A stretch of 64,000 nt of DNA, taken from Thermodesulfobacteriota bacterium. Lineage in GTDB: Bacteria > Desulfobacterota_D > UBA1144 > Nemesobacterales > Mycalebacteriaceae. The position numbers were made by a program, and so were the translations under genes. Shown here piece after piece: positions 1 through 64,000 of the stretch. The stretch is from NCBI GenBank assembly GCA_965198945.1, contig CBDAQI010000013.1, forward strand, positions 128,001-192,000. The letters are read 5' to 3'. Under the pieces are notes generated by a model, which ran no database searches, had not been told where the DNA came from, and was given only the letters and a program-made list of their open reading frames with translations. Each line of letters opens with the position of its first letter. The stretch's first letter is position 1.

Positions 1-306
1 ATCGGGGAAGTGAGTGAATACACGGGCCTGAAAAGCCATACCGTACGTTACTGGGAAAAAGAGTTTGAACAGATCAAACCGACGAGAAGACGCAGTCAGC
101 GTCTTTATGACAGAGAGACTATTTACTTGATACTCAGAATAAAACGTATGCTTTATAAAGAAAATTACACGATAGCAGGCGCAAGAAAGAGACTAAAAGA
201 GGGATTGCCGGGCTCTGACGGCAGGCTGAAAGACTCGGAAGTTCTTTCTGATATCTGCAAAGAGCTCAGAGAAATCATAAATTTTCTTGACGATAACCGG
301 TTATAA
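1..306 (+). CDS. MerR-family HTH transcriptional regulator (5' end truncated by window edge)
   Basis: Frame open from base 1 (IGEVSEYTGL..HTVRYWEKEF..RRRSQRLY) matches the MerR HTH; merR-tRNA-Pro-surE is a familiar gene order. Confidence 0.85.
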   Translation: MGEVSEYTGLKSHTVRYWEKEFEQIKPTRRRSQRLYDRETIYLILRIKRMLYKENYTIAGARKRLKEGLPGSDGRLKDSEVLSDICKELREIINFLDDNRL

Positions 307-338
307 TTCCCCCGCTTATTAATAAAAAGGCTCTAAGT

Positions 339-415
339 CGGGGCGTAGCGCAGCCTGGTAGCGCACCGGTCTGGGGGACCGGTGGTCATCGGTTCAAATC
401 CGGTCGCCCCGACCA
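339..415 (+). tRNA. tRNA-Pro(GGG)
   Basis: CGGGGCG/CGCCCCG acceptor stem, anticodon loop CTGGGGG, GGTTCAAATCC T-arm, encoded CCA. Confidence 0.97.
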
Positions 416-420
416 CTTTT

Positions 421-1191
421 ATGACTGAAAAAATAAGAATACTTTTGTCAAATGATGACGGGATAACGTCTCCCGGAATTGCCGCTCTTGAGAAATCTCT
501 TTCATGTCTCGGAGAGATTATTATAGTTGCGCCCGACAGAGACCAAAGCGCCTCAAGCCATGCTTTGAGTATACACAGACCCCTTCGCGTTGAGAAAATT
601 GCGCCGAACAGATACAGCGTTGACGGCACTCCGACAGACTGTATAAATCTTGCCGTGAACGGCCTGATAAACGGCAAAAGGCCCAATCTGGTTGTTTCGG
701 GCATAAACAAAGGAGCCAATGTGGGTGACGATGTTACTTATTCCGGAACGGTCAGCGCGGCTATGGAGGGAACACTTTTGAGGATTCCTTCAATTGCAGT
801 GTCTGTTTTGGGGAAAAAGAATTTTATCTTTGAGACGGCTGCGGAATACATAAAAACTGTCGCAAGTTTTGCCCTGAAAAAACGGCTTCCCAAAGATACC
901 TTTCTTAATGTGAATGTTCCCAATCTGCCGATAGAAAAAATCAAGGGAGTGAAAATTACAAAACAGGGAAAAAGATTTTATAACGAAGAGATAATCAAGA
1001 ACAAAGACCCGAGAGGCAAACCCTATTACTGGATAGGCGGGGACGAACTTGATTATAAGAAAATTCCCAATTCTGATATTCTTTCCGTTATGAACGGCTG
1101 GATATCAATAACGCCGATTAACCTTGATTTTACTGACTATTCATATCTTGAAACTCTTGACAAAGACCATATTCTGGAACTGAAAAAATAG
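421..1191 (+). CDS. surE: 5'/3'-nucleotidase SurE
   Basis: Motifs ILLSNDDG, DGTPTDC, VVSGINKGAN, YSGTVSAAMEG; ATG at 421 just after the tRNA. Confidence 0.96.
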   Translation: MTEKIRILLSNDDGITSPGIAALEKSLSCLGEIIIVAPDRDQSASSHALSIHRPLRVEKIAPNRYSVDGTPTDCINLAVNGLINGKRPNLVVSGINKGANVGDDVTYSGTVSAAMEGTLLRIPSIAVSVLGKKNFIFETAAEYIKTVASFALKKRLPKDTFLNVNVPNLPIEKIKGVKITKQGKRFYNEEIIKNKDPRGKPYYWIGGDELDYKKIPNSDILSVMNGWISITPINLDFTDYSYLETLDKDHILELKK

Positions 1192-1259
1192 GGTTCAAAC
1201 CCCTTTGTAAATTTCCGTTTCTTTACCGCGGAAGTTTTTTATATGCCAAATATGGGAAT

Positions 1260-1892
1260 TCAACCCAATGCGGGGAAAACTCCTCTTATGCCGTCAATAA
1301 GCATCCCCATAGAAATGGCAAGCAGTATCATTCCCATCAAACGGGTCATAATGACACGTAATGTGTTTGTCAGTAATTTCCCCAAAAATGATGCAAAAAA
1401 CAGCACCAGAAAAAGTATAATCAGAATTGCGTAAACTATGCTCCCGATTTCAAGCAGATCAATAAAATCTTTTGCATGACCTCAGTAAATTATGAGGGTT
1501 GCAATGGTTCCCGGTCCGATTATCATCGGAAAAGTAATTGGATAGAAAGCCAGCACCGAAAGTTCGGACATCTGTTTCTGTTCCTTTCCCGTCCCGTGGT
1601 GGGAAGTAATATCATGACCGTTTAGCATTGACCAGGCTATTGTTGCAAGCACCACTCCTCCGGCAATACGGAACTGGTCCACCGTAATGCCGAAGAAACT
1701 GATAATCTGCTGACCGGCAAAAAGAAAGACTGCGGCCATGATGGCTGAAAAAAAGGTGATCTTGACTGCAAGCACACGTTGCTGGGCGACACTGAATCCG
1801 TCCGTCAAAGCCATAAAAATTGGCAGATTCACAAACGGGTTCATGATTGCAAAAAAAGTGCCAAAAACCTTTATAAGTTCAGTGCCGTCCAT
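1260..1892 (-). pseudogene. MarC-family membrane protein with an in-frame TGA at 1482-1484
   Basis: FAIMNP, FRIAGG, PITFPMIIGPG motifs; the same frame continues after TGA (GHAKDF...IMTRLMGMILLAIS..IDGI) to a stop at 1260-1262. Confidence 0.85.
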
Positions 1893-2380
1893 TATGGTTC
1901 TCCCGGTTTTTTTGTCAGCAAAGCTTTTATACTAATCGGATGGCAGGCGAATACATAATCCGCGGGATGTTTCCTACGCTTGGATGTCCTGTCATTATGA
2001 ACCTTGGGACCCGCTGTTGAAGACGGGTGAATAGATTTATTGTGTGTTGACGGGAAATGTTGTCTGACAAAAGCAATGTCGGGCGCTGAGGCGTGTGACA
2101 AGGGCGCTCTGTGCTTTTTAAGTCGTCAAAACCGCAACTTTGATTTTTAACTCTGACTCTCGGTTTTTATTTGAAAAAGGTTTGATAGAAACGGATTCAA
2201 AGTTTATGATAGAGGTAGCTTTTTGCCTCAGTGGAGGCCGTGCCTTGCCGACTTGAGTGTGGTTTATGCATAAAGTTGCCCGCCGGTTTGCTTCTGCAAA
2301 CGGGGGGAAATTTTTATGAGTAAAAACCGGGCTCTCTTTTTGATCTCTCCGGAGACCGGATTTTATTACGGAGTTGAAAA

Positions 2381-2959
2381 ATGAATTTTTTAAGGCGTCT
2401 TTATGAAAGTTTTCTGGGGTTCTCAGGCAAACCTTATGCCAGTTTTGTTCTGAGTGCGGTGGCATTTGTTGAGTCTTTTATATTCCCCATTCCACCCGAT
2501 GCCTTGCTTATTCCAATGTGTTTGGGAAACCCGGCCAGAGCTTTCAGGTTTGCTCTTTACTGTTCGGTGTTTTCCGTGCTTGGCGCCTGTACCGGATTTT
2601 TTCTCGGCAAGTTTTTTTGGAGTCTGGCCGGGCAATGGTTTTTCACATATATATTTAATGAGGCAAGTTTCAACACGGTTGGTCAAATGTTCAATGAAAA
2701 CGGCTTCTATGCAATTCTGGCATCCGCTTTTACACCGATTCCTTTCAAAGTTTTTACAATTGCCGCCGGTGTTTTCAATGTGAGTTTCGGGGCTCTGCTA
2801 GCCGCTTCCGTTATCGGCAGAAGCGCGAGATTTTTCTTTCTTGCGGGTCTTGTGTGGAAATTCGGTGAAGACATCAAACCTTTTATTGACAGATACTTCA
2901 ATACTCTGACGATTATTGCGGTTTTGCTTCTTGTGATTTTAGTTGTTCTGCTCGGATAA
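2381..2959 (+). CDS. YqaA/DedA (VTT-domain) membrane protein
   Basis: AFVESFIFPIPPDALLIPM and FTPIPFKVFTIAAG are YqaA-family signatures. Confidence 0.88.
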   Translation: MNFLRRLYESFLGFSGKPYASFVLSAVAFVESFIFPIPPDALLIPMCLGNPARAFRFALYCSVFSVLGACTGFFLGKFFWSLAGQWFFTYIFNEASFNTVGQMFNENGFYAILASAFTPIPFKVFTIAAGVFNVSFGALLAASVIGRSARFFFLAGLVWKFGEDIKPFIDRYFNTLTIIAVLLLVILVVLLG

Positions 2960-3009
2960 TAAAGAGTGCTGAAAAAGTCTGATTTCCCAAGTAGACTTTG
3001 GGTGAAATA

Positions 3010-3849
3010 ATGCCAAACATATTTGAACAGAACAGGGATGCGAGGAGACGCTCAAAAAGACGGCGCCTGGTGGTTTCGCTTGCCGCGGCCTTGCTTCTTA
3101 ACTTGATTGTCCTGATGTCTCTGAACTTGCGCACGGTCCGGCAGGTTGAAACGCAGGATTTGTTCCTTGAGCTTGATATAACGGACTTTGTGCCGGAGCA
3201 GGATGAATCTCCCGATATTGTGGTGGATGATTCCAGGGCGTATTCCACAAAGTCTTACAACTCCCAGAGAGACAAAGTGAAATACGGCACTTACGGCGGG
3301 CTGCCAAGTTCTCCGTCCGTGCCCCAGCCTTATTCGCCTGCGGAAGACGCGGTTGAAAAATTAACTGATCAATCTGATTTGGTAGAAAAAACACTCTGGC
3401 AATTAGTTAGAGAATCCACAAGAGAATCTCTCAGAGAGATCTACAATCAGGCGGATGACAGGCGTCCGGGCAATGACGGAGACTATAAGGGAGAATCGGA
3501 TGAAAATGATTTCAGCGTGATTAAACCGGAAGACAAATACATATCTTATCTCCAGAAATTCAGAAGTAAAATTCAAAATGTATGGAGGCCGGACCTTATA
3601 TTCCCAGCAGGTCATGTAAGCCGCGGAGATATTTACACTGTTTTACAGGTGGAAATAAAAAGAGACGGGACGCTCCGGTTTATTGAGATATCCAGGTCTT
3701 CCGGTATTGCCGCTTTTGACAGCGAAGCGATCAGAACAGTGAGAGAAGCCGCTCCTTACAGCCCATTCCCGCCCAGCTGGAAAGATCAGTCAACATTCTC
3801 TTTCGCTTTTGGATTTAAGTTGGTCGGCAACAGTATCATAATCATGTGA
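3010..3849 (+). CDS. TonB/TolA C-terminal-domain energy transducer
   Basis: N-terminal TM anchor, Pro/acidic linker, C-terminal KIQNVW..IKRDG..SSG..FDSEAIRTVREAAPYSPFP. Confidence 0.8.
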   Translation: MPNIFEQNRDARRRSKRRRLVVSLAAALLLNLIVLMSLNLRTVRQVETQDLFLELDITDFVPEQDESPDIVVDDSRAYSTKSYNSQRDKVKYGTYGGLPSSPSVPQPYSPAEDAVEKLTDQSDLVEKTLWQLVRESTRESLREIYNQADDRRPGNDGDYKGESDENDFSVIKPEDKYISYLQKFRSKIQNVWRPDLIFPAGHVSRGDIYTVLQVEIKRDGTLRFIEISRSSGIAAFDSEAIRTVREAAPYSPFPPSWKDQSTFSFAFGFKLVGNSIIIM

Positions 3850-4906
3850 TAACAACACCCGGGGAGCCGCCCTTTCCCGTTTTTTCAACTCTTCCGATAA
3901 TACGCGCTCCTTTGCATCCGGTTTTCTCAAGTTTTTTCAAAATGCCGCTTGAGTCAGCGGGGTTTACCGTCAGAGTCATTCCTATTCCGCAGTTGAAAAC
4001 TCTGAACATATCGTTGTCATCCAAACCCGCCGAGTTTTTGACAAGTTCAAAAATAGCCGGGATTTTCCAGGAAGATTTTTCAATAACCGCCACACACTCA
4101 CCCGGCAGCGAACGGGGGATATTTCCGAGCAGTCCGCCGCCCGTTATATGGGCCGCTGAATGAACATCAAAATTTTCAAACACCTCCTTTAGAGGCCGGA
4201 CGTAGATTTTTGTCGGTTCCAGCAGCTCTTCCGCAAGTGGACGGGAAAAGCCCTCCGGTATGGAGTCCGGAGTGAACTGCCGTTTTTCCAGAAGAGCTTT
4301 TCTAACGAGCGAATAGCCGTTTGAATGCAAACCGCTTGAGGGCAGTCCAATTATTTCGTCGCCCGGGCAAACCTTTTTTCCGCTTATGTATCTATTTTTG
4401 TCGGCAATGCCTACCGCAAATCCGGCAATGTCAAACTCTCCGCCGGAGTAGAAGTCCGGCATTTCCGCCGTTTCTCCTCCAAGAAGAGCGCACCCCGCTT
4501 CCGAGCATCCTTTTGTGATTCCTTTAACAACCTCAGCCATCTTTTCAGCCTCCAGACGGCCTGTTGCAATATAGTCCAGAAAGAAAAGAGGCTGCGCGCC
4601 GCATGTAATTATGTCATTGACACACATTGCCACAAGGTCAACGCCTATGGAATCAAATCTGTCTGCGGCGAAGGCTATTTTCAGTTTGGTTCCGACTCCG
4701 TCAGTTGCTCCGACGAGGTATAAGTTCGTGCCGGGAAGAATGTAAACTCCCGAAAAACCGCCGTATTGTTTTAGAACGTTGCCGTTATGAGTTGCTTGAA
4801 CAAGGGGTTTAATGAGCCGGACGAACCTGTCCCCCTCTTCTATATTAACGCCGGAATCGGAATATTGTAGTTTTTGTTTGGCCTGATTTTGTTTGTTTTT
4901 TACCAC
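3842..4906 (-). CDS. purM: Phosphoribosylformylglycinamidine cyclo-ligase
   Basis: TDGVGTK, DLVAMCVND, GGETAEMP, GLHSNGYSL, HITGGG. Confidence 0.97.
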   Translation of the reverse strand: MVKNKQNQAKQKLQYSDSGVNIEEGDRFVRLIKPLVQATHNGNVLKQYGGFSGVYILPGTNLYLVGATDGVGTKLKIAFAADRFDSIGVDLVAMCVNDIITCGAQPLFFLDYIATGRLEAEKMAEVVKGITKGCSEAGCALLGGETAEMPDFYSGGEFDIAGFAVGIADKNRYISGKKVCPGDEIIGLPSSGLHSNGYSLVRKALLEKRQFTPDSIPEGFSRPLAEELLEPTKIYVRPLKEVFENFDVHSAAHITGGGLLGNIPRSLPGECVAVIEKSSWKIPAIFELVKNSAGLDDNDMFRVFNCGIGMTLTVNPADSSGILKKLEKTGCKGARIIGRVEKTGKGGSPGVVIT

Positions 4907-5040
4907 GGCAGTTTATTCATAAGCGGTGCTATAACAGGACCGAAAAAAGCTACCGTTACGATAAGAAAAATCAAAAATGCTATGGAAAGAACGGTGTGTA
5001 TGACAATTATTTTTGCCAGATTATCCAGAAATCTGCTCAT
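4900..5040 (-). CDS. 46-aa single-pass membrane protein directly after actF (not in the ORF track)
   Basis: MSRFLDNLAKIIVIHTVLSIAFLIFLIVTVAFFGPVIAPLMNKLPW; GGAGG 10 nt upstream; fills the actF-purM gap exactly. Confidence 0.65.
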   Translation of the reverse strand: MSRFLDNLAKIIVIHTVLSIAFLIFLIVTVAFFGPVIAPLMNKLPW

Positions 5041-5043
5041 ATT

Positions 5044-6237
5044 TCAGTGGCCTCCATGATGCGAGTTTGGACCGTCAAAATAAGGGTCTCCAAAAGGTAT
5101 TGAGGGAAATTTTGTCAGAAAAGTCAGCGTGGTGCATAAAAAAGCCCCCGCAAAACCGAGAGTAATTAAAAAATCATATGGAGAAGTTTGCAGAGAAGAA
5201 GAAAAAGACGGTGTGACAAGCAGAAACTTGTCCATCCAAAGACCGCATAAAAACACCATTGATATGAATACCGCTATGGGCCTGGTAATTTTGTGCGTCC
5301 TGGGCATGAATGAGATGAAAGGGAATATGAAGCAGCATGTCAGCACAGCCCATGAGAAGGTTTTGAAAGGTTCTTCCGCAACCCTTTTGATAACGAAAGC
5401 GGTTTCTTCCGGCATATTTGCATACCAGATGGGCAGCAGTTGAGAAAACATCAAATAAGCCCACAAAAGCGCAAATCCGTTTAGCATTTTTCCAATATCC
5501 CAGAAGTGGTAATCACCCAGGTATTTTTTCAGATTAAGGTAGCGCAGGAGCCCAGCTGAAATAATTATGGTCATTCCCACAGCCGATATAAGCCCACCCA
5601 TAAAGTAATACGGACCGAAAAGGGTGCTGAACCAGTGAGGGTCAAGCGACATCATGAAATCCCATGAAAAAAAACTGAAAACCACCGCATATGTTCCCAC
5701 TATGTAAGGCGCAAGCTTTTTCACTGATTTAAAATCGGTTTTTGAAGGGTCAGTGTCAAGAAGCACGGAATTGCGTACATATCTGTATGTCAAAAACAGA
5801 AGAAGCGCAAAGCCCAGAAAGTTTCTGAGAAAAACAAAAGTCATATTCAGCCAGATGTCTTTCGGGGCATGGTAGTGATGAGTTGAATATGGAAGCAGAT
5901 AATCGGCGCCGGCGAATATCAAAAGCAGAAGTAGCATTGAAAGGGGAAGAAAAGAGCCGAAAGATTCACTTATTCTGAGAAAAGACCTGCCCCACCTGGC
6001 ATTTGTAATCCTCAACACGCATGAAAAAATAACTCCCCCCTGAGCGACCGCAGTCCAAAAAAGAAAATTAATCAGCAGTATGCGCCATGCGCCGGGGGAA
6101 GAATCAGGAGAGCCTGCGGCGATTGCAAATGCAAGCGCGCCCACCGCCGCTATTGCGCCGAGAAAAAACAGTATCCATTTGGGAATCCGCCCGGTTTTGG
6201 CCAGCACATCTTCGCGTGTTTTATCAGTTTTCTCCAT
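5044..6237 (-). CDS. actF: Alternative complex III membrane subunit F (NrfD-like paralog)
   Basis: Polytopic; DFMMSLDPHWFSTLFG, WAYLMFSQLLPIWYANMPEET. Confidence 0.9.
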   Translation of the reverse strand: MEKTDKTREDVLAKTGRIPKWILFFLGAIAAVGALAFAIAAGSPDSSPGAWRILLINFLFWTAVAQGGVIFSCVLRITNARWGRSFLRISESFGSFLPLSMLLLLLIFAGADYLLPYSTHHYHAPKDIWLNMTFVFLRNFLGFALLLFLTYRYVRNSVLLDTDPSKTDFKSVKKLAPYIVGTYAVVFSFFSWDFMMSLDPHWFSTLFGPYYFMGGLISAVGMTIIISAGLLRYLNLKKYLGDYHFWDIGKMLNGFALLWAYLMFSQLLPIWYANMPEETAFVIKRVAEEPFKTFSWAVLTCCFIFPFISFMPRTHKITRPIAVFISMVFLCGLWMDKFLLVTPSFSSSLQTSPYDFLITLGFAGAFLCTTLTFLTKFPSIPFGDPYFDGPNSHHGGH

Positions 6238-6784
6238 CTTGTTTTTCCTGTTCTTTTACTTTTGGTTTGTTTTTCAATTGCAAATGCCTTACATAATTAA
6301 CCAAATGCCAGCCGTCTTGCGCCTGAGGCATATTTTCCCCGTAAGCGGGCATCATAATCTTTCCGCCATAAATAATATATGCGTAGATATACCCGTCAGT
6401 TCTTGCTTCCGTTGCCGCAGAGGTTAAATCAACCGGATAGAATCCGTGCCCCTTTGAAATAATAACTCCGTCTCCAAGCCCCTTTTCCCCATGGCAGGAA
6501 ACACAGTTGTAGACAAAGAGCTGCTTTCCTCTTTCTATTGACCGGGCGGTTGCCTGAATGGGGGATTTATCAACGGCTTCAATCTCTTTTCTCGGAATTT
6601 TCGGAGACTCTTTACGGCTTAAAGAATTTTGCGGATGAAGCACCGGGTTTTCATAAGGGTCATATGAAGGCTGCTCCCACATATCAAATGACCAGTGGAA
6701 TGAATAAGCTCTTTCCGGGACAATCAGCGTACACAAAACAATTGCCGCAAGCAAAACGAAATTTTTGTCTTTATGCGGAGTCAA
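6224..6784 (-). CDS. actE: Alternative complex III monoheme cytochrome c subunit E
   Basis: Signal peptide, DMWEQP motif, single CVSCH, distal MPAY Met ligand; operon position. Confidence 0.87.
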   Translation of the reverse strand: MTPHKDKNFVLLAAIVLCTLIVPERAYSFHWSFDMWEQPSYDPYENPVLHPQNSLSRKESPKIPRKEIEAVDKSPIQATARSIERGKQLFVYNCVSCHGEKGLGDGVIISKGHGFYPVDLTSAATEARTDGYIYAYIIYGGKIMMPAYGENMPQAQDGWHLVNYVRHLQLKNKPKVKEQEKQDGEN

Positions 6785-7304
6785 ACTTTACCTCCTCCGC
6801 TCCTCCTGAAAGCATAATCTCCTTTGCGGCAAGGCAGTTTTTCTCATCCGAACAAACAACCATCAAACCGAATTTGTCATCAGAGAATCTGGGGTCATAC
6901 ATCGTAACGGGCGCTCTTCTGCGCAAAAGCGAGTTTATAAGCAGGCCCATAAGTGTTGAGAGCGCTCCGATAAGTATTGTGAGTTCAAATATGATAACTA
7001 CGAAAGGCAGTATGGAAACAATGGGTTTCGCGCTGACCTGTATGGGCCAGGAACTTGAGGTGATTGTTGTAAATGCAATGCCTGACGCGCCTCCCAGCAA
7101 AGCTCCGAAAAGGGTGAAAAATCTCACCGGGCTTTCAGGTTCGTCAATAATTTCCTCTATCTCATGGCTTGGAACCGGAGAGAATACCCTGATGTTTCCA
7201 AAACCCTTTTCTTTAAGAGTTTTAAGGCAGTCAGCCAGGGTGTCCAAATGCTTGTATACTCCGAGCACGCCGTTTTGAGAATTCTTATCCATTTTCTTCT
7301 CCAT
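6771..7304 (-). CDS. actD: Alternative complex III subunit D (DUF3341)
   Basis: FSPVPSHEI, two TM helices, FELTILIG, YDPRFSDDKFG. Confidence 0.9.
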   Translation of the reverse strand: MEKKMDKNSQNGVLGVYKHLDTLADCLKTLKEKGFGNIRVFSPVPSHEIEEIIDEPESPVRFFTLFGALLGGASGIAFTTITSSSWPIQVSAKPIVSILPFVVIIFELTILIGALSTLMGLLINSLLRRRAPVTMYDPRFSDDKFGLMVVCSDEKNCLAAKEIMLSGGAEEVKFDSA

Positions 7305-8631
7305 GGTTTTTTTTGCGGGGAACGGGGAGTATCTCTTTAATTTCCGCTATTGCTATGGGTGGAAGAGTTTTAAGAAATATCAGAAAAAACATAAAAAACC
7401 AGCCGAAACTTCCCACGGTAAGACCGGCCTCCACCCAGGTAATTTTATAAATTCCCCAGACCGCCGGGTCATAGCCGCGTGAAAGTGAAATGACTATTAT
7501 ATTGAAACGCTCAAACCACATTCCGACATTTATCAGTATTGAAATGATAAAAAGTATTGTCAGGTTGTGGCGGAACCTTTTGAACCAGAGAAGAAGCGGC
7601 ACCACCACGTTGCAGATGACCATTGTCCAGTAAAACGGGGCATATTCTCCCACGGCTCTGTATACAAACTGTTCCCACTCGACCGGAACTCCGCTATACC
7701 ATGCGAACAGAAATTCCACACCGTAGGCGTATCCGATTATCAGAGAGGTGAAAATTATCAATTTCGCCATTCCGTCAAAGTTTTCCATCGTTATGTATTC
7801 CTCAAGATGGAAAATTTTCCGTATAGGTATTGCCAGTGTTATGACCATAGCCAAGCCCGAGAAAATTGCTCCCGCAACAAAATACGGAGCAAATATGGTT
7901 GTATGCCAACCCGGCAGGCTTGCCATGGCAAAATCCCATGAAACAACACTGTGAACGGAAAGAACAAGCGGTGTTGCAAAAGCGGCAAAATATAAGTATG
8001 CCCGTGTGTAGTGAAGCCATTCCCAGTTTGACCCCTTCCAACCCAGAGATAAAAGTGAATACACAAACTTGCGGGTCCTGCCCACAACCTTGTCTCTTAT
8101 TGCGGCAAGATCAGGAATCATTCCCACAAAAAAGAAAATTGAACTGACGGTCAAATATGTGGTGACGGCAAAAACATCCCACAGAAGAGGGGATTTAAAG
8201 TTGACCCAGAGCTCTCTCTGATTAGGGTAAGGAAAAAGCCAATAGAAATTCCATGCTCTTCCGAGATGTATTATGGGAAATAACCCGGCGGTCAAAACGG
8301 CAAAAACAGTCATCGCTTCCGCAAGTCTGTAGATTGACATTCTGAATTTTGCCCTGAAAAGAAAAAGCACGGCGGAAATCAATGTGCCGGAATGAGCTAT
8401 TCCGACCCAGAAAACGAAGTCGGTTATGTATATGCCCCAGAAGACCGGGTGACGAAAACCGGCGACACCAAGCCCCGTATAAACCTGATAGAGAAATGAG
8501 ACCAGGCCGATTCCGACAAAAAAGAGCGATACCCCGAACAGCATTGCCCAGTCTCTTGAAGGTTTTTCAAGAACCCTTACCACATCCGCGGTGACTTTTG
8601 AGTATGTTAGTGTGTTTGATTTGTTTTCCAA
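7285..8631 (-). CDS. actC: Alternative complex III quinol-binding subunit C (NrfD/PsrC family)
   Basis: FVFWVGIAHSGTLISA, IHLGR, SPLLWDVFAV, VHSVVSWDFA, WHTTIFAPYFVAGAIFSG. Confidence 0.95.
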   Translation of the reverse strand: MENKSNTLTYSKVTADVVRVLEKPSRDWAMLFGVSLFFVGIGLVSFLYQVYTGLGVAGFRHPVFWGIYITDFVFWVGIAHSGTLISAVLFLFRAKFRMSIYRLAEAMTVFAVLTAGLFPIIHLGRAWNFYWLFPYPNQRELWVNFKSPLLWDVFAVTTYLTVSSIFFFVGMIPDLAAIRDKVVGRTRKFVYSLLSLGWKGSNWEWLHYTRAYLYFAAFATPLVLSVHSVVSWDFAMASLPGWHTTIFAPYFVAGAIFSGLAMVITLAIPIRKIFHLEEYITMENFDGMAKLIIFTSLIIGYAYGVEFLFAWYSGVPVEWEQFVYRAVGEYAPFYWTMVICNVVVPLLLWFKRFRHNLTILFIISILINVGMWFERFNIIVISLSRGYDPAVWGIYKITWVEAGLTVGSFGWFFMFFLIFLKTLPPIAIAEIKEILPVPRKKNHGEENG

Positions 8632-8661
8632 TTTATTTTCAACCCGTCCGGTTTTTCAAAT

Positions 8662-11613
8662 TTATGATTGGGTCACCTTTTTGAGGTATGTAACGGCGGG
8701 TTTTGTATTAACTTCCTCAAAGATTTTGTAACCCCTGTCTTTATTAGACATAACGGAAACTTTGCTCTCGGGATCCAGCAGATTTCCGAATTCTATGGCA
8801 TTTGTTGCACAGGTCTGCTGACATGCCGTCATTATTTCTCCGTCTCTTATATCTCTGTTCTCGTCTTTTGCCATGTTATGAGAGTTTTGTATTCTCTGGA
8901 CGCAGAAACTGCATTTTTCCATAACCCCTTTGGTTCTTACCGTAACGTCGGGATTGAACTGCCAGTTAAGGGGCTCGGGGACTTTGTAAGTATACCAGTT
9001 AAACTTTCTTACTTTGTAGGTGCAGTTGTTTGAGCAGTATCTCGTGCCGACACAGCGGTTGTATATCATTCCGTTTAATCCTTCATAATTATGATAGGTC
9101 GCATAAACCGGACATACGGGCTCGCACGGGGCGTTTCCGCAATGCTGGCAGGGAATTGGAACAAAATGTGCGGTAAGTTCACCATTCGGATTTTTTTCAA
9201 AAAACCTGTCTATTCTCAGCCATGCCATATCCCTTCTGCGCGCAACCTGATCTTTACCGACAAAAGGTATGTTGTTCTCCGCATAGCATGCGGTTATACA
9301 AGCTCCGCAGCCAGTGCATTTAGACAGATCCACGGACATTCCCCATCTGTATTTTTCGTATTTCAGTTCGGGATAAAAATCAGGATGTTCTTCATGATGA
9401 TGTTCACCGTGTCCGCCTTTGTGTCCGAGATCTTTTATATCAACGGTTCGCGCCACTTCCCTTCCCTTTTGAGACTTGGTGTATTGTGTGCGAACTAGCA
9501 GACCGTCTCTGCCGGTTGGGGTTATTTTAACTTTTGTTGAAAACCAGGCGTAACCTCCTGATAAAGCGTCCAGAGAGGAAGACATTATCCGCATGGGATT
9601 TACACCCCTGCCTTTGGCATACCTGCCGTAGCTTTCATGGCCGAGACCAACCGGAACTGCGACTGTTTGCGGCTCTATGCCTTCACTGATAAAAACCTGT
9701 GTTTCAACGGAGCCGAAAGGAGATTCAATTTGTATGAAAGAGCCGTCGCGGAGATCCATTGTTTTTGCGGTTTCAGGGTTGATTTCCGCCCACGAATCCC
9801 AGACAACCGATGTCAGAGAGTCCGGGAGCTCCTGAAGCCAGGGCTTGTTGGCTCCTCTGCCGTCATATAATTTAGCCGTCGGAAAAGCCATCAAATACAT
9901 TTTCCCGTCACCTTCAAAATCATTTTCCCTCTCTGAAAAAGAGAACAGTCTCACTCTTCCCGAAAGTGAAACCTGAACATCTTCCACCGGAAGAGTAACT
10001 CCCCCCCTTTTCAGCGTCGCGCTCCAGAACTGTTCAAAAGGTTCCTCCGGAGAAAGGCTTTCCGCAATTTTTTTCCAGTAATCTCTCATGAAAGAATAGT
10101 AGTCTGGAACCGTAAAAAGAGATTTTGTCGCTTCGGTTTGTGCGCTTACTGAAATGAAAACATCGGCCGTCAGTTTGGTATTGAAAACCCTTGATACCGC
10201 AGGTTGCGTTATTCCGTGAAATTTTTTCCTCCCCCTGAAGTCTCCCCAGCTTTCAAGAGTATGATTGTCGGGAAGGATCAACGAACACAACTCGGCCGTT
10301 TCATCCATAAAAGGCGAAAAGCTAACCGTGAAAGGGACTTTTTTCATAGCATTTTCAAATCCCGCCGATTTTGGAAGAACAAACACCGGGTTTATTCCTC
10401 TTACAAGCAGAATATCAACCGCCCCGTCTTCCATATCTTTTATGAGGGAAAGAATACTTTTATAGGAGTCAGACTCGGAAATGGCGAGCGTATCTGAGAA
10501 ATCCGCCATTTCTTCCAGATTTCCTGATAGGTAGTTGATTATGTTTACAGCCACAAGCAGTTCGGTTGCGTTTGAAGAGGTAACCGCGGACCCGCCTCCG
10601 ATTGCAAGACTCTTTTTTGAGAGCATCTCTTCAGCTATTTCATTTATGGTTTTGACGGGAACGGATGTTTTTTCAGAGACATACCCGGGCGTATAATTGC
10701 TCACAAGTGATAACAGATAGTTTTCCGGAGCCTGTATTTTCCCGGCCATTACGTTTGCTATTCCGAGAGCCAGATAAATTTCCGTTCCGGGTTTGATCTG
10801 AATCATACGGTCGGCATTGGCGCCGGTCATTGACATTCTGGGTTCAATTTGAACCACTTTGCCCATTTTCCCTTCTTTGAGCGATCTTAATTCTCCAAAA
10901 CCCTTTGCGTTGGACACGGGAGAAAGCCATGTTTCAAGAAAATCCGCACCGAAAGAAAGCAGGTATTCAGCTTTTTCTATGTTGTAGGATGGTATTGAGT
11001 TCAATCCGAAAACAATTTCGTTCGCTTTTTTGATGGGTTCGTGAGAGAAAACATCATATAGATAGCGTTTTGCTCCGACCGTATCGGTCCAGGTTTGAAG
11101 CAGTTCTCCGTAAGAGCCGTTCAAGACTCCGTCAAGGTAAACTATGCGATCTCCCCTTCCTTGCGCCACAAGCTCTTGAATTTTATCGGAGAGCATTTTT
11201 TCACCATCTCTCCATGTGGTTGCGCGGAATTTCCCGTTTTCTTTTTTCAGGAGAGGAGACTTGATTCTGTCCGGATTATAAAGTCCTTCAAGAGATGCCT
11301 GCCCCGAAGCGCACAGAGCTCCCCCGTTTATGGGATTCTCCGGGTTGCCTTCAATTTTAATTGCGCGCCCTTCCCTGGTTTTAACGACAATTCCGCATCC
11401 CGAGGGACACTCAAGGCAGGTGCTTGAATAATAGTCCGGCACTCCGGGAATCGTGTTTTCCGGCGGAATTACATATGGAATAATCTGTTCAACAGGCTCT
11501 GAAGAACATCCGCCGGAAGCTACGGCGGCACCACCGGTCAAGCCCATAACTTTAAGAAAATCGCGTCTGCTTATTTCCGGATTGCTATCTTTATTTTTTA
11601 TCTTTTCAGACAA
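8662..11613 (-). CDS. actB: Alternative complex III subunit B (molybdopterin-oxidoreductase-like domain fused to Fe-S domain)
   Basis: Tat motif SRRDFLK followed by a Cys; EGRAIKIEGNP; WLQELPD; CTGCGAC, CQHCGNAPCEPVCP, CVGTRYCSNNC, CSFC clusters. Confidence 0.93.
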   Translation of the reverse strand: MSEKIKNKDSNPEISRRDFLKVMGLTGGAAVASGGCSSEPVEQIIPYVIPPENTIPGVPDYYSSTCLECPSGCGIVVKTREGRAIKIEGNPENPINGGALCASGQASLEGLYNPDRIKSPLLKKENGKFRATTWRDGEKMLSDKIQELVAQGRGDRIVYLDGVLNGSYGELLQTWTDTVGAKRYLYDVFSHEPIKKANEIVFGLNSIPSYNIEKAEYLLSFGADFLETWLSPVSNAKGFGELRSLKEGKMGKVVQIEPRMSMTGANADRMIQIKPGTEIYLALGIANVMAGKIQAPENYLLSLVSNYTPGYVSEKTSVPVKTINEIAEEMLSKKSLAIGGGSAVTSSNATELLVAVNIINYLSGNLEEMADFSDTLAISESDSYKSILSLIKDMEDGAVDILLVRGINPVFVLPKSAGFENAMKKVPFTVSFSPFMDETAELCSLILPDNHTLESWGDFRGRKKFHGITQPAVSRVFNTKLTADVFISVSAQTEATKSLFTVPDYYSFMRDYWKKIAESLSPEEPFEQFWSATLKRGGVTLPVEDVQVSLSGRVRLFSFSERENDFEGDGKMYLMAFPTAKLYDGRGANKPWLQELPDSLTSVVWDSWAEINPETAKTMDLRDGSFIQIESPFGSVETQVFISEGIEPQTVAVPVGLGHESYGRYAKGRGVNPMRIMSSSLDALSGGYAWFSTKVKITPTGRDGLLVRTQYTKSQKGREVARTVDIKDLGHKGGHGEHHHEEHPDFYPELKYEKYRWGMSVDLSKCTGCGACITACYAENNIPFVGKDQVARRRDMAWLRIDRFFEKNPNGELTAHFVPIPCQHCGNAPCEPVCPVYATYHNYEGLNGMIYNRCVGTRYCSNNCTYKVRKFNWYTYKVPEPLNWQFNPDVTVRTKGVMEKCSFCVQRIQNSHNMAKDENRDIRDGEIMTACQQTCATNAIEFGNLLDPESKVSVMSNKDRGYKIFEEVNTKPAVTYLKKVTQS

Positions 11614-11634
11614 ATTTTCCTCCGATTTCCATTA

Positions 11635-12210
11635 TTAGTAGTGGCAGGTCAGACAGTCCATCAGCCTCTGGCTTTGATGCTTGTCCGCCTCTTCTGCCCT
11701 TTCTTTGTGGCAACTTATGCAAAACCCCATATTAAGTCTTTCAGCTTTCCTCACAACATCCATTTTTTCAACTTCGCCATGGCAGGTTTTGCATTCAATA
11801 CCCTGTTTGATATGGCGTTTGTGGTTGAACTGCACATGGTCCGCCATCGGAGAAACCTTAACCCATGGTATCGGCTCTTTTCTTTCCCAGTATTGCCTTA
11901 CTTTGGCTATTTCGCTGCGCAGATTGATAACGGTTCCGTCATCAGCCTTATATTCAATATCTCTTCCCTGAATATGGGTATGACATCCCATACATTTCTG
12001 AACGGAAGGAATGCCCGGACTGGTTGAGACGTCAACATAGCTGTGGCAAGTCCTGCACTCTATCTGATTTTCTCCGACGTGTATTTTGTGACTGAAAAGA
12101 ATTGGCTGTTTAGGCCCCTTTTCCGCAATACTTTCTTTCAAAAAAACTGTTAGTGAAAGCCCGCAGATTACAGCAGAAAACAAAAAGACCTTTTCCAGAT
12201 TCAGTTTCAT
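11635..12210 (-). CDS. actA: Alternative complex III pentaheme cytochrome c subunit A
   Basis: QPILFSHKIH; five CxxCH motifs (CRTCH, CMGCH, CKTCH, CISCH, CLTCH). Confidence 0.93.
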   Translation of the reverse strand: MKLNLEKVFLFSAVICGLSLTVFLKESIAEKGPKQPILFSHKIHVGENQIECRTCHSYVDVSTSPGIPSVQKCMGCHTHIQGRDIEYKADDGTVINLRSEIAKVRQYWERKEPIPWVKVSPMADHVQFNHKRHIKQGIECKTCHGEVEKMDVVRKAERLNMGFCISCHKERAEEADKHQSQRLMDCLTCHY

Positions 12211-12299
12211 CTAAGGGTGAAAGTCGCGATATTGCTCTCGCGCTTAATGCTCGGAATTGTAATCCTTAGGCAGGTAAATTAACACAACTGAACGACCTG

Positions 12300-13076
12300 T
12301 CAAATGGAAGTTTTTTTGCGGCCGCCGGGCATTTCTTTTTCATCAAGCAACCCTGACAAATCCGATGTGAAAAATAAGCGGCAGTCTTTTTTGTCCAGTT
12401 CACCTGTTTTTCCCGATTCAACATCCAGCCCCGGGAAAAAAGGTATGATTCCAACAATCTTTTCTGTAAGCTGCCCCGCGCTGTTCAAAAAAAGGAGGTT
12501 TCTCTGCTCGCACATCTTCTCTTCCCGGGGATATCCGCATATCACCACCCCGGCAATTTCAAGCTTTCTCGCCCTTGCCGCTTCAACCGTCAGAAGTGTG
12601 TGGTTTAGTGTCCCAAGACCGGCCCTTGCGACTATAATAGTTTTGAACCCAAGGTCCAGAGCAAAATCTGCCATGAAGTAGTTCTTCTCTATTGGAACAA
12701 GCAGGCCGCCCGCACCTTCAACAATCACCGCATCGTGAGTTGCCGCTTCTGATTCAACGATCTTTAGAATCTTTTCTATGCTAAACTCGGAATTCTCAAT
12801 TTCAGCCGCGAACATGGGCGCCAGAGGCTCTTTCAAACGATAGGGACTTGATACTTCGGGCTTGAAGTTTTTCTTTGTGACACGGTGAACAAAGTCCGCA
12901 TCTGAAACAATATCTCCCGAACAACCGGTCTGGAAAGGTTTGATCATTGAGACCGTTCCGCCGGTTTGCATGAGGCAGCGTGCAAGCGCGGCGCTGGCAA
13001 CGGTTTTCCCCGCGCCGGTGTCTGTTCCGGTAATAAAAAAAAGTGATTTTGCCTTTTCTGAGTTTTGTTCGGACAA
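12300..13076 (-). CDS. bioD: Dethiobiotin synthase
   Basis: FITGTDTGAGKT, KPFQTG, VEGAGGLLVP, LGTLNHTLLT. Confidence 0.95.
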   Translation of the reverse strand: MSEQNSEKAKSLFFITGTDTGAGKTVASAALARCLMQTGGTVSMIKPFQTGCSGDIVSDADFVHRVTKKNFKPEVSSPYRLKEPLAPMFAAEIENSEFSIEKILKIVESEAATHDAVIVEGAGGLLVPIEKNYFMADFALDLGFKTIIVARAGLGTLNHTLLTVEAARARKLEIAGVVICGYPREEKMCEQRNLLFLNSAGQLTEKIVGIIPFFPGLDVESGKTGELDKKDCRLFFTSDLSGLLDEKEMPGGRKKTSI

Positions 13077-13080
13077 ATAA

Positions 13081-13539
13081 TTAAAGGGAAAGCTCTTCTA
13101 TTTTTTTCAGTATTTCATCACCGTGTGAATGAGTGTCAACCTTATTCCAGATGTGTCTTATATTTCCATCGGAATCCACAAGAAATGTAACACGCCGCGC
13201 CGTGCCCGCGGGGCTAACGACACCGTATAAATTGATGATTTTTCCGTCATTGTCACTGACGAGAGGATAATTGAGATTTTGTTTGTCTCTGAACCCTTCG
13301 TGAGACTTTACGCTGTCAGTGCTTACCCCTATAACGCTCAAACCCCTTTCCCTTATCATACTTTCATTGTCTCTTATTGAGCAGGCTTCCCTTGTGCAGC
13401 CGGGTGTGTTATTTCTCGGATAAAAACATATCGCCACTCCGCCTGCGGCGATGATTTCCGAAAGGCTGATTGTTTCCCCGCCATATATTTCAGCTTCAAA
13501 AAGTGGCGCCTTATCTCCGACTTTTAGTTTTTTGCTCAT
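13081..13539 (-). CDS. bcp: BCP/PrxQ peroxiredoxin
   Basis: FYPRNNTPGCTREAC; ATG at 13539 preceded by GAGGAG. Confidence 0.9.
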   Translation of the reverse strand: MSKKLKVGDKAPLFEAEIYGGETISLSEIIAAGGVAICFYPRNNTPGCTREACSIRDNESMIRERGLSVIGVSTDSVKSHEGFRDKQNLNYPLVSDNDGKIINLYGVVSPAGTARRVTFLVDSDGNIRHIWNKVDTHSHGDEILKKIEELSL

Positions 13540-13555
13540 AGACTCCTCACCTTCC

Positions 13556-13888
13556 CTATATGTTAAAACTTTCCCTGGCGGCTTCACTCATCATTTCCGG
13601 ACTCCATGGGGGGTCCCAGACGACTTCCACATCGGCTTTCTCCACGCCTTCAATCTCCGCCGTAAGCATTTTGGCCTCAGCAACTATCTGCCCCGCAGCC
13701 GGGCATCCGGGAGAAGTCATTGTCATCAGGATTTTTACCTCGCCTCCATTGATCTCAACTTTGTATACAAGCCCCAGGTTTACAATGTCAACCGGGATTT
13801 CCGGGTCGTATATGTTCCCAAGAATTTCAAACACCTTCTGTTCCGTAACGGCTGCTTCCGTTGATTCTTTTTCTTCTTTTTCGGCCAT
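13556..13888 (-). CDS. DUF59/SufT-like metal-sulfur cluster assembly factor
   Basis: IYDPEIPVDIVNLGLVY, MTMTSPGCP, VWDPPWSPEMMSEAAR. Confidence 0.92.
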   Translation of the reverse strand: MAEKEEKESTEAAVTEQKVFEILGNIYDPEIPVDIVNLGLVYKVEINGGEVKILMTMTSPGCPAAGQIVAEAKMLTAEIEGVEKADVEVVWDPPWSPEMMSEAARESFNI

Positions 13889-13898
13889 TTTTTCTTTT

Positions 13899-14408
13899 CT
13901 ATGAAGAAAGCGACTTGACAGTTTTAAGAACTTTCTCGTAGTCCGGGTGCTCGGCAATCTCTTTTACATATTCCGCGTAACGGACAACATCGTTTTCGTC
14001 AACAACAAATACCGCCCTTGCAAGAAGGCGGTTTTCTTTTATGAGAACCCCGTAGGATTTTCCAAAAGAAGCTTCCTGATGGTCGCTCAAATGCGATATG
14101 CCTTTAATCCCGGCTTCTTTCATATGGCGGGTCTGCGCAAACGGAAGATCCATACTGACCGTAACAACTTCAACATTCTCCGGAAGAGTTTTCACTTCTT
14201 CAGAGAAACGTTTTGTCTGAATGTCGCAGACGGGTGTGTCTACGGAAACAACCACGTTGAATATTTTCACCTTACCCGAAAAGTCTCCGAGTGACTTCCT
14301 GACTCCGGGACCCGCAAAAGACATAAACTCCGGGGCTTTGTCCCCGACTTTAACTTCTTCTCCGACAAGGGTCAGAGGATTTCCCTTCATTGTTATATTT
14401 CTTGACAT
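13899..14408 (-). CDS. tpx: Thiol peroxidase
   Basis: SVDTPVCDIQTKRF, SMDLPFAQ, LLARAVFVVD, HPDY. Confidence 0.93.
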   Translation of the reverse strand: MSRNITMKGNPLTLVGEEVKVGDKAPEFMSFAGPGVRKSLGDFSGKVKIFNVVVSVDTPVCDIQTKRFSEEVKTLPENVEVVTVSMDLPFAQTRHMKEAGIKGISHLSDHQEASFGKSYGVLIKENRLLARAVFVVDENDVVRYAEYVKEIAEHPDYEKVLKTVKSLSS

Positions 14409-14493
14409 TGCGATTCCTTATTGAGCATAATGCATTTTCATACATTTTACAGGAGAATCTCCTTCATTCAATTATAAAATCCCAACAGTCTTT

Positions 14494-15261
14494 ATGATTA
14501 ACAAAATTGCAGTTTTAACTTTCTCTGTTTTCATGATTCTGCTTGCGCCTGAGAGCTCGCATTCGTCCGGAAAAGCGGATGAAATCATGCGTCAGGTTTA
14601 TGAGCAGAGCCGTGTTCATAAAAGTCAGAGAATGGACATAGAGATGGATATTAAGGATCCAAAGGGGCGAAAGCGCGCCCGTTTTTTCAGGGTGCTTTAC
14701 AAAATTGATGACGGCAAAACAAAAAGCCTGATGCGTTTTTACAAACCGACTGACATAAAGGGAACCGGTTTGTTCAATGTAATTTATGACCACGAAGACA
14801 AAGAGAGCGACCAATGGATATATTTTCCAGCTTTCAGAACCGTGAAAAAACTAAGTGTTGAAGAAAAACATCAGAGTTTCATGGGGTCGGATTTTACCAA
14901 CTCAGACATTGCTGGAAGAAAACCAAGTGAAGACACTCACACGCTTGTGGAACCCGGTGAAGAAATTTCCGTTGTTTCAAGCGTTCCAAAGGATCCCGAA
15001 GAACCGTATTCAAAAATTGAGAGTCACATACTCAACAGAATAAAAGTTCCTGAAAAAGTTCTTTTCTATGACCGTTCCGGCAGACTGCTTAAAAGTCTGA
15101 ACAGTAAAAAGATTGTAAAAATTGAAGGAATGTATGTTATCGTAGAGGCGGAAATGGAAAACCATCTGTCCGGCGGTTCCACATACATAATGAAAAGATC
15201 AATTGACTTCAAAAAAATCAAATCCGGTGATGTCACCGTTTCCAAACTTCAAAACAGGTAG
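14494..15261 (+). CDS. Outer-membrane lipoprotein-sorting (LolA-like) periplasmic protein
   Basis: Signal peptide; F..P.DIKGTG, DQWIYFPA, SFMGSDF, FYD..G.LLK motifs of the LolA_like family. Confidence 0.85.
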   Translation: MINKIAVLTFSVFMILLAPESSHSSGKADEIMRQVYEQSRVHKSQRMDIEMDIKDPKGRKRARFFRVLYKIDDGKTKSLMRFYKPTDIKGTGLFNVIYDHEDKESDQWIYFPAFRTVKKLSVEEKHQSFMGSDFTNSDIAGRKPSEDTHTLVEPGEEISVVSSVPKDPEEPYSKIESHILNRIKVPEKVLFYDRSGRLLKSLNSKKIVKIEGMYVIVEAEMENHLSGGSTYIMKRSIDFKKIKSGDVTVSKLQNR

Positions 15262-15270
15262 GCCAATCAA

Positions 15271-16847
15271 ATGAAAAAACAGGTTTTCTCCCGCATTAAG
15301 TTAAGCGTTTTGATGTTTTGCTCTTTTTTATTTTTGACCGCGGGTTTTTCAACCGCACAGGAAAAAGACGGCTCCAGTCTTATAATTGAAAAAGACGGAT
15401 ATGAACAGGAAAAGAGAGGCGTTCTTGAAAGCGTCAGAGAGTATGTATTTTTGAATTTCGGGGCCCTGACCACTCCCCTCAGGCAGAACAAAAGATATCT
15501 GATACTGGGGAGCGGCGGAATTGATTTCTCAACCGATAAATTTCAGGCATATGCCGAGGGCACTGTCTGGAAAGAGCAGGTTCAGTTCAGGCAGGAAAGG
15601 GTCGGCGCATGCGGCGGCGGTTCGCCGTCCTGTCCTCAGACAAGAGACATTAAAGTTAAAAATGATGAGGCGGAAGTTTCCGAAGCATATGTCTCTTTTT
15701 CTCCCATTCCGCAGTTCAATGTGAAAGTTGGAAGGCGGAAAGTTATCTGGGGGCAGTTTGATGTGTTTTCACCGGTGTTTTTCACTCTTCCCGTCACCAC
15801 CCAGAACGTATCCACCAACTTTTCAAAAGTGAATTACGCGCTTGCTCAAGACAATGTGCAAGTGTCTCTTATCCCTCATGAGCGTATTGAACTTCAAGGC
15901 TACTTTTTTTGAACACCATCATCAATCCTCTGGTTGCGGACTATGCGAGACAAGAGTTCAATATCAGAAGAAAAGACCTGCAGAATCACAATCAATATGC
16001 GGGGCGCGTTATCTTTTATCCGGATTGGGCGACTATCGCCCTTACATACTACAATGGAAGAAACAGTTTTTTCATCAGCGATCTTGAAACTTTGGTGAGA
16101 GAAAACGGAGCATACACCGGAGCAAGCCGTCATAATGCCGGACTTGCGGAACTGAAATCTTATTCAATTGAAGCTTCAGTGCCGAGAGGGAGGTGGAATT
16201 TTATAGCCGAACTTTCCTAAAGAGAAAGCAAAGAGGATTTTGATTCCAGATTTAGTGGGGGCGAGGTTGGCGATGCGGATTTCATTACGACACAGCCGGC
16301 GACAGATGACACTCCCACACAGGCTTTTTTCAGATGGGTTTCACAAAATAACGGAGGCAGGCTTTACGGCGAGTCCGAGGCTTTCTTCGGCGGTCTCGGA
16401 TTCAATTACAACGCCGAAAAATGGATGCTTGAACTTCCCGGCTATTTTTTTGACGAGAATTACAAGGGAAGCGCTAAAACGGGCGCCAGACTGTCAAAAG
16501 CATATGACAAAGGTTCCGCAGACATAATTGATGAAGGGCTTTTAGCCGCTCCGTTTCTCAATGCCGCTTATTTCGTAACCGATGACAAAAAGAATTTTGT
16601 GGGACTCACCGCCGGATTCCTTGGCTCCATAGCCGCCGGAGTAAGCCTTTATGGCGTTGCCACGATTGACAGATTTGACTATCTCGGAGCCGGAACTCTG
16701 CAGCTGGTTGCCGGGTTGGATTTCCTTACTTATTTTGCTGACAGTGAACTCAGCGAGTTGAATGAAATAACTGAAGACGGAACGAGATATGACCTTGATG
16801 ATGGCTTGGATATATCTCCGCGTTTTGGAATTATATGGAGATTCTAA
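15271..16847 (+). pseudogene. Probable outer-membrane beta-barrel (DUF1302-like), broken by a frameshift at the T run near 15904-15910 and an in-frame TAA at 16218-16220
   Basis: Signal peptide, EAYVSF..VKVGRRKVIWG..D.FSP motif, C-terminal GIIWRF; ORFs 15909..16220 and 16425..16847 are in one frame separated only by that TAA. Confidence 0.7.
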
Positions 16848-16848
16848 T

Positions 16849-19125
16849 CTGCTTAAAAGAATTTTCCTTGTTTTCTGGTTCACAGTCTTTTGCGCCATAA
16901 CCGCATTTTCATTTGACCTGAAATTTGACAGTGATCGGTGGCTTTCCCCCGACCATCCCATTGAAAAACAGATTGAATATCTGGATGAAGAGTTTGAGAA
17001 GGGAGAGACTCTGTTTCTTATTGTTCCGCTGGAGAAAAACTTTTTTTCCATTCCTGATATTTTCCCTTCCATTGAATCTTTTGAAAAACGACTTTCCGGC
17101 CTTCCGGGAGTCATAAAATCCGTCTCGCCGCTTTCCGCAAAAACAGCCGTTCAGAAAGACGGAACTCTTCAAATACGCAGTTTTTCAAGCGCCCTTCAAA
17201 CCGGCGCCATAACAGACATCAGACAATTTCAGAAACTTTTCGCCTCAAGCCCGTATGAGGGAAAACTTCTTTCCGGAGACGGCAAAACAATGGCAATACA
17301 GATGAAAGTTGACACACGAAGCCATGCGGAGCGGAGAAACAAATTAGTTGAAAGCATTGAAGAGAAAATTGGAAAATCGCCCTTCCCTTCGGTTCTTCTG
17401 GCAGGAGACGCAGCTCTGAAAGCCGAGATAAACCGTAATGTCAGAAACGAAATTTTTCCGCTTCTTGCCGCGGGCGCCTGTGTAATAGCGGTTTTTCTTA
17501 TTGTTTTTATACGCAGCATTTTTCAAGTTGTGGTTCTGATGTCATGCCTTATGGTTGCGACATTGCAGTCTATGGCAACGATTAATTTTCTCGGACATGC
17601 GCTTACGCCCGTAAGCCTCTCTCTGCCCCTTATGGTGGCGATAATCGTGATTGCGGACGGGCTGCATATTTTTTCAATATGGGACGGGGAAACCGCAGCC
17701 GGCAGCCTAAACCCTTTGCGTTCAACAATTGGGAAAACATGGCTTCCGTGCCTAATAACCAGTTTGACAAGCGCCGTCGGTTTCGGCGCTTTCTCAATAA
17801 GCGAAATTGTTCCCGTAAGCAATTTCGGAATAGACTCTATCGTTGCCATTTCCGTTTGTTATCCTCTTCTTGTTTCAACCGTGTGGGGGGCTTTGTGGAT
17901 TTTTCCCGCGGCCATGCTGCGGAAACCATCAAAAGGCGGCAGGAGAATCACATCAACTACACTGCGTTTTTCTTCAAAATTCTCGAGACGACCGGAAAAA
18001 ACCGCTTTGGTATTTACGATTTTTTCATTGCTGTTGGGTTTATCGCTTTTCTACGCGGAGACGGAGACAAATTTTCTGAATGTTCTGTTCAAAAAATCAA
18101 GCCGCATATCGGAAGCCTTCGGTGAGGCTGACCGGAAGCTGGGAGGTTCCGGCTCGCTTGAAGTTGTTATTGACGGCAAAAACCCCGATTTTTTTCGCGG
18201 GATTAAAAATTTCAACCGCTTGAAAAAACTTGTCGGGAGCATGAACTCAAACTCTCTCGTCAATGATTCGGATACATAACTGTCCCCTGTTGGCATAGTT
18301 CACCGCCCTCTTGCGGAAACTGAAGACTCCGTTTTACCGGTCAGCACAGAAGAACTCGCTCAGGAACTTTTCTTTCTTGAACTTTCGCGTGGAGAGCGCG
18401 AGAAAGACCTTTTAAGCCCTTATCTCAATTTTGATTTTTCAATGGCTCGGATGGAGGTGCAAACTCCAAATCTTGGTTCTTCAAGTCTCAGTTCTCTTAT
18501 TGATTTGGCCCGCGAACGGTCATCAGAAATTTTCCCTGACGTGCGTATTGTTGTTACCGGGTCCAGCGCATATATACACAGCTTGAGCAGTTATGTGATT
18601 TCAATCCAAATAAGGAGTTTTGGATTGACTCTGGGAATTATAGCGCTTTTTTTCATTTTGATTTTTGGAGCCCGTCTCGGCATGGCCGGGTTTATTTCAA
18701 ATCTGTTTCCCGTTCTTATTTCAAGCGGGTCAATGTCTTTGCTTGGAGTGCCTTTTGATTTTGCCACCATTCTGGTTGCGGGAGTCACACTGGGTTTGAG
18801 CTTGGATGATTCCGTGCATTTTCTTCACCATTACAAAATGAACATGAAAGAATTTCCAAAAGCCCGGGACTGTGCGCAAAAAAGCCTTTCTATTGTCACA
18901 AGACCCATTGTTCTCACGAGTCTGCTTTTTTGCGCCGCTCTGTTGGTTTTATGTTTTTCAAACCTTGTTGTGATGGTTAAGTTTGCGATTTTTACAATCG
19001 CCGGTCTTTCGGCCGCTATGTTGTCAGCTGTTATTTTTCTTCCCGCGTTCGTGGAAATTTTCTGCCGCAAGTCGGGAAAAACGGCTTCTGCTGAGGTTAA
19101 TTCCCGTCCCGGCACTCACGGTTGA
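16849..19125 (+). pseudogene. MMPL/RND-family transporter with an in-frame TAA at 18277-18279
   Basis: Two RND repeats (IADGLH..PCLITSLTSAVGF; LGLSLDDSVHFL..PIVLTS); frame continuous across the TAA; likely start CTG at 16849 after GGAG. Confidence 0.82.
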
Positions 19126-19405
19126 TTCTGTCGGCGCCCATTTTTGCATCAATCATAGCAAACACCGTCAGCAGCAGCCCGGCGAGCATATAGCCCCAGA
19201 AAATGTTTTTATCATTCCCGGAAATCTGTTTTTCCATGGCTTGCCTGAGAAGATCTCTGTTCAGAAAGCCGATGAGAAAGTTTAACCCCAAAAGCAGAAA
19301 TCCTCTGATGAAAAACTCATTGTATATATGGCCGATCCCAGGAACTATCGCGGAAAGTATCAGGGCAAGCCACGGTTTTTTCTTTCTTGCTTTTATCGGT
19401 TCCAT
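19097..19405 (-). CDS. Small membrane protein, hypothetical
   Basis: KKPWLALILSAIVPGIGHIY motif and three hydrophobic segments; overlaps the trpC stop. Confidence 0.7.
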   Translation of the reverse strand: MEPIKARKKKPWLALILSAIVPGIGHIYNEFFIRGFLLLGLNFLIGFLNRDLLRQAMEKQISGNDKNIFWGYMLAGLLLTVFAMIDAKMGADRINRECRDGN

Positions 19406-20190
19406 CCCCCACTTATTGCGGACAGTGATTCGCCCGGATTTGAAGACTTCATTAAAACTTCTCCTATAAGAAATGCATGGACGCCTGATTGCGATAAAAA
19501 ATGCATGTTTTCAGAGGAGTTTATGCCGCTTTCCGCAACTATCACTTTATCTTTGCCGATTTTCGGCGCCAGTCTTTGAGAAACGGATAAATCCACCTTG
19601 AAGTTTTCCAGATTTCTGTTGTTGATACCAATAATACGGCTCCCGGCTTCCAGGGCCATTTCAACTTCCGCTTCCTTGTGAACTTCAACCAGAGGCTCCA
19701 TTCCCAGAGAGCGTGAAAGCCCGAGCAGCTCCGACAGTTGGTTCACACCTTCCATGATTGCCGCTATCAACAGAACAGTGTCCGCTCCCGCGGCCCTTGA
19801 TTCGTATACCTGCCACTGATCAATCAAAAAATCTTTTCTGAGCACGGGAAGTGAAATTTTCTTTTTTACCCCGGAAAGATAAGACAGGTTTCCCTGAAAA
19901 AATCTCTCATCAGTGAGCACGGAAACCGCCGCCGCTCCATTTTGCTGATATTGTGCGGCAATCAGGAGCGGGTCAAAATTTTCTGTCAATACGCCTTTTG
20001 AAGGAGATGCTTTCTTTATCTCCGCTATAACTCTGGGCTGCTTTCCGGTAATGAGTGCGGAAACAAAGTCCGCCGGCTGAGGAGATTGCATTGCAAGGTT
20101 TTTTATTTCATTGGAGCTGAAACGTTTTTTCAAACCGGCAATCTCAAGTTTTTTGTGATTGATAATTTTTGAAAGTATTGATTTTCCCAA
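19393..20190 (-). CDS. trpC: Indole-3-glycerol phosphate synthase
   Basis: IAEIKKASPSKG, SVLTDERFFQG, LRKDF, IGINNRNL, VAESGI; TTG start inferred. Confidence 0.95.
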   Translation of the reverse strand: MGKSILSKIINHKKLEIAGLKKRFSSNEIKNLAMQSPQPADFVSALITGKQPRVIAEIKKASPSKGVLTENFDPLLIAAQYQQNGAAAVSVLTDERFFQGNLSYLSGVKKKISLPVLRKDFLIDQWQVYESRAAGADTVLLIAAIMEGVNQLSELLGLSRSLGMEPLVEVHKEAEVEMALEAGSRIIGINNRNLENFKVDLSVSQRLAPKIGKDKVIVAESGINSSENMHFLSQSGVHAFLIGEVLMKSSNPGESLSAISGGWNR

Positions 20191-20194
20191 AAGA

Positions 20195-21229
20195 CTACGC
20201 CTGCCCGGAGTTTGTTGAAACCTCAACGAGTTTTTCAAGTTTGGAAACTGCGGCGCCGCTCTCAAGAGATTTTTTCGCCGCCTCAAGCGCCGCACCTATG
20301 CTGTTTTCCCGTCCAGAAACATATATGGCGGCCGCAGCGTTCAACAGAGCGGCATCGGTTTTTCCCCTGTCCGAAACGTTTTCAAGAACCGCCCTCATGA
20401 TCGCGGCATTTTCAAATGAGTCTTTCCCGCCTCTCAGTTCTTCCGGATGAGTTATTGCAATTCCAAATTGCGCAGGATCAATCAGATATTTTTCAACCAT
20501 CCCGTCTTTCAGTTCCATAACCCCGGTTTTTCCCGTCACAGTGATTTCGTCCATCCCGTCTTTACCGTTTACAACCATACACCTTAACAGACCGAGACCC
20601 TTTGCCGCATAAACCACTTTCTCCATTATCTCCGTGAAGGGAACACCGATGACCTGATTTTTTACAAGGGCGGGGTTGACCAGAGGGCCTAAAATATTGA
20701 ACACCGTTCTGATTCCCATTTCTTTTCGGGTTTGTGCGACATTTTTCATTGAGGGGTGGAACAGGGGCGCAAAAAGAAAGGTTATTCCGGTTTCTTCAAG
20801 ACAACGTTCGGCGGTCTTCAAATCCATATCAATTTTTACTCCGGCGGCTTCCAGGACATCAGCGCTTCCCACCGGGCTTGAAACCGAACGGTTGCCGTGT
20901 TTTGCGACCGCCACCCCGGCTCCGGCCGCTATGAAAGAAGCCGTAGTGGATATGTTGAAAGTGCCTTTTGAGTCGCCTCCCGTTCCGCAAAGATCAACCG
21001 TGTTTTCAGACTTTTTCCGTATTGTCGCCGCTCGGGAGATCATTGCTTCGGCGGCGCCGGCAATCTCTTCGGGCGTTTCCTTTTTCATTCTCAGCGCGAC
21101 GAGCAACGCCGCGCTTTGTGCGGGAGCCAGTTCCCCATCCATTATGGAGCGGAATACCGAAGAAACTGTTTTTCTGTCAAGGCTGCCGCCGCCTATAAGA
21201 GTTTCCATTACATCTGATATTTCAGGCAT
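20195..21229 (-). CDS. trpD: Anthranilate phosphoribosyltransferase
   Basis: DLCGTGGD, FNIST, KHGNRSVSS, RTVFNILGPL, DGMDE. Confidence 0.96.
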   Translation of the reverse strand: MPEISDVMETLIGGGSLDRKTVSSVFRSIMDGELAPAQSAALLVALRMKKETPEEIAGAAEAMISRAATIRKKSENTVDLCGTGGDSKGTFNISTTASFIAAGAGVAVAKHGNRSVSSPVGSADVLEAAGVKIDMDLKTAERCLEETGITFLFAPLFHPSMKNVAQTRKEMGIRTVFNILGPLVNPALVKNQVIGVPFTEIMEKVVYAAKGLGLLRCMVVNGKDGMDEITVTGKTGVMELKDGMVEKYLIDPAQFGIAITHPEELRGGKDSFENAAIMRAVLENVSDRGKTDAALLNAAAAIYVSGRENSIGAALEAAKKSLESGAAVSKLEKLVEVSTNSGQA

Positions 21230-21668
21230 TAAAGGTTTCTCTTTCAGTCCGGATTTTGTCCAGAACACCGTTTATAAAAGACATTGACTTTCCGGTTCCG
21301 TATTTGCCGGCAATCTCCACCGCCTCATTTATGCTGACCGCCCTGTCTATTTCTCTAATATAAAGCAATTCATAGACTGCGACGCGCATTATATTGATAT
21401 CCACAAGCGACATTCGTGAAATTTTCCAGTTTTCAGAGCAATGTTCTATCCGGGAGTCTATTTCCCTGATATTTTTACAGACTCCCAGAGCGAGTTCCAC
21501 CGCAAATTCTTTGTCAGGCTGTTTTTCTTCGGCGGATATTTCTTTGAATCTTACAAAGTCTTCTTCTCTGATTTGAGCATCTGAACTTTTGCTCAGAAGG
21601 CCGTTTGCGTCATGTTCATAAAGAAACTGAAAGGCAAACTCTCTGGAAAGCCGTCGTCTTGTTTTCAT
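21222..21668 (-). CDS. nusB: Transcription antitermination factor NusB
   Basis: RRRLSREFAFQFLY, INEAVEIAGKYG, FINGVLD; follows ribH. Confidence 0.94.
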   Translation of the reverse strand: MKTRRRLSREFAFQFLYEHDANGLLSKSSDAQIREEDFVRFKEISAEEKQPDKEFAVELALGVCKNIREIDSRIEHCSENWKISRMSLVDINIMRVAVYELLYIREIDRAVSINEAVEIAGKYGTGKSMSFINGVLDKIRTERETFNA

Positions 21669-21690
21669 CTTTTTCCCGCAGGGGTGGAAA

Positions 21691-22170
21691 TTACAGGGAC
21701 TTGGCCAGATTCGCCATCTCAATTGCGGAGAGAGCCGCTTCCACTCCCCTGTTCCCCGCTTTGCCTCCGGCTCTTTCAATTGCCTGCTCAAAGGTTTCGG
21801 TTGTGAGGACACCGTCGGCAACGGGAACTCCCGATTCAAGTCCGGCCGAAGAGAGCCCGGTTAAAACACTTGCGGACAGAAAACCGTAGTTTGATGTCTG
21901 GCCTTTTATTATGGCACCGAGAGCTATCACCGCAGAGTATTTTCCGGATTCCGCGGCTTTTTTTACCATGAAGGGAATTTCAAAAGAACCGGGAACTTTT
22001 ATAACGATTACCTCTGCATCCGTGGCTCCGTGTCTTTTGAGTGTGTCAACCGCACTGTCAACCAGAGAGTTGGTTACAATGGAATTGACTCTGCTTGCAA
22101 CTATGGCGAATTTCATTTTCTTCGCGTCCATTTTTCCTTCCTTTTGTTCAGTCATTGCGGTGTCCGCCAA
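21691..22170 (-). CDS. ribH: 6,7-dimethyl-8-ribityllumazine synthase
   Basis: VPGSFEIP, IALGAIIKGQT, GVLTT, EQAIERAGGKAGNRG. Confidence 0.93.
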   Translation of the reverse strand: MADTAMTEQKEGKMDAKKMKFAIVASRVNSIVTNSLVDSAVDTLKRHGATDAEVIVIKVPGSFEIPFMVKKAAESGKYSAVIALGAIIKGQTSNYGFLSASVLTGLSSAGLESGVPVADGVLTTETFEQAIERAGGKAGNRGVEAALSAIEMANLAKSL

Positions 22171-22178
22171 ATAGATTT

Positions 22179-23396
22179 TCAGTCAACCATTGAAAGTATG
22201 TGACCGAGTTTCTCTTTTTTTGTCTGCAGGTAACTCTTGTTGTTTTCATTCGGAGATATTTCTATCGGCACTCTTTCTCCTATTTCCAGCCCGAACCCGC
22301 TGAGACCGCTGACTTTTCTCGGATTGTTTGTCATAAGATTCATTTTTTTCACACCCATGTCGCGCAATATCTGGGCTCCGATGCCATAGTCTCTCAAATC
22401 TTTTTCAAATCCGAGCGCGTGATTTGCTTCCACGGTGTCCATTCCCTTGCTTTGAAGTTCATATGCTTTGATTTTATTAAGCAGTCCTATGCCTCGTCCC
22501 TCCTGTCTCAGATAGAGAATAACGCCCTCACCTTTTTCCGCCACCATTTTCATCGCTTGTCTTAACTGGGGGCCGCAATCGCAGCGCAGCGAGTGGAAAA
22601 CATCGCTCGTAAGGCACTCGGAGTGCACACGAACAAGTGTTTCCTTTGATCTTTCTATATCCCCCATTTTTATTGCAAAGTGCTGAAAACCGTCCAGTTC
22701 ATTGACATAAACAAAAGCGTCAAAGTTCCCGAATTCTGTTGGTATCATCGCGGAGGCTTCCTTTTTAACAAAACACTCTTTCTGCAGCCTGTAGCTTATA
22801 AGGTCCGCTATTGTGGCCATTCCTATTTCGTGTTTGCGTGAAAACTCAACAAGTTCTTCCATCCTTGCCATATGCCCGTCACTTCTCATTATCTCGCAGA
22901 TAACGGCAGAAGTTTTAAGACCGGCGAGCCGTGTTAGGTCAACCGAGGCTTCTGTATGACCGGCTCTGACCAACACGCCGCCTTCTCTGGCAATAAGCGG
23001 AAACATATGTCCCGGTCTTATGAAATCGGACGGCTTGGCATCTTCGGCAACCACACGTTGGATGGTTTTTGCTCTGTCATATGCGGAAATTCCGGTTGTA
23101 ATATCTTCCCCTTTGGCGTCTATTGTAACCGCGAAAGCGGTGTGCTGTGAGCCGCTGTTTGCATTTTCAGGCTCCATGAGTTTCAATCCAATTTGCCGGG
23201 CTTTTTCATCCGTCAAAGCAAGGCAGATAAGTCCTTTGCCGTGTGTTGCCATAAAGTTGATGGATTCGGGAGAGGCAAATTCTCCGGCAATTACAAGGTC
23301 TCCCTCATTTTCCCGGTCCTTATCATCCACCAGAATCAGAAACTTTCCGGCTTTTATATCTTCAATGGCTTCCGGTATGGATCTTAAAAATGACAT
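22179..23396 (-). CDS. ribBA: Bifunctional DHBP synthase / GTP cyclohydrolase II
   Basis: DDKDRENEGD, RPGHMFPL, RAGHTEA, RVHSECLTSD, CDCG, QEGRGIG. Confidence 0.96.
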   Translation of the reverse strand: MSFLRSIPEAIEDIKAGKFLILVDDKDRENEGDLVIAGEFASPESINFMATHGKGLICLALTDEKARQIGLKLMEPENANSGSQHTAFAVTIDAKGEDITTGISAYDRAKTIQRVVAEDAKPSDFIRPGHMFPLIAREGGVLVRAGHTEASVDLTRLAGLKTSAVICEIMRSDGHMARMEELVEFSRKHEIGMATIADLISYRLQKECFVKKEASAMIPTEFGNFDAFVYVNELDGFQHFAIKMGDIERSKETLVRVHSECLTSDVFHSLRCDCGPQLRQAMKMVAEKGEGVILYLRQEGRGIGLLNKIKAYELQSKGMDTVEANHALGFEKDLRDYGIGAQILRDMGVKKMNLMTNNPRKVSGLSGFGLEIGERVPIEISPNENNKSYLQTKKEKLGHILSMVD

Positions 23397-23541
23397 TTTT
23401 CTCCCGCTCCCAGGCGTGTGCTTATATTGTCTTATAGGGAGCATTTGTCAATAATTGGACCTCTGCGGAGACCCGTTTGACTTTGTGTTTATCGTGTGTA
23501 GTTTTCCGTTAACTCAAAGGGTTTGAGGAAGCGGAGGAAAG

Positions 23542-23700
23542 ATGTCTTTGTTTTTCAGTTTGCTGAGAATTCTTGCCGAGGAAAACCTTGAAGAAATTGA
23601 TGAAGAAGAAATCCTTGAAATGCTTGAGAACGAGGATTGGGAAGAGATAGAAGAATTTATTGAGCGGGAAGCGGAACTGTCCTCAAGAGTTCTGCACTGA
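23542..23700 (+). CDS. 52-aa highly acidic small protein (not in the ORF track)
   Basis: GGAGG RBS; MSLFFSLLRILAEENLEEIDEEEILEMLENEDWEEIEEFIEREAELSSRVLH; TTGACT-N16-TAGTTT upstream at 23477-23504. Confidence 0.6.
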   Translation: MSLFFSLLRILAEENLEEIDEEEILEMLENEDWEEIEEFIEREAELSSRVLH

Positions 23701-23793
23701 CTTCTCCGCTCTTTTGCAGTTTTGCCTGCAAAACCAAGGCGGGCGTATCTTTCTTTCAAAATTTTCAACTTCAAATTAATTAGGGGCGGTGAA

Positions 23794-23877
23794 TGCCCGG
23801 GGCCGGATTTGAACCGGCACGGGTTTTATCCCGAGGGATTTTAAGTCCCTTGCGTCTACCAATTTCGCCACCCGGGC
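23794..23877 (-). tRNA. tRNA-Leu(TAA)
   Basis: GCCCGGG/CCCGGGC stem, CTTAAAA anticodon loop, long variable arm. Confidence 0.96.
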
Positions 23878-23898
23878 GAGGTTGTCTGATTCATTAAA

Positions 23899-23970
23899 AG
23901 GCGGCGCCCGGAATCGAACCGGGGTATAACGGTTTTGCAGACCGTTGCCTTACCTCTTGGCTACGCCGCC
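23899..23970 (-). tRNA. tRNA-Cys(GCA)
   Basis: GGCGGCG/CGCCGCC stem, CTGCAAA anticodon loop, GGTTCGATTCC. Confidence 0.96.
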
Positions 23971-24081
23971 ATATCTCAAAACCACATTAGTATCTCTCAA
24001 ACAGACCGTATTGCAAAAAACACTTAAAAATGCAGAGTTGTTTCCATCACAGCTTTGCCGCCTATTTTAACAATTTCTCCG

Positions 24082-24726
24082 TCAACTTTTGTGTGCACCA
24101 CCCCCCCTCTTTGAGAAAGCTGCAGACCCTTCATTTATGCCCACCCGCGGAGTAAAAAATCTTGAGACAAAGTCGTATCCGGCCGTTTGTGAGGAGCTTG
24201 TTACAATAATGCCTCTGCAATCCAGATTTTTGAGTTTTTCAAAATCGGGATTCAATTCGGCGACGGCTTTTTCGTTTCTCAGCTCAACCATGTAGTCAAA
24301 ACGGTTTCTGCCCGTATGGACGATCTCGGTCTCAAGTATTTCTTCAATATCCGGAACCGGGCTGCAGGGTTCTTCCGCAATCGCGGGAAAATCCATGAAG
24401 ATAATCTCAGATTCTTTTTCTTTGGCGGCGATGAGTTCATAGTCGGCCGAAACAAACCGGATCGTCGGTTCGGAGCGGCCGCCGAGCCATATTGAAAATG
24501 CCGCCGCAAGAGTTGCGTGGCCGCACAGAGCAACTTCCGTTTCCGGAGTCCACCATCTGATAAAAAACATCTTCATTTTTTTGAACAAAGGATGTTTCTG
24601 AAAAACCGGCTTTGGCGGCGATTTTTTCATTTCCGAATCGGGCGGAAACGAGTCAACAAAACATATACCCGCCGGGTTTCCGGAAAATCCGTCTTCCGCG
24701 AAAGCGTTTACAACAAGAATTTCCAT
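24082..24726 (-). pseudogene. PhzF-family isomerase, degenerate
   Basis: NAF..GNPA, EVALCGHATLA and DFVSRFF.P present; the SETSF motif lies in another frame between two homopolymer shifts; EDPVTGSAH is reduced to EGSA and the C-terminus is short. Confidence 0.75.
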
Positions 24727-24748
24727 TTTTTGTCGCTCTGAGATTATT

Positions 24749-25951
24749 TCAGTTGCGGGAAGAATCCGCTTTGCTGTCCTGAAGCGTTTTAACCGCCCGT
24801 GTTATTCCCCCGATTGTAAGGGGAAACATTCTTTCACCCGTAAATTGTCTGATCATTCCTATTGTCTGAGTGTCACGCCATTCATTTTCCGGAACGGGAT
24901 TGAGCCACACTGTCATCGGATATTTGTTTTTTATACGTTCAAGCCAGGTAAAGCCGGGTTCATCGTTGTTGTGTTCCACGCTTCCGTTCACATACAAAAG
25001 CTCGTAGGGAGACATTGAGGCGTCTCCGACGATAATCACTTTATAGTCGCTGTTGTATTTGTTCAGAACATCAAAAGTGGGCACGGCTTCCTGCCAGCGG
25101 CGCTCGTTGTTTTTCCAGACCGCTTCATAAACGCAGTTGTGAAAGTAGTAGTATTCAAGGTGCTTAAACTCATACCGCGCCGCTGAAAACAGTTTTGAGC
25201 ACAGTTCAATGTGGTCATCCATTGAACCGCCTATGTCAAAAAAAATTAAAACCTTCACATTATTCTTTCTGTGCGGTACCATTTCAATATCAAGAAATCC
25301 GGCGTTGCGAGATGTTTTTTCTATTGTTCTGTCCAGATCAAGTTCTTCACTGCCTCCCTCGCGCGTCAGAACGCGGAGTTTGCGAAGCGCCATTTTCATA
25401 TTGCGTGTTTGCAGTTCCACGGAATCGTCAAGATCTTTGAATTCTCTTTTGTCCCAGACTTTAACCGCCCTTCTGTGTCTGCTCTCATGCTGTCCGATGC
25501 GTATTCCTTCGGGGTTGTATCCGTAAGCGCCGAAAGGCGAAGTTCCGCCGGTGCCAATCCATTCCCCCCCGCCCTGATGGCGTTTTTTCTGTTCTTTCAT
25601 AAGCTGCTTGAGGCGTTCAATAAGTTTGTCCAGCCCACCCATGGCTTTGATTTGCGCTTTTTCCTCTTCGGTTAAAGAGTTTTCCATGGTTTTTCGCAGC
25701 CATTCATCCGGGATGCTCATAAACTCCTTGTCATCAATGTATTCAATCCCTTTGAAGTAGTGTCCGAAAAGGCGGTCAAACCTGTCAAGGTTATGTTCGT
25801 GTTTTATAAAAGCGCTGCGGGAGAGATAGTAAAAATCGTCAACACCGCGCTCAACTATTCCGCTGTCCAGAGCGTCAAGAAGAGTAAGGTATTCCTTGAT
25901 TGAAACGGGAAGCCCGGAATTGCGTAGATAGAGGAAGAAGTCCAGAAACAT
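24749..25951 (-). CDS. vWA-domain protein (CoxE-like partner of MoxR)
   Basis: WIGTGGTSPFG, MIDAS-like DIGGSMDDH, YFHNC, VGDASMSPYE. Confidence 0.88.
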   Translation of the reverse strand: MFLDFFLYLRNSGLPVSIKEYLTLLDALDSGIVERGVDDFYYLSRSAFIKHEHNLDRFDRLFGHYFKGIEYIDDKEFMSIPDEWLRKTMENSLTEEEKAQIKAMGGLDKLIERLKQLMKEQKKRHQGGGEWIGTGGTSPFGAYGYNPEGIRIGQHESRHRRAVKVWDKREFKDLDDSVELQTRNMKMALRKLRVLTREGGSEELDLDRTIEKTSRNAGFLDIEMVPHRKNNVKVLIFFDIGGSMDDHIELCSKLFSAARYEFKHLEYYYFHNCVYEAVWKNNERRWQEAVPTFDVLNKYNSDYKVIIVGDASMSPYELLYVNGSVEHNNDEPGFTWLERIKNKYPMTVWLNPVPENEWRDTQTIGMIRQFTGERMFPLTIGGITRAVKTLQDSKADSSRN

Positions 25952-26032
25952 TTGGGAAAAGTATAACCGAAGACCGCAAGTTGGTATTACGTTAAGGCAT
26001 TGTGAATTGACAGTACGGAGTTAAGATAAAAA

Positions 26033-26886
26033 TTAAGAGAACTGTTGGTATTCAAAATCAATTGATAAGTTTTTCTTAACAAAATCAATGAACTTTTTTT
26101 CTTCTTTTGTTGGAATGTCAGGTCCTACTATTATTAGTTTTATTGTTTTTTCAGAGTTCAAATCTTTGTTCCACGCATAACTTAGAAGTTGCCCAATTCC
26201 TTGTTTATACAACTGATTGGTCTGTCTATCTTGACTTCATAGAGAGTAACCCTTGTCTCTTCTTCAACTTTCACATCAATAAAGTCTTCTTCCATACTTA
26301 CCTTGTCTCTATGAATAGTCCTCAACTTATCGTAGAGTTTTTCTTGTAATTTGTTATGTTTCTGGTGAGCAATAACTTTCCTGCCAGAACTTTTTCTTAT
26401 CTGGTCTTCAGTTGATTTATGTTCCGAGGGGCTTCTTTTTGAACTTGGCTTTGCAGTTCCACTTCCTGTTTTATCTTCTGATTTTTCCGGTTTTTTATCT
26501 TCCACATACCAGACAACCCCCTTTTCTCCATCGTGTTTCTTCCTAAGAACCTTTTTGGTAAGAATAGAAGTAAAAAATTTTATTCTGGTTTTTCCATTAG
26601 TATTGTATTCTTTTTCGTCACGTTCTTGTGGAAATATTTTTAATGCGTAGCTTTCATTCTCAATTAATTTAATATTCTCACGAGATTCTTTCCATCTTGA
26701 TTTTGTCTTCCCTGTGTTCCAACTTTCAGCGAAAATTGTGTTGCCTTCATATTTCCATAAAGCAAAAATGACAAACCTTTTTTCATGACTAACGAAAGAC
26801 CATGCATACTGATCTTTAACTATTATCTCATTGTCTTCAATAAATTTCTTCCTACTACCGTATTTTCCTCTCGTGTCTTGAGCCAT
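26033..26886 (-). pseudogene. Putative PD-(D/E)XK restriction-type endonuclease, frameshifted near 26205
   Basis: FIDV..LYEVK motif; restoring one A gives CIKQGIGQLLSYA...EYQQFS-stop at 26033; visibly more AT-rich than its flanks. Confidence 0.7.
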
Positions 26887-26890
26887 CTCC

Positions 26891-27741
26891 TCACCTTCTC
26901 ATCCGATACCTCAACACATTCAGCATCTCATAGTCCTGTTCGTTCTTAATGAGCGCTCCCGCATATGGCGGGTCTTCTTCGGATATGTCAAACTTTTCAA
27001 GCTCGCCTGAAGCGATTTTCCCGACGGTCAGAAGTTTTATCCAGTCTATCAATTCACTTGTTGACGGCTTTTTCTTGAACCCCTCTATCTCACGCAACGA
27101 ATAGAAAATCGCAAGCGCGTTGTCCAGCAGTTTTTTTTCAAGACCCGGATGATGGACTTCAACAATCGCTTTGAGCGTTTCCGTTTCAGGAAAAGTTATG
27201 TAGTGGAAAAAACAGCGGCGCAGAAATGCGTCGGGAAGTTCTTTTTCATTGTTTGAAGTTATGATGACAACCGGACGCTTTTTTGCCTTGACGGTTTTTT
27301 TCAACTCGTAGCAGTAAAACTCCATCTTGTCCAATTCAAGCAAAAGGTCATTCGGAAATTCAATGTCCGCTTTGTCTATTTCATCTATCAAAAGAACAGA
27401 CTGCTCTTCGGACTCAAAAGCGTTCCAGAGTTTGCCCCTGTTTATGTAGTTTGAAATGTCTTTTATTTTTTCATCCCCAAGCTGGGAATCCCGCAAACGG
27501 GCGACCGCATCGTATTCATAAAGCCCCTGCTGCGCGGTTGTGGTGGACTTTACGTGCCATGTGATTAAAGATTTTCCGAGAGCCTCCGCAACTTCAAAGC
27601 AAGCATCGTTTTGCCGGTTCCCGGCTCGCCCTTGATAAGAAGCGGACGCTCAAGTGTTATGGAAGCATTGACGGCAAGGATAAGATCTCTTGTCGCCACA
27701 TATTTTTCCGTTCCCTGAAACTGTTTTGTTTTCTGTGCCAT
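26891..27741 (-). pseudogene. MoxR-family AAA+ ATPase, frameshifted near 27596
   Basis: Walker A GEPGTGKT in one frame; adding one T gives AFEVAEALG..WHVKSTT..GLYEYDAV.RLRDSQLG leading into LLIDEIDKAD and ELPDAFLRRC. Confidence 0.85.
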
Positions 27742-27782
27742 AACTGATAAAACTACTTGCACACAGAAATGTTATCAACTTT

Positions 27783-28280
27783 CTAAGACCACGGTTCTTT
27801 GTAGTAATAAACAAAGTTTGCAACTTTCGGGCGTTCAGCCCAGCCCATTTTTTTGTAAAAACCCCTTTTGTAAGAAGGCTTTTCCTTTCCGTTTGTAACC
27901 ATCAGGCGGAAACAGTCTCTGCGTTTTCCTTCCTCCATCACCGCGCTTAAAAGCAAACTTCCCGCGCCCATTCCCGATGCGGAAGGACTTACAAACATAT
28001 CGGAAACATAGCCTTCCGTTCCGCCGAGCATTATAAAAGGAACCCAGTGAACATTGACAAAGCCTTTGACTCCTCCGCCGTTTCCGTCTTCAGCAACCAA
28101 AACCGTATGTCCGTCGGGATCGTTAATTGAGGACTTGATTAATCCCTCTATCGGTGAGGAAATTTCTTCAATCGGAAGAGCGTTTCTTTTTTCAGACCAC
28201 CCTATTTCCCTGAGAATCTCCGCCATCGCGCCAGCGTCACTTTTTTCCGCGGCACGGACGGCAAGCGGTTTTTCCGTCAT
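27783..28280 (-). CDS. GNAT-family N-acetyltransferase
   Basis: MFVSPSASGMGAGSLL acetyl-CoA motif, GFYKKMGW. Confidence 0.85.
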   Translation of the reverse strand: MTEKPLAVRAAEKSDAGAMAEILREIGWSEKRNALPIEEISSPIEGLIKSSINDPDGHTVLVAEDGNGGGVKGFVNVHWVPFIMLGGTEGYVSDMFVSPSASGMGAGSLLLSAVMEEGKRRDCFRLMVTNGKEKPSYKRGFYKKMGWAERPKVANFVYYYKEPWS

Positions 28281-29050
28281 GATTTTCTCCCTTTCTTCAA
28301 GATTTCAAGAAGCCCCTCCAGTTTTCCAACCGTTTCGGGAGATGAAAGTTTTGATGCGAGTGTTTTTGAATCTTCATTGATGAAAGCATCTTTTATTGAG
28401 TCTGATATTTTATCCTTTCGCATTTTTTTCTCGTCCGTAAAATCTTTCAGACTGATTTTTCCCGCTTCTTCCAAAGCCACGCAGACCGCGCCTGAAGATT
28501 CTGCAATCCTGTTTACAATTCCGTTTTCCAGGGCACTTTCAACACTATGAAGTTTTCCCTCATCAATTATTTTATTTCCCTTTTCCCGTCCCAGAACTCC
28601 TGTTACAAGAACGGAGAAAGAAGACGGCATCGGAAATCCGATTGAGTTTTCATTCAATCCCAGAAGAGTTTTCCCCTTTTCGGCAATTCTAAAATCACAA
28701 CAAAGAGCAAGTATGCATCCTCCGGCAATTGCGTGCCCGCCTATTGCCGCCATAACCGGAGCGGGATAATCAAAAACAGTCAGCATGGAGTTCAAAAAAT
28801 CATTAAACCAGCGGTCAATCTCAGATTTGTCCCCTCTTCTGAAAAGTGAAACACACTGTTCAAGATCAAGTCCGGGAGAAAACATCTTTGCGCCTGATGA
28901 AAGAACAACGGGTTTTCCCGGATGATTTTGCCCTAAAGATGAAAATGCGGAATTGAGGTCAGTGAAAAAACTTTTGTTCATTGTTCCGACCGAATTGGAA
29001 TTCATCGTCACTACGGCGGCGTTTTTTCTTTCTTCAATATTCCAGGGCAT
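28277..29050 (-). CDS. Enoyl-CoA hydratase/isomerase family protein
   Basis: [33 protein letters not shown]. Confidence 0.88.
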
Positions 29051-29095
29051 CAGTGCGTGAAATTAACAGGAAGACTGAGACCCCGCAAGACGGCG

Positions 29096-29124
29096 ATGAC
29101 AAGAAGTTGCGGGATGGGTATAAT
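29096..29124 (+). promoter_or_regulatory. Putative sigma70 promoter of purL-purF
   Basis: ATGACA-N17-TATAAT, ending 25 nt before the purL ATG. Confidence 0.5.
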
Positions 29125-29149
29125 TGGCAAGATTTTCCTCTTCTCTCAA

Positions 29150-31378
29150 ATGTCAGAAAATTTCAACAACCCCGAATGCCAAAACGGACTTGCCGCCGCC
29201 CTTGAACACGGGTTGTCTGAAGATGAGTATTTGCTCATCAAAAAACGGCTTGGAAGGGAGCCCAATAAGGTTGAAGCGGGAATTCTCGGAGCAATGTGGT
29301 CTGAACATTGCTCTTATAAAAGCTCAAAAATTCATCTGCGCAAATTTCCAACCAGAGGTAAATCCGTAATTCACGGGCCGGGAGAAAATGCGGGAGTGAT
29401 GGACATCGGAGACGGCCTCTGTGTTGTCTTCAAAATGGAAAGCCACAACCACCCCTCTTTTATTGAGCCGTATCAGGGCGCCGCAACTGGGGTCGGGGGA
29501 ATCTTGAGAGATATTTTCACCATGGGGGCAAGGCCCGTTGCAATTCTTAATTCACTGAGGTTCGGCAGTCCCGAACTTGAAAAAACAAAATTTCTCGTTG
29601 ACGGAGTTATTTCCGGAATAGCGGGATATGGAAACTGTGTAGGTGTTCCAACGGTCGGGGGTGAAGTTGATTTTGACGAATGCTATAATGGAAATCCCCT
29701 TGTCAATGTTTTCGCGGTGGGCATAGCCGCAAAAGACCGAATTTTCACCGGCCATGCGGCGGGGCTGGGAAACCCGGTTATCTATGTGGGTTCCAAAACC
29801 GGTAGAGACGGAATAAAGGGCGCGGTTATGGCGTCAGATGTTTTTGATGACGAATCTGCGGCTGACCGCCCGACTGTTCAGATAGGAGACCCTTTTACGG
29901 AAAAACTTCTTATTGAGGCCTGCATGGAACTTTTTGAGATGGACGCCGTGGTCGGAATACAGGATATGGGAGCGGCGGGGCTGACTTCATCTTCCGCGGA
30001 AATGGCTGACCGCAGCGGAAACGGCATAAAAATTGACTGTGACAAAATACCGCGGCGCGAAAAGGGAATAACGCCATATGAAATTATGCTTTCCGAATCT
30101 CAGGAAAGAATGCTTATGGTGATCAAAAAAGGCATGGAGAAAAAAGTCCAAAAAATTTTTGAAAAATGGGGTCTGGATTTTTCCGTCATAGGAAAAGTCA
30201 ATGAAGACAAGCATCTCACGGTTGCCGAAGGCGGAGAGGCCATTGCCAGAATTCCGGTTGATTTAATAGCGGAGGCTCCCGAGTATGACAGACCTGTGAG
30301 CAAACCCGCTCCCCGTCCCGCTTCCCGCCGTCCGGTTCAGCCCGGAGGAGAAAAGGAAGTTTTTTTGAAAATTATTTCTTCTCCGTTCTGCGCTAGCAGA
30401 TATTGGATATATGAACAGTATGACCATATGGTCGGCGCAAGAACCGCGCGTTCTCCCGGTTCGGACTGCTCCATCATTCTGATAGACGGAAGCTCCAAAG
30501 CCCTCGCGCTCTCGTCGGACTGTAATTCCCGCTATTGTCTTCTGAGTCCGAGGGAGGGAGCGAAAGCGGCTGTCGCTGAAAGCGCAAGAAATGTGGCCTG
30601 CTGTGGTGCAACCCCTCTTGGAATTACCGACTGTCTTAATTTTGGAAATCCGGAAAATCCGGAAGTTATGTGGCAGTTCAAAGAAGCGGTTGAGGGAATT
30701 TCCGAGGCGGCCGAATATTTTTCAACTCCCGTTGTAAGCGGAAATGTCAGTTTGTATAACGAAACCGCCGGAGTGTCAATAAATCCGACCCCTGTCATAG
30801 GAATGGTCGGCCTTCTTAAGGATATTTCAAAAGCCGTTCCTCAATACTTCAATGACGAAGGCGATATTATTTTCGTTGCGGGTGAAACGTTTGAAGAAAT
30901 GGGGGGAAGTCTGTATTCCTTTCTCATTAACGGGGAATTGGGAGAAAAGCCTCCTTTAGTAAATCTTGAAAAAGAGAGAAAACTTGTTTCATCTTTGATT
31001 GAAGCGGCGCGCAGTGGTATAATACAATCAGCTCATGATATTTCCGAAGGAGGACTGGGTGTGGCCCTTGCCGAGTGTTGTTTGTCTGTGGAAGGATGCC
31101 GCACGGGGTTTTGTGTTTCTCCGGAGAATCTTGACTCTAAAATTCAAAACGGCAATGTGATTCTTTTCTCCGAAACTCAGGCTCGGGCTGTTATTTCCTC
31201 AAGCCCGGAAAATGAGGAAAAAGTCAGAAACTTTTTTCTCTCAAATAAGGTTCCAATTAAAAAAGCGGGAAACGTAACCGCCGATGGTGTTATGGAATTC
31301 AAAAATATATTTAGCATCCCGGTTGAAGATGCAAAAAGGTTATGGTTTGGGGGTTTTGAAAAAAGTCTGATTTCATAA
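29150..31378 (+). CDS. purL: Phosphoribosylformylglycinamidine synthase, small-type PurL
   Basis: [40 protein letters not shown]. Confidence 0.97.
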
Positions 31379-31386
31379 AAACTCCC

Positions 31387-32814
31387 ATGATGTCTCAGCT
31401 CAAAGAAGAATGCGGTGTTTTCGGGATTTTCAACCATCCCGAAGCCGCAAATCTGGCTTATCTCGGTCTACATTCTCTTCAGCATCGCGGACAGGAAAGC
31501 GCGGGAATTGTAACTTCCGACGGAAAACGGCTTTACAGAAAACGCGCAATGGGTCTGGTGGCTGACGTATTTGACGAAGATTCGCTTAAAAAACTCCAGG
31601 GCACAAACGCAATCGGACATGTGCGCTATTCAACATCGGGCTCAAGCACTCTGAACAACATACAGCCGATTGTCATAACTCGATCAGGTTCTGAAATGGC
31701 GATCGCTCATAACGGCAATCTGACAAACGCACTGACAATTAGAAAAAAACTTGAGGAAGACGGGGCGATTTTTCAGTCCACAAGTGATACGGAAGTGGTT
31801 GTCCATCTGATGGCGAGATCAAAAAAGACCGATCTGCCGGACCGTGTTATTCATGCGCTTTCTTTGTGCAAAGGTGCTTATTCAATAGTGCTTCTGGATT
31901 CGGAAAAACTTGTTGCGGCGAGAGATCCGTATGGGTTCAGGCCTCTTGTGCTGGGCAAGCTCAAAGATTCATATGTTGTCGCATCTGAAACATGCTCTTT
32001 TGAGCTTATAAACGCCGAATACATAAGAGAAATTGAGCCGGGAGAAATAGTTGTCATTGATGCGGATAAATTACAATCTTTTAAGCCTTTTCCTGAAAAA
32101 CCCCCCGCAACCTGTATTTTTGAATATATATACTTTTCCCGTCCCGACAGTAATTTGAACGGACGCAACACCTATCTGGTCAGAAAACAGCTTGGAAAAC
32201 AGCTTGCCGTTGAGCATCCGGCCGATGCCGATATTGTCATAGCGGTTCCCGATTCCGGTGTCCCGGCGGCCATGGGGTATTCTGAACAGACGGGCATTCC
32301 ATATGAAACGGGATTTCTAAGAAGTCATTATGTGGGAAGAACATTTATTGAACCGGAACAGTCAATCAGAAACTTCGGAGTAAAACTTAAACTAAGCGCC
32401 ATAAGAGATATTATAAAAAACAGAAAAATTGTTGTCGTGGATGATTCAATAGTGAGGGGAACAACAAGCAGAAAAATAGTTAAAATGCTCAGAGATGCCG
32501 AAGCCCGGGAAGTACATGTAAGAATATGTTCGCCTCCCATGAAGTTTTCCTGTTACTATGGAATAGATACGCCTGACAAGGGCGAACTTATAGCCAATTC
32601 GCTGAATGTTGATGAAATCAAGAAATACATAACGGCTGATTCTCTGGGATATCTGAGCAGGGAAGGCATAGATATCGCTGTTCAACAATGTTCTTCTCCG
32701 GCGCGAAAGAAAAAATCTGAGGGATACTGTTATGCTTGCTTTTCCGGAGACTATAAGGTTGAAATAGACGACCTGAAGCTGCCTCCTATTCAAATGGGTC
32801 TTTTTCTGGACTGA
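31387..32814 (+). CDS. purF: Amidophosphoribosyltransferase
   Basis: EECGVFG, QHRGQE, VDDSIVRGTT, Fe-S cysteines. Confidence 0.97.
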   Translation: MMSQLKEECGVFGIFNHPEAANLAYLGLHSLQHRGQESAGIVTSDGKRLYRKRAMGLVADVFDEDSLKKLQGTNAIGHVRYSTSGSSTLNNIQPIVITRSGSEMAIAHNGNLTNALTIRKKLEEDGAIFQSTSDTEVVVHLMARSKKTDLPDRVIHALSLCKGAYSIVLLDSEKLVAARDPYGFRPLVLGKLKDSYVVASETCSFELINAEYIREIEPGEIVVIDADKLQSFKPFPEKPPATCIFEYIYFSRPDSNLNGRNTYLVRKQLGKQLAVEHPADADIVIAVPDSGVPAAMGYSEQTGIPYETGFLRSHYVGRTFIEPEQSIRNFGVKLKLSAIRDIIKNRKIVVVDDSIVRGTTSRKIVKMLRDAEAREVHVRICSPPMKFSCYYGIDTPDKGELIANSLNVDEIKKYITADSLGYLSREGIDIAVQQCSSPARKKKSEGYCYACFSGDYKVEIDDLKLPPIQMGLFLD

Positions 32815-32820
32815 ATTTTG

Positions 32821-35607
32821 TTATTCGGTATCGCCTGCAATTCGTTTCATTTCTGATTTAAGAACAGTTTTCCGCAGCAAAAATTCCTCAAGTTTTCCCC
32901 TCTCTTTCTGGATGATTTTATCAGGGGCTTTGTTTGTAAAATCAGGATTGGCAAGTTTATGCTCGCAAGCGCTTATTTTTTCGGAGATTTCCCGGATCTG
33001 TCTTTCTATGGCATCCGCGTTTCCGGCGGAGAGATTTCTTTCTTTCTTTTCCGGTTCTATTTTGAGATTGATGTTCAGCCTCCCGGGGATTTCTTTTTTC
33101 GTAATAACAAAAGAGACTGAAAGAGAAAAACCTTTTGCGGAAGAAAACTCTTTTTCATCTTCACAAAAGTGATGGGAGGAGATTCCGGCGAGTTTTTTCA
33201 GTATGGAGATTTCAGATTCAATTAAGGATTTTATGCGCTCCGAATTTTCTCCCGGCTCCGGAAAAAAAGAGACTTTTATTTTTTCAGACACTTTGATTTC
33301 CGCGGCTCCCCTTTTTATACGAATTTCATCAATGAGTCCTTCAAATAAAAATTTCATTTCATTGTATTCGGAGTCAAAGCTTTCCGGCACATTTTCATCA
33401 AACTCAGGGTAGTTTGAATCAAGCAGACTGACGGCTTCGGCACCGGAAAAAATTTTTATTCTCTCGTTTATTTCTTCTGTAATATGAGGGCAGAAAGGGT
33501 GGAGAGCATGTGCCGAGACTGACAGAACATACATAAGAACATGACCTGTTTCCCGTGCTTTTTCCGGGTTTTCACCGTATATTGAAATTTTTGCGGATTC
33601 AATGTAGCGGTCACAAAAGTCTCTCCGGAAAAAACGATATATCTCCCGCGCGGCTTTGCCGAACTCATATTCTTCCATATATTCATCAATGTTTTTTAGA
33701 CATTGTTTGAGACTTGCAAGTATCCATTTGTCGGACCTGCTGAGTTTTGCGGACGGTATAACCCCTTCCCCGCATTTATCAAACCGCCCCGGTTTTTCAT
33801 CAATTTCAAGAATAAAACGCGCCGCATTCCATATCTTGTTCATAAAATTTCTGTATCCCCTGATTGTTGAAAGGGAAAGTTCAATATCTTTTCCGCCCGA
33901 AGTCAGAGCACAGAGACAAAAACGAAGAGCATCAGCGCCGAATTGATCCGCAATTTCAAGAGGGTCTATTACATTGCCCTTGGTTTTGCTCATTTTTTCG
34001 CCCTTCTCATCTCGTATCAGGCCGTGAATGCATATGTCGCCGAAAGGGCTTTTCCCCGTAAATTGAAGTCCGAACATGGCCATGCGCGCCACCCAGAAAA
34101 ATATTATGTCAAACCCGGTTATCAGAACCGTTGTGGGGTAGTATGTTTGGAACAAACGGTCGTCTTCCCGGCCCCAGTTCAGGGTAACAAAAGGCCACAG
34201 AGCGGAAGAAAACCATGTGTCCAGAACATTCGGATCCCTTGTGATTTCAACTTTTTCGCCGTAATGTCTGAAAGAGCTTTCCGCGGCTTTTTTTCCGTCT
34301 TTTTCAACAAACACTTCCCCGTCAGGCCCATACCATGCGGGTATTTGATGCCCCCACCATAGCTGCCGCGATATACACCATGGTTCTATGTTTTTCATCC
34401 ACTGAAAATAGGTGCGTTCCCAGAATTTCGGATAAAATTTCATTTCATCTTTTTCAACTGCCCTGACGGCTTGCCCGGCAAAACTTTTAACGTCCATATA
34501 CCACTGTTCCATAAGACGCGGTTCTATGACGGCTCCCGACCTGTCGCCGTAGGGAACAGTATGTGAAATGTTTTGCGTTTTTTGCAGAAATCCGCCCTCT
34601 TCCAGATCTTTAACAAGCTTTTTTCTCGCTTCAAACCTATCAAGTGTTCTGTATTTTTCGGGCGCATTCTCATTCAGACATGTGTTTTCATCAAAGATGT
34701 TTACTGGAGACAAATTGTGCCTTTTGCCGACTTCAAAATCATTGAAATCATGGGCGGGGGTTATCTTGACCGCGCCGCTTCCTTTTTCGGGATCCGAATA
34801 CTCATCCGCGATTACCGGAACGGATCTTCCGGTGAGAGGCAAATCAACCTCCGTGCCGACAAGGTCTTTATACCTGTCATCTGAAGGATGAACCGCGACC
34901 GCCACATCACCGAACATAGTTTCAGGTCTGGTTGTGGCGACAGTTATATGTCCGTCGCCGTCTTTCAAAGGGTATTTTATATGCCAATAGTGTCCCTGAA
35001 CTTCTTTCTGTTCCACTTCCAGATCAGAAATTGCGGTTTTCAATTTCGGGTCATAGTTAACCAGCCTGTAGTCGCGTCTGATAAATTTTTGCTTGTAAAG
35101 TTCAACAAAAACATCTTTGACGGCATCGGAAAAACCGTCATCCATTGTAAACCTCTGTTTGCTCCAGTCCGGAATAAAACCGAGTCTGCGTATTTGTTCA
35201 AAAATTTTGTCTCCTGATTTTTCCTTGAACTCCCAGACTTTCTCAATAAAATTCTCCTTTCCGATGCTTTCCCTCTCAATCCCTTCCTTTGCAAGTTCAC
35301 GCTCAACAATCATCTGAGTCGCAATTCCCGCATGGTCGGTTCCCGGAACCCAGAGCACATCAAATCCTTTCATTTTTTTATAACGGACGAGAACGTCCTG
35401 AAGAGTGTTGTTGAGGGCATGCCCTATATGCAGAGAGCCCGTAACGTTGGGAGGCGGCATAACAACGGAAAAAACCGGTTTGCCGCCCTTGTCTGTTTTT
35501 AAAGACTTGAATTTTTCATTCTCAAGCCAGAAATTCCGCCATTTTTCCTCAAGCGGGACCGGGTTGTATGTTTTTTCCATGCCTTCCGGAACTGGAGGCA
35601 CGGTCAT
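32821..35607 (-). CDS. valS: Valine--tRNA ligase
   Basis: [29 protein letters not shown]; the start may instead be 35580. Confidence 0.97.
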
Positions 35608-38600
35608 ACCCCCAGTTTTTCTTCAAGTTTTTCGGATTGAACTTCTTCCAGAACGGGAACTGGAACCGGAACCTCATCTTCCTGTTTTTGAATTCTGATG
35701 TCTTTATACATCCCAAGCCCGGTGCCCGCAGGTATGATTTTCCCGATAATGACGTTTTCTTTAAGTCCTTTGAGTTTATCCTCTTTGCTTTCGCATGCGG
35801 CTTCGGTAAGAACCTTTGTAGTTTCCTGGAAAGACGCGGCGGAAAGCCAGCTTTCAGTGCTCAAAGAAGAGCGGGTGATTCCAAGTAGCAGAGGTTCGGC
35901 TGTGGCGGGCTTGCCGTCTTGCTCTTCCACTTCAGCATTTTCTTTATGGAAAAAGGTTTTTGTTATATGTTCTCCGGGAAGCATGGTTGTATCTCCCGGA
36001 TCTTTAATTTTGACCCTTTTCAGCATCTGTCTGACTATCACTTCTATATGTTTGTCGTTTATCCTCACACCCTGGAGTTTGTAAACTTCCTGGATCTCTT
36101 TGACCAGAAACTCGCTGAGAGCCTTTTCCCCTTTAATTTTAAGAATATCATGAGGGTTTTCGTCACCATCCACAAGTTTGTCTCCGGAAAACACAAAGTC
36201 TCCTTCTCTCACGAGAATATGCTCTCCTCTCGGAACAATATATTCTTTTTTCTCTCCAACTTCCGGCTGAACAAAAACACGCCTTTTGCCCTTCACGTCT
36301 TCTCCAAATGCAACGGTGCCGTCAATTTCGCTCACTATTGCGAGATCTTTTGGAACACGCGCTTCAAAAAGCTCCGCAACTCTGGGCAAACCACCGGTTA
36401 TGTCTTTTGTTTTGGCGGTTTCTTTGGGAATTTTTGCTATTATGTCTCCGGGTTCCGTCAGGTCGCCGTCGCTTTTTTCAATAATCGCCCCGGTGGGAAG
36501 ATCTTCGGATTGCAGAAGTTCTACGTCGCTCTGCTTTCCCGGGTCTTCAACTATTATTCTTGGTTTAAGTTTTGTGCTTTTGGATTCAATTACAACCTTT
36601 TCAAGCATGCCCGTAACTTCATCAGCCTGCTCCTTAAAGGTTATTCCCATCTCAAGGTCTCTCCATTTAACGGTTCCCGATTTCTCTGAAATAATAGGAG
36701 TCGTGTAGGGATCCCATTCGGCAAGAAGGGTTTTCTCTTTTACTTTTTCTCCGTCTTTGACTTTAAGACGGGAGCCGAGCTCAAGTTTGTATTTTTCTCT
36801 CTCATACCCCTTTTCATCCATAATGGCTATGTTTCCGTTTCTGTTGGTAACAACAAGCTGTCCGTCAGTCGTTTCAGCGGTTTCAAGATTGGACATTTTT
36901 ACCACACCCGCGAGATTATTCTCAAGGGTGGTTTCCATTGCACTCTGGCTTGCGGCTCCGCCTATGTGGAAAGTTCTCATTGTAAGCTGAGTTCCCGGCT
37001 CGCCGATTGACTGCGCAGCCATAATTCCCACGGCCTCACCTATTTCCACTATCTTTCCGGTTGAAAGATTTCTGCCGTAACAGAGGCGGCATATTCCTTC
37101 TTCGGTATCGCAAGTCAAAACCGAACGGATTTTAACTTCACTTATTACGCTTTCGTTGATTTTTGCCGCCGCCTCGTTGTCCACCTCCCGGCCGCTTTTC
37201 ACGATAATTTCCCCCGTTTCCGGGTTTTTCAAATCATCAAGAACTACCCTTCCGAGAACCCTGTCTCCCACATGTTCTCTCACTCTGCCTCCTTCCACCA
37301 AATCGGTATAAAGCAGGCCTTCAATGGTTCCGCAGTTTTCTTCGGTGACTATTATGTCATGCGCAACATCAATCAGTTTTCTTGTAAGATGACCGGCGTT
37401 AGCGGTTTTAAGAGCGGTATCGGCAAGCCCTTTTCTGGCTCCATGGGTTGATATGAAATAGTCCATCACTTTCATGCCTTCTCTGAAATTTGAAGTGATG
37501 GGCTTTTCAATGATCGTGCCGTCCGGCCGTGCCATCAAGCCCCTCATTCCCGCAAGCTGTCTCACCTGTGTTTTGCTTCCGCGCGCGCCGGAATCTATCA
37601 TCATATATATGGGATTTGAACTGGTCCTTTTTATCTCATTGCCTTTTTTATCCGTGGCGGTTTCAAACTTGATGTTTTCCATCATTTCGTCCGCAACTTC
37701 ATCACTTGTTTTGGACCATATATCAACAATTTTGTTGTAGCGCTCTCCGTCCGTTATCAGTCCCTGGGAATACTGTTCCTGAATTTTCATTTCCTCATCA
37801 CGGGCTTCTTTGACAAGAGTTTCCTTGCTGTCCGGAATTTGCATGTCGTCAATTGAGATGGAAATTCCGGATTTGGTGGCGTATTTGAAGCCGAGCGTTC
37901 TTATTCGGTCAGCCATAACAACCGTTTCCTTGCCGCCGTTCATTCTAAAGCAGGTGTCCACAAGACTTTCAACTTCCCCTTTACTCATGGGTTTGTTAAT
38001 GAGGTCAAAAGGAATTGTTTTTGGAATGGCCTCATCGTAGAGAATTGCCCTTCCCACGGTTGTTTCAATAATTTCATCATTAATTCTGATTTTTATCTGA
38101 GCGTGAATATCAACGTGACCGGAATGATAGGCCATCACAACTTCTTCCGGCGATGAAAAGTATTTGCCCTCCCCCTTGCTATGAGAGGAATCTTTGGTCA
38201 TATAGTAAACTCCGAGCACAATATCCTGGGTCGGCAGAATAACCGGCTTTCCGTGCGCCGGGGAAAGTATGTTGTTTGTTGACATAACAAGTGTGCGGCA
38301 CTCGGCCTGTGCCTCAATTGACAGAGGGACATGAACGGCCATCTGGTCGCCATCAAAATCTGCGTTATAGGCGGGGCAAACGAGCGGGTGAACCCTGATT
38401 GACCTGTCTTCAACAAGCACGGGCTCAAAAGCCTGAATGCTCAATTTGTGAAGTGTCGGCGCCCTGTTGAGCATAACCATATGCTCTTTGATAACGTCAT
38501 CAAGGGCATCCCAAACCACCGGAGCGCCGGTTTCAACAAACTTTTTCGCTATTTTAATTGTCGGCGCGACCGAACTTCCGTCTTTATTCTTCAGTTCCTG

Positions 38601-40496
38601 AAGTTTTTGATAGATGAACGGCTTGAAAAGCTCAAGAGCCATCTGTTTTGGAAGCCCGCACTGGTGAAGCTTCAAGTTCGGGCCAACCGTAATAACCGAA
38701 CGTCCCGAATAGTCCACCCTTTTCCCGAGCAGATTCTGGCGGAATCTTCCGCTTTTGCCTTTGATAATATCCGTCAGACTTTTCAGAGGGCGGTGGTTGT
38801 GTCCCAAAACGGGTCTGCCCCTCCTTCCGTTCTCAAACAAAGCGTCAACGGCTTCTTGAAGCATTCTTTTTTCGTTTCTGACAATAATGTCCGGCGCATC
38901 CAGTTCCAGAAGTCTTTTCAATCTGTTGTTTCTGTTTATGACCCTTCTGTATAAAACATTGAGGTCTGAAGTGGCAAAACGCCCTCCGTGGGGAACCAGG
39001 GGACGAAGGTCCGGAGGCAATACCGGAATGGTCTTCAAAACCATCCATTCGGGGCGGTTGTTTGATTTGCGGAATGTCTCACATATTTTGCGTCTTTTCG
39101 CTATTTTCGCTTTTTTCAAAGGAGAACTGGATTCCTGCATTTCAGTTTTCAGTTCTTCCGAGAGAGCCTTTAAATCAATGCTTTTCAACATGTCATAAAT
39201 GGCTTCCGCTCCCATTCCGTATGTGTAGTTAACCTCAAAGCCGTCATCCGCTTCGAGAAGTATGCTGATTTCCTCTTTCGTGAAAGAAGCCTTAATGAGC
39301 TTGCCGAACTCATCCTGGTCTTTTTTCATTTTGTCTCTAACTTTTATCAGCTGCTCATAATCCTCTCTAAAATGTGAAGGAACCTCTTCGCCTTCGGCTT
39401 CCGCTTTTTTCATTTTTCTCTCTGCGTCTCTGTAAGACCTGCGCATTTCAGAGTGTTTTTTGCCCTTCTCGCCTTTTAGAAGGTTGTCGCGTGACAGACC
39501 AACCACTTCATCTTCTGCGGTTTGTGAAAGTTCTTTGAAAGCATCGCGTATTTTTTTATCGCTTGCGGGAATCTCTTCCAGTCCGAGAGTTTTGTAGTGT
39601 TCTCCGAACTGATTCTTAAAGTCCTCCCTGGCGGACTGAAAAATATCCATTGCGGTTTTGGGTTTGTCGCCGACCCGGTCTTTTTCCAACTCGGAAACTT
39701 TGGCGTCATATACTTTCCGCTCGTTTTCGTAATTTTTTTTAGCATCCAGAAAAGAATAAATCCTGCGCCTGATCTCGTGTTCGGAAAAACCTTTTTTGCC
39801 GGACAAAAGACCCTGCAATGAAAATTTTGCGGCCACTTCCCCCGGCACGAGATATTTATACCAGAAATCCTTCACCAGAGACATTTCTTCTTCACTCATC
39901 AATAAAGAAACGAGACGTTCCACGTCTTCCTCAGTTTCAAGGTGGGTAAAATCCTGCTCGGAAACTTTTTCAAGAGAGGGAATGACATACTCCGCTTTTC
40001 TCAAACTGGCCAGATCCTCACCCGTGAGAATTTGTCCCATTTTAAGAGAGGAATTGGCCGGGTCTATGACCACGTTGGATTCGTAGTAGAGAACCCTGTC
40101 AAGGTCTTTGAGACTCATATCAAGAATCATCCCTATGCGGCTTGGAGTGCTGCGCAGGAACCAGATATGAACAACCGGTGAGGCAAGGTCTATATGAGCC
40201 ATCCTTTCCCGTCTTAACTTTGAAGTTGTGACTTCCACGCCGCACTTTTCACAGACGATGCCCCTGTGTTTCAGTCTCTTGTATTTCCCGCAGGCACACT
40301 CGTAATCCTTGACCGGACCGAAGATTTTAGGGCAGAACAAGCCATTTTTTTCAGGTTTGAAGGTTCTGTAATTTATTGTCTCGGGTTTTTTAACTTCCCC
40401 GTGAGACCATGATTTTATGGCTTCGGGAGATGCTATTGATATCTGGACCCCGGAATAATCGTCCGCTTTGTTTGTTATCATATCTTCAAAATTCAC
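35604..40496 (-). CDS. rpoC: RNA polymerase beta' subunit with a large N-terminal insertion
   Basis: KPETINYRT, Zn finger, [29 protein letters not shown] start after GGAGG. Confidence 0.98.
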
Positions 40497-40515
40497 TTTT
40501 TTGCCGCCTCCATTT

Positions 40516-43500
40516 TTAAAGCTCTGATGACGCCCGCAATTCCATTTCGCGGTCACTGTCTGAAGTTAGTTCAATCTGCAAACCGAGAGATTGAAGCTCT
40601 TTTCTTAAAACATTGAAAGATTCCGGAATACCCGGGTCAAGAGACATTTTGCCTTCAACTATTGAGGCAAACATCTTTGTTCTTCCTGCAACATCATCTG
40701 ACTTAACCGTCAGGAATTCCTGAAGCGTATGAGCTGCTCCGTAGGCTTCAAGCGCCCAGACTTCCATTTCACCAAGCCTCTGTCCTCCGAAGTGAGCTTT
40801 TCCTCCGAGCGGCTGCTGTGTCACAAGAGAATACGGCCCTATTGAACGCGCGTGTATTTTCTCTTCAACAAGGTGATGAAGCTTCAGCATATACATAATT
40901 CCCACAGTTACTTTCTGGTCAAAAGGCTCGCCGGTGCGTCCGTCAAACAAAGTTGTTTTTCCGTCTCCCGGCAGGTCTGCAATTTTCATAAAACTTTTTA
41001 TTTCCTCTTCCGTGGCGCCGTCAAAAACGGGAGAAGCAATGGGAATTCCCTCTTTAAGGGCTTTCACAAGATCATAAACCTGCTCATCTTTTATTGTGTC
41101 TATGAAAGACTTGTCACCATGAGTTTTTCCATAGAATTCTTTCAATTTGTCTTTAATGGCTCCGGGACTGTAATTTTTTTCTATATATTCATTGATTTGA
41201 CTGCCGATTTTTTTGCTTGCCCATCCCAGATGTGTTTCAAGAACCTGGCCCACATTCATCCTTGAGGGAACCCCGAGAGGGTTAAGGACCATGTCAACCG
41301 GTGTTCCGTCAGCCATATAGGGCATATCTTCCTGAGGAAGAATTCTTGATACGACACCCTTGTTTCCATGGCGTCCCGCCATTTTGTCTCCCACCTGCAG
41401 ATTCATTTTGACCGCGACATAAACCTTCACAGTTTTCAAAACACCGGGGGCAAGGTCGTCTTTCTGCTCAATTTTTTTAATTCTTTCCTCATGTTTCCGC
41501 TTTGCATCACTGATGTCTTTGATGCACAAATCCGCTTTTTCTTTGAGTGTTTCAGATAACGACTTAGGCTCAACTTTAATGTTTTGAATTTCTTCAAGGG
41601 TGAGCCGCTTCAGAGCTTCAATTTTAAAAGAGTCTCCTTTTGAAATAAGGTTTTCTCCTTCTCTGGTAATATTTGAAGACGCTTTTTTATCTTTTAACAG
41701 AGAGCATATTTCTTTGTCGGCACTCTCTCGTAAAATTGTCGTCTCCAGTTCCATTTCCTGTCTTATTTTTTTAATTTCTCTGACTTCAATCTCCTGAACT
41801 CTGGAGCTTTTTTCCGAAACTGCGCGAGAGGTCAGAACTTTGACATCTATAACCGTGCCGGCAATTGAGGAATGACTTCTCAGAGAAGTGTCTTTGACTT
41901 CTCTTGCTTTGTCTCCAAATATCGCACGCAGAAGTTTTTCTTCCTGAGACAGACGCGTCTCGCCCTTGGGCGATATTTTCCCCACAAGGATATCTCCCAT
42001 GTTCACGGTGGCTCCAACCCTTATTATTCCGCTCTCATCAAGATTTTTTATCGCATCTTCACCGATATTGGTAATGTCCCGGGTTATTTCCTCTTTGCCC
42101 AGCTTTGTTTCCCTGGCCTGACATTCAAATTCGTCTACGTGAATTGAGGTGAAAACATCATCTTTGACTATTCTTTCACTTATGAGAATTGCATCCTCAA
42201 AGTTGTATCCCCCCCAGGGCATAAAGGCCACCATCACATTCTGACCCAGGGCAAGCTCACCGTTTTTGGTGGAAGGGCCGTCCGCAATAATCTGTCCCTT
42301 TGAAACTTTCTGTCCCTTTGAAACTATCGGAGTCTGATTCCAGCAGGTTCCCTGGTTGGATTTGCAGAATTTGACCATTTTGTATGTCTCAATTCCGGAC
42401 ACTGAAGAGTTTGCGGACTTGCCCGGTTTGCTGTTTTTCACCATTATGACTTCCGAGTCGGCATGGATTACCTCGCCGTCCTCCCGGGCCACGAGAGCAA
42501 CGCCCGAGTCTTTGGCAACAGATGATTCAAGCCCCGTTCCCACAATCGGTGAAACGGCTCTTATCAGGGGAGTCGCCTGCCTCTGCATGTTTGAACCCAT
42601 AAGAGCTCTGTTAGCGTCATCATGTTCAAGAAAAGGTATTAAAGAAGCGGAGATTGAAACAAGCTGGGAGGGAGAAACATCCATATGAGTAACTTTATCT
42701 TTCTCCACCATTTTAATCTCGCCTTCGGAACGGGAAGAGACAAAGTCAAGAATAAAACGCCCGTCCTCATCAAGCGGCGCATTTGCCTGCGCAATCACTA
42801 TGTTTTTCTCTTCCTCTTCCAGTGCGCTCATTTTGACCGTCTTGTCTGTAACAACACCATTCTCAACAACACGGTAGGGAGCCCTTATGAATCCTAAGTC
42901 ATCAATTTCAGCATATGTGCTTATGCTTGATATGAGACCAATATTGGGCCCTTCCGGAGTTTCCACCGGACAGATTCGGCCGTAATGAGATGAGTGGACA
43001 TCTCTGACGGCAAACCCCGCTCTTTCCCGTGTCAGCCCTTTCGGGCCCAAAGCGCTGAGACGTCTCTTGTGGGTTATTTCCGAAAGCGGGTTGGTTTGAT
43101 CCATAAACTGTGAAAGCTGACCCGTTTTGAAAAAGTCTTTTACGATTGTGTCCACAACTTTCGGGACGACAATTTCTCTGGGCATTTTATTCTCAATACT
43201 CTGGTAACCAATCCTTTCTTTAACCGACCGCGCAAAACGTTCAAGACCGCTGTAGAAGGTTTCTTCTATCAACTCTCCGACAGTTTTCACTCTCCGGTTG
43301 CCCAGATGGTCAATATCATCCACCTGTCTGCGCCCGCCCTTCAGTTCAAGGAGGTATTTCAATGTTTGAATTATGTCTTCCCTGGTCAGAGTGAGTATTG
43401 TTTCGTCAACATTGTGTTTGAGTTTGTAGTTGAGTTTTTTCCTGCCGACCTGAGAAAGTCTGTATTTGGATGGATTGAAGAACATATCGGAGAAAAATGT

Positions 43501-44940
43501 TCGCGCAATCTCTTTACTCGGAGGATCTGTCGGCCGGAATTTTCTGTATATTTCAGCAATGGCACCGTCGCAAAAGACTTCAACTTCGGCCCCTATTGCG
43601 GAAAATGCGTCTCTAATCCCGCTGACTTCGGAAAGATGCAGGTTTTCAAAGGAGACCTCTTCGTTTTTGATAATATCAACATAACCGGGGGACTTCTTCA
43701 GTTCCTTTGAAAATTCATTTTTCCCGGCGCCCGCACGTTTCACATTCAAAGCGAATGTTCCGTTGATTGAGTTCCCGTAAATTCTTTTTTCTTCAAGAAG
43801 AGTGTCCGCAATTGAAAAAGGCACCGAAATATCGTCCATATAGTAAAAGGAAATTTTTTCAATTGAATTTTCCTTTAAAGATTTAATTGTCTCTTCGGTT
43901 ATTTTTTCTCCCAGGCGCGCTATGACCTCCCCGTTTTTATTTATGATGTTTTCAGCGCATATTTTTTCAAACAAGTCGGATTCACTTTCCAGCGGAATGG
44001 AATCTATATTCAGACTTTTCAGTTTTTCAACTGTTCTTGCCGTGAATTTTCTTCCTTTTTTAACGACTACTTCATCTCCCTTTTTGATATCCGCAAAGCT
44101 TTTCTGATGAATAATCGTTTCAGGGTTTATTTTTTTTAAGAGACCGCCTTGATTGTCAAACCTGACAGTTTCCATGCTGTAGAAATGATCAAGAATTTCT
44201 CTTTCCGTATATCCGAGAGCTTTGAGAAAAAGGGTGACAAGAAATCTTTTCCTACGGTCAATACGGACATTTAGAAAGCTTTTTGAGTCAAAGTCAAAAT
44301 CAAGCCACCTGCCGTCTTGGGGAATCACTCTTGCCACGAAAGACTCTCTTCCGGAGGCCTGAGACTGGTCTCCGAGTTTGGGGCCGTCAAAAAGCACTCC
44401 CGGAGAGCGGTGTATTTGATTTACAATAACTCTTTCGGCGCCGCCTATTATGAATGAACCGTTTGCGGTCATTTTAGGAATTTCACCGAAATAAACATCC
44501 TGCTCCGTTACGTCGCGAATCCCGTCTCCGTCTTCTTCCCAGACAATCAGACGCAGGGTGACGTAAAGCGAAACCGTATGGTCATAATTTTTGAGCTTGC
44601 ACTCCATTTCATCAAATTTGGGATTCAGGTCATAAATTTCGTGCCCGTTTTTATCTTTCAAACCCTTGCCGTCTTCGCCTACAACTCTCTGACCCAGACT
44701 GTAGTGAACAAAGTCAAGAGAAGTTCTCTCAGCATAATTTTCTATGGGGAAAACAGCCTTGAAAACGGCTTGCAGTCCGTGATTTTTTCTCCGTGCCCTG
44801 TCTTCCGGAGCAACATCCTCCTGGAGGAATTTTTTATAAGATTCCGTCTGGACATTCAGAAGGTTTGGAATTTCTTGAATAGCCGGTATTTTTGAAAAAG
44901 TTCTTCTTAAATTTATCCCATCAAAATTTTTAGAATTCAA
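40516..44940 (-). CDS. rpoB: RNA polymerase beta subunit with an L7/L12-CTD-like insertion
   Basis: [44 protein letters not shown]. Confidence 0.98.
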
Positions 44941-45041
44941 TATAATAAAATCCTCCTTCCACTGTTCCCCATCGGGTAGCGGGAGACGAAAACATGTTAA
45001 AAAAGCAGAATCCAGTCATTATGCAAGACGGCTTAAGAGGG

Positions 45042-45431
45042 TCAGCCCACTTCCACAGTTGCACCGGCTTTTTCAAATTTTTTCTTCAGCTCTTCCGCTT
45101 CCTCTTTTTTCAAACCGTCTTTTATAAGTTTGGGAGCACTTTCAACAAGATCTTTTGATTCTTTAAGCCCGAGAGAGGTAACTTCTCTTACGGCTTTGAT
45201 AACTTGAATCTTATTTGCTCCAACGTCTTTTAGAGTAAGGTTAAATTCGGTCTTCTCCGCACCGGCGGAGTCTTCGCCCCCCTGGGCGCCAGCCACCGGA
45301 GCCGCCATTGCGACCTGAGGAGCCGCTTTAACATCAAACTTTTCCTCTATTTCCTTGATAAGCTCAGAGATTTCCATCATACTGGCCTTTTCAAGGTAGT
45401 TGATCACCTCTTCTTTTGTTACATCAGGCAT
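45042..45431 (-). CDS. rplL: 50S ribosomal protein L7/L12
   Basis: [28 protein letters not shown]. Confidence 0.97.
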
Positions 45432-45499
45432 GGTTTTTCCTCCTTAATTTGTTTTCCCGAAAATGTTTTCGTAGCATTTCTTAAGACTGTTTCGTGTTT

Positions 45500-46048
45500 C
45501 TATTCTCCGGCCTCCGCCTCAGATGTTTCTCCGGATTTTTTCTGCTTCAACGCTTCAAGCGCGTAGACAAACTTGGAGCGTATTTGGTCCAATGTTCCAA
45601 CAAAGTTTGAGACGGGGGCGGCAAGAGCCGAAGCGAACATTGATATAAGAACCTGCCTTGAAGGCAGCTTTGATATCTGCTCAATTTCCTCAACCCCGCA
45701 AACTTTCCCGTCTACAAGACCGCCTTTGACAACAAGTTTCTCAAATTCTTTGCGTGCCTCTGCAAAAACTTTCGCCGTAGCCGGAAATTCCGGCCCGCAA
45801 ATTGCAATTGCAGTGGGACCGCGGAAAAGATCTTTGATTCTTTCAACCTCGGTGCCTTCACAGGCTTTGAGAAGAAACTTGTTCTTAACAACACGCAGCT
45901 CGGCATCGGTTTGTTTCACCCGGCACCTGACAGACTGCATGGTCTTCACATCAAGCCCCCTGTATTCCACCACAAGAACCGAGGTGGGATTCTTGAAAAC
46001 ATTTGTGAGCTCGTCTATGATCTTCTTTTTGTCTTCTCTGCTTTGCAT
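45500..46048 (-). CDS. rplJ: 50S ribosomal protein L10
   Basis: EYRGLDV, VVKN, GPTAIA, KLPSR; operon position. Confidence 0.94.
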   Translation of the reverse strand: MQSREDKKKIIDELTNVFKNPTSVLVVEYRGLDVKTMQSVRCRVKQTDAELRVVKNKFLLKACEGTEVERIKDLFRGPTAIAICGPEFPATAKVFAEARKEFEKLVVKGGLVDGKVCGVEEIEQISKLPSRQVLISMFASALAAPVSNFVGTLDQIRSKFVYALEALKQKKSGETSEAEAGE

Positions 46049-46774
46049 CTATGCCGCACTCTCAAAAACTTTTATTTCTTCTTTAACACTTGCCAGAACA
46101 ACATTGATTGACGGCCCCATCGTATTTGATATGCTCACTTTTTTGAAAAAATCGCCTTTTGAAGACGATGGCTTCATCTTCTGAAGAGAACAAAGGATAA
46201 AAAGCATATTTTCTTTCAGATGAGAAGTTTTGAATGAACTTTTTCCCACGGGAGCGTGGACAACACCGCTCTTATCGTTTCTTATCTCTATTCTACCACC
46301 CTTTGACTGTTTTACCATATTTGCAACATCGTTTGTAACCGTGCCCATACTGGGAGCGGGCATCAGCCCTCTGGGGCCGAGAAATCTGCCGAGTTTTCCG
46401 ACCTCCGCCATAACATCCGGCGTTGCAATTGCAACATCAAAACCAAGCCAGTTTTCGGTCTCTATTTTTTTCACAAATTCTTCCAACCCAGCATAGTCGG
46501 CGCCCGCCTCTTTTGCTTCGGCCACTTTTTCATCTTTGGCAAAAACCAGCACAGTCAGAGTTTTGCCCGTGCCGTGGGGTAAAACAAGTGAATTTCTTAT
46601 CTGCTGATCCGCATGTTTTGGGTCTATCCCAAGCTTGACGGCTATGTCAACTGACTCATCAAACTTTGCGGAACGTGTCTTCGGGATAAGACTTACGGAC
46701 TCTTCCAGGCTGTAAAAGTTTCTCCTCTCAAACCTGTCGCATAATTCTTTATATCTTCTGCCTCTTTTTGTCAT
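46049..46774 (-). CDS. rplA: 50S ribosomal protein L1
   Basis: AKFDESVD, LPHGTGK, LGPRGLMP, TMGP. Confidence 0.96.
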   Translation of the reverse strand: MTKRGRRYKELCDRFERRNFYSLEESVSLIPKTRSAKFDESVDIAVKLGIDPKHADQQIRNSLVLPHGTGKTLTVLVFAKDEKVAEAKEAGADYAGLEEFVKKIETENWLGFDVAIATPDVMAEVGKLGRFLGPRGLMPAPSMGTVTNDVANMVKQSKGGRIEIRNDKSGVVHAPVGKSSFKTSHLKENMLFILCSLQKMKPSSSKGDFFKKVSISNTMGPSINVVLASVKEEIKVFESAA

Positions 46775-46775
46775 T

Positions 46776-47198
46776 TCAATTCTGCTCCACATCAATTCCG
46801 ATGCTTTTTGCGCTTCCTATAATAATATTTCTGGCGGCTGATATATCATCGGTATTTAAGTCTCCAATCTTTTTCTCAGCTATTTCATCAATCTGACTCA
46901 TTGTTAATTTCCCGACCTTCACTCTTGGAACATTGGATGATCCCTTCTCTATTTTTGCAGCTTGCTTGAGCAAATAAGAAACCGGAGGAGCTTTGATTTC
47001 AAGTGAAAAAGACTTGTCTTTGTAAACCGTGATAATAACCGGAAGCAACCCTTCTTTTCCGGCTGTCTCCGCATTAAAAGCCTTGCAGAACTCCATTATA
47101 TTTATTCCCTTCTGACCTAGAGCGGGACTGATCTGTGGAGACGGGGAGGCTTTCCCCGCCGGAACAAGCAATTTTAAGTAACCGTCTGTCTGTTTCAT
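46776..47198 (-). CDS. rplK: 50S ribosomal protein L11
   Basis: [28 protein letters not shown]. Confidence 0.95.
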
Positions 47199-47199
47199 T

Positions 47200-47766
47200 T
47201 TACATTTGCTCCACTTGGTTGAAATCCAGTTCTATGGGTGTTGATCTGCCGAATATGCTTACCAGAACAAGAACTTTTCCCTTCTCAGCGTCAATCTGAC
47301 GAATGACACCGGAAAGGTTTGCAAACGGGCCTTCAACAACTTTCACCTTTTCCCCCTGGTCAAAAGATATTTTGAGTTTGGGCTTAAGGGTGCCCTGCTG
47401 AATCCGGGTTTTGAGTTTCAAAATCTCTTCCTCGTCAATGGAGAAAACCGATGACGGGTCTATTTTCCCGGATTTCATCTCCTCACCGATAAAACCGTTC
47501 ACCCTTGGTATGTCATTTATGAAATGCCAGGTCTGTTCTTTCATTTCCATATTTACAAGCACATAACCCGGAAAAAACATCTTCTCCGAAGTTTTTTTCT
47601 TTCCGTCCTTCTTTGATTCAACCAAAGTCTCGGTTGGAATCAAAACTTCGCCCACCGGAACTTTTTCCCTGGAAGCGCGCACTTTGTCTTCTATGAAAGA
47701 TTTCACTTTCTTTTCATATCCGGTGCTGACCTGGACCGCATACCATTTTTTTTTGTCTGATTCCAT
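47200..47766 (-). CDS. nusG: Transcription factor NusG
   Basis: [15 protein letters not shown] motif [18 protein letters not shown]. Confidence 0.96.
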
Positions 47767-47781
47767 TTTATTTTTTTCAAA

Positions 47782-47976
47782 TTATATCAATATCAAACCG
47801 ATAAGGGATGAAAACAAGTAGTCGGCAATCGCAAGCACCACAGTGAACAAAATTGACACAAAAAGAACCACTATCGTTGCCTTTACCGTGCTGTCGCGAC
47901 CGGGCCATGATATTTTCCAAAACTCAATCTCGACCTCTTTCAAGTATTTAACAGCTTTTTTCAAATACTGCTGCAA
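47782..47976 (-). CDS. secE: Preprotein translocase SecE
   Basis: EFWKISWP plus one TM helix; TTG after GGAGG; upstream of nusG. Confidence 0.9.
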   Translation of the reverse strand: MQQYLKKAVKYLKEVEIEFWKISWPGRDSTVKATIVVLFVSILFTVVLAIADYLFSSLIGLILI

Positions 47977-48007
47977 TCTTTCCTCCGGAAACAGGCAGTC
48001 AAAAAAA

Positions 48008-48080
48008 CAGGGCAGGAGGGAATCGAACCCCCAACCTGCGGTTTTGGAGACCGCTGCTCTCCCGATTGAGCTACTGCCCT
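48008..48080 (-). tRNA. tRNA-Trp(CCA)
   Basis: AGGGCAG/CTGCCCT stem, CTCCAAA loop. Confidence 0.96.
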
Positions 48081-48099
48081 TAAACACCCCATCCGGTAG

Positions 48100-49275
48100 C
48101 TACTCAATAATTCCGGTAACGACGCCGGCTCCCACGGTTCTGCCCCCTTCCCTGATTGCAAAACGGAGCTGCTCTTCCATCGCCACCGGAGCTATCAGCT
48201 CCACTTCCATATTCACATTATCGCCCGGCATCACCATCTCCACACCATCGGGCAGCTTCACAGAACCCGTCACATCCGTAGTCCGCAAATAAAACTGAGG
48301 ACGATACCCGGGGAAAAAAGGAGTGTGACGACCACCCTCCTCCTTCTTCAACACATACACCTCCGCAGAAAACTTCTTGTGAGGCGTAATGCTCCCCACC
48401 GCAGACAAAACCTGACCACGCTCAACAGAATCCTTCTCTATCCCACGCAGCAGCACACCCACATTGTCCCCCGCAACCGCATCATCCAGTATCTTCCTGA
48501 ACATCTCAAGACTCGTCGCAACCGTCTTCACCGTCTCACTAAACCCCACTATCTCAACCTCATCACCAGCCTCTATCCTGCCGCGCTCAACCCTGCCCGT
48601 AACAACCGTGCCGCGACCCGATATCGTAAACACATCCTCCACAGCCATAATAAAAGGCTTGTCAACCTCGCGCACAGGCTCAGGCACATATCCGTCCACC
48701 GCAGACATCAACTCCCGTATCTGACCCGCAGCATCTCCGTCTCCCTCAAGAGCCTTCAAAGCGCTCACCTTCATTATCGGTATATCATCGCCCGGAAACT
48801 TATACTCGTTCAACAACTCCCGTATCTCAAGCTCAACCAAATCCAAAAGCTCAGGATCATCCAGCATGTCCACCTTGTTCAACGCAACCACTATTGAAGG
48901 AACTCCAACCTGACGCGCAAGCAAGATGTGCTCCCGCGTCTGTGGCATGGGACCGTCAGGAGCGCTCACAACCAGTATCGCACCGTCCATCTGCGCCGCC
49001 CCCGTTATCATGTTCTTCACATAATCCGCATGACCGGGACAGTCAACATGAGCATAATGACGCCCCTCAGTCTCATACTCAACATGAGATATGTTTATCG
49101 TTATCCCCCTGTCCTTCTCCTCAGGAGACTTGTCTATGTCCCCAAACTCCACAAACTCCGCCATGTCCAAAACCTTCGTTATCGCAGCCGTAAGCGTAGT
49201 CTTGCCGTGATCAACATGACCAATAGTCCCTATGTTCAAATGAGGCTTGCCCCTCTCAAACTTCGCCTTAGACAT
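48100..49275 (-). CDS. tuf: Elongation factor Tu
   Basis: [25 protein letters not shown]. Confidence 0.98.
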
Positions 49276-49308
49276 ATCTCAAACACCTCCTGAAAAAAGA
49301 AAAATTAA

Positions 49309-49381
<73 letters not shown>

Positions 49382-49394
49382 AGTATCAGTTCCG

Positions 49395-49468
49395 AGCGGG
49401 AGACGGGACTCGAACCCGCGACCCTCAGCTTGGAAGGCTGATGCTCTAGCCAACTGAGCTACTCCCGC
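49395..49468 (-). tRNA. tRNA-Gly(TCC)
   Basis: GCGGGAG/CTCCCGC stem, CTTCCAA loop. Confidence 0.96.
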
Positions 49469-49490
49469 AGACTGGCCGGACTTGTGTTCA

Positions 49491-49573
49491 TGGGGAGGGT
49501 AGGATTCGAACCCACGTAGGCTTACGCCGGCAGATTTACAGTCTGCTGCTTTTGACCACTCAGCCACCTCCCC
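49491..49573 (-). tRNA. tRNA-Tyr(GTA)
   Basis: GGGGAGG/CCTCCCC stem, CTGTAAA loop, long variable arm. Confidence 0.96.
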
Positions 49574-49626
49574 CTCTTCTTGAAAAAAAACAACAGACAT
49601 AATCCAATTTCATCCCGACTTTTTAC

Positions 49627-49699
49627 AGCTGGCGAAGGGATTCGAACCCCCGACCTGCTGATTACAAATCAGCTGCTCTGCCAACTGAGCTACGCCAGC
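49627..49699 (-). tRNA. tRNA-Thr(TGT)
   Basis: GCTGGCG/CGCCAGC stem, TTTGTAA loop. Confidence 0.96.
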
Positions 49700-49736
49700 G
49701 GTAAAACAAACATTTACAATACCGACAAAGTGCCCC

Positions 49737-49764
49737 ATTATATACGAAAGAAAAACAGTGTCAA
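49737..49764 (-). promoter_or_regulatory. Consensus sigma70 stable-RNA-type promoter of the tRNA-tuf operon
   Basis: Perfect TTGACA-N16-TATAAT followed by a GC-rich GGGGCAC discriminator. Confidence 0.85.
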
Positions 49765-49774
49765 ACAGAAAGCG

Positions 49775-50218
49775 TTAAACAAAAGAAGCCGTTATTGAGG
49801 CTTCCGAAATTTTTTCTCCCCCGCCGAGTTCGGCCAGAGCTTTGAAAACCATTACTCTGCTGCGCTTTCTCGTCAGGCTTACAGAAAGAGTCAAAAGCGT
49901 CCCGGGGAGGACGGGCTTTCTAAACCGGCACTTGTCAAGCCCCATAAGGTATGCGTTGGAAAACCCGCTTTTTTTTATCTCATCCTCAAATGACGCCCCG
50001 ATAAGAACGCCGCCCGCTTGCGCCAGCGCTTCGGTGATGACAACTCCCGGCACAACCGGGTTTCCGGGGAAATGACCGCGGAAGAAAAATTCTTCGGGCT
50101 CAAAAGTTTTTTCCGCTTTTAACCGTTCGCCTTTTTCAAATTCGGTTACACGGTCAAGAAACAGGAAAGGTTCTCTGTGCGGAATAAACTTTTTTATCTG
50201 TTCTTTATCAAATATCAC
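49775..50218 (-). CDS. fabZ: 3-hydroxyacyl-ACP dehydratase
   Basis: IPHREPFLFLD, GHFPGNPVVPGV..EALAQ, FRKPVLPG. Confidence 0.93.
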   Translation of the reverse strand: MIFDKEQIKKFIPHREPFLFLDRVTEFEKGERLKAEKTFEPEEFFFRGHFPGNPVVPGVVITEALAQAGGVLIGASFEDEIKKSGFSNAYLMGLDKCRFRKPVLPGTLLTLSVSLTRKRSRVMVFKALAELGGGEKISEASITASFV

Positions 50219-50222
50219 CTTT

Positions 50223-50780
50223 TCAGTATTTCTGGTCGTATAAACTGATTATCTTTTCCGTAACATCAACATTTTGAGATATAAAAATGACTCCCGCATT
50301 GGTGTTGGCAAGTATGAGTGAGTAGCCTTCAGACTTTCCGAATTCATTCACAACACTCTGTATTTGTGAAAAAATTTCCCTTTTCATTTCTTCCTGTTTT
50401 CTTGTCAAGTCATCTGAAAAATCTTCTTTTGCGCGCAAGAGATCTTTCTTTTTCTGTTCAAGCGCCCTGCTTTTTTCACTCAGGGTCTCTTCGTTCATGA
50501 TGGAGAGACTCTTGGCAAAATCGTTTTCCAGATTTTCATACTGGAGGCTCTTTTCATCAAGAATTTTCTGTTTGTTTTTAAATTCTTTTTCAAGAGATTC
50601 TCTGGCTCTTTTACCGGCTTTTGAGTTGATAAGAACGCGCTGGATGTCAACAATTGCTATGCGCTCCGCCGTGTTCTCCTGCGCTCCAACCTTCACGCAA
50701 AAGGGAATTGCGAGAGCAGTCAGCAGAAAAGTTGCCAGTGTAAAACTTAAAAAATAAAAACGAGAAAATCTCTTGGTCAT
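50223..50780 (-). CDS. skp: OmpH/Skp periplasmic chaperone
   Basis: Signal peptide, IAIVDIQRVL, coiled coil, DVTEKII; follows bamA. Confidence 0.9.
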   Translation of the reverse strand: MTKRFSRFYFLSFTLATFLLTALAIPFCVKVGAQENTAERIAIVDIQRVLINSKAGKRARESLEKEFKNKQKILDEKSLQYENLENDFAKSLSIMNEETLSEKSRALEQKKKDLLRAKEDFSDDLTRKQEEMKREIFSQIQSVVNEFGKSEGYSLILANTNAGVIFISQNVDVTEKIISLYDQKY

Positions 50781-50800
50781 TTTTCTCCTCCTTAAAAAGT

Positions 50801-53107
50801 CTAAAATGATGCGCCTATTGAGAAGTTTACCTGACTTTTGTCCTCAAAGGGACGTCTGTCAACAGGGTATCCGATTTCAATTTTAATCAAACCCAAAGGA
50901 GAACGCCACCAAAATCCGTAACCAAAATCTTTACGCAAATCACCGGGGTCTACTGAAAACGAGAATCCCTGTTCCGGGTCAAAAACATTTCCTATATCGT
51001 AGAACAAAATTCCGAACAAACCAATGGATTCAATAAGGGGAATCACAAAATCGGCTTTGCCGTATATTCTCTCGGTTCCGCCCAGAGCCGAGTTTGTTCC
51101 TCCAACCGCTATTTCTCTGTATTCATAACCGCGAAGATCGTAGGATCCACCGAGAAAAAGCCTTTCGTCAACGGCATGGGCATTGCTCTGCCCACCCCGC
51201 AGCCAGACCCTGTCATATCCCATTTTCAGGGACAGAAAAGAGCCCTTAAAGACCGGAATCCAAGTATTGGTTTCAAAAGCCAGTTTGCTTAAATCCGTAT
51301 CTCCTCCAAATGGTCCCGTATACTCATAAACAAGAATTGTTCTGTAACCGCTTCTGGGAAAGAGAAAATTATCGCGGCTGTCCCAGCTGATTTCCGCTCC
51401 CACGGCGCTGAGTAGTCCGCTGGAAGAACGAATATTTGCCGCTATTGCGGCGGGTGAAGGGTTTGTTATTTTCAGGTCTTCCCATCTGTAGTAAATACGT
51501 CCCCAGAGTTGACTGTAAAGGCTTCTTCCAACCCCTACGGTGAATCCTATTGAGTCCGTATCGTAATCGGTATAGTCTCTTTCCACCCGTGAGACGGAAG
51601 CATCAAAAGTCCAGTCCGTGTCAAGAAAATTTCCGTCTCTGTATCTGAGCGCATATGTGTCCGTTATGTCACCGAAATTGGCCGTCGCTTCAAGAGAGTT
51701 TCCGTAACCGAAAAGATTTCCTTCCCTGATTGAACCGAAAAATATGAAATCCTCAACGGAACTCACTCCCGCCCCGAGATTGAACTGAGCGGTTGAAGTT
51801 TCCGTTACGGCAACCGTAACATCCAATTCGTTCGGGTTTTCCCTTGACCGTTCGGTTGTAACCTGTATGGAGCCGGAGTCAAAAAATCCGCTTCTTCCCA
51901 CAAGAGGTTTGATCAGGGCCAGGCTGTCAGATTCGTAAATATCCCCTTCAGCAATGGGAATCTGTCTCCTGATAAACTTGTCCACCGTTTTGTCATTGCC
52001 GACAATGGTGATTCTGTTGATGCGGAAAAGCTCTCCTTTTTCAACCCTCAGAGTGACCGCCACTCCTGGTTTACCGCCGGGTATTGACTGCTTGACCACC
52101 ACCGGATCAACGTTTACATCTGCATAGCCTTTGTTTGAATAGATGGAGGTTACAAAGTTTATATCTGATGAAAGCTTGCTGTTACCGTAGGGCTCACCCT
52201 TTTTCAAACTGATTTTGTAAAGAATTTCTTTCTCATTTACTTCGGGCGGAGGCTCTATTCCCTCAAGTGAAATTTCAGATACGAAATACTGCGGCCCCTC
52301 ATCAATTTCAAATGTTATTTCATATGAGTTTGTCGGCTTGTCATATTTGAACTTCGGAGGTGAAACCTTCGCATCAAGGTAGCCTTCATCCAGATAGGCA
52401 TACTTTATGCGTTCGGAGTCTTTTTCAATCTCTTCCCTGATAAACAGTCCTCTTGCACCGAGACTGTAGAACTTACGCGGACTACTGAAAATCCTTTTGG
52501 AAAGGCTCTTGGTTTTTATATTTATATTCCCTTTGATTTTCACCGAAGAGATGGTTTCCCGCTCTCCCTCGTCAACTTTGTATGCAACCCTTATCCGGCC
52601 GTCTTCTTCGGGTTCTATGTTGTAGGAAACCCGGGCGTTGCCGTAACCTTTGACCGCATAGAGTTCGGTGATTTTTTCAGCCTCGGCTTTTATTTCCGCC
52701 GTGCTGACTATCTGGTTTGCCTGAATCTCCAGAGCTTCATTGATTTTTTCATCTTTAAGGTTTTTGTTTCCGCTGAATGACAAATCCACAAGAACCGGAT
52801 TTTCTTTGAGAGTATAAGTCAGTATCACACCTGACCCGGAAACCTCTTTTTCAACGGAAACATCATAAAAGTCGCCCGTTGAGTAGATTTTTTTTATGTC
52901 CTCGGCAATCAAAGATTCATCATATATTTCCCCGGCTTTTTGAGAAATAAGGAGCTCCACCGAATCGGTTCCGATTCTTCTGTTGCCCTCAATTCTGATT
53001 TCCGAAACCTGAACGCTCTGGGCATAAGAAAACGAATTCCCCGCTATGAAAAAAGCAATGGAAAGAAAGAGAAAAAACAGTTTTTTCCACGAATCCGGGC
53101 TACGCAT
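50801..53107 (-). CDS. bamA: Outer membrane protein assembly factor
   Basis: POTRA repeats (IEGNRR, IVGNDKT), LRGY motif, WRSPLGLI, terminal Phe. Confidence 0.95.
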   Translation of the reverse strand: MRSPDSWKKLFFLFLSIAFFIAGNSFSYAQSVQVSEIRIEGNRRIGTDSVELLISQKAGEIYDESLIAEDIKKIYSTGDFYDVSVEKEVSGSGVILTYTLKENPVLVDLSFSGNKNLKDEKINEALEIQANQIVSTAEIKAEAEKITELYAVKGYGNARVSYNIEPEEDGRIRVAYKVDEGERETISSVKIKGNINIKTKSLSKRIFSSPRKFYSLGARGLFIREEIEKDSERIKYAYLDEGYLDAKVSPPKFKYDKPTNSYEITFEIDEGPQYFVSEISLEGIEPPPEVNEKEILYKISLKKGEPYGNSKLSSDINFVTSIYSNKGYADVNVDPVVVKQSIPGGKPGVAVTLRVEKGELFRINRITIVGNDKTVDKFIRRQIPIAEGDIYESDSLALIKPLVGRSGFFDSGSIQVTTERSRENPNELDVTVAVTETSTAQFNLGAGVSSVEDFIFFGSIREGNLFGYGNSLEATANFGDITDTYALRYRDGNFLDTDWTFDASVSRVERDYTDYDTDSIGFTVGVGRSLYSQLWGRIYYRWEDLKITNPSPAAIAANIRSSSGLLSAVGAEISWDSRDNFLFPRSGYRTILVYEYTGPFGGDTDLSKLAFETNTWIPVFKGSFLSLKMGYDRVWLRGGQSNAHAVDERLFLGGSYDLRGYEYREIAVGGTNSALGGTERIYGKADFVIPLIESIGLFGILFYDIGNVFDPEQGFSFSVDPGDLRKDFGYGFWWRSPLGLIKIEIGYPVDRRPFEDKSQVNFSIGASF

Positions 53108-53768
53108 CTACAATTCTCCCGTCAGAAATAAAAAGAGATCTGTCAAATCTTTCAGACAAAGCTCTGCTGTGAGTCGCCACAACAAGTGCGGTGTTGAATT
53201 TGTCTCTGGCTGAAAACATTACATCGGCCACAAGATTTGAAGTGTTGGGGTCAAGATTGCCGGTCGGTTCATCGGCAAGGACTATATCAGGCTCCATAAC
53301 AAGAGCACGCGCTATGGAGACTCTCTGTTGCTGGCCTTCAGAAAGTTCGTCCGGAAAACTGCTAAATTTGTCTTCAAGACCCACACTGCACAGAAGATTC
53401 TCAGCCCTGGCACGGGATTGGGATTTGCTGATTCCGCAAATTAAACAAGGCAGAGTTACGTTTTCAAAAGCGGTAAAGCCGCTGAGCAAATTATGGGACT
53501 GAAAAACAAACCCCATTCTGCGCCTCATTCCAATGTCTCCCCCGGAAAAAAGGCATTTTTTGCCTTTGAAGAAAACTTCTCCCCGTGTCGGAGACTCTAT
53601 AACACCCAGCATGTTGAGCAGAGTTGTTTTCCCCGAACCGGACTTGCCGCTTATTGAAACGCTTTCCCCCGCATTTATGACGAGGCTGACACCGCCAATA
53701 ACCTTAAGAGTTTGGCCGCCCTGAATATACTCTTTGTCCAGATTTCTCACTTCAATTAGTGGTTTCAT
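53100..53768 (-). CDS. lolD: LolD-like ABC ATPase
   Basis: GKSGSGKT, LSEGQQQRV, LADEPTGNLD, ATH. Confidence 0.85.
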   Translation of the reverse strand: MKPLIEVRNLDKEYIQGGQTLKVIGGVSLVINAGESVSISGKSGSGKTTLLNMLGVIESPTRGEVFFKGKKCLFSGGDIGMRRRMGFVFQSHNLLSGFTAFENVTLPCLICGISKSQSRARAENLLCSVGLEDKFSSFPDELSEGQQQRVSIARALVMEPDIVLADEPTGNLDPNTSNLVADVMFSARDKFNTALVVATHSRALSERFDRSLFISDGRIVDA

Positions 53769-55006
53769 TGGGCTTTTAGCTTTGCCGCAAGATTGCCTCC
53801 GCGCAAGCAGTAAGCCGGATACAAAGAGGCAAAGAAACAAAATAACTGACCGGATGCTGCGACGACAAGGAAATATAAAGGCTCTATAATAACAGGGAAT
53901 TTTGATATTCCATAAACCTCCGGATCAAAAGGTATCAGTGACGCTACGGTTTCATTGTTGGCAAGCAGCCAGCACACAGTGAAGGCGGCCGCCGTTCCAA
54001 AAACGATTCCCGCAAATCCGAGAAGAGAACCGACAATAAGAAATATGTTTCCAATCTGTTTTCTTGAGGCTCCGGCGACACGCAGAATCGCTATATCCCT
54101 GCTCTTTTCAATCATCATCAACAACAAAACACTCATAACGCTCAGCGAAGCCATCAAAACTATAAACCCAAGCAAAACGGTCAGACCGAGCTTCTCCAGC
54201 CTGAGCGCTGAAAACAGTTTGCTGTTGGCTTCCTGCCAGCTTTTTGCGACAAACGGGAACCCCAGGGCATCTTCCAGTTTCTGCGCGCTCAGTTCGGATT
54301 GAAAGGGCTCTTCAATCATTACTTCAAAAGAAGACGGACTTTTATTTCCGAAAAATTCAAGCGCGTTGTAGAGATTCATATATGAAAATGTTGAATCGTA
54401 GTGCGCCATCCCGTATTTAAATATCCCGGCAACCTCGAAAGACCCGTTTCTGGGCCTTTTTTTCAGGGCTTTCTCTTTATCAGGAAAGAGAAATGTGACG
54501 CTGTCGCCTTTTTCAACACCAAGCGCATCGGCAAGCGCGTATCCCAGAACTATGGGCGGAAGTCCTGAAGAAGTCCGCTCTGAAAGAACTGAAAAAACAT
54601 CGGTCTTTCTTTCCGGTCTTTCACTCACAAACGGAAAATCTTTCATATAGACATCCGGGTCTATTCCCGTTGCGGTGGTTCCCTGAGATCCGTAGCCGGA
54701 GACAATCAGCCCCGTACCGTAGACCACGGGAAAAACACGCTCCACACCGGGAATCAGTTTGATTTGTTTTTCAACCTCGGAATGGTTTTCAATGTCTCCT
54801 TCGTAACTTGAAACAAGAACATGCGCTGAAGCGCTGAGAATTGATTTGCCAAGTTCCGTTTGAAACCCGCTCATAACTGCGAGAACAACATTAAGAGAGA
54901 ACACACCGACCCCTATTCCAAGAACCGAAATCAGCGCCGTTGAAAATATCGCCCGAACCTTTCTTTGCGAAAGCAGATATCTGAACGCGACAAAAAGCTC
55001 AAACAT
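53765..55006 (-). CDS. Lipoprotein-releasing ABC permease LolC/E
   Basis: VAFRYL, VLAVMSGF, LFSALRLEK, DIAILR, ASLYPA. Confidence 0.9.
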   Translation of the reverse strand: MFELFVAFRYLLSQRKVRAIFSTALISVLGIGVGVFSLNVVLAVMSGFQTELGKSILSASAHVLVSSYEGDIENHSEVEKQIKLIPGVERVFPVVYGTGLIVSGYGSQGTTATGIDPDVYMKDFPFVSERPERKTDVFSVLSERTSSGLPPIVLGYALADALGVEKGDSVTFLFPDKEKALKKRPRNGSFEVAGIFKYGMAHYDSTFSYMNLYNALEFFGNKSPSSFEVMIEEPFQSELSAQKLEDALGFPFVAKSWQEANSKLFSALRLEKLGLTVLLGFIVLMASLSVMSVLLLMMIEKSRDIAILRVAGASRKQIGNIFLIVGSLLGFAGIVFGTAAAFTVCWLLANNETVASLIPFDPEVYGISKFPVIIEPLYFLVVAASGQLFCFFASLYPAYCLRGGNLAAKLKAQ

Positions 55007-56494
55007 TTAAGGTCTCATATGTGGGAAAAACAACACTTCCCTTATTGAAGTGGTACCGGCAAGCAGCATAACGAGGCGGTCTATGCCTATTCCGGCGCCG
55101 GCCGTCGGAGGCATTCCGTGTTCAAGAGCGACGAGAAAGTCTTCGTCAGTCTCATGAAATTCATCGTCGTTATTACTTTTCATCTCCGCCTGGGCATCAA
55201 ATCTTTTTTTCTGTTCCCGGGGGTCGTTAAGCTCTGAAAAAGCGTTGGCTATCTCACAGCCGTTTATATACAGCTCAAACCTGTCCGCTATCTCGGGATT
55301 TGTATCCGAAGCCCGCGCAAGTGGGGAAACATCAAGCGGAAAGCCGAATACAAATGTGGGGTTTTTCAGTTTTGAAGCAAACACTTCCTCGAAAATTCCA
55401 GCAATGGCCTTTCCTCTGATATTGCCATGACTGACGCCGAGCGCATCGGCCTGCTTAAACAAAAAAGAGCTGTCGGAAAATAATTTTTCTCCGTATTTCT
55501 CTTTCAAAGACCCGTAAATACTCATTCTTTTCCAGGGAACGGTAAAATCCAGTTCGTTTCCGTCAAATTCATACTTTGCCGTTCCCCCGATTTTTAATGC
55601 CAGAGAAGACAGCATTTTCTCTATCAGTTCCATCATGTCTTCGTAGTCCGCATATCCCTGATAAAACTCAATCATGGTAAATTCGGGGTTGTGGCGGGTG
55701 GAAACCCCCTCGTTTCTGAAAACCCTGCCTATTTCATAAATTTTTTCAAAACCGCCGATGACAAGCCTTTTCAAATAAAGCTCAGGCGCTATTCTGAGAA
55801 AAAGTTCCATATCAAGAGCGTTATGGTGAGTTATAAAAGGACGAGCCGCCGCGCCGCCCGCAACTCCGTGAAGCACAGGAGTTTCAACTTCAAGAAAACC
55901 TCTCGTGTCAAGAAAATTTCTTATAAAGCTTATGCACTCGGAGCGAAGACGGAAAATTTTTCTGACATCGGGATTCACAATCAGGTCCAGATAGCGTTTC
56001 CTGAACCTTGTTTCCACCTGTTGGAGACCGTGCCATTTTTCCGGAAGCGGGCGCAATGTTTTTGTGAGCATCACAATTTTTTGCGCCTTGACGGTCAGTT
56101 CTCCGGTTTTTGTTCTGAAAAGAGTTCCCTCAACTCCGGCAAAATCACCGGAATCCAGATATGTGCCGACAATTTCAAAACTGTCTTCGGAAGTCTCTTT
56201 CCTGTTCACATAACACTGAATCTTTCCCGAAGAGTCGGCTATGTCAAAAAATGCGGCTCTACCGAAATTTCTTTTGGACAGCACCCTGCCTACGACTGAA
56301 AAACGAGGAAGTGATTCAATCTCATCGGCGGTTTTTTCTTCCGACTGCAACCGGACTCGGGCTATGGAAACCGACGGTTTGAAACTGTTTGAATACGGGT
56401 TTATGCCGCGTTTGCCGAGCTGCGAAGCTTTATCTTTTCTGAGAATATATTCGTCGTTTTCGTTTTTACCGGCATTGGATTGTCCACTGCTCAT
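55007..56494 (-). CDS. lysS: Lysine--tRNA ligase (class II)
   Basis: LRIAPELYLKRL, FRNEG, HNPEFT, GMPPTAG.GIGIDRL. Confidence 0.98.
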   Translation of the reverse strand: MSSGQSNAGKNENDEYILRKDKASQLGKRGINPYSNSFKPSVSIARVRLQSEEKTADEIESLPRFSVVGRVLSKRNFGRAAFFDIADSSGKIQCYVNRKETSEDSFEIVGTYLDSGDFAGVEGTLFRTKTGELTVKAQKIVMLTKTLRPLPEKWHGLQQVETRFRKRYLDLIVNPDVRKIFRLRSECISFIRNFLDTRGFLEVETPVLHGVAGGAAARPFITHHNALDMELFLRIAPELYLKRLVIGGFEKIYEIGRVFRNEGVSTRHNPEFTMIEFYQGYADYEDMMELIEKMLSSLALKIGGTAKYEFDGNELDFTVPWKRMSIYGSLKEKYGEKLFSDSSFLFKQADALGVSHGNIRGKAIAGIFEEVFASKLKNPTFVFGFPLDVSPLARASDTNPEIADRFELYINGCEIANAFSELNDPREQKKRFDAQAEMKSNNDDEFHETDEDFLVALEHGMPPTAGAGIGIDRLVMLLAGTTSIREVLFFPHMRP

Positions 56495-56538
56495 ATTTAT
56501 CTCCCGGAACTAATCAAGAACAAGAGCAAGAATATACT

Positions 56539-57738
56539 TCATAAAACGCCCTTAACAAGACCGAATCCACCGAAGCGGCGGACAAACAGAAAAGCAAAAA
56601 ATCCCGAAAGCGCAACTATGGAAAGAACCAGATACATGCTGAAATATCCCACGGAGTGAGCCAGAGCGCCGGAGAGAAAAGTCCCCAACATCCCGCCGCT
56701 TGTAAAAGATGCGCTGCAAAGCGCAAACACCTTTGCTTTTGAGCGGTTTTCTGATTCCTCCATCGCAAGCAGATACAAAGAGGGATAGGTTAATCCGTGC
56801 GATATTCCGAAAAGAAATCCGGCCAGAGAAACAAGAGATACGGTTTGGGAGAAGGCCAGAATCACAACGGATACAAATGACAGAAAAAGAAAAGGCGGGC
56901 AGATTGAGTAAATTCCGTATTTGTCCGGAACCCACCCCAGAAAAATCCTGACAAACAGAACCGCCACGGTGAAAAAGACAAAAAACAGATAAAAGTTTTC
57001 TATGCCGGCCAGATGAGAAGAAAGCGAAACAAATGAAAACTGAGACAGGAAGACCCAGCCGGAAATAAAAAGCACACTCACGGCGAGCACAAGAGGTCTT
57101 GAAAAAGGCACTGAAAGACCGAAACCCCGACTTTTCTCGCCGCATTTTAATTCCCCGGGCTCTTTTTTCTCTCTGACAAACAAAGACACAAAAATCCCCG
57201 CAAAAGACATTGCTGATACAAAAACAAAAAGAGAAGAAAATCCCCCGTAGTCAACAACCATTTTCCCGATATACGGCGCGACCGCGTATCCGACAATGGT
57301 GAACATTCCGTATATTCCCATTGCCTGAACGCGCTGTCCCTCGGGGGTTATCTCAGTTACAATCGCCCCCGCGGATGTAAAAAAGAATGAAAAAGCGGCC
57401 CCGTGCAGAATTCTGAGCGCATAGATTTTCCAACTCATCGTTTGAAGAAAAATAAATCCCGCGCAGGAAACAAAAAGAATTAAAAATCCCAGAGAAACAA
57501 ATATTTTCCGGCCGTATCTGTCTGCGAGAAATCCCGACAGCGGAGTAAAAAAAAGCATGCTCGCGCCGGAAATACCCATTATAAAACCTATTTCCGAAGG
57601 GTTGCCGCCAAGATTTTCTATTTGCAGAGGAAGAAGTAGAAATGAATGAAAAACAAAGAAAAAAAGCGCCGCGGCAAAAGTCAGAATAATAAAGTCAAAT
57701 GTAAGAAAAAAAGACCTGATCGGGCTTGAAAAGCTCAT
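56539..57738 (-). CDS. MFS transporter
   Basis: Motif A GFLADRYGRK and about 12 TM segments. Confidence 0.88.
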   Translation of the reverse strand: MSFSSPIRSFFLTFDFIILTFAAALFFFVFHSFLLLPLQIENLGGNPSEIGFIMGISGASMLFFTPLSGFLADRYGRKIFVSLGFLILFVSCAGFIFLQTMSWKIYALRILHGAAFSFFFTSAGAIVTEITPEGQRVQAMGIYGMFTIVGYAVAPYIGKMVVDYGGFSSLFVFVSAMSFAGIFVSLFVREKKEPGELKCGEKSRGFGLSVPFSRPLVLAVSVLFISGWVFLSQFSFVSLSSHLAGIENFYLFFVFFTVAVLFVRIFLGWVPDKYGIYSICPPFLFLSFVSVVILAFSQTVSLVSLAGFLFGISHGLTYPSLYLLAMEESENRSKAKVFALCSASFTSGGMLGTFLSGALAHSVGYFSMYLVLSIVALSGFFAFLFVRRFGGFGLVKGVL

Positions 57739-59027
57739 CTGCTTTCCGTTTGCGGCCTTGAAAACCTTATCCGCCCAGCAACAATGGTGTGTTTAACGGC
57801 GCCTTTGACCGTCCGACCTGCAAACGGGGAATTTCTGCTTTTTGAACGGAAAAAACCGGGGTCCACAGTGTATTCTTCGTTCGGGTCAAAGATAACAATG
57901 TCGGCGGCGGCTCCGGTTTGAAGGGTTCCCCCTCCGGTTTTCAGTATTGAAGCCGGAACCGTTGACAGTTTTGACACCATCTCATCAAGCGTCAGAACTT
58001 TTTCGTCAACAAGGCGCAGGGAAAGCGGCAGAGCCGTTTCAAGGCCCACCATTCCAAAGGGCGCTTTGTCAAACTCAACATTTTTTTCATCCGGTGAATG
58101 AGGGGCATGATCGGTCGCTATGGCATCTATTGTTCCGTCTGCAAGGCCTTCCTTAACCGCTTCAATATCTTTTTCGGAACGAAGCGGAGGATTCACTTTC
58201 GCGTTTGTGTTATAACCCTCAACCTCTTTGTCTGAAATCGTAAAGTGGTGGGGTGTCGCTTCCGCGGTTACCTTTATGCCTTTGCTCTTTGCCTCTCTTA
58301 TGGCTGAAACCGAACCGGCGGTGGAAACATGAGCTATGTGCAGAGGCGTGCCGGTCAGTCTGCATAAAATAACATCTCTTGTTATGCATATCTCCTCTGA
58401 CTCCGAGGGAATGCCTTTAAGTCCCATCATGTTTGAAATGTGTCCTTCATTCATAACGCCGCCGTCTGAAAGAGAAAGATCTTCACTGTGTGAAATCACC
58501 GGTATGCCGAACGGTTTTACATATTCCATGGCGCGCCTCATCATTCCTGAGTCCGTCACCGGCATTCCGTCATCTGAAATTGCCACACAGCCGGACTCAC
58601 ACATCTCACCGATGTTTGCCATTGACTTGCCCTCTTCATTTTTTGTAATGGCGCCTATGGGAAAAACTCTCGCGGCGCCCCCGGTCCGGGCTTTCATCAG
58701 TATATATTCGGTAACCGCGGCATTGTCATTTACGGGATTTGTATTGGGCATGCATGCAACCGCCGTAAAACCCCCGGCGACCGCGCTTTTTGTCCCGGTT
58801 TCTATGGTTTCCTTATTCTCAAATCCTGGCTCACGCAGATGGACATGCATGTCAACAAAACCGGGAGCCACAATCATCCCGCGCGCATCTATCACTTTTA
58901 CCCCCGGAATTTTTTCAGCGCCCGGCGGAGTTTTTTTTATTACTCCTTTCTCAACAAATAAAGCGCCCTTGGCATTCCTGCCCGCCGAAGGGTCAATAAT
59001 CACTCCGCCTTTGATAAGAATTTTCAT
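57735..59027 (-). CDS. pyrC: Dihydroorotase
   Basis: DMHVHLREPG, MPNT, KVNPPLR, ATDHAPH. Confidence 0.96.
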   Translation of the reverse strand: MKILIKGGVIIDPSAGRNAKGALFVEKGVIKKTPPGAEKIPGVKVIDARGMIVAPGFVDMHVHLREPGFENKETIETGTKSAVAGGFTAVACMPNTNPVNDNAAVTEYILMKARTGGAARVFPIGAITKNEEGKSMANIGEMCESGCVAISDDGMPVTDSGMMRRAMEYVKPFGIPVISHSEDLSLSDGGVMNEGHISNMMGLKGIPSESEEICITRDVILCRLTGTPLHIAHVSTAGSVSAIREAKSKGIKVTAEATPHHFTISDKEVEGYNTNAKVNPPLRSEKDIEAVKEGLADGTIDAIATDHAPHSPDEKNVEFDKAPFGMVGLETALPLSLRLVDEKVLTLDEMVSKLSTVPASILKTGGGTLQTGAAADIVIFDPNEEYTVDPGFFRSKSRNSPFAGRTVKGAVKHTIVAGRIRFSRPQTESR

Positions 59028-59962
59028 TGTTGCCGACCGCCTTTTCCTGAACAGAGAAGATAAAGTATCGCCATTCTGACAGAAACTCCGTTTGCCACCT
59101 GATCAAGCACCGCAGACCCCTTTCCGTAGGCGACTCCCGATGTCATTTCAACCCCCCTGTTGAGAGGGCCCGGATGCATGACCGTAAGCCCCGGAGGCGC
59201 AAGTTTCACCCGTTCTCCGGTGAGACCGAAAAAATTAAAATATTCTCTCAATGAAGGGAAATAACGGTTGCTGTCTCTTTCCGTTTGAACCCTTAGCATT
59301 ATAACCACATCCGTGCCCGGCAGCGCGTCTTCAATTGAGTTATAAATGTCAACCCCCAGATTAGAAAAACCGGCGGGCGCCATGGAACCCGGCCCGGCAA
59401 TTGCAACGGAAGCCCCCATTTTCAAAAAAGCATATATGTCCGATCTTGCCACTCTGCTGTTGAGGATGTCGCCGACTATCAAAATCCTGAGTCCTTGGAT
59501 GCGTCCCCTGGCCTGTTTGACGGTCATAAGGTCTACAAGGGCCTGGCTCGGATGTTCATTTGAGCCGTCTCCGGCATTAATTATTGACACGCCCGTCTGC
59601 CGTGCGAGAAAATCCGGAGCGCCTGACATCGGGTGTCTTATTATTATCGCTTCCGCTCCGAGAGCTTCAAGAGTTTTTGCCGTGTCAAGAAGATTCTCAC
59701 CTTTTACAACGCTGCTTTGAGAAACGGTAAAATTGAGAACATCGGAACTCAGACGTTTTTCGGCGATTTCAAAAGACGCCTTTGTTCTGGTGCTGGGTTC
59801 AAAAAACAGATTTGCTATCGTAATTCCCTTGAGAGCCGGAACTTTTTTGATTTTTCTTTGAGTCGCCTCCTTCATTGAAGAAGCCGTTTGCAGGATCAGG
59901 TCTATCTCTTCTGCGAAAAGATCAGAAATTCCCGTTAAATCTTTTCTTTGAAGCCCGTTCAT
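59024..59962 (-). CDS. pyrB: Aspartate carbamoyltransferase catalytic subunit
   Basis: FFEPSTRT, NAGDG, HPSQAL, MHPGP.NRG. Confidence 0.96.
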   Translation of the reverse strand: MNGLQRKDLTGISDLFAEEIDLILQTASSMKEATQRKIKKVPALKGITIANLFFEPSTRTKASFEIAEKRLSSDVLNFTVSQSSVVKGENLLDTAKTLEALGAEAIIIRHPMSGAPDFLARQTGVSIINAGDGSNEHPSQALVDLMTVKQARGRIQGLRILIVGDILNSRVARSDIYAFLKMGASVAIAGPGSMAPAGFSNLGVDIYNSIEDALPGTDVVIMLRVQTERDSNRYFPSLREYFNFFGLTGERVKLAPPGLTVMHPGPLNRGVEMTSGVAYGKGSAVLDQVANGVSVRMAILYLLCSGKGGRQQ

Positions 59963-60519
59963 GTTCCGGTGATGAAAACCCCCTGCTTTTCTGCGTTTTG
60001 ATTGTCAAGGGAAACGACAATTTTTTGATTTTGATCCGCGCTGACCTTAACCGCGCAATAGTCCGGCTGTATTGGAAACTCTCTGCCTCTCCTGTCGGCT
60101 ACAACCGCAAGTTTGATGCTGTCAGGCCTGCCGTAGTCAGTTAAAGATTCCATCGCCGCACGCACGGTTCTGCCGGTGGATATAACATCATCCACCAAAA
60201 GCACATCAAGACCGTCAACACTGAAGGGCATTTCAGTTTCCCCCGCTTTCGGAAGTTTGTTCGCACTCCAGATATCGTCTCTGTAAAGAGTTATGTCAAG
60301 AACCCCGACAGGAAAAGAGCATTTTTTTCTTTCGGACAAAAAAGCCGCCACGCGCTGCGCAATCACCTCGCCCATTGTTTTTATACCCACGATGCAAATT
60401 CCCTTTTCTCTGCCCGGATCAATAGCGTTTTCAACTCCGCGCGCAATCCGCATTATGGAATCATCCAGAGCGTTTGCGTCCATAACCGTTTTCAAAACCT
60501 TTCCGCCACGCACAAACAT
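59959..60519 (-). CDS. pyrR: Pyrimidine regulator / uracil phosphoribosyltransferase
   Basis: LDITLYRDD, LVDDVISTGRTVRAA, DR..REFPIQPDY. Confidence 0.92.
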   Translation of the reverse strand: MFVRGGKVLKTVMDANALDDSIMRIARGVENAIDPGREKGICIVGIKTMGEVIAQRVAAFLSERKKCSFPVGVLDITLYRDDIWSANKLPKAGETEMPFSVDGLDVLLVDDVISTGRTVRAAMESLTDYGRPDSIKLAVVADRRGREFPIQPDYCAVKVSADQNQKIVVSLDNQNAEKQGVFITGT

Positions 60520-61232
60520 TATTCAACCTGCGAAAAAATCCTTTTCCACCTTATTTGAGGGATTAGAGAATTTTTAAAATTCCATGACCAGTGTATGAGA
60601 ACGGCCTTTCCCACAACATCTTTATAGGGAATTGCGCCCCATGAACGGCTGTCCTGACTGTTGTCACGGTTGTCTCCCATGAGAAAAACATGCCCCTCGG
60701 GCACTACAAAACGCGAGGCGCGTCCCTTGTATGTTGAATAGAGTCCGCGCTGATAAACCACGTTTACTTTCCTGTCTCCAAAATTTTGAACATATGTGTC
60801 AAACCCGCTTTTTTCATTGGGGCCGGCATATGACTGCTCAATTTCAAAACCGTTTACAAAAACCGATCTTCCCCTTATTTGAACAACATCATTTCCCGTT
60901 GCCACAACTCGTTTTATAAAATAAGTCTTCTTGTTTTTGCCGTAGCTGACGGGTTTTTTGAAAACCACGACATCACCCTTTTCAATGGGACCGCCCTTGA
61001 AAATTTTCCGGTCGAAAAAAGGGAATCTGATTCCGTAGGCGAACTTCTCAACAATTATATAGTCTCCGACCAGAAGCGTGGGCACCATTGACGAAGAGGG
61101 GATTTTGAAGGGCTGTACTATGAAAGCCCTCACAAAAAGCGCAAGAAAAAGCGCAAGAAGCACTGATTCTATATTTTGTCTGATGAACGATTTGGAGGCG
61201 TTTCCGCCTCTGCCTGAAAAAAAGCCAAACAT
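60519..61232 (-). CDS. lepB: Signal peptidase I
   Basis: IPSSSMVPTL, FIKRVV, MGDNRDNSQDSR. Confidence 0.95.
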   Translation of the reverse strand: MFGFFSGRGGNASKSFIRQNIESVLLALFLALFVRAFIVQPFKIPSSSMVPTLLVGDYIIVEKFAYGIRFPFFDRKIFKGGPIEKGDVVVFKKPVSYGKNKKTYFIKRVVATGNDVVQIRGRSVFVNGFEIEQSYAGPNEKSGFDTYVQNFGDRKVNVVYQRGLYSTYKGRASRFVVPEGHVFLMGDNRDNSQDSRSWGAIPYKDVVGKAVLIHWSWNFKNSLIPQIRWKRIFSQVE

Positions 61233-61282
61233 TGAATAAAACGCTTTATAAATCCGGGTTCATTATAGACACGGAGGAAAAA

Positions 61283-63436
61283 CTATTCAAACACCCTTCC
61301 GCATCTTTCCACTGAAACAACGCCTTCAAGTATTGAAAGAGAATCAATAATTTTTTCCAACTGACATATATCCCGGACTTTCAAAAGAAAATTGTATTTT
61401 CTGCCTTCTTCAAACCTCTTTGTTTCTTTCGTCAGCACTTCCGTGCACTGGGAATCCACTATCTCATTCACCGAGGAAAGAACTTCATCCCTGTCCGTGC
61501 AGGTCACGGAAATACCCGTTGTGGCCTCTCCTTTGAAATCTTTTCTCCATTGCACCGGAACAACTGTTTCCGCATTCATATCATTGTCGCGCATATCACA
61601 ACTTGCCGAATGAACAACAACGCCGCTTCCTCTGGTTATATAGCCCTCTATCCGTTCACCCGGAACCGGCAGACAACAGCCTGAAAACCTTGTCATTGAA
61701 GCTTCGCTGTCTGCAACTATCATTTTTCTGCTCTCCGGGTCTGCGACCTTGCCCAGGATTTTTTCTATTCTGATCATTTTTTCAGGAGTAATTGCCGAAT
61801 CCGGATCAATAATTTTCTGCAAGTCCGTTACGGACGCGCCGCCGAAACCGACCATGCGGAAAAAATCTTCGGGACTGGAAAACCCCAGTTTTTTAAGAGG
61901 TTTGAGAATTTCTCCGGACTCTATCATTGAGTTCAGGTTTCTGCCCGTTGAAGCAAGCCGCCTTTCGCAGATAGAGCGTCCTATATCCAGCGATTTTTCT
62001 CTTCGTGTTTTGGAAAATTCTTTTTTTATCCTGTTTTTCGCCTGCGGGGTAACAACCCATTTCAGCCAGTTTTCCGAAGGCCGCGTATTTTCCGAAACTT
62101 TTATCTCAACAAGATCGCCGGTTTTCAGGTGAGTGTTCAGCGGAACGGACTTTCTGTTGATAATGGCCTCACGGCAGCGGTTGCCTATGCTTGTGTGAAT
62201 ACGATAAGCAAAGTCCAGCGGTGTTGAGCCGACGGGAAGCTCAATCAGCTCGGCTTTCGGGGTGTAAACATATATGACGGTCGGCTCAAGCTCCGCTTTC
62301 AGAGAATGTATAAAGCCCGCGGGGTGAACGCCGTTTTCCGTTTCGGCAAGATCCCCTATTCTTGAAAACTTCTTTCTTATCTCGGCATCGGTTACCCCGC
62401 CCCCCTTGTAACCCCAGTGGGCGGCTATGCCTTTTTCAGCAAACTCGTGCATTTGCCGGGTTCTTATCTGGATTTCCATCTGCTCTCCGTCCGGTGATAT
62501 TACGGTGGTATGGATGGATTGATATCCGTTGCTTTTTGGTAGAGAAATGTAGTCCTTAATCCTGCCCGGCACCGGATTCCACAAACGGTGAACCTCTCCC
62601 AAAGCCAGATAGCAGTCGCTTATGGACTCCGTTATTATACGAAAAGCGATTATGTCATAGAGTTCACTCAACTCAAGATTCTGCCATTTCATTTTTCCGT
62701 ATATGCTGTAAAAGTTTTTCACCCTGCCGAAAACTTCGTTCCTTACCCCCGCATCAAGCAGGCTTTTTGAGATTTTTACCTTTGTCTCTTCTATTTTTCT
62801 CTTGCGTCTTTCCACTCCCTTTTGAAGTTTGTGCTCAATTTTTGCATATTCACGCGGATTGAGAAATTTGAAGGAAAGGTCTTCAAGTTCTGAAGCAAGC
62901 CATCCTATGCCCAGCCTGCGGGCAAGAGGGGCGTAGATTTCCAGGGTTTCTTTTGATATTTTCCTGCGTCTTTCGAGAGAGAGAACTTCAAGGGTTCTCA
63001 TGTTATGAAGCCGGTCGGCAAGCTTTATGAGAACAACCCTGACATCCCTTGCCGTCGCAAGTATAAGTTTTCTGAAATTCTCAGCCTGTCTCTGTTCATC
63101 GCTTGAATAGGAAAGCTCCCCAACTTTTGTCGTCCCGTCCACAAGATGGGAAATTTCATCGCCGAACAACCGTTTGATGTCTTCCTGAGTGGCGAGAGTG
63201 TCTTCAATAGTGTCGTGCAGAAGCCCGGTTGCAACGGTATTATTGTCAAGCCCCATCTGCGCAAGTATGAGTGAAACTTCAAGAGGATGGCTCAGATACG
63301 GCTCCCCGGAAAACCTCTTTTGGCCGGCATGCACCTTGGCGGAATAAACATATGCTTTCTTTATAAGACTGATATCTGATTCCGAAAGGGAACCGCAACG
63401 CCCGGCTTCATCAATAATATCGTTAAGTCTTATCAT
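61283..63436 (-). CDS. Bifunctional (p)ppGpp synthetase/hydrolase (Rel/SpoT)
   Basis: LLHDTIED hydrolase motif, KLADRLHNMRTL, RIKD, NGYQSIHT, EIQIRT, TGS and ACT domains. Confidence 0.95.
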   Translation of the reverse strand: MIRLNDIIDEAGRCGSLSESDISLIKKAYVYSAKVHAGQKRFSGEPYLSHPLEVSLILAQMGLDNNTVATGLLHDTIEDTLATQEDIKRLFGDEISHLVDGTTKVGELSYSSDEQRQAENFRKLILATARDVRVVLIKLADRLHNMRTLEVLSLERRRKISKETLEIYAPLARRLGIGWLASELEDLSFKFLNPREYAKIEHKLQKGVERRKRKIEETKVKISKSLLDAGVRNEVFGRVKNFYSIYGKMKWQNLELSELYDIIAFRIITESISDCYLALGEVHRLWNPVPGRIKDYISLPKSNGYQSIHTTVISPDGEQMEIQIRTRQMHEFAEKGIAAHWGYKGGGVTDAEIRKKFSRIGDLAETENGVHPAGFIHSLKAELEPTVIYVYTPKAELIELPVGSTPLDFAYRIHTSIGNRCREAIINRKSVPLNTHLKTGDLVEIKVSENTRPSENWLKWVVTPQAKNRIKKEFSKTRREKSLDIGRSICERRLASTGRNLNSMIESGEILKPLKKLGFSSPEDFFRMVGFGGASVTDLQKIIDPDSAITPEKMIRIEKILGKVADPESRKMIVADSEASMTRFSGCCLPVPGERIEGYITRGSGVVVHSASCDMRDNDMNAETVVPVQWRKDFKGEATTGISVTCTDRDEVLSSVNEIVDSQCTEVLTKETKRFEEGRKYNFLLKVRDICQLEKIIDSLSILEGVVSVERCGRVFE

Positions 63437-63448
63437 TCAACTTCAGAT

Positions 63449-64000
63449 TCAGTCAGAATATGCCGCTTTGATGCTTTCTATTCTTTCTTTACGGGTTCTA
63501 AACATCTTTATGGCGGACTCAATCTCTTTTTTTGCGTCATCAAGTTTGTCATTCACAATTACGTAGTCGTATTGGTGAATAAGGGAAAGCTCCTGTCTTA
63601 ATGAATCAAGTCTTTTGTTTATGCTGCCCGTATTTTCGGTGTTTCTTTTTCTGAGCCTTTCCTTGAGCCTGGCAATGTCAGGCGGAGCGACAAATATCAA
63701 AACGGCTTCGGGAAATCTGTCTTTAATGCTCCCGGCGCCTTTGACATCCACATCCAGAATTACATCAGCCACTCCTCCCGCGGCCGAAGACGCCTTTTTT
63801 ATCTCATTCCACGGGGTTCCGTAACGGTTTCCGTGAACAACCGCCCATTCGGCGAAATACCCTTCGTTTATAAGGCGGTCAAATGTCTCATCGTCAACAA
63901 AATCATAGTCATTGACATCGCCGTTATCTTCCGGTCTGTGCTCACGCGTTGTACAGGAAATGGAAAAATCCACCTCCGGCATCACACTTCTTATATGTTT
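63449..64000 (-). CDS. gmk: Guanylate kinase (5' end truncated by window edge)
   Basis: SISCTTR, EWAVVHGNRYGT, LDVDVKGA, IFVAPP, YDYVIVND. Confidence 0.93.
   Translation of the reverse strand, partial: KHIRSVMPEVDFSISCTTREHRPEDNGDVNDYDFVDDETFDRLINEGYFAEWAVVHGNRYGTPWNEIKKASSAAGGVADVILDVDVKGAGSIKDRFPEAVLIFVAPPDIARLKERLRKRNTENTGSINKRLDSLRQELSLIHQYDYVIVNDKLDDAKKEIESAIKMFRTRKERIESIKAAYSD

Follow-up and report, generated by a model that had tools for sequence, protein, structure and literature searches.

The RNA polymerase beta' subunit (RpoC) encoded in the window, a 64,000-nucleotide stretch of DNA from a Thermodesulfobacteriota bacterium, contains an in-frame segment of approximately 252 residues that has no counterpart in E. 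coli beta'. This segment is very probably a new lineage-specific insert, located at the point that also receives the beta'i1 insert of Actinobacteria and the beta'i2 insert of Deinococcus-Thermus, rather than a J-domain. The proposed function is more tentative. By analogy with the known inserts, the segment may act at the gate of the enzyme, a mechanism that is a real possibility though short of an even chance. Because the explanation as a whole, a lineage-specific clamp insert with a gate role, joins a very probable identity to this uncertain mechanism, it is favored by a small degree only. It includes the gain of the insert in the ancestor of one genus, whose nearest named relative is Candidatus Mycalebacterium of the class Dadabacteria.

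The rpoC gene follows rpoB and precedes a class I aminoacyl-tRNA synthetase gene, all three on the minus strand. The first 25 codons of the rpoC open reading frame overlap the end of rpoB. Since P0002, the copy of the protein in the database, has 1625 residues, M26 at 40481 is the probable start codon. All five Rpb1 domains are detected in the product with Pfam, and the product aligns to solved bacterial beta' chains over its length. The domains precomputed by the database for P0002, which is the window's own RpoC, include PF25984. The genes and the parts of beta' are as follows.

40516 to 44940, minus strand: rpoB (beta), 1474 codons, directly upstream of rpoC
35604 to 40556, minus strand: rpoC (RNA polymerase beta'), open reading frame of 1650 codons from the first GTG
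40481 (M26) or 40496 (V21), minus strand: candidate starts of rpoC
32821 to 35607, minus strand: class I aminoacyl-tRNA synthetase with a Val-tRNA synthetase C-terminal arm
39258 to 40013, minus strand: beta' insertion, residues 182-433, approximately 252 aa, placed by flank mapping and by alignment with 24 insert-free relatives
39789 to 40013, minus strand: predicted acidic helical N-terminal subdomain of the insert, residues 182-256 (pLDDT 57-83 in the context model)
39285 to 39788, minus strand: predicted elongated helical bundle, residues 257-424, in both models
39525 to 39599, minus strand: J-like half motif, residues 320-344, modelled as the end of a long helix, a loop and a short helix
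39372 to 39383, minus strand: invariant V-P-x-H turn, residues 392-395, between the last two long helices
39243 to 39278, minus strand: predicted acidic exit helix, residues 427-438, returning to the conserved fold

The initial annotation of this DNA, made from the letters and their open reading frames, had proposed an insertion of approximately 250 residues between the motifs GQILTGEDL and GMGAEAI. Alignment with reference RpoC proteins bears this out. The first motif corresponds to RpoC residues 174-182 and the second to residues 447-453, and their spacing is 264 residues compared with 14 in the Pseudomonas and E. coli chains. The borders were set by phmmer with each flank searched separately. 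Two blocks align, residues 30-181 and residues 435 onward, and these correspond to Pseudomonas beta' 14-165 and 168 onward. In E. coli beta' residue 181 maps to 164 and residue 434 maps to 166, so that the insert lies between segments that abut there, and the approximately 252 residues between the phmmer flanks continue the reading frame. The span originally noted, 39237-39995 (residues 188-440), equals the 182-433 insert within the slack of the alignment.

The annotation had also mentioned insertions of Actinobacteria and Thermus in the same region of the clamp, and the flank mapping goes further in giving an identical insertion point. Residues 180 and 435 map to residues 152 and 243 of M. 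tuberculosis beta', and residues 186 and 447 map to residues 162 and 455 of T. thermophilus beta'. The same gap holds approximately 252 residues here, 90 in mycobacteria and 292 in Thermus.

Several trivial origins were considered. An assembly artefact or a pseudogene is out, because the insert is found in five further genomes, one copy being cut by a contig end, and the frame is intact in all copies. The segment had been described as in frame and lacking intein ends, which is correct: the insert has no intein or Hint match in Pfam (E<=1), no Cys and no terminal His-Asn, and it ends instead with an acidic helix. A mobile origin was rejected as well: the only direct and inverted repeats in the surrounding DNA are short K/E-codon matches. 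At 0.41-0.46, the G+C content of the insert falls inside the range seen in the neighboring sequence.

The survey of taxonomic distribution that the annotation had called for confines the insert to one genus. It is present in all six genomes of that genus and in none of the other searched genomes of the phylum. Of the 35 other genomes searched in the order, which represent seven families, 34 have the two flanks at most 110 nt apart, and in 33 of these 34 the gap is at most 34 nt; in the 35th the contig ends before the insertion site. At the level of the phylum 120 genomes were searched, of which 116 gave an rpoC match. Frames of 1633-1667 aa are confined to this genus. In the remaining 110 matching genomes the rpoC frame is at most 1445 aa long; 97 of these frames are at 1353-1445 aa, and 13 are cut short and therefore uninformative by length.

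Across the complete orthologues the insert is 248-260 residues long. The five complete copies share 46-60% identity in the insert and 86-91% in the rest of the fragment. In the ten pairwise comparisons pN is 0.25-0.34 for the insert compared with 0.056-0.084 for the rest of the fragment, and pS is 0.60-0.81. Because these synonymous sites are saturated, the dN/dS values are rough. From these sequence comparisons the insert is judged to be under purifying selection yet evolving at four to five times the rate of the remainder of beta'.

Searches for relatives of the insert led back to the same clade. A profile built from the six inserts and compared with 1.84 billion representative proteins gave two matches at E<=0.001. 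One is the RpoC of a member of the same clade; the second is a repetitive coiled-coil surface protein and was judged spurious. A word-based search of 5.8 billion proteins returned three matches, all of them RpoC of the same clade, and one of these is named Candidatus Mycalebacterium sp. by NCBI. Pfam has no match in the insert at E<=1. Among PDB sequences there are no matches to the insert at E<=10 and none to residues 331-470 at E<=0.001, and a protein Atlas search with the insert gave no usable match. Within its own genome, blastn, tblastn and self-blastp identified no donor, paralogue or internal repeat. No literature naming Mycalebacterium was found, and the titles listed on Dadabacteria, sponge symbionts and genome reduction include no RNA polymerase insert (titles only).

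The annotation had described a charged helical segment, and both attributes hold. The insert contains 49 K+R and 54 D+E in 252 residues. Two AlphaFold models were made, one of the insert by itself (6 sequences; mean pLDDT 64, pTM 0.34) and a context model of the N-terminal 620 residues (26 sequences; pTM 0.40), in which the conserved parts came out poorly. Both predict 12 helices and no strand of three or more residues in the insert, for which pLDDT in the context model is 53-87 per ten-residue block. The packing of the helices is uncertain because the models rest on 6 sequences and their global confidence is low.

Two parts can be distinguished in the predicted fold, and their charge differs. 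Residues 182-256 carry a net charge of -4 to -6 in all five complete orthologues. Residues 257-424 are modelled as four long helices, each of 27-32 residues, with the second and third separated by two short ones, and the net charge of this part is +1 to +6. The exit helix is again acidic (-3 to -5). This polarity is kept in 5/5 complete copies. The alignment of the orthologues reveals three invariant clusters: a Y-x-x-L-x-L-x3-P-x-S-x2-K-I-x2-A-F stretch, a D-x-L ... K-x-H-x3-R stretch, and the V-P-x-H turn.

The structural matches of the predicted models are only generic antiparallel helical bundles and hairpins, at background-level scores. The insert-only model has no Foldseek match at E<=0.001. 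VIA-align pairs it with generic helical bundles at Z of at most 8.3, which according to the tool is the background for helical models. With the context model Foldseek returns only beta' chains, driven by the flanks. The best VIA-align row for the context model is M. tuberculosis beta' (6edt_D; Z 8.7, rmsd 4.1, 133 aligned), a row that is tied with unrelated bundles and whose aligned length could come from the flanks alone.

The insertion point itself is not new. Beta'i1 and beta'i2 have been reported to share it (Hubin 2017, PMC5511352). Beta'i1 (also beta'In1; approximately residues 141-230 of M. smegmatis and M. tuberculosis beta') is described as two long antiparallel helices that leave the clamp tip and span the entrance of the cleft, with a conserved charge asymmetry, and the discussion of that paper has the cleft blocked by beta'i1 together with the sigma N-terminal segment. 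The insert described here resembles beta'i1, as described in PMC5511352, in being all-helical (by prediction), with long antiparallel helices, a charge asymmetry and a distribution limited to one lineage. They differ in size and age. Beta'i1 has 90 residues in two helices, whereas this insert has approximately 252 residues, 12 predicted helices and an additional acidic subdomain; beta'i1 is old and occurs throughout its phylum, whereas this insert is recent and occurs throughout a single genus. No homology to beta'i1 was detected with PDB sequences or in a profile search, the latter giving no actinobacterial protein. Beta'i2, also known as the beta' non-conserved domain, shares the insertion point and is of similar size (292 residues between the flanks). 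It is described as five sandwich-barrel hybrid motifs (PMC5511352) and is thus beta-rich, in contrast to an insert for which no strand is predicted.

A broader survey of beta' architectures places the insertion region in the small domain beta'-bD2 (Alvarez-Carreno 2024, PMC11515920). According to this source most lineage-specific beta' inserts are HABAS, with BEAN and sLC rarer, and insertions are suggested to have ceased in late-diverging groups. HABAS, BEAN and sLC are like the present insert in being lineage-specific insertions into beta'-bD2, the domain that holds this site. The present insert differs in being helical by prediction and recent, and it belongs to none of the three classes. 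The 16 unusual architectures of Table S4 in that paper are all from the Deinococcus-Thermus-Synergistes-Thermotogae (DST) group, Firmicutes or Tenericutes, and the insert is absent from that table. The suggestion that this clamp appendage was undescribed agrees with the lack of a match to beta'i1, beta'i2 or that Table S4. The insert is a third, unrelated occupant of the beta'i1/beta'i2 point, helical like beta'i1 and nearly three times longer.

Beta and sigma differ in the same genus. Two beta inserts are specific to the genus, present in 5/5 complete genes and 0/9 aligned relatives; the split rpoB matches elsewhere in the order are in line with this restriction. The smaller has 22 residues (85-106). 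The larger falls between residues 357 and 367 of Pseudomonas beta, and in the alignment beta residue 460 corresponds to Pseudomonas 367. The gate loop comprises Pseudomonas (Pae) beta 373-383, equivalent to E. coli 368-378 (He et al. 2022, PMC9300723), and the larger insert therefore ends six residues before it. The gate loop is part of the beta lobe and is described as sealing the upper cleft with sigma region 1.2 and limiting promoter loading (PMC9300723).

43564 to 43794, minus strand: genus-specific beta insertion, approximately 70 aa, residues 383-459, from alignment to Pseudomonas beta
43513 to 43545, minus strand: equivalent of the beta gate loop, residues 466-476, from the alignment and the numbering of PMC9300723

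The group-1 sigma of the genus has a shorter stretch before region 1.2, which starts at residues 39 and 35 in the proteins of two genomes of the genus, compared with residues 87 and 79 in proteins from two other families. The conserved regions of this sigma also score lower. Mapped by sequence, the beta' insert, the beta insert and the sigma change are situated around the same opening of the enzyme, which is a coincidence of place only. The larger beta insert may be functionally linked to the beta' insert. Prediction of a complex between the two gave scores of 0.00 and 0.00, which speak neither for nor against binding.

The mechanism that we propose takes the insert to be a folded, selected, all-helical module of two parts, an acidic subdomain of approximately 75 residues and a slightly basic bundle of approximately 170 residues. 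Like beta'i1, it would extend outward from the tip of the clamp, where the active-centre cleft opens. Helices of approximately 28-32 residues would measure approximately 42-48 Angstrom, enough to reach over part of the cleft. Placed there, the module may influence the loading or entry of DNA and the stability of the open complex, possibly in concert with sigma and with the beta insert located across the cleft, at the gate-loop base. A stronger version, in which the DNA-loading gate has been rebuilt at three places (a beta' arm, a beta module and a sigma that lost approximately 45 residues before region 1.2) so as to form a lid or latch over the cleft, is speculative and rather improbable. Some points weigh against the proposed mechanism. 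The projection from the clamp tip is taken over from beta'i1, an insert with no sequence relationship to this one, and the fast evolution and K/E richness are as in tolerated surface add-ons. The shared site does not fix the function either, because the Thermus beta'i2 projects differently from it and serves sigma binding.

The main rival to a gate role is a tolerated add-on without a specific role, which we regard as unlikely but the most serious of the alternatives. The insert would be a largely functionless surface addition that drift fixed in a lineage with a small population and a small genome, and that is retained only because removal would disturb folding of the clamp. An orphan sequence without a donor, of charged and low-complexity composition, whose non-synonymous divergence is four to five times that of the rest of beta' and which is limited to one genus with genomes of 1.2-1.6 Mb, is consistent with such an addition, and the two beta inserts of the same lineage fit a general tendency to accretion. 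However, the insert has been kept in 6/6 genomes at 248-260 aa with intact frames, its pN is well below pS, and it retains several invariant motifs and a conserved charge pattern. A small genome alone does not explain the insert, because the genomes of the sister order are smaller still (0.8-1.1 Mb) and are without it.

A second alternative, which we consider improbable, is that the insert provides a docking surface for sigma, for a lineage-specific factor or for another RNA polymerase. Beta'i2 at the same site is said to have a role in sigma-A binding (PMC5511352), and beta'i1 makes inter-polymerase contacts in the sigma-B octamer of M. tuberculosis (PMC9886945). Long helical bundles often serve as interaction modules, and the group-1 sigma of the genus differs, with region 1.2 starting at 35-39 rather than 79-87 (two proteins on each side).

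The initial annotation had seen a J-domain-like half motif in the insert. Its position was exact, and the motif, Y-x-x-L-G-L-x4-A-S-x3-I-R-x-A-F-K, does resemble J-domain helices I-II over 27 residues; it is also the most conserved stretch of the insert. The absence of HPD, which had been noted at the outset, extends to all six orthologues; in the copy encoded in the window, QTAEDEV follows KELS. The HPD tripeptide is required for stimulating the Hsp70 ATPase. A relationship to J-domains is not upheld by the profile comparisons. An HMM of 21 J-domains from the order, run unfiltered, aligns HMM positions 6-32 to the motif. In this register it scores 8.0, 7.4 and 6.2 bits in 3/6 orthologues, and the other three give 5.7 bits in a different register, 1.6 and 1.3; the curated cut-off of PF00226 (DnaJ) is 27.8 bits. 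The HHpred-type check that had been suggested went against the J-domain, since hhalign of the insert with the J-domain gives a probability of 3.9% in a different register. PF00226 has no match in the insert in Pfam at E<=1, and in a six-frame search of the six genomes of the genus it matches at dnaJ only and not at rpoC. No match to helices III-IV was found in the insert, and the likeness to DnaJ is a local one. No J-domain is among the structural matches listed, which come from models of moderate confidence and are filled by long helical bundles. A post hoc regex retrieves only DnaJ and the insert among the 3555 open frames of the genome, with 0/20 in shuffles, a circular count, since those two sequences were the source of the pattern. 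The 'helix I' part forms, in the model, the last portion of a bundle helix 27 residues long, and the motif is most simply read as a helix-loop-helix corner of that predicted bundle. That the insert is a degenerate J-like module recruiting DnaK/Hsp70 to the polymerase is very improbable: the helix I-II match, the HMM register in half of the orthologues, the specificity of the regex and the conservation of the motif speak for it, but the missing HPD and helices III-IV, the profile results, the modelled position of 'helix I' and the circular regex count stand against it. The lead of a co-chaperone domain hidden in RNA polymerase is therefore regarded as a false one.

The preferred reading is still that of a lineage-specific clamp insert with a possible gate role. 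Bacterial RNA polymerase has only a few known insertion sites, and for the one at the clamp tip two occupants, unrelated to each other, were known before. The addition of a third that is helical and has no relatives makes this site a true hotspot for new modules. Its origin at the level of a genus contrasts with the early end suggested for such insertions (PMC11515920). The co-occurring insert beside the gate loop offers a natural test of how appendages of the clamp and the lobe tune DNA loading, and the interest of the case rises if the two inserts prove to work together. If the lid or latch is real, it would perform in cis a task that elsewhere falls to accessory factors or sigma region 1.1, and large insertions of new fold into the core RNA polymerase would still be arising in recent lineages.

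The beta subunit of the genus (the six genomes whose RpoC bears the clamp insert) carries two genus-specific insertions, both encoded in rpoB of the window:

Window 43564-43794, minus strand: genus-specific beta insertion of about 70 residues (rpoB residues 383-459).
Window 44623-44688, minus strand: second genus-specific beta insertion, of 22 residues (rpoB residues 85-106).

The larger insertion is present in all five complete rpoB genes of the genus and in none of nine aligned relatives. It ends six residues ahead of the gate loop, the beta-lobe element at rpoB residues 466-476. The pattern of conserved residues suggests that it may form a small alpha/beta module. The smaller insertion, in which glycine, aspartate and lysine are abundant, was found neither in the aligned relatives (0/9) nor in the Pseudomonas beta chain.

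If the first GTG is taken as the start, the open frame of rpoC, the gene for beta', shares 41 nt with the end of rpoB (window 40516-40556); the true start is probably at 40481 or 40496. At the other border, the stop of rpoC and the start of the synthetase gene that lies downstream have 4 nt in common (window 35604-35607). The Pfam entry PF25984 is listed among the precomputed entries of P0002, the protein-collection copy of the RpoC encoded in the window, and is absent from those of its two closest relatives (P0003 and P0004).

Across the whole genome of the source organism (G000), the sole J-domain gene found is dnaJ (contig C13, 64400-64585), as against up to six J-domain matches in sister families of the order. 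The same genome encodes the following sigma factor:

L074 796-2235, contig C5 of G000, outside the window: group-1-type sigma factor of 479 aa.

Region 1.2 of this protein starts at residue 39. The sigma of another genome of the genus has it beginning at residue 35, whereas those of two other families have it beginning at residues 87 and 79 (two proteins compared per side). In the same comparison, regions 2 and 3 of the 479-aa protein score approximately 20-30 bits lower.
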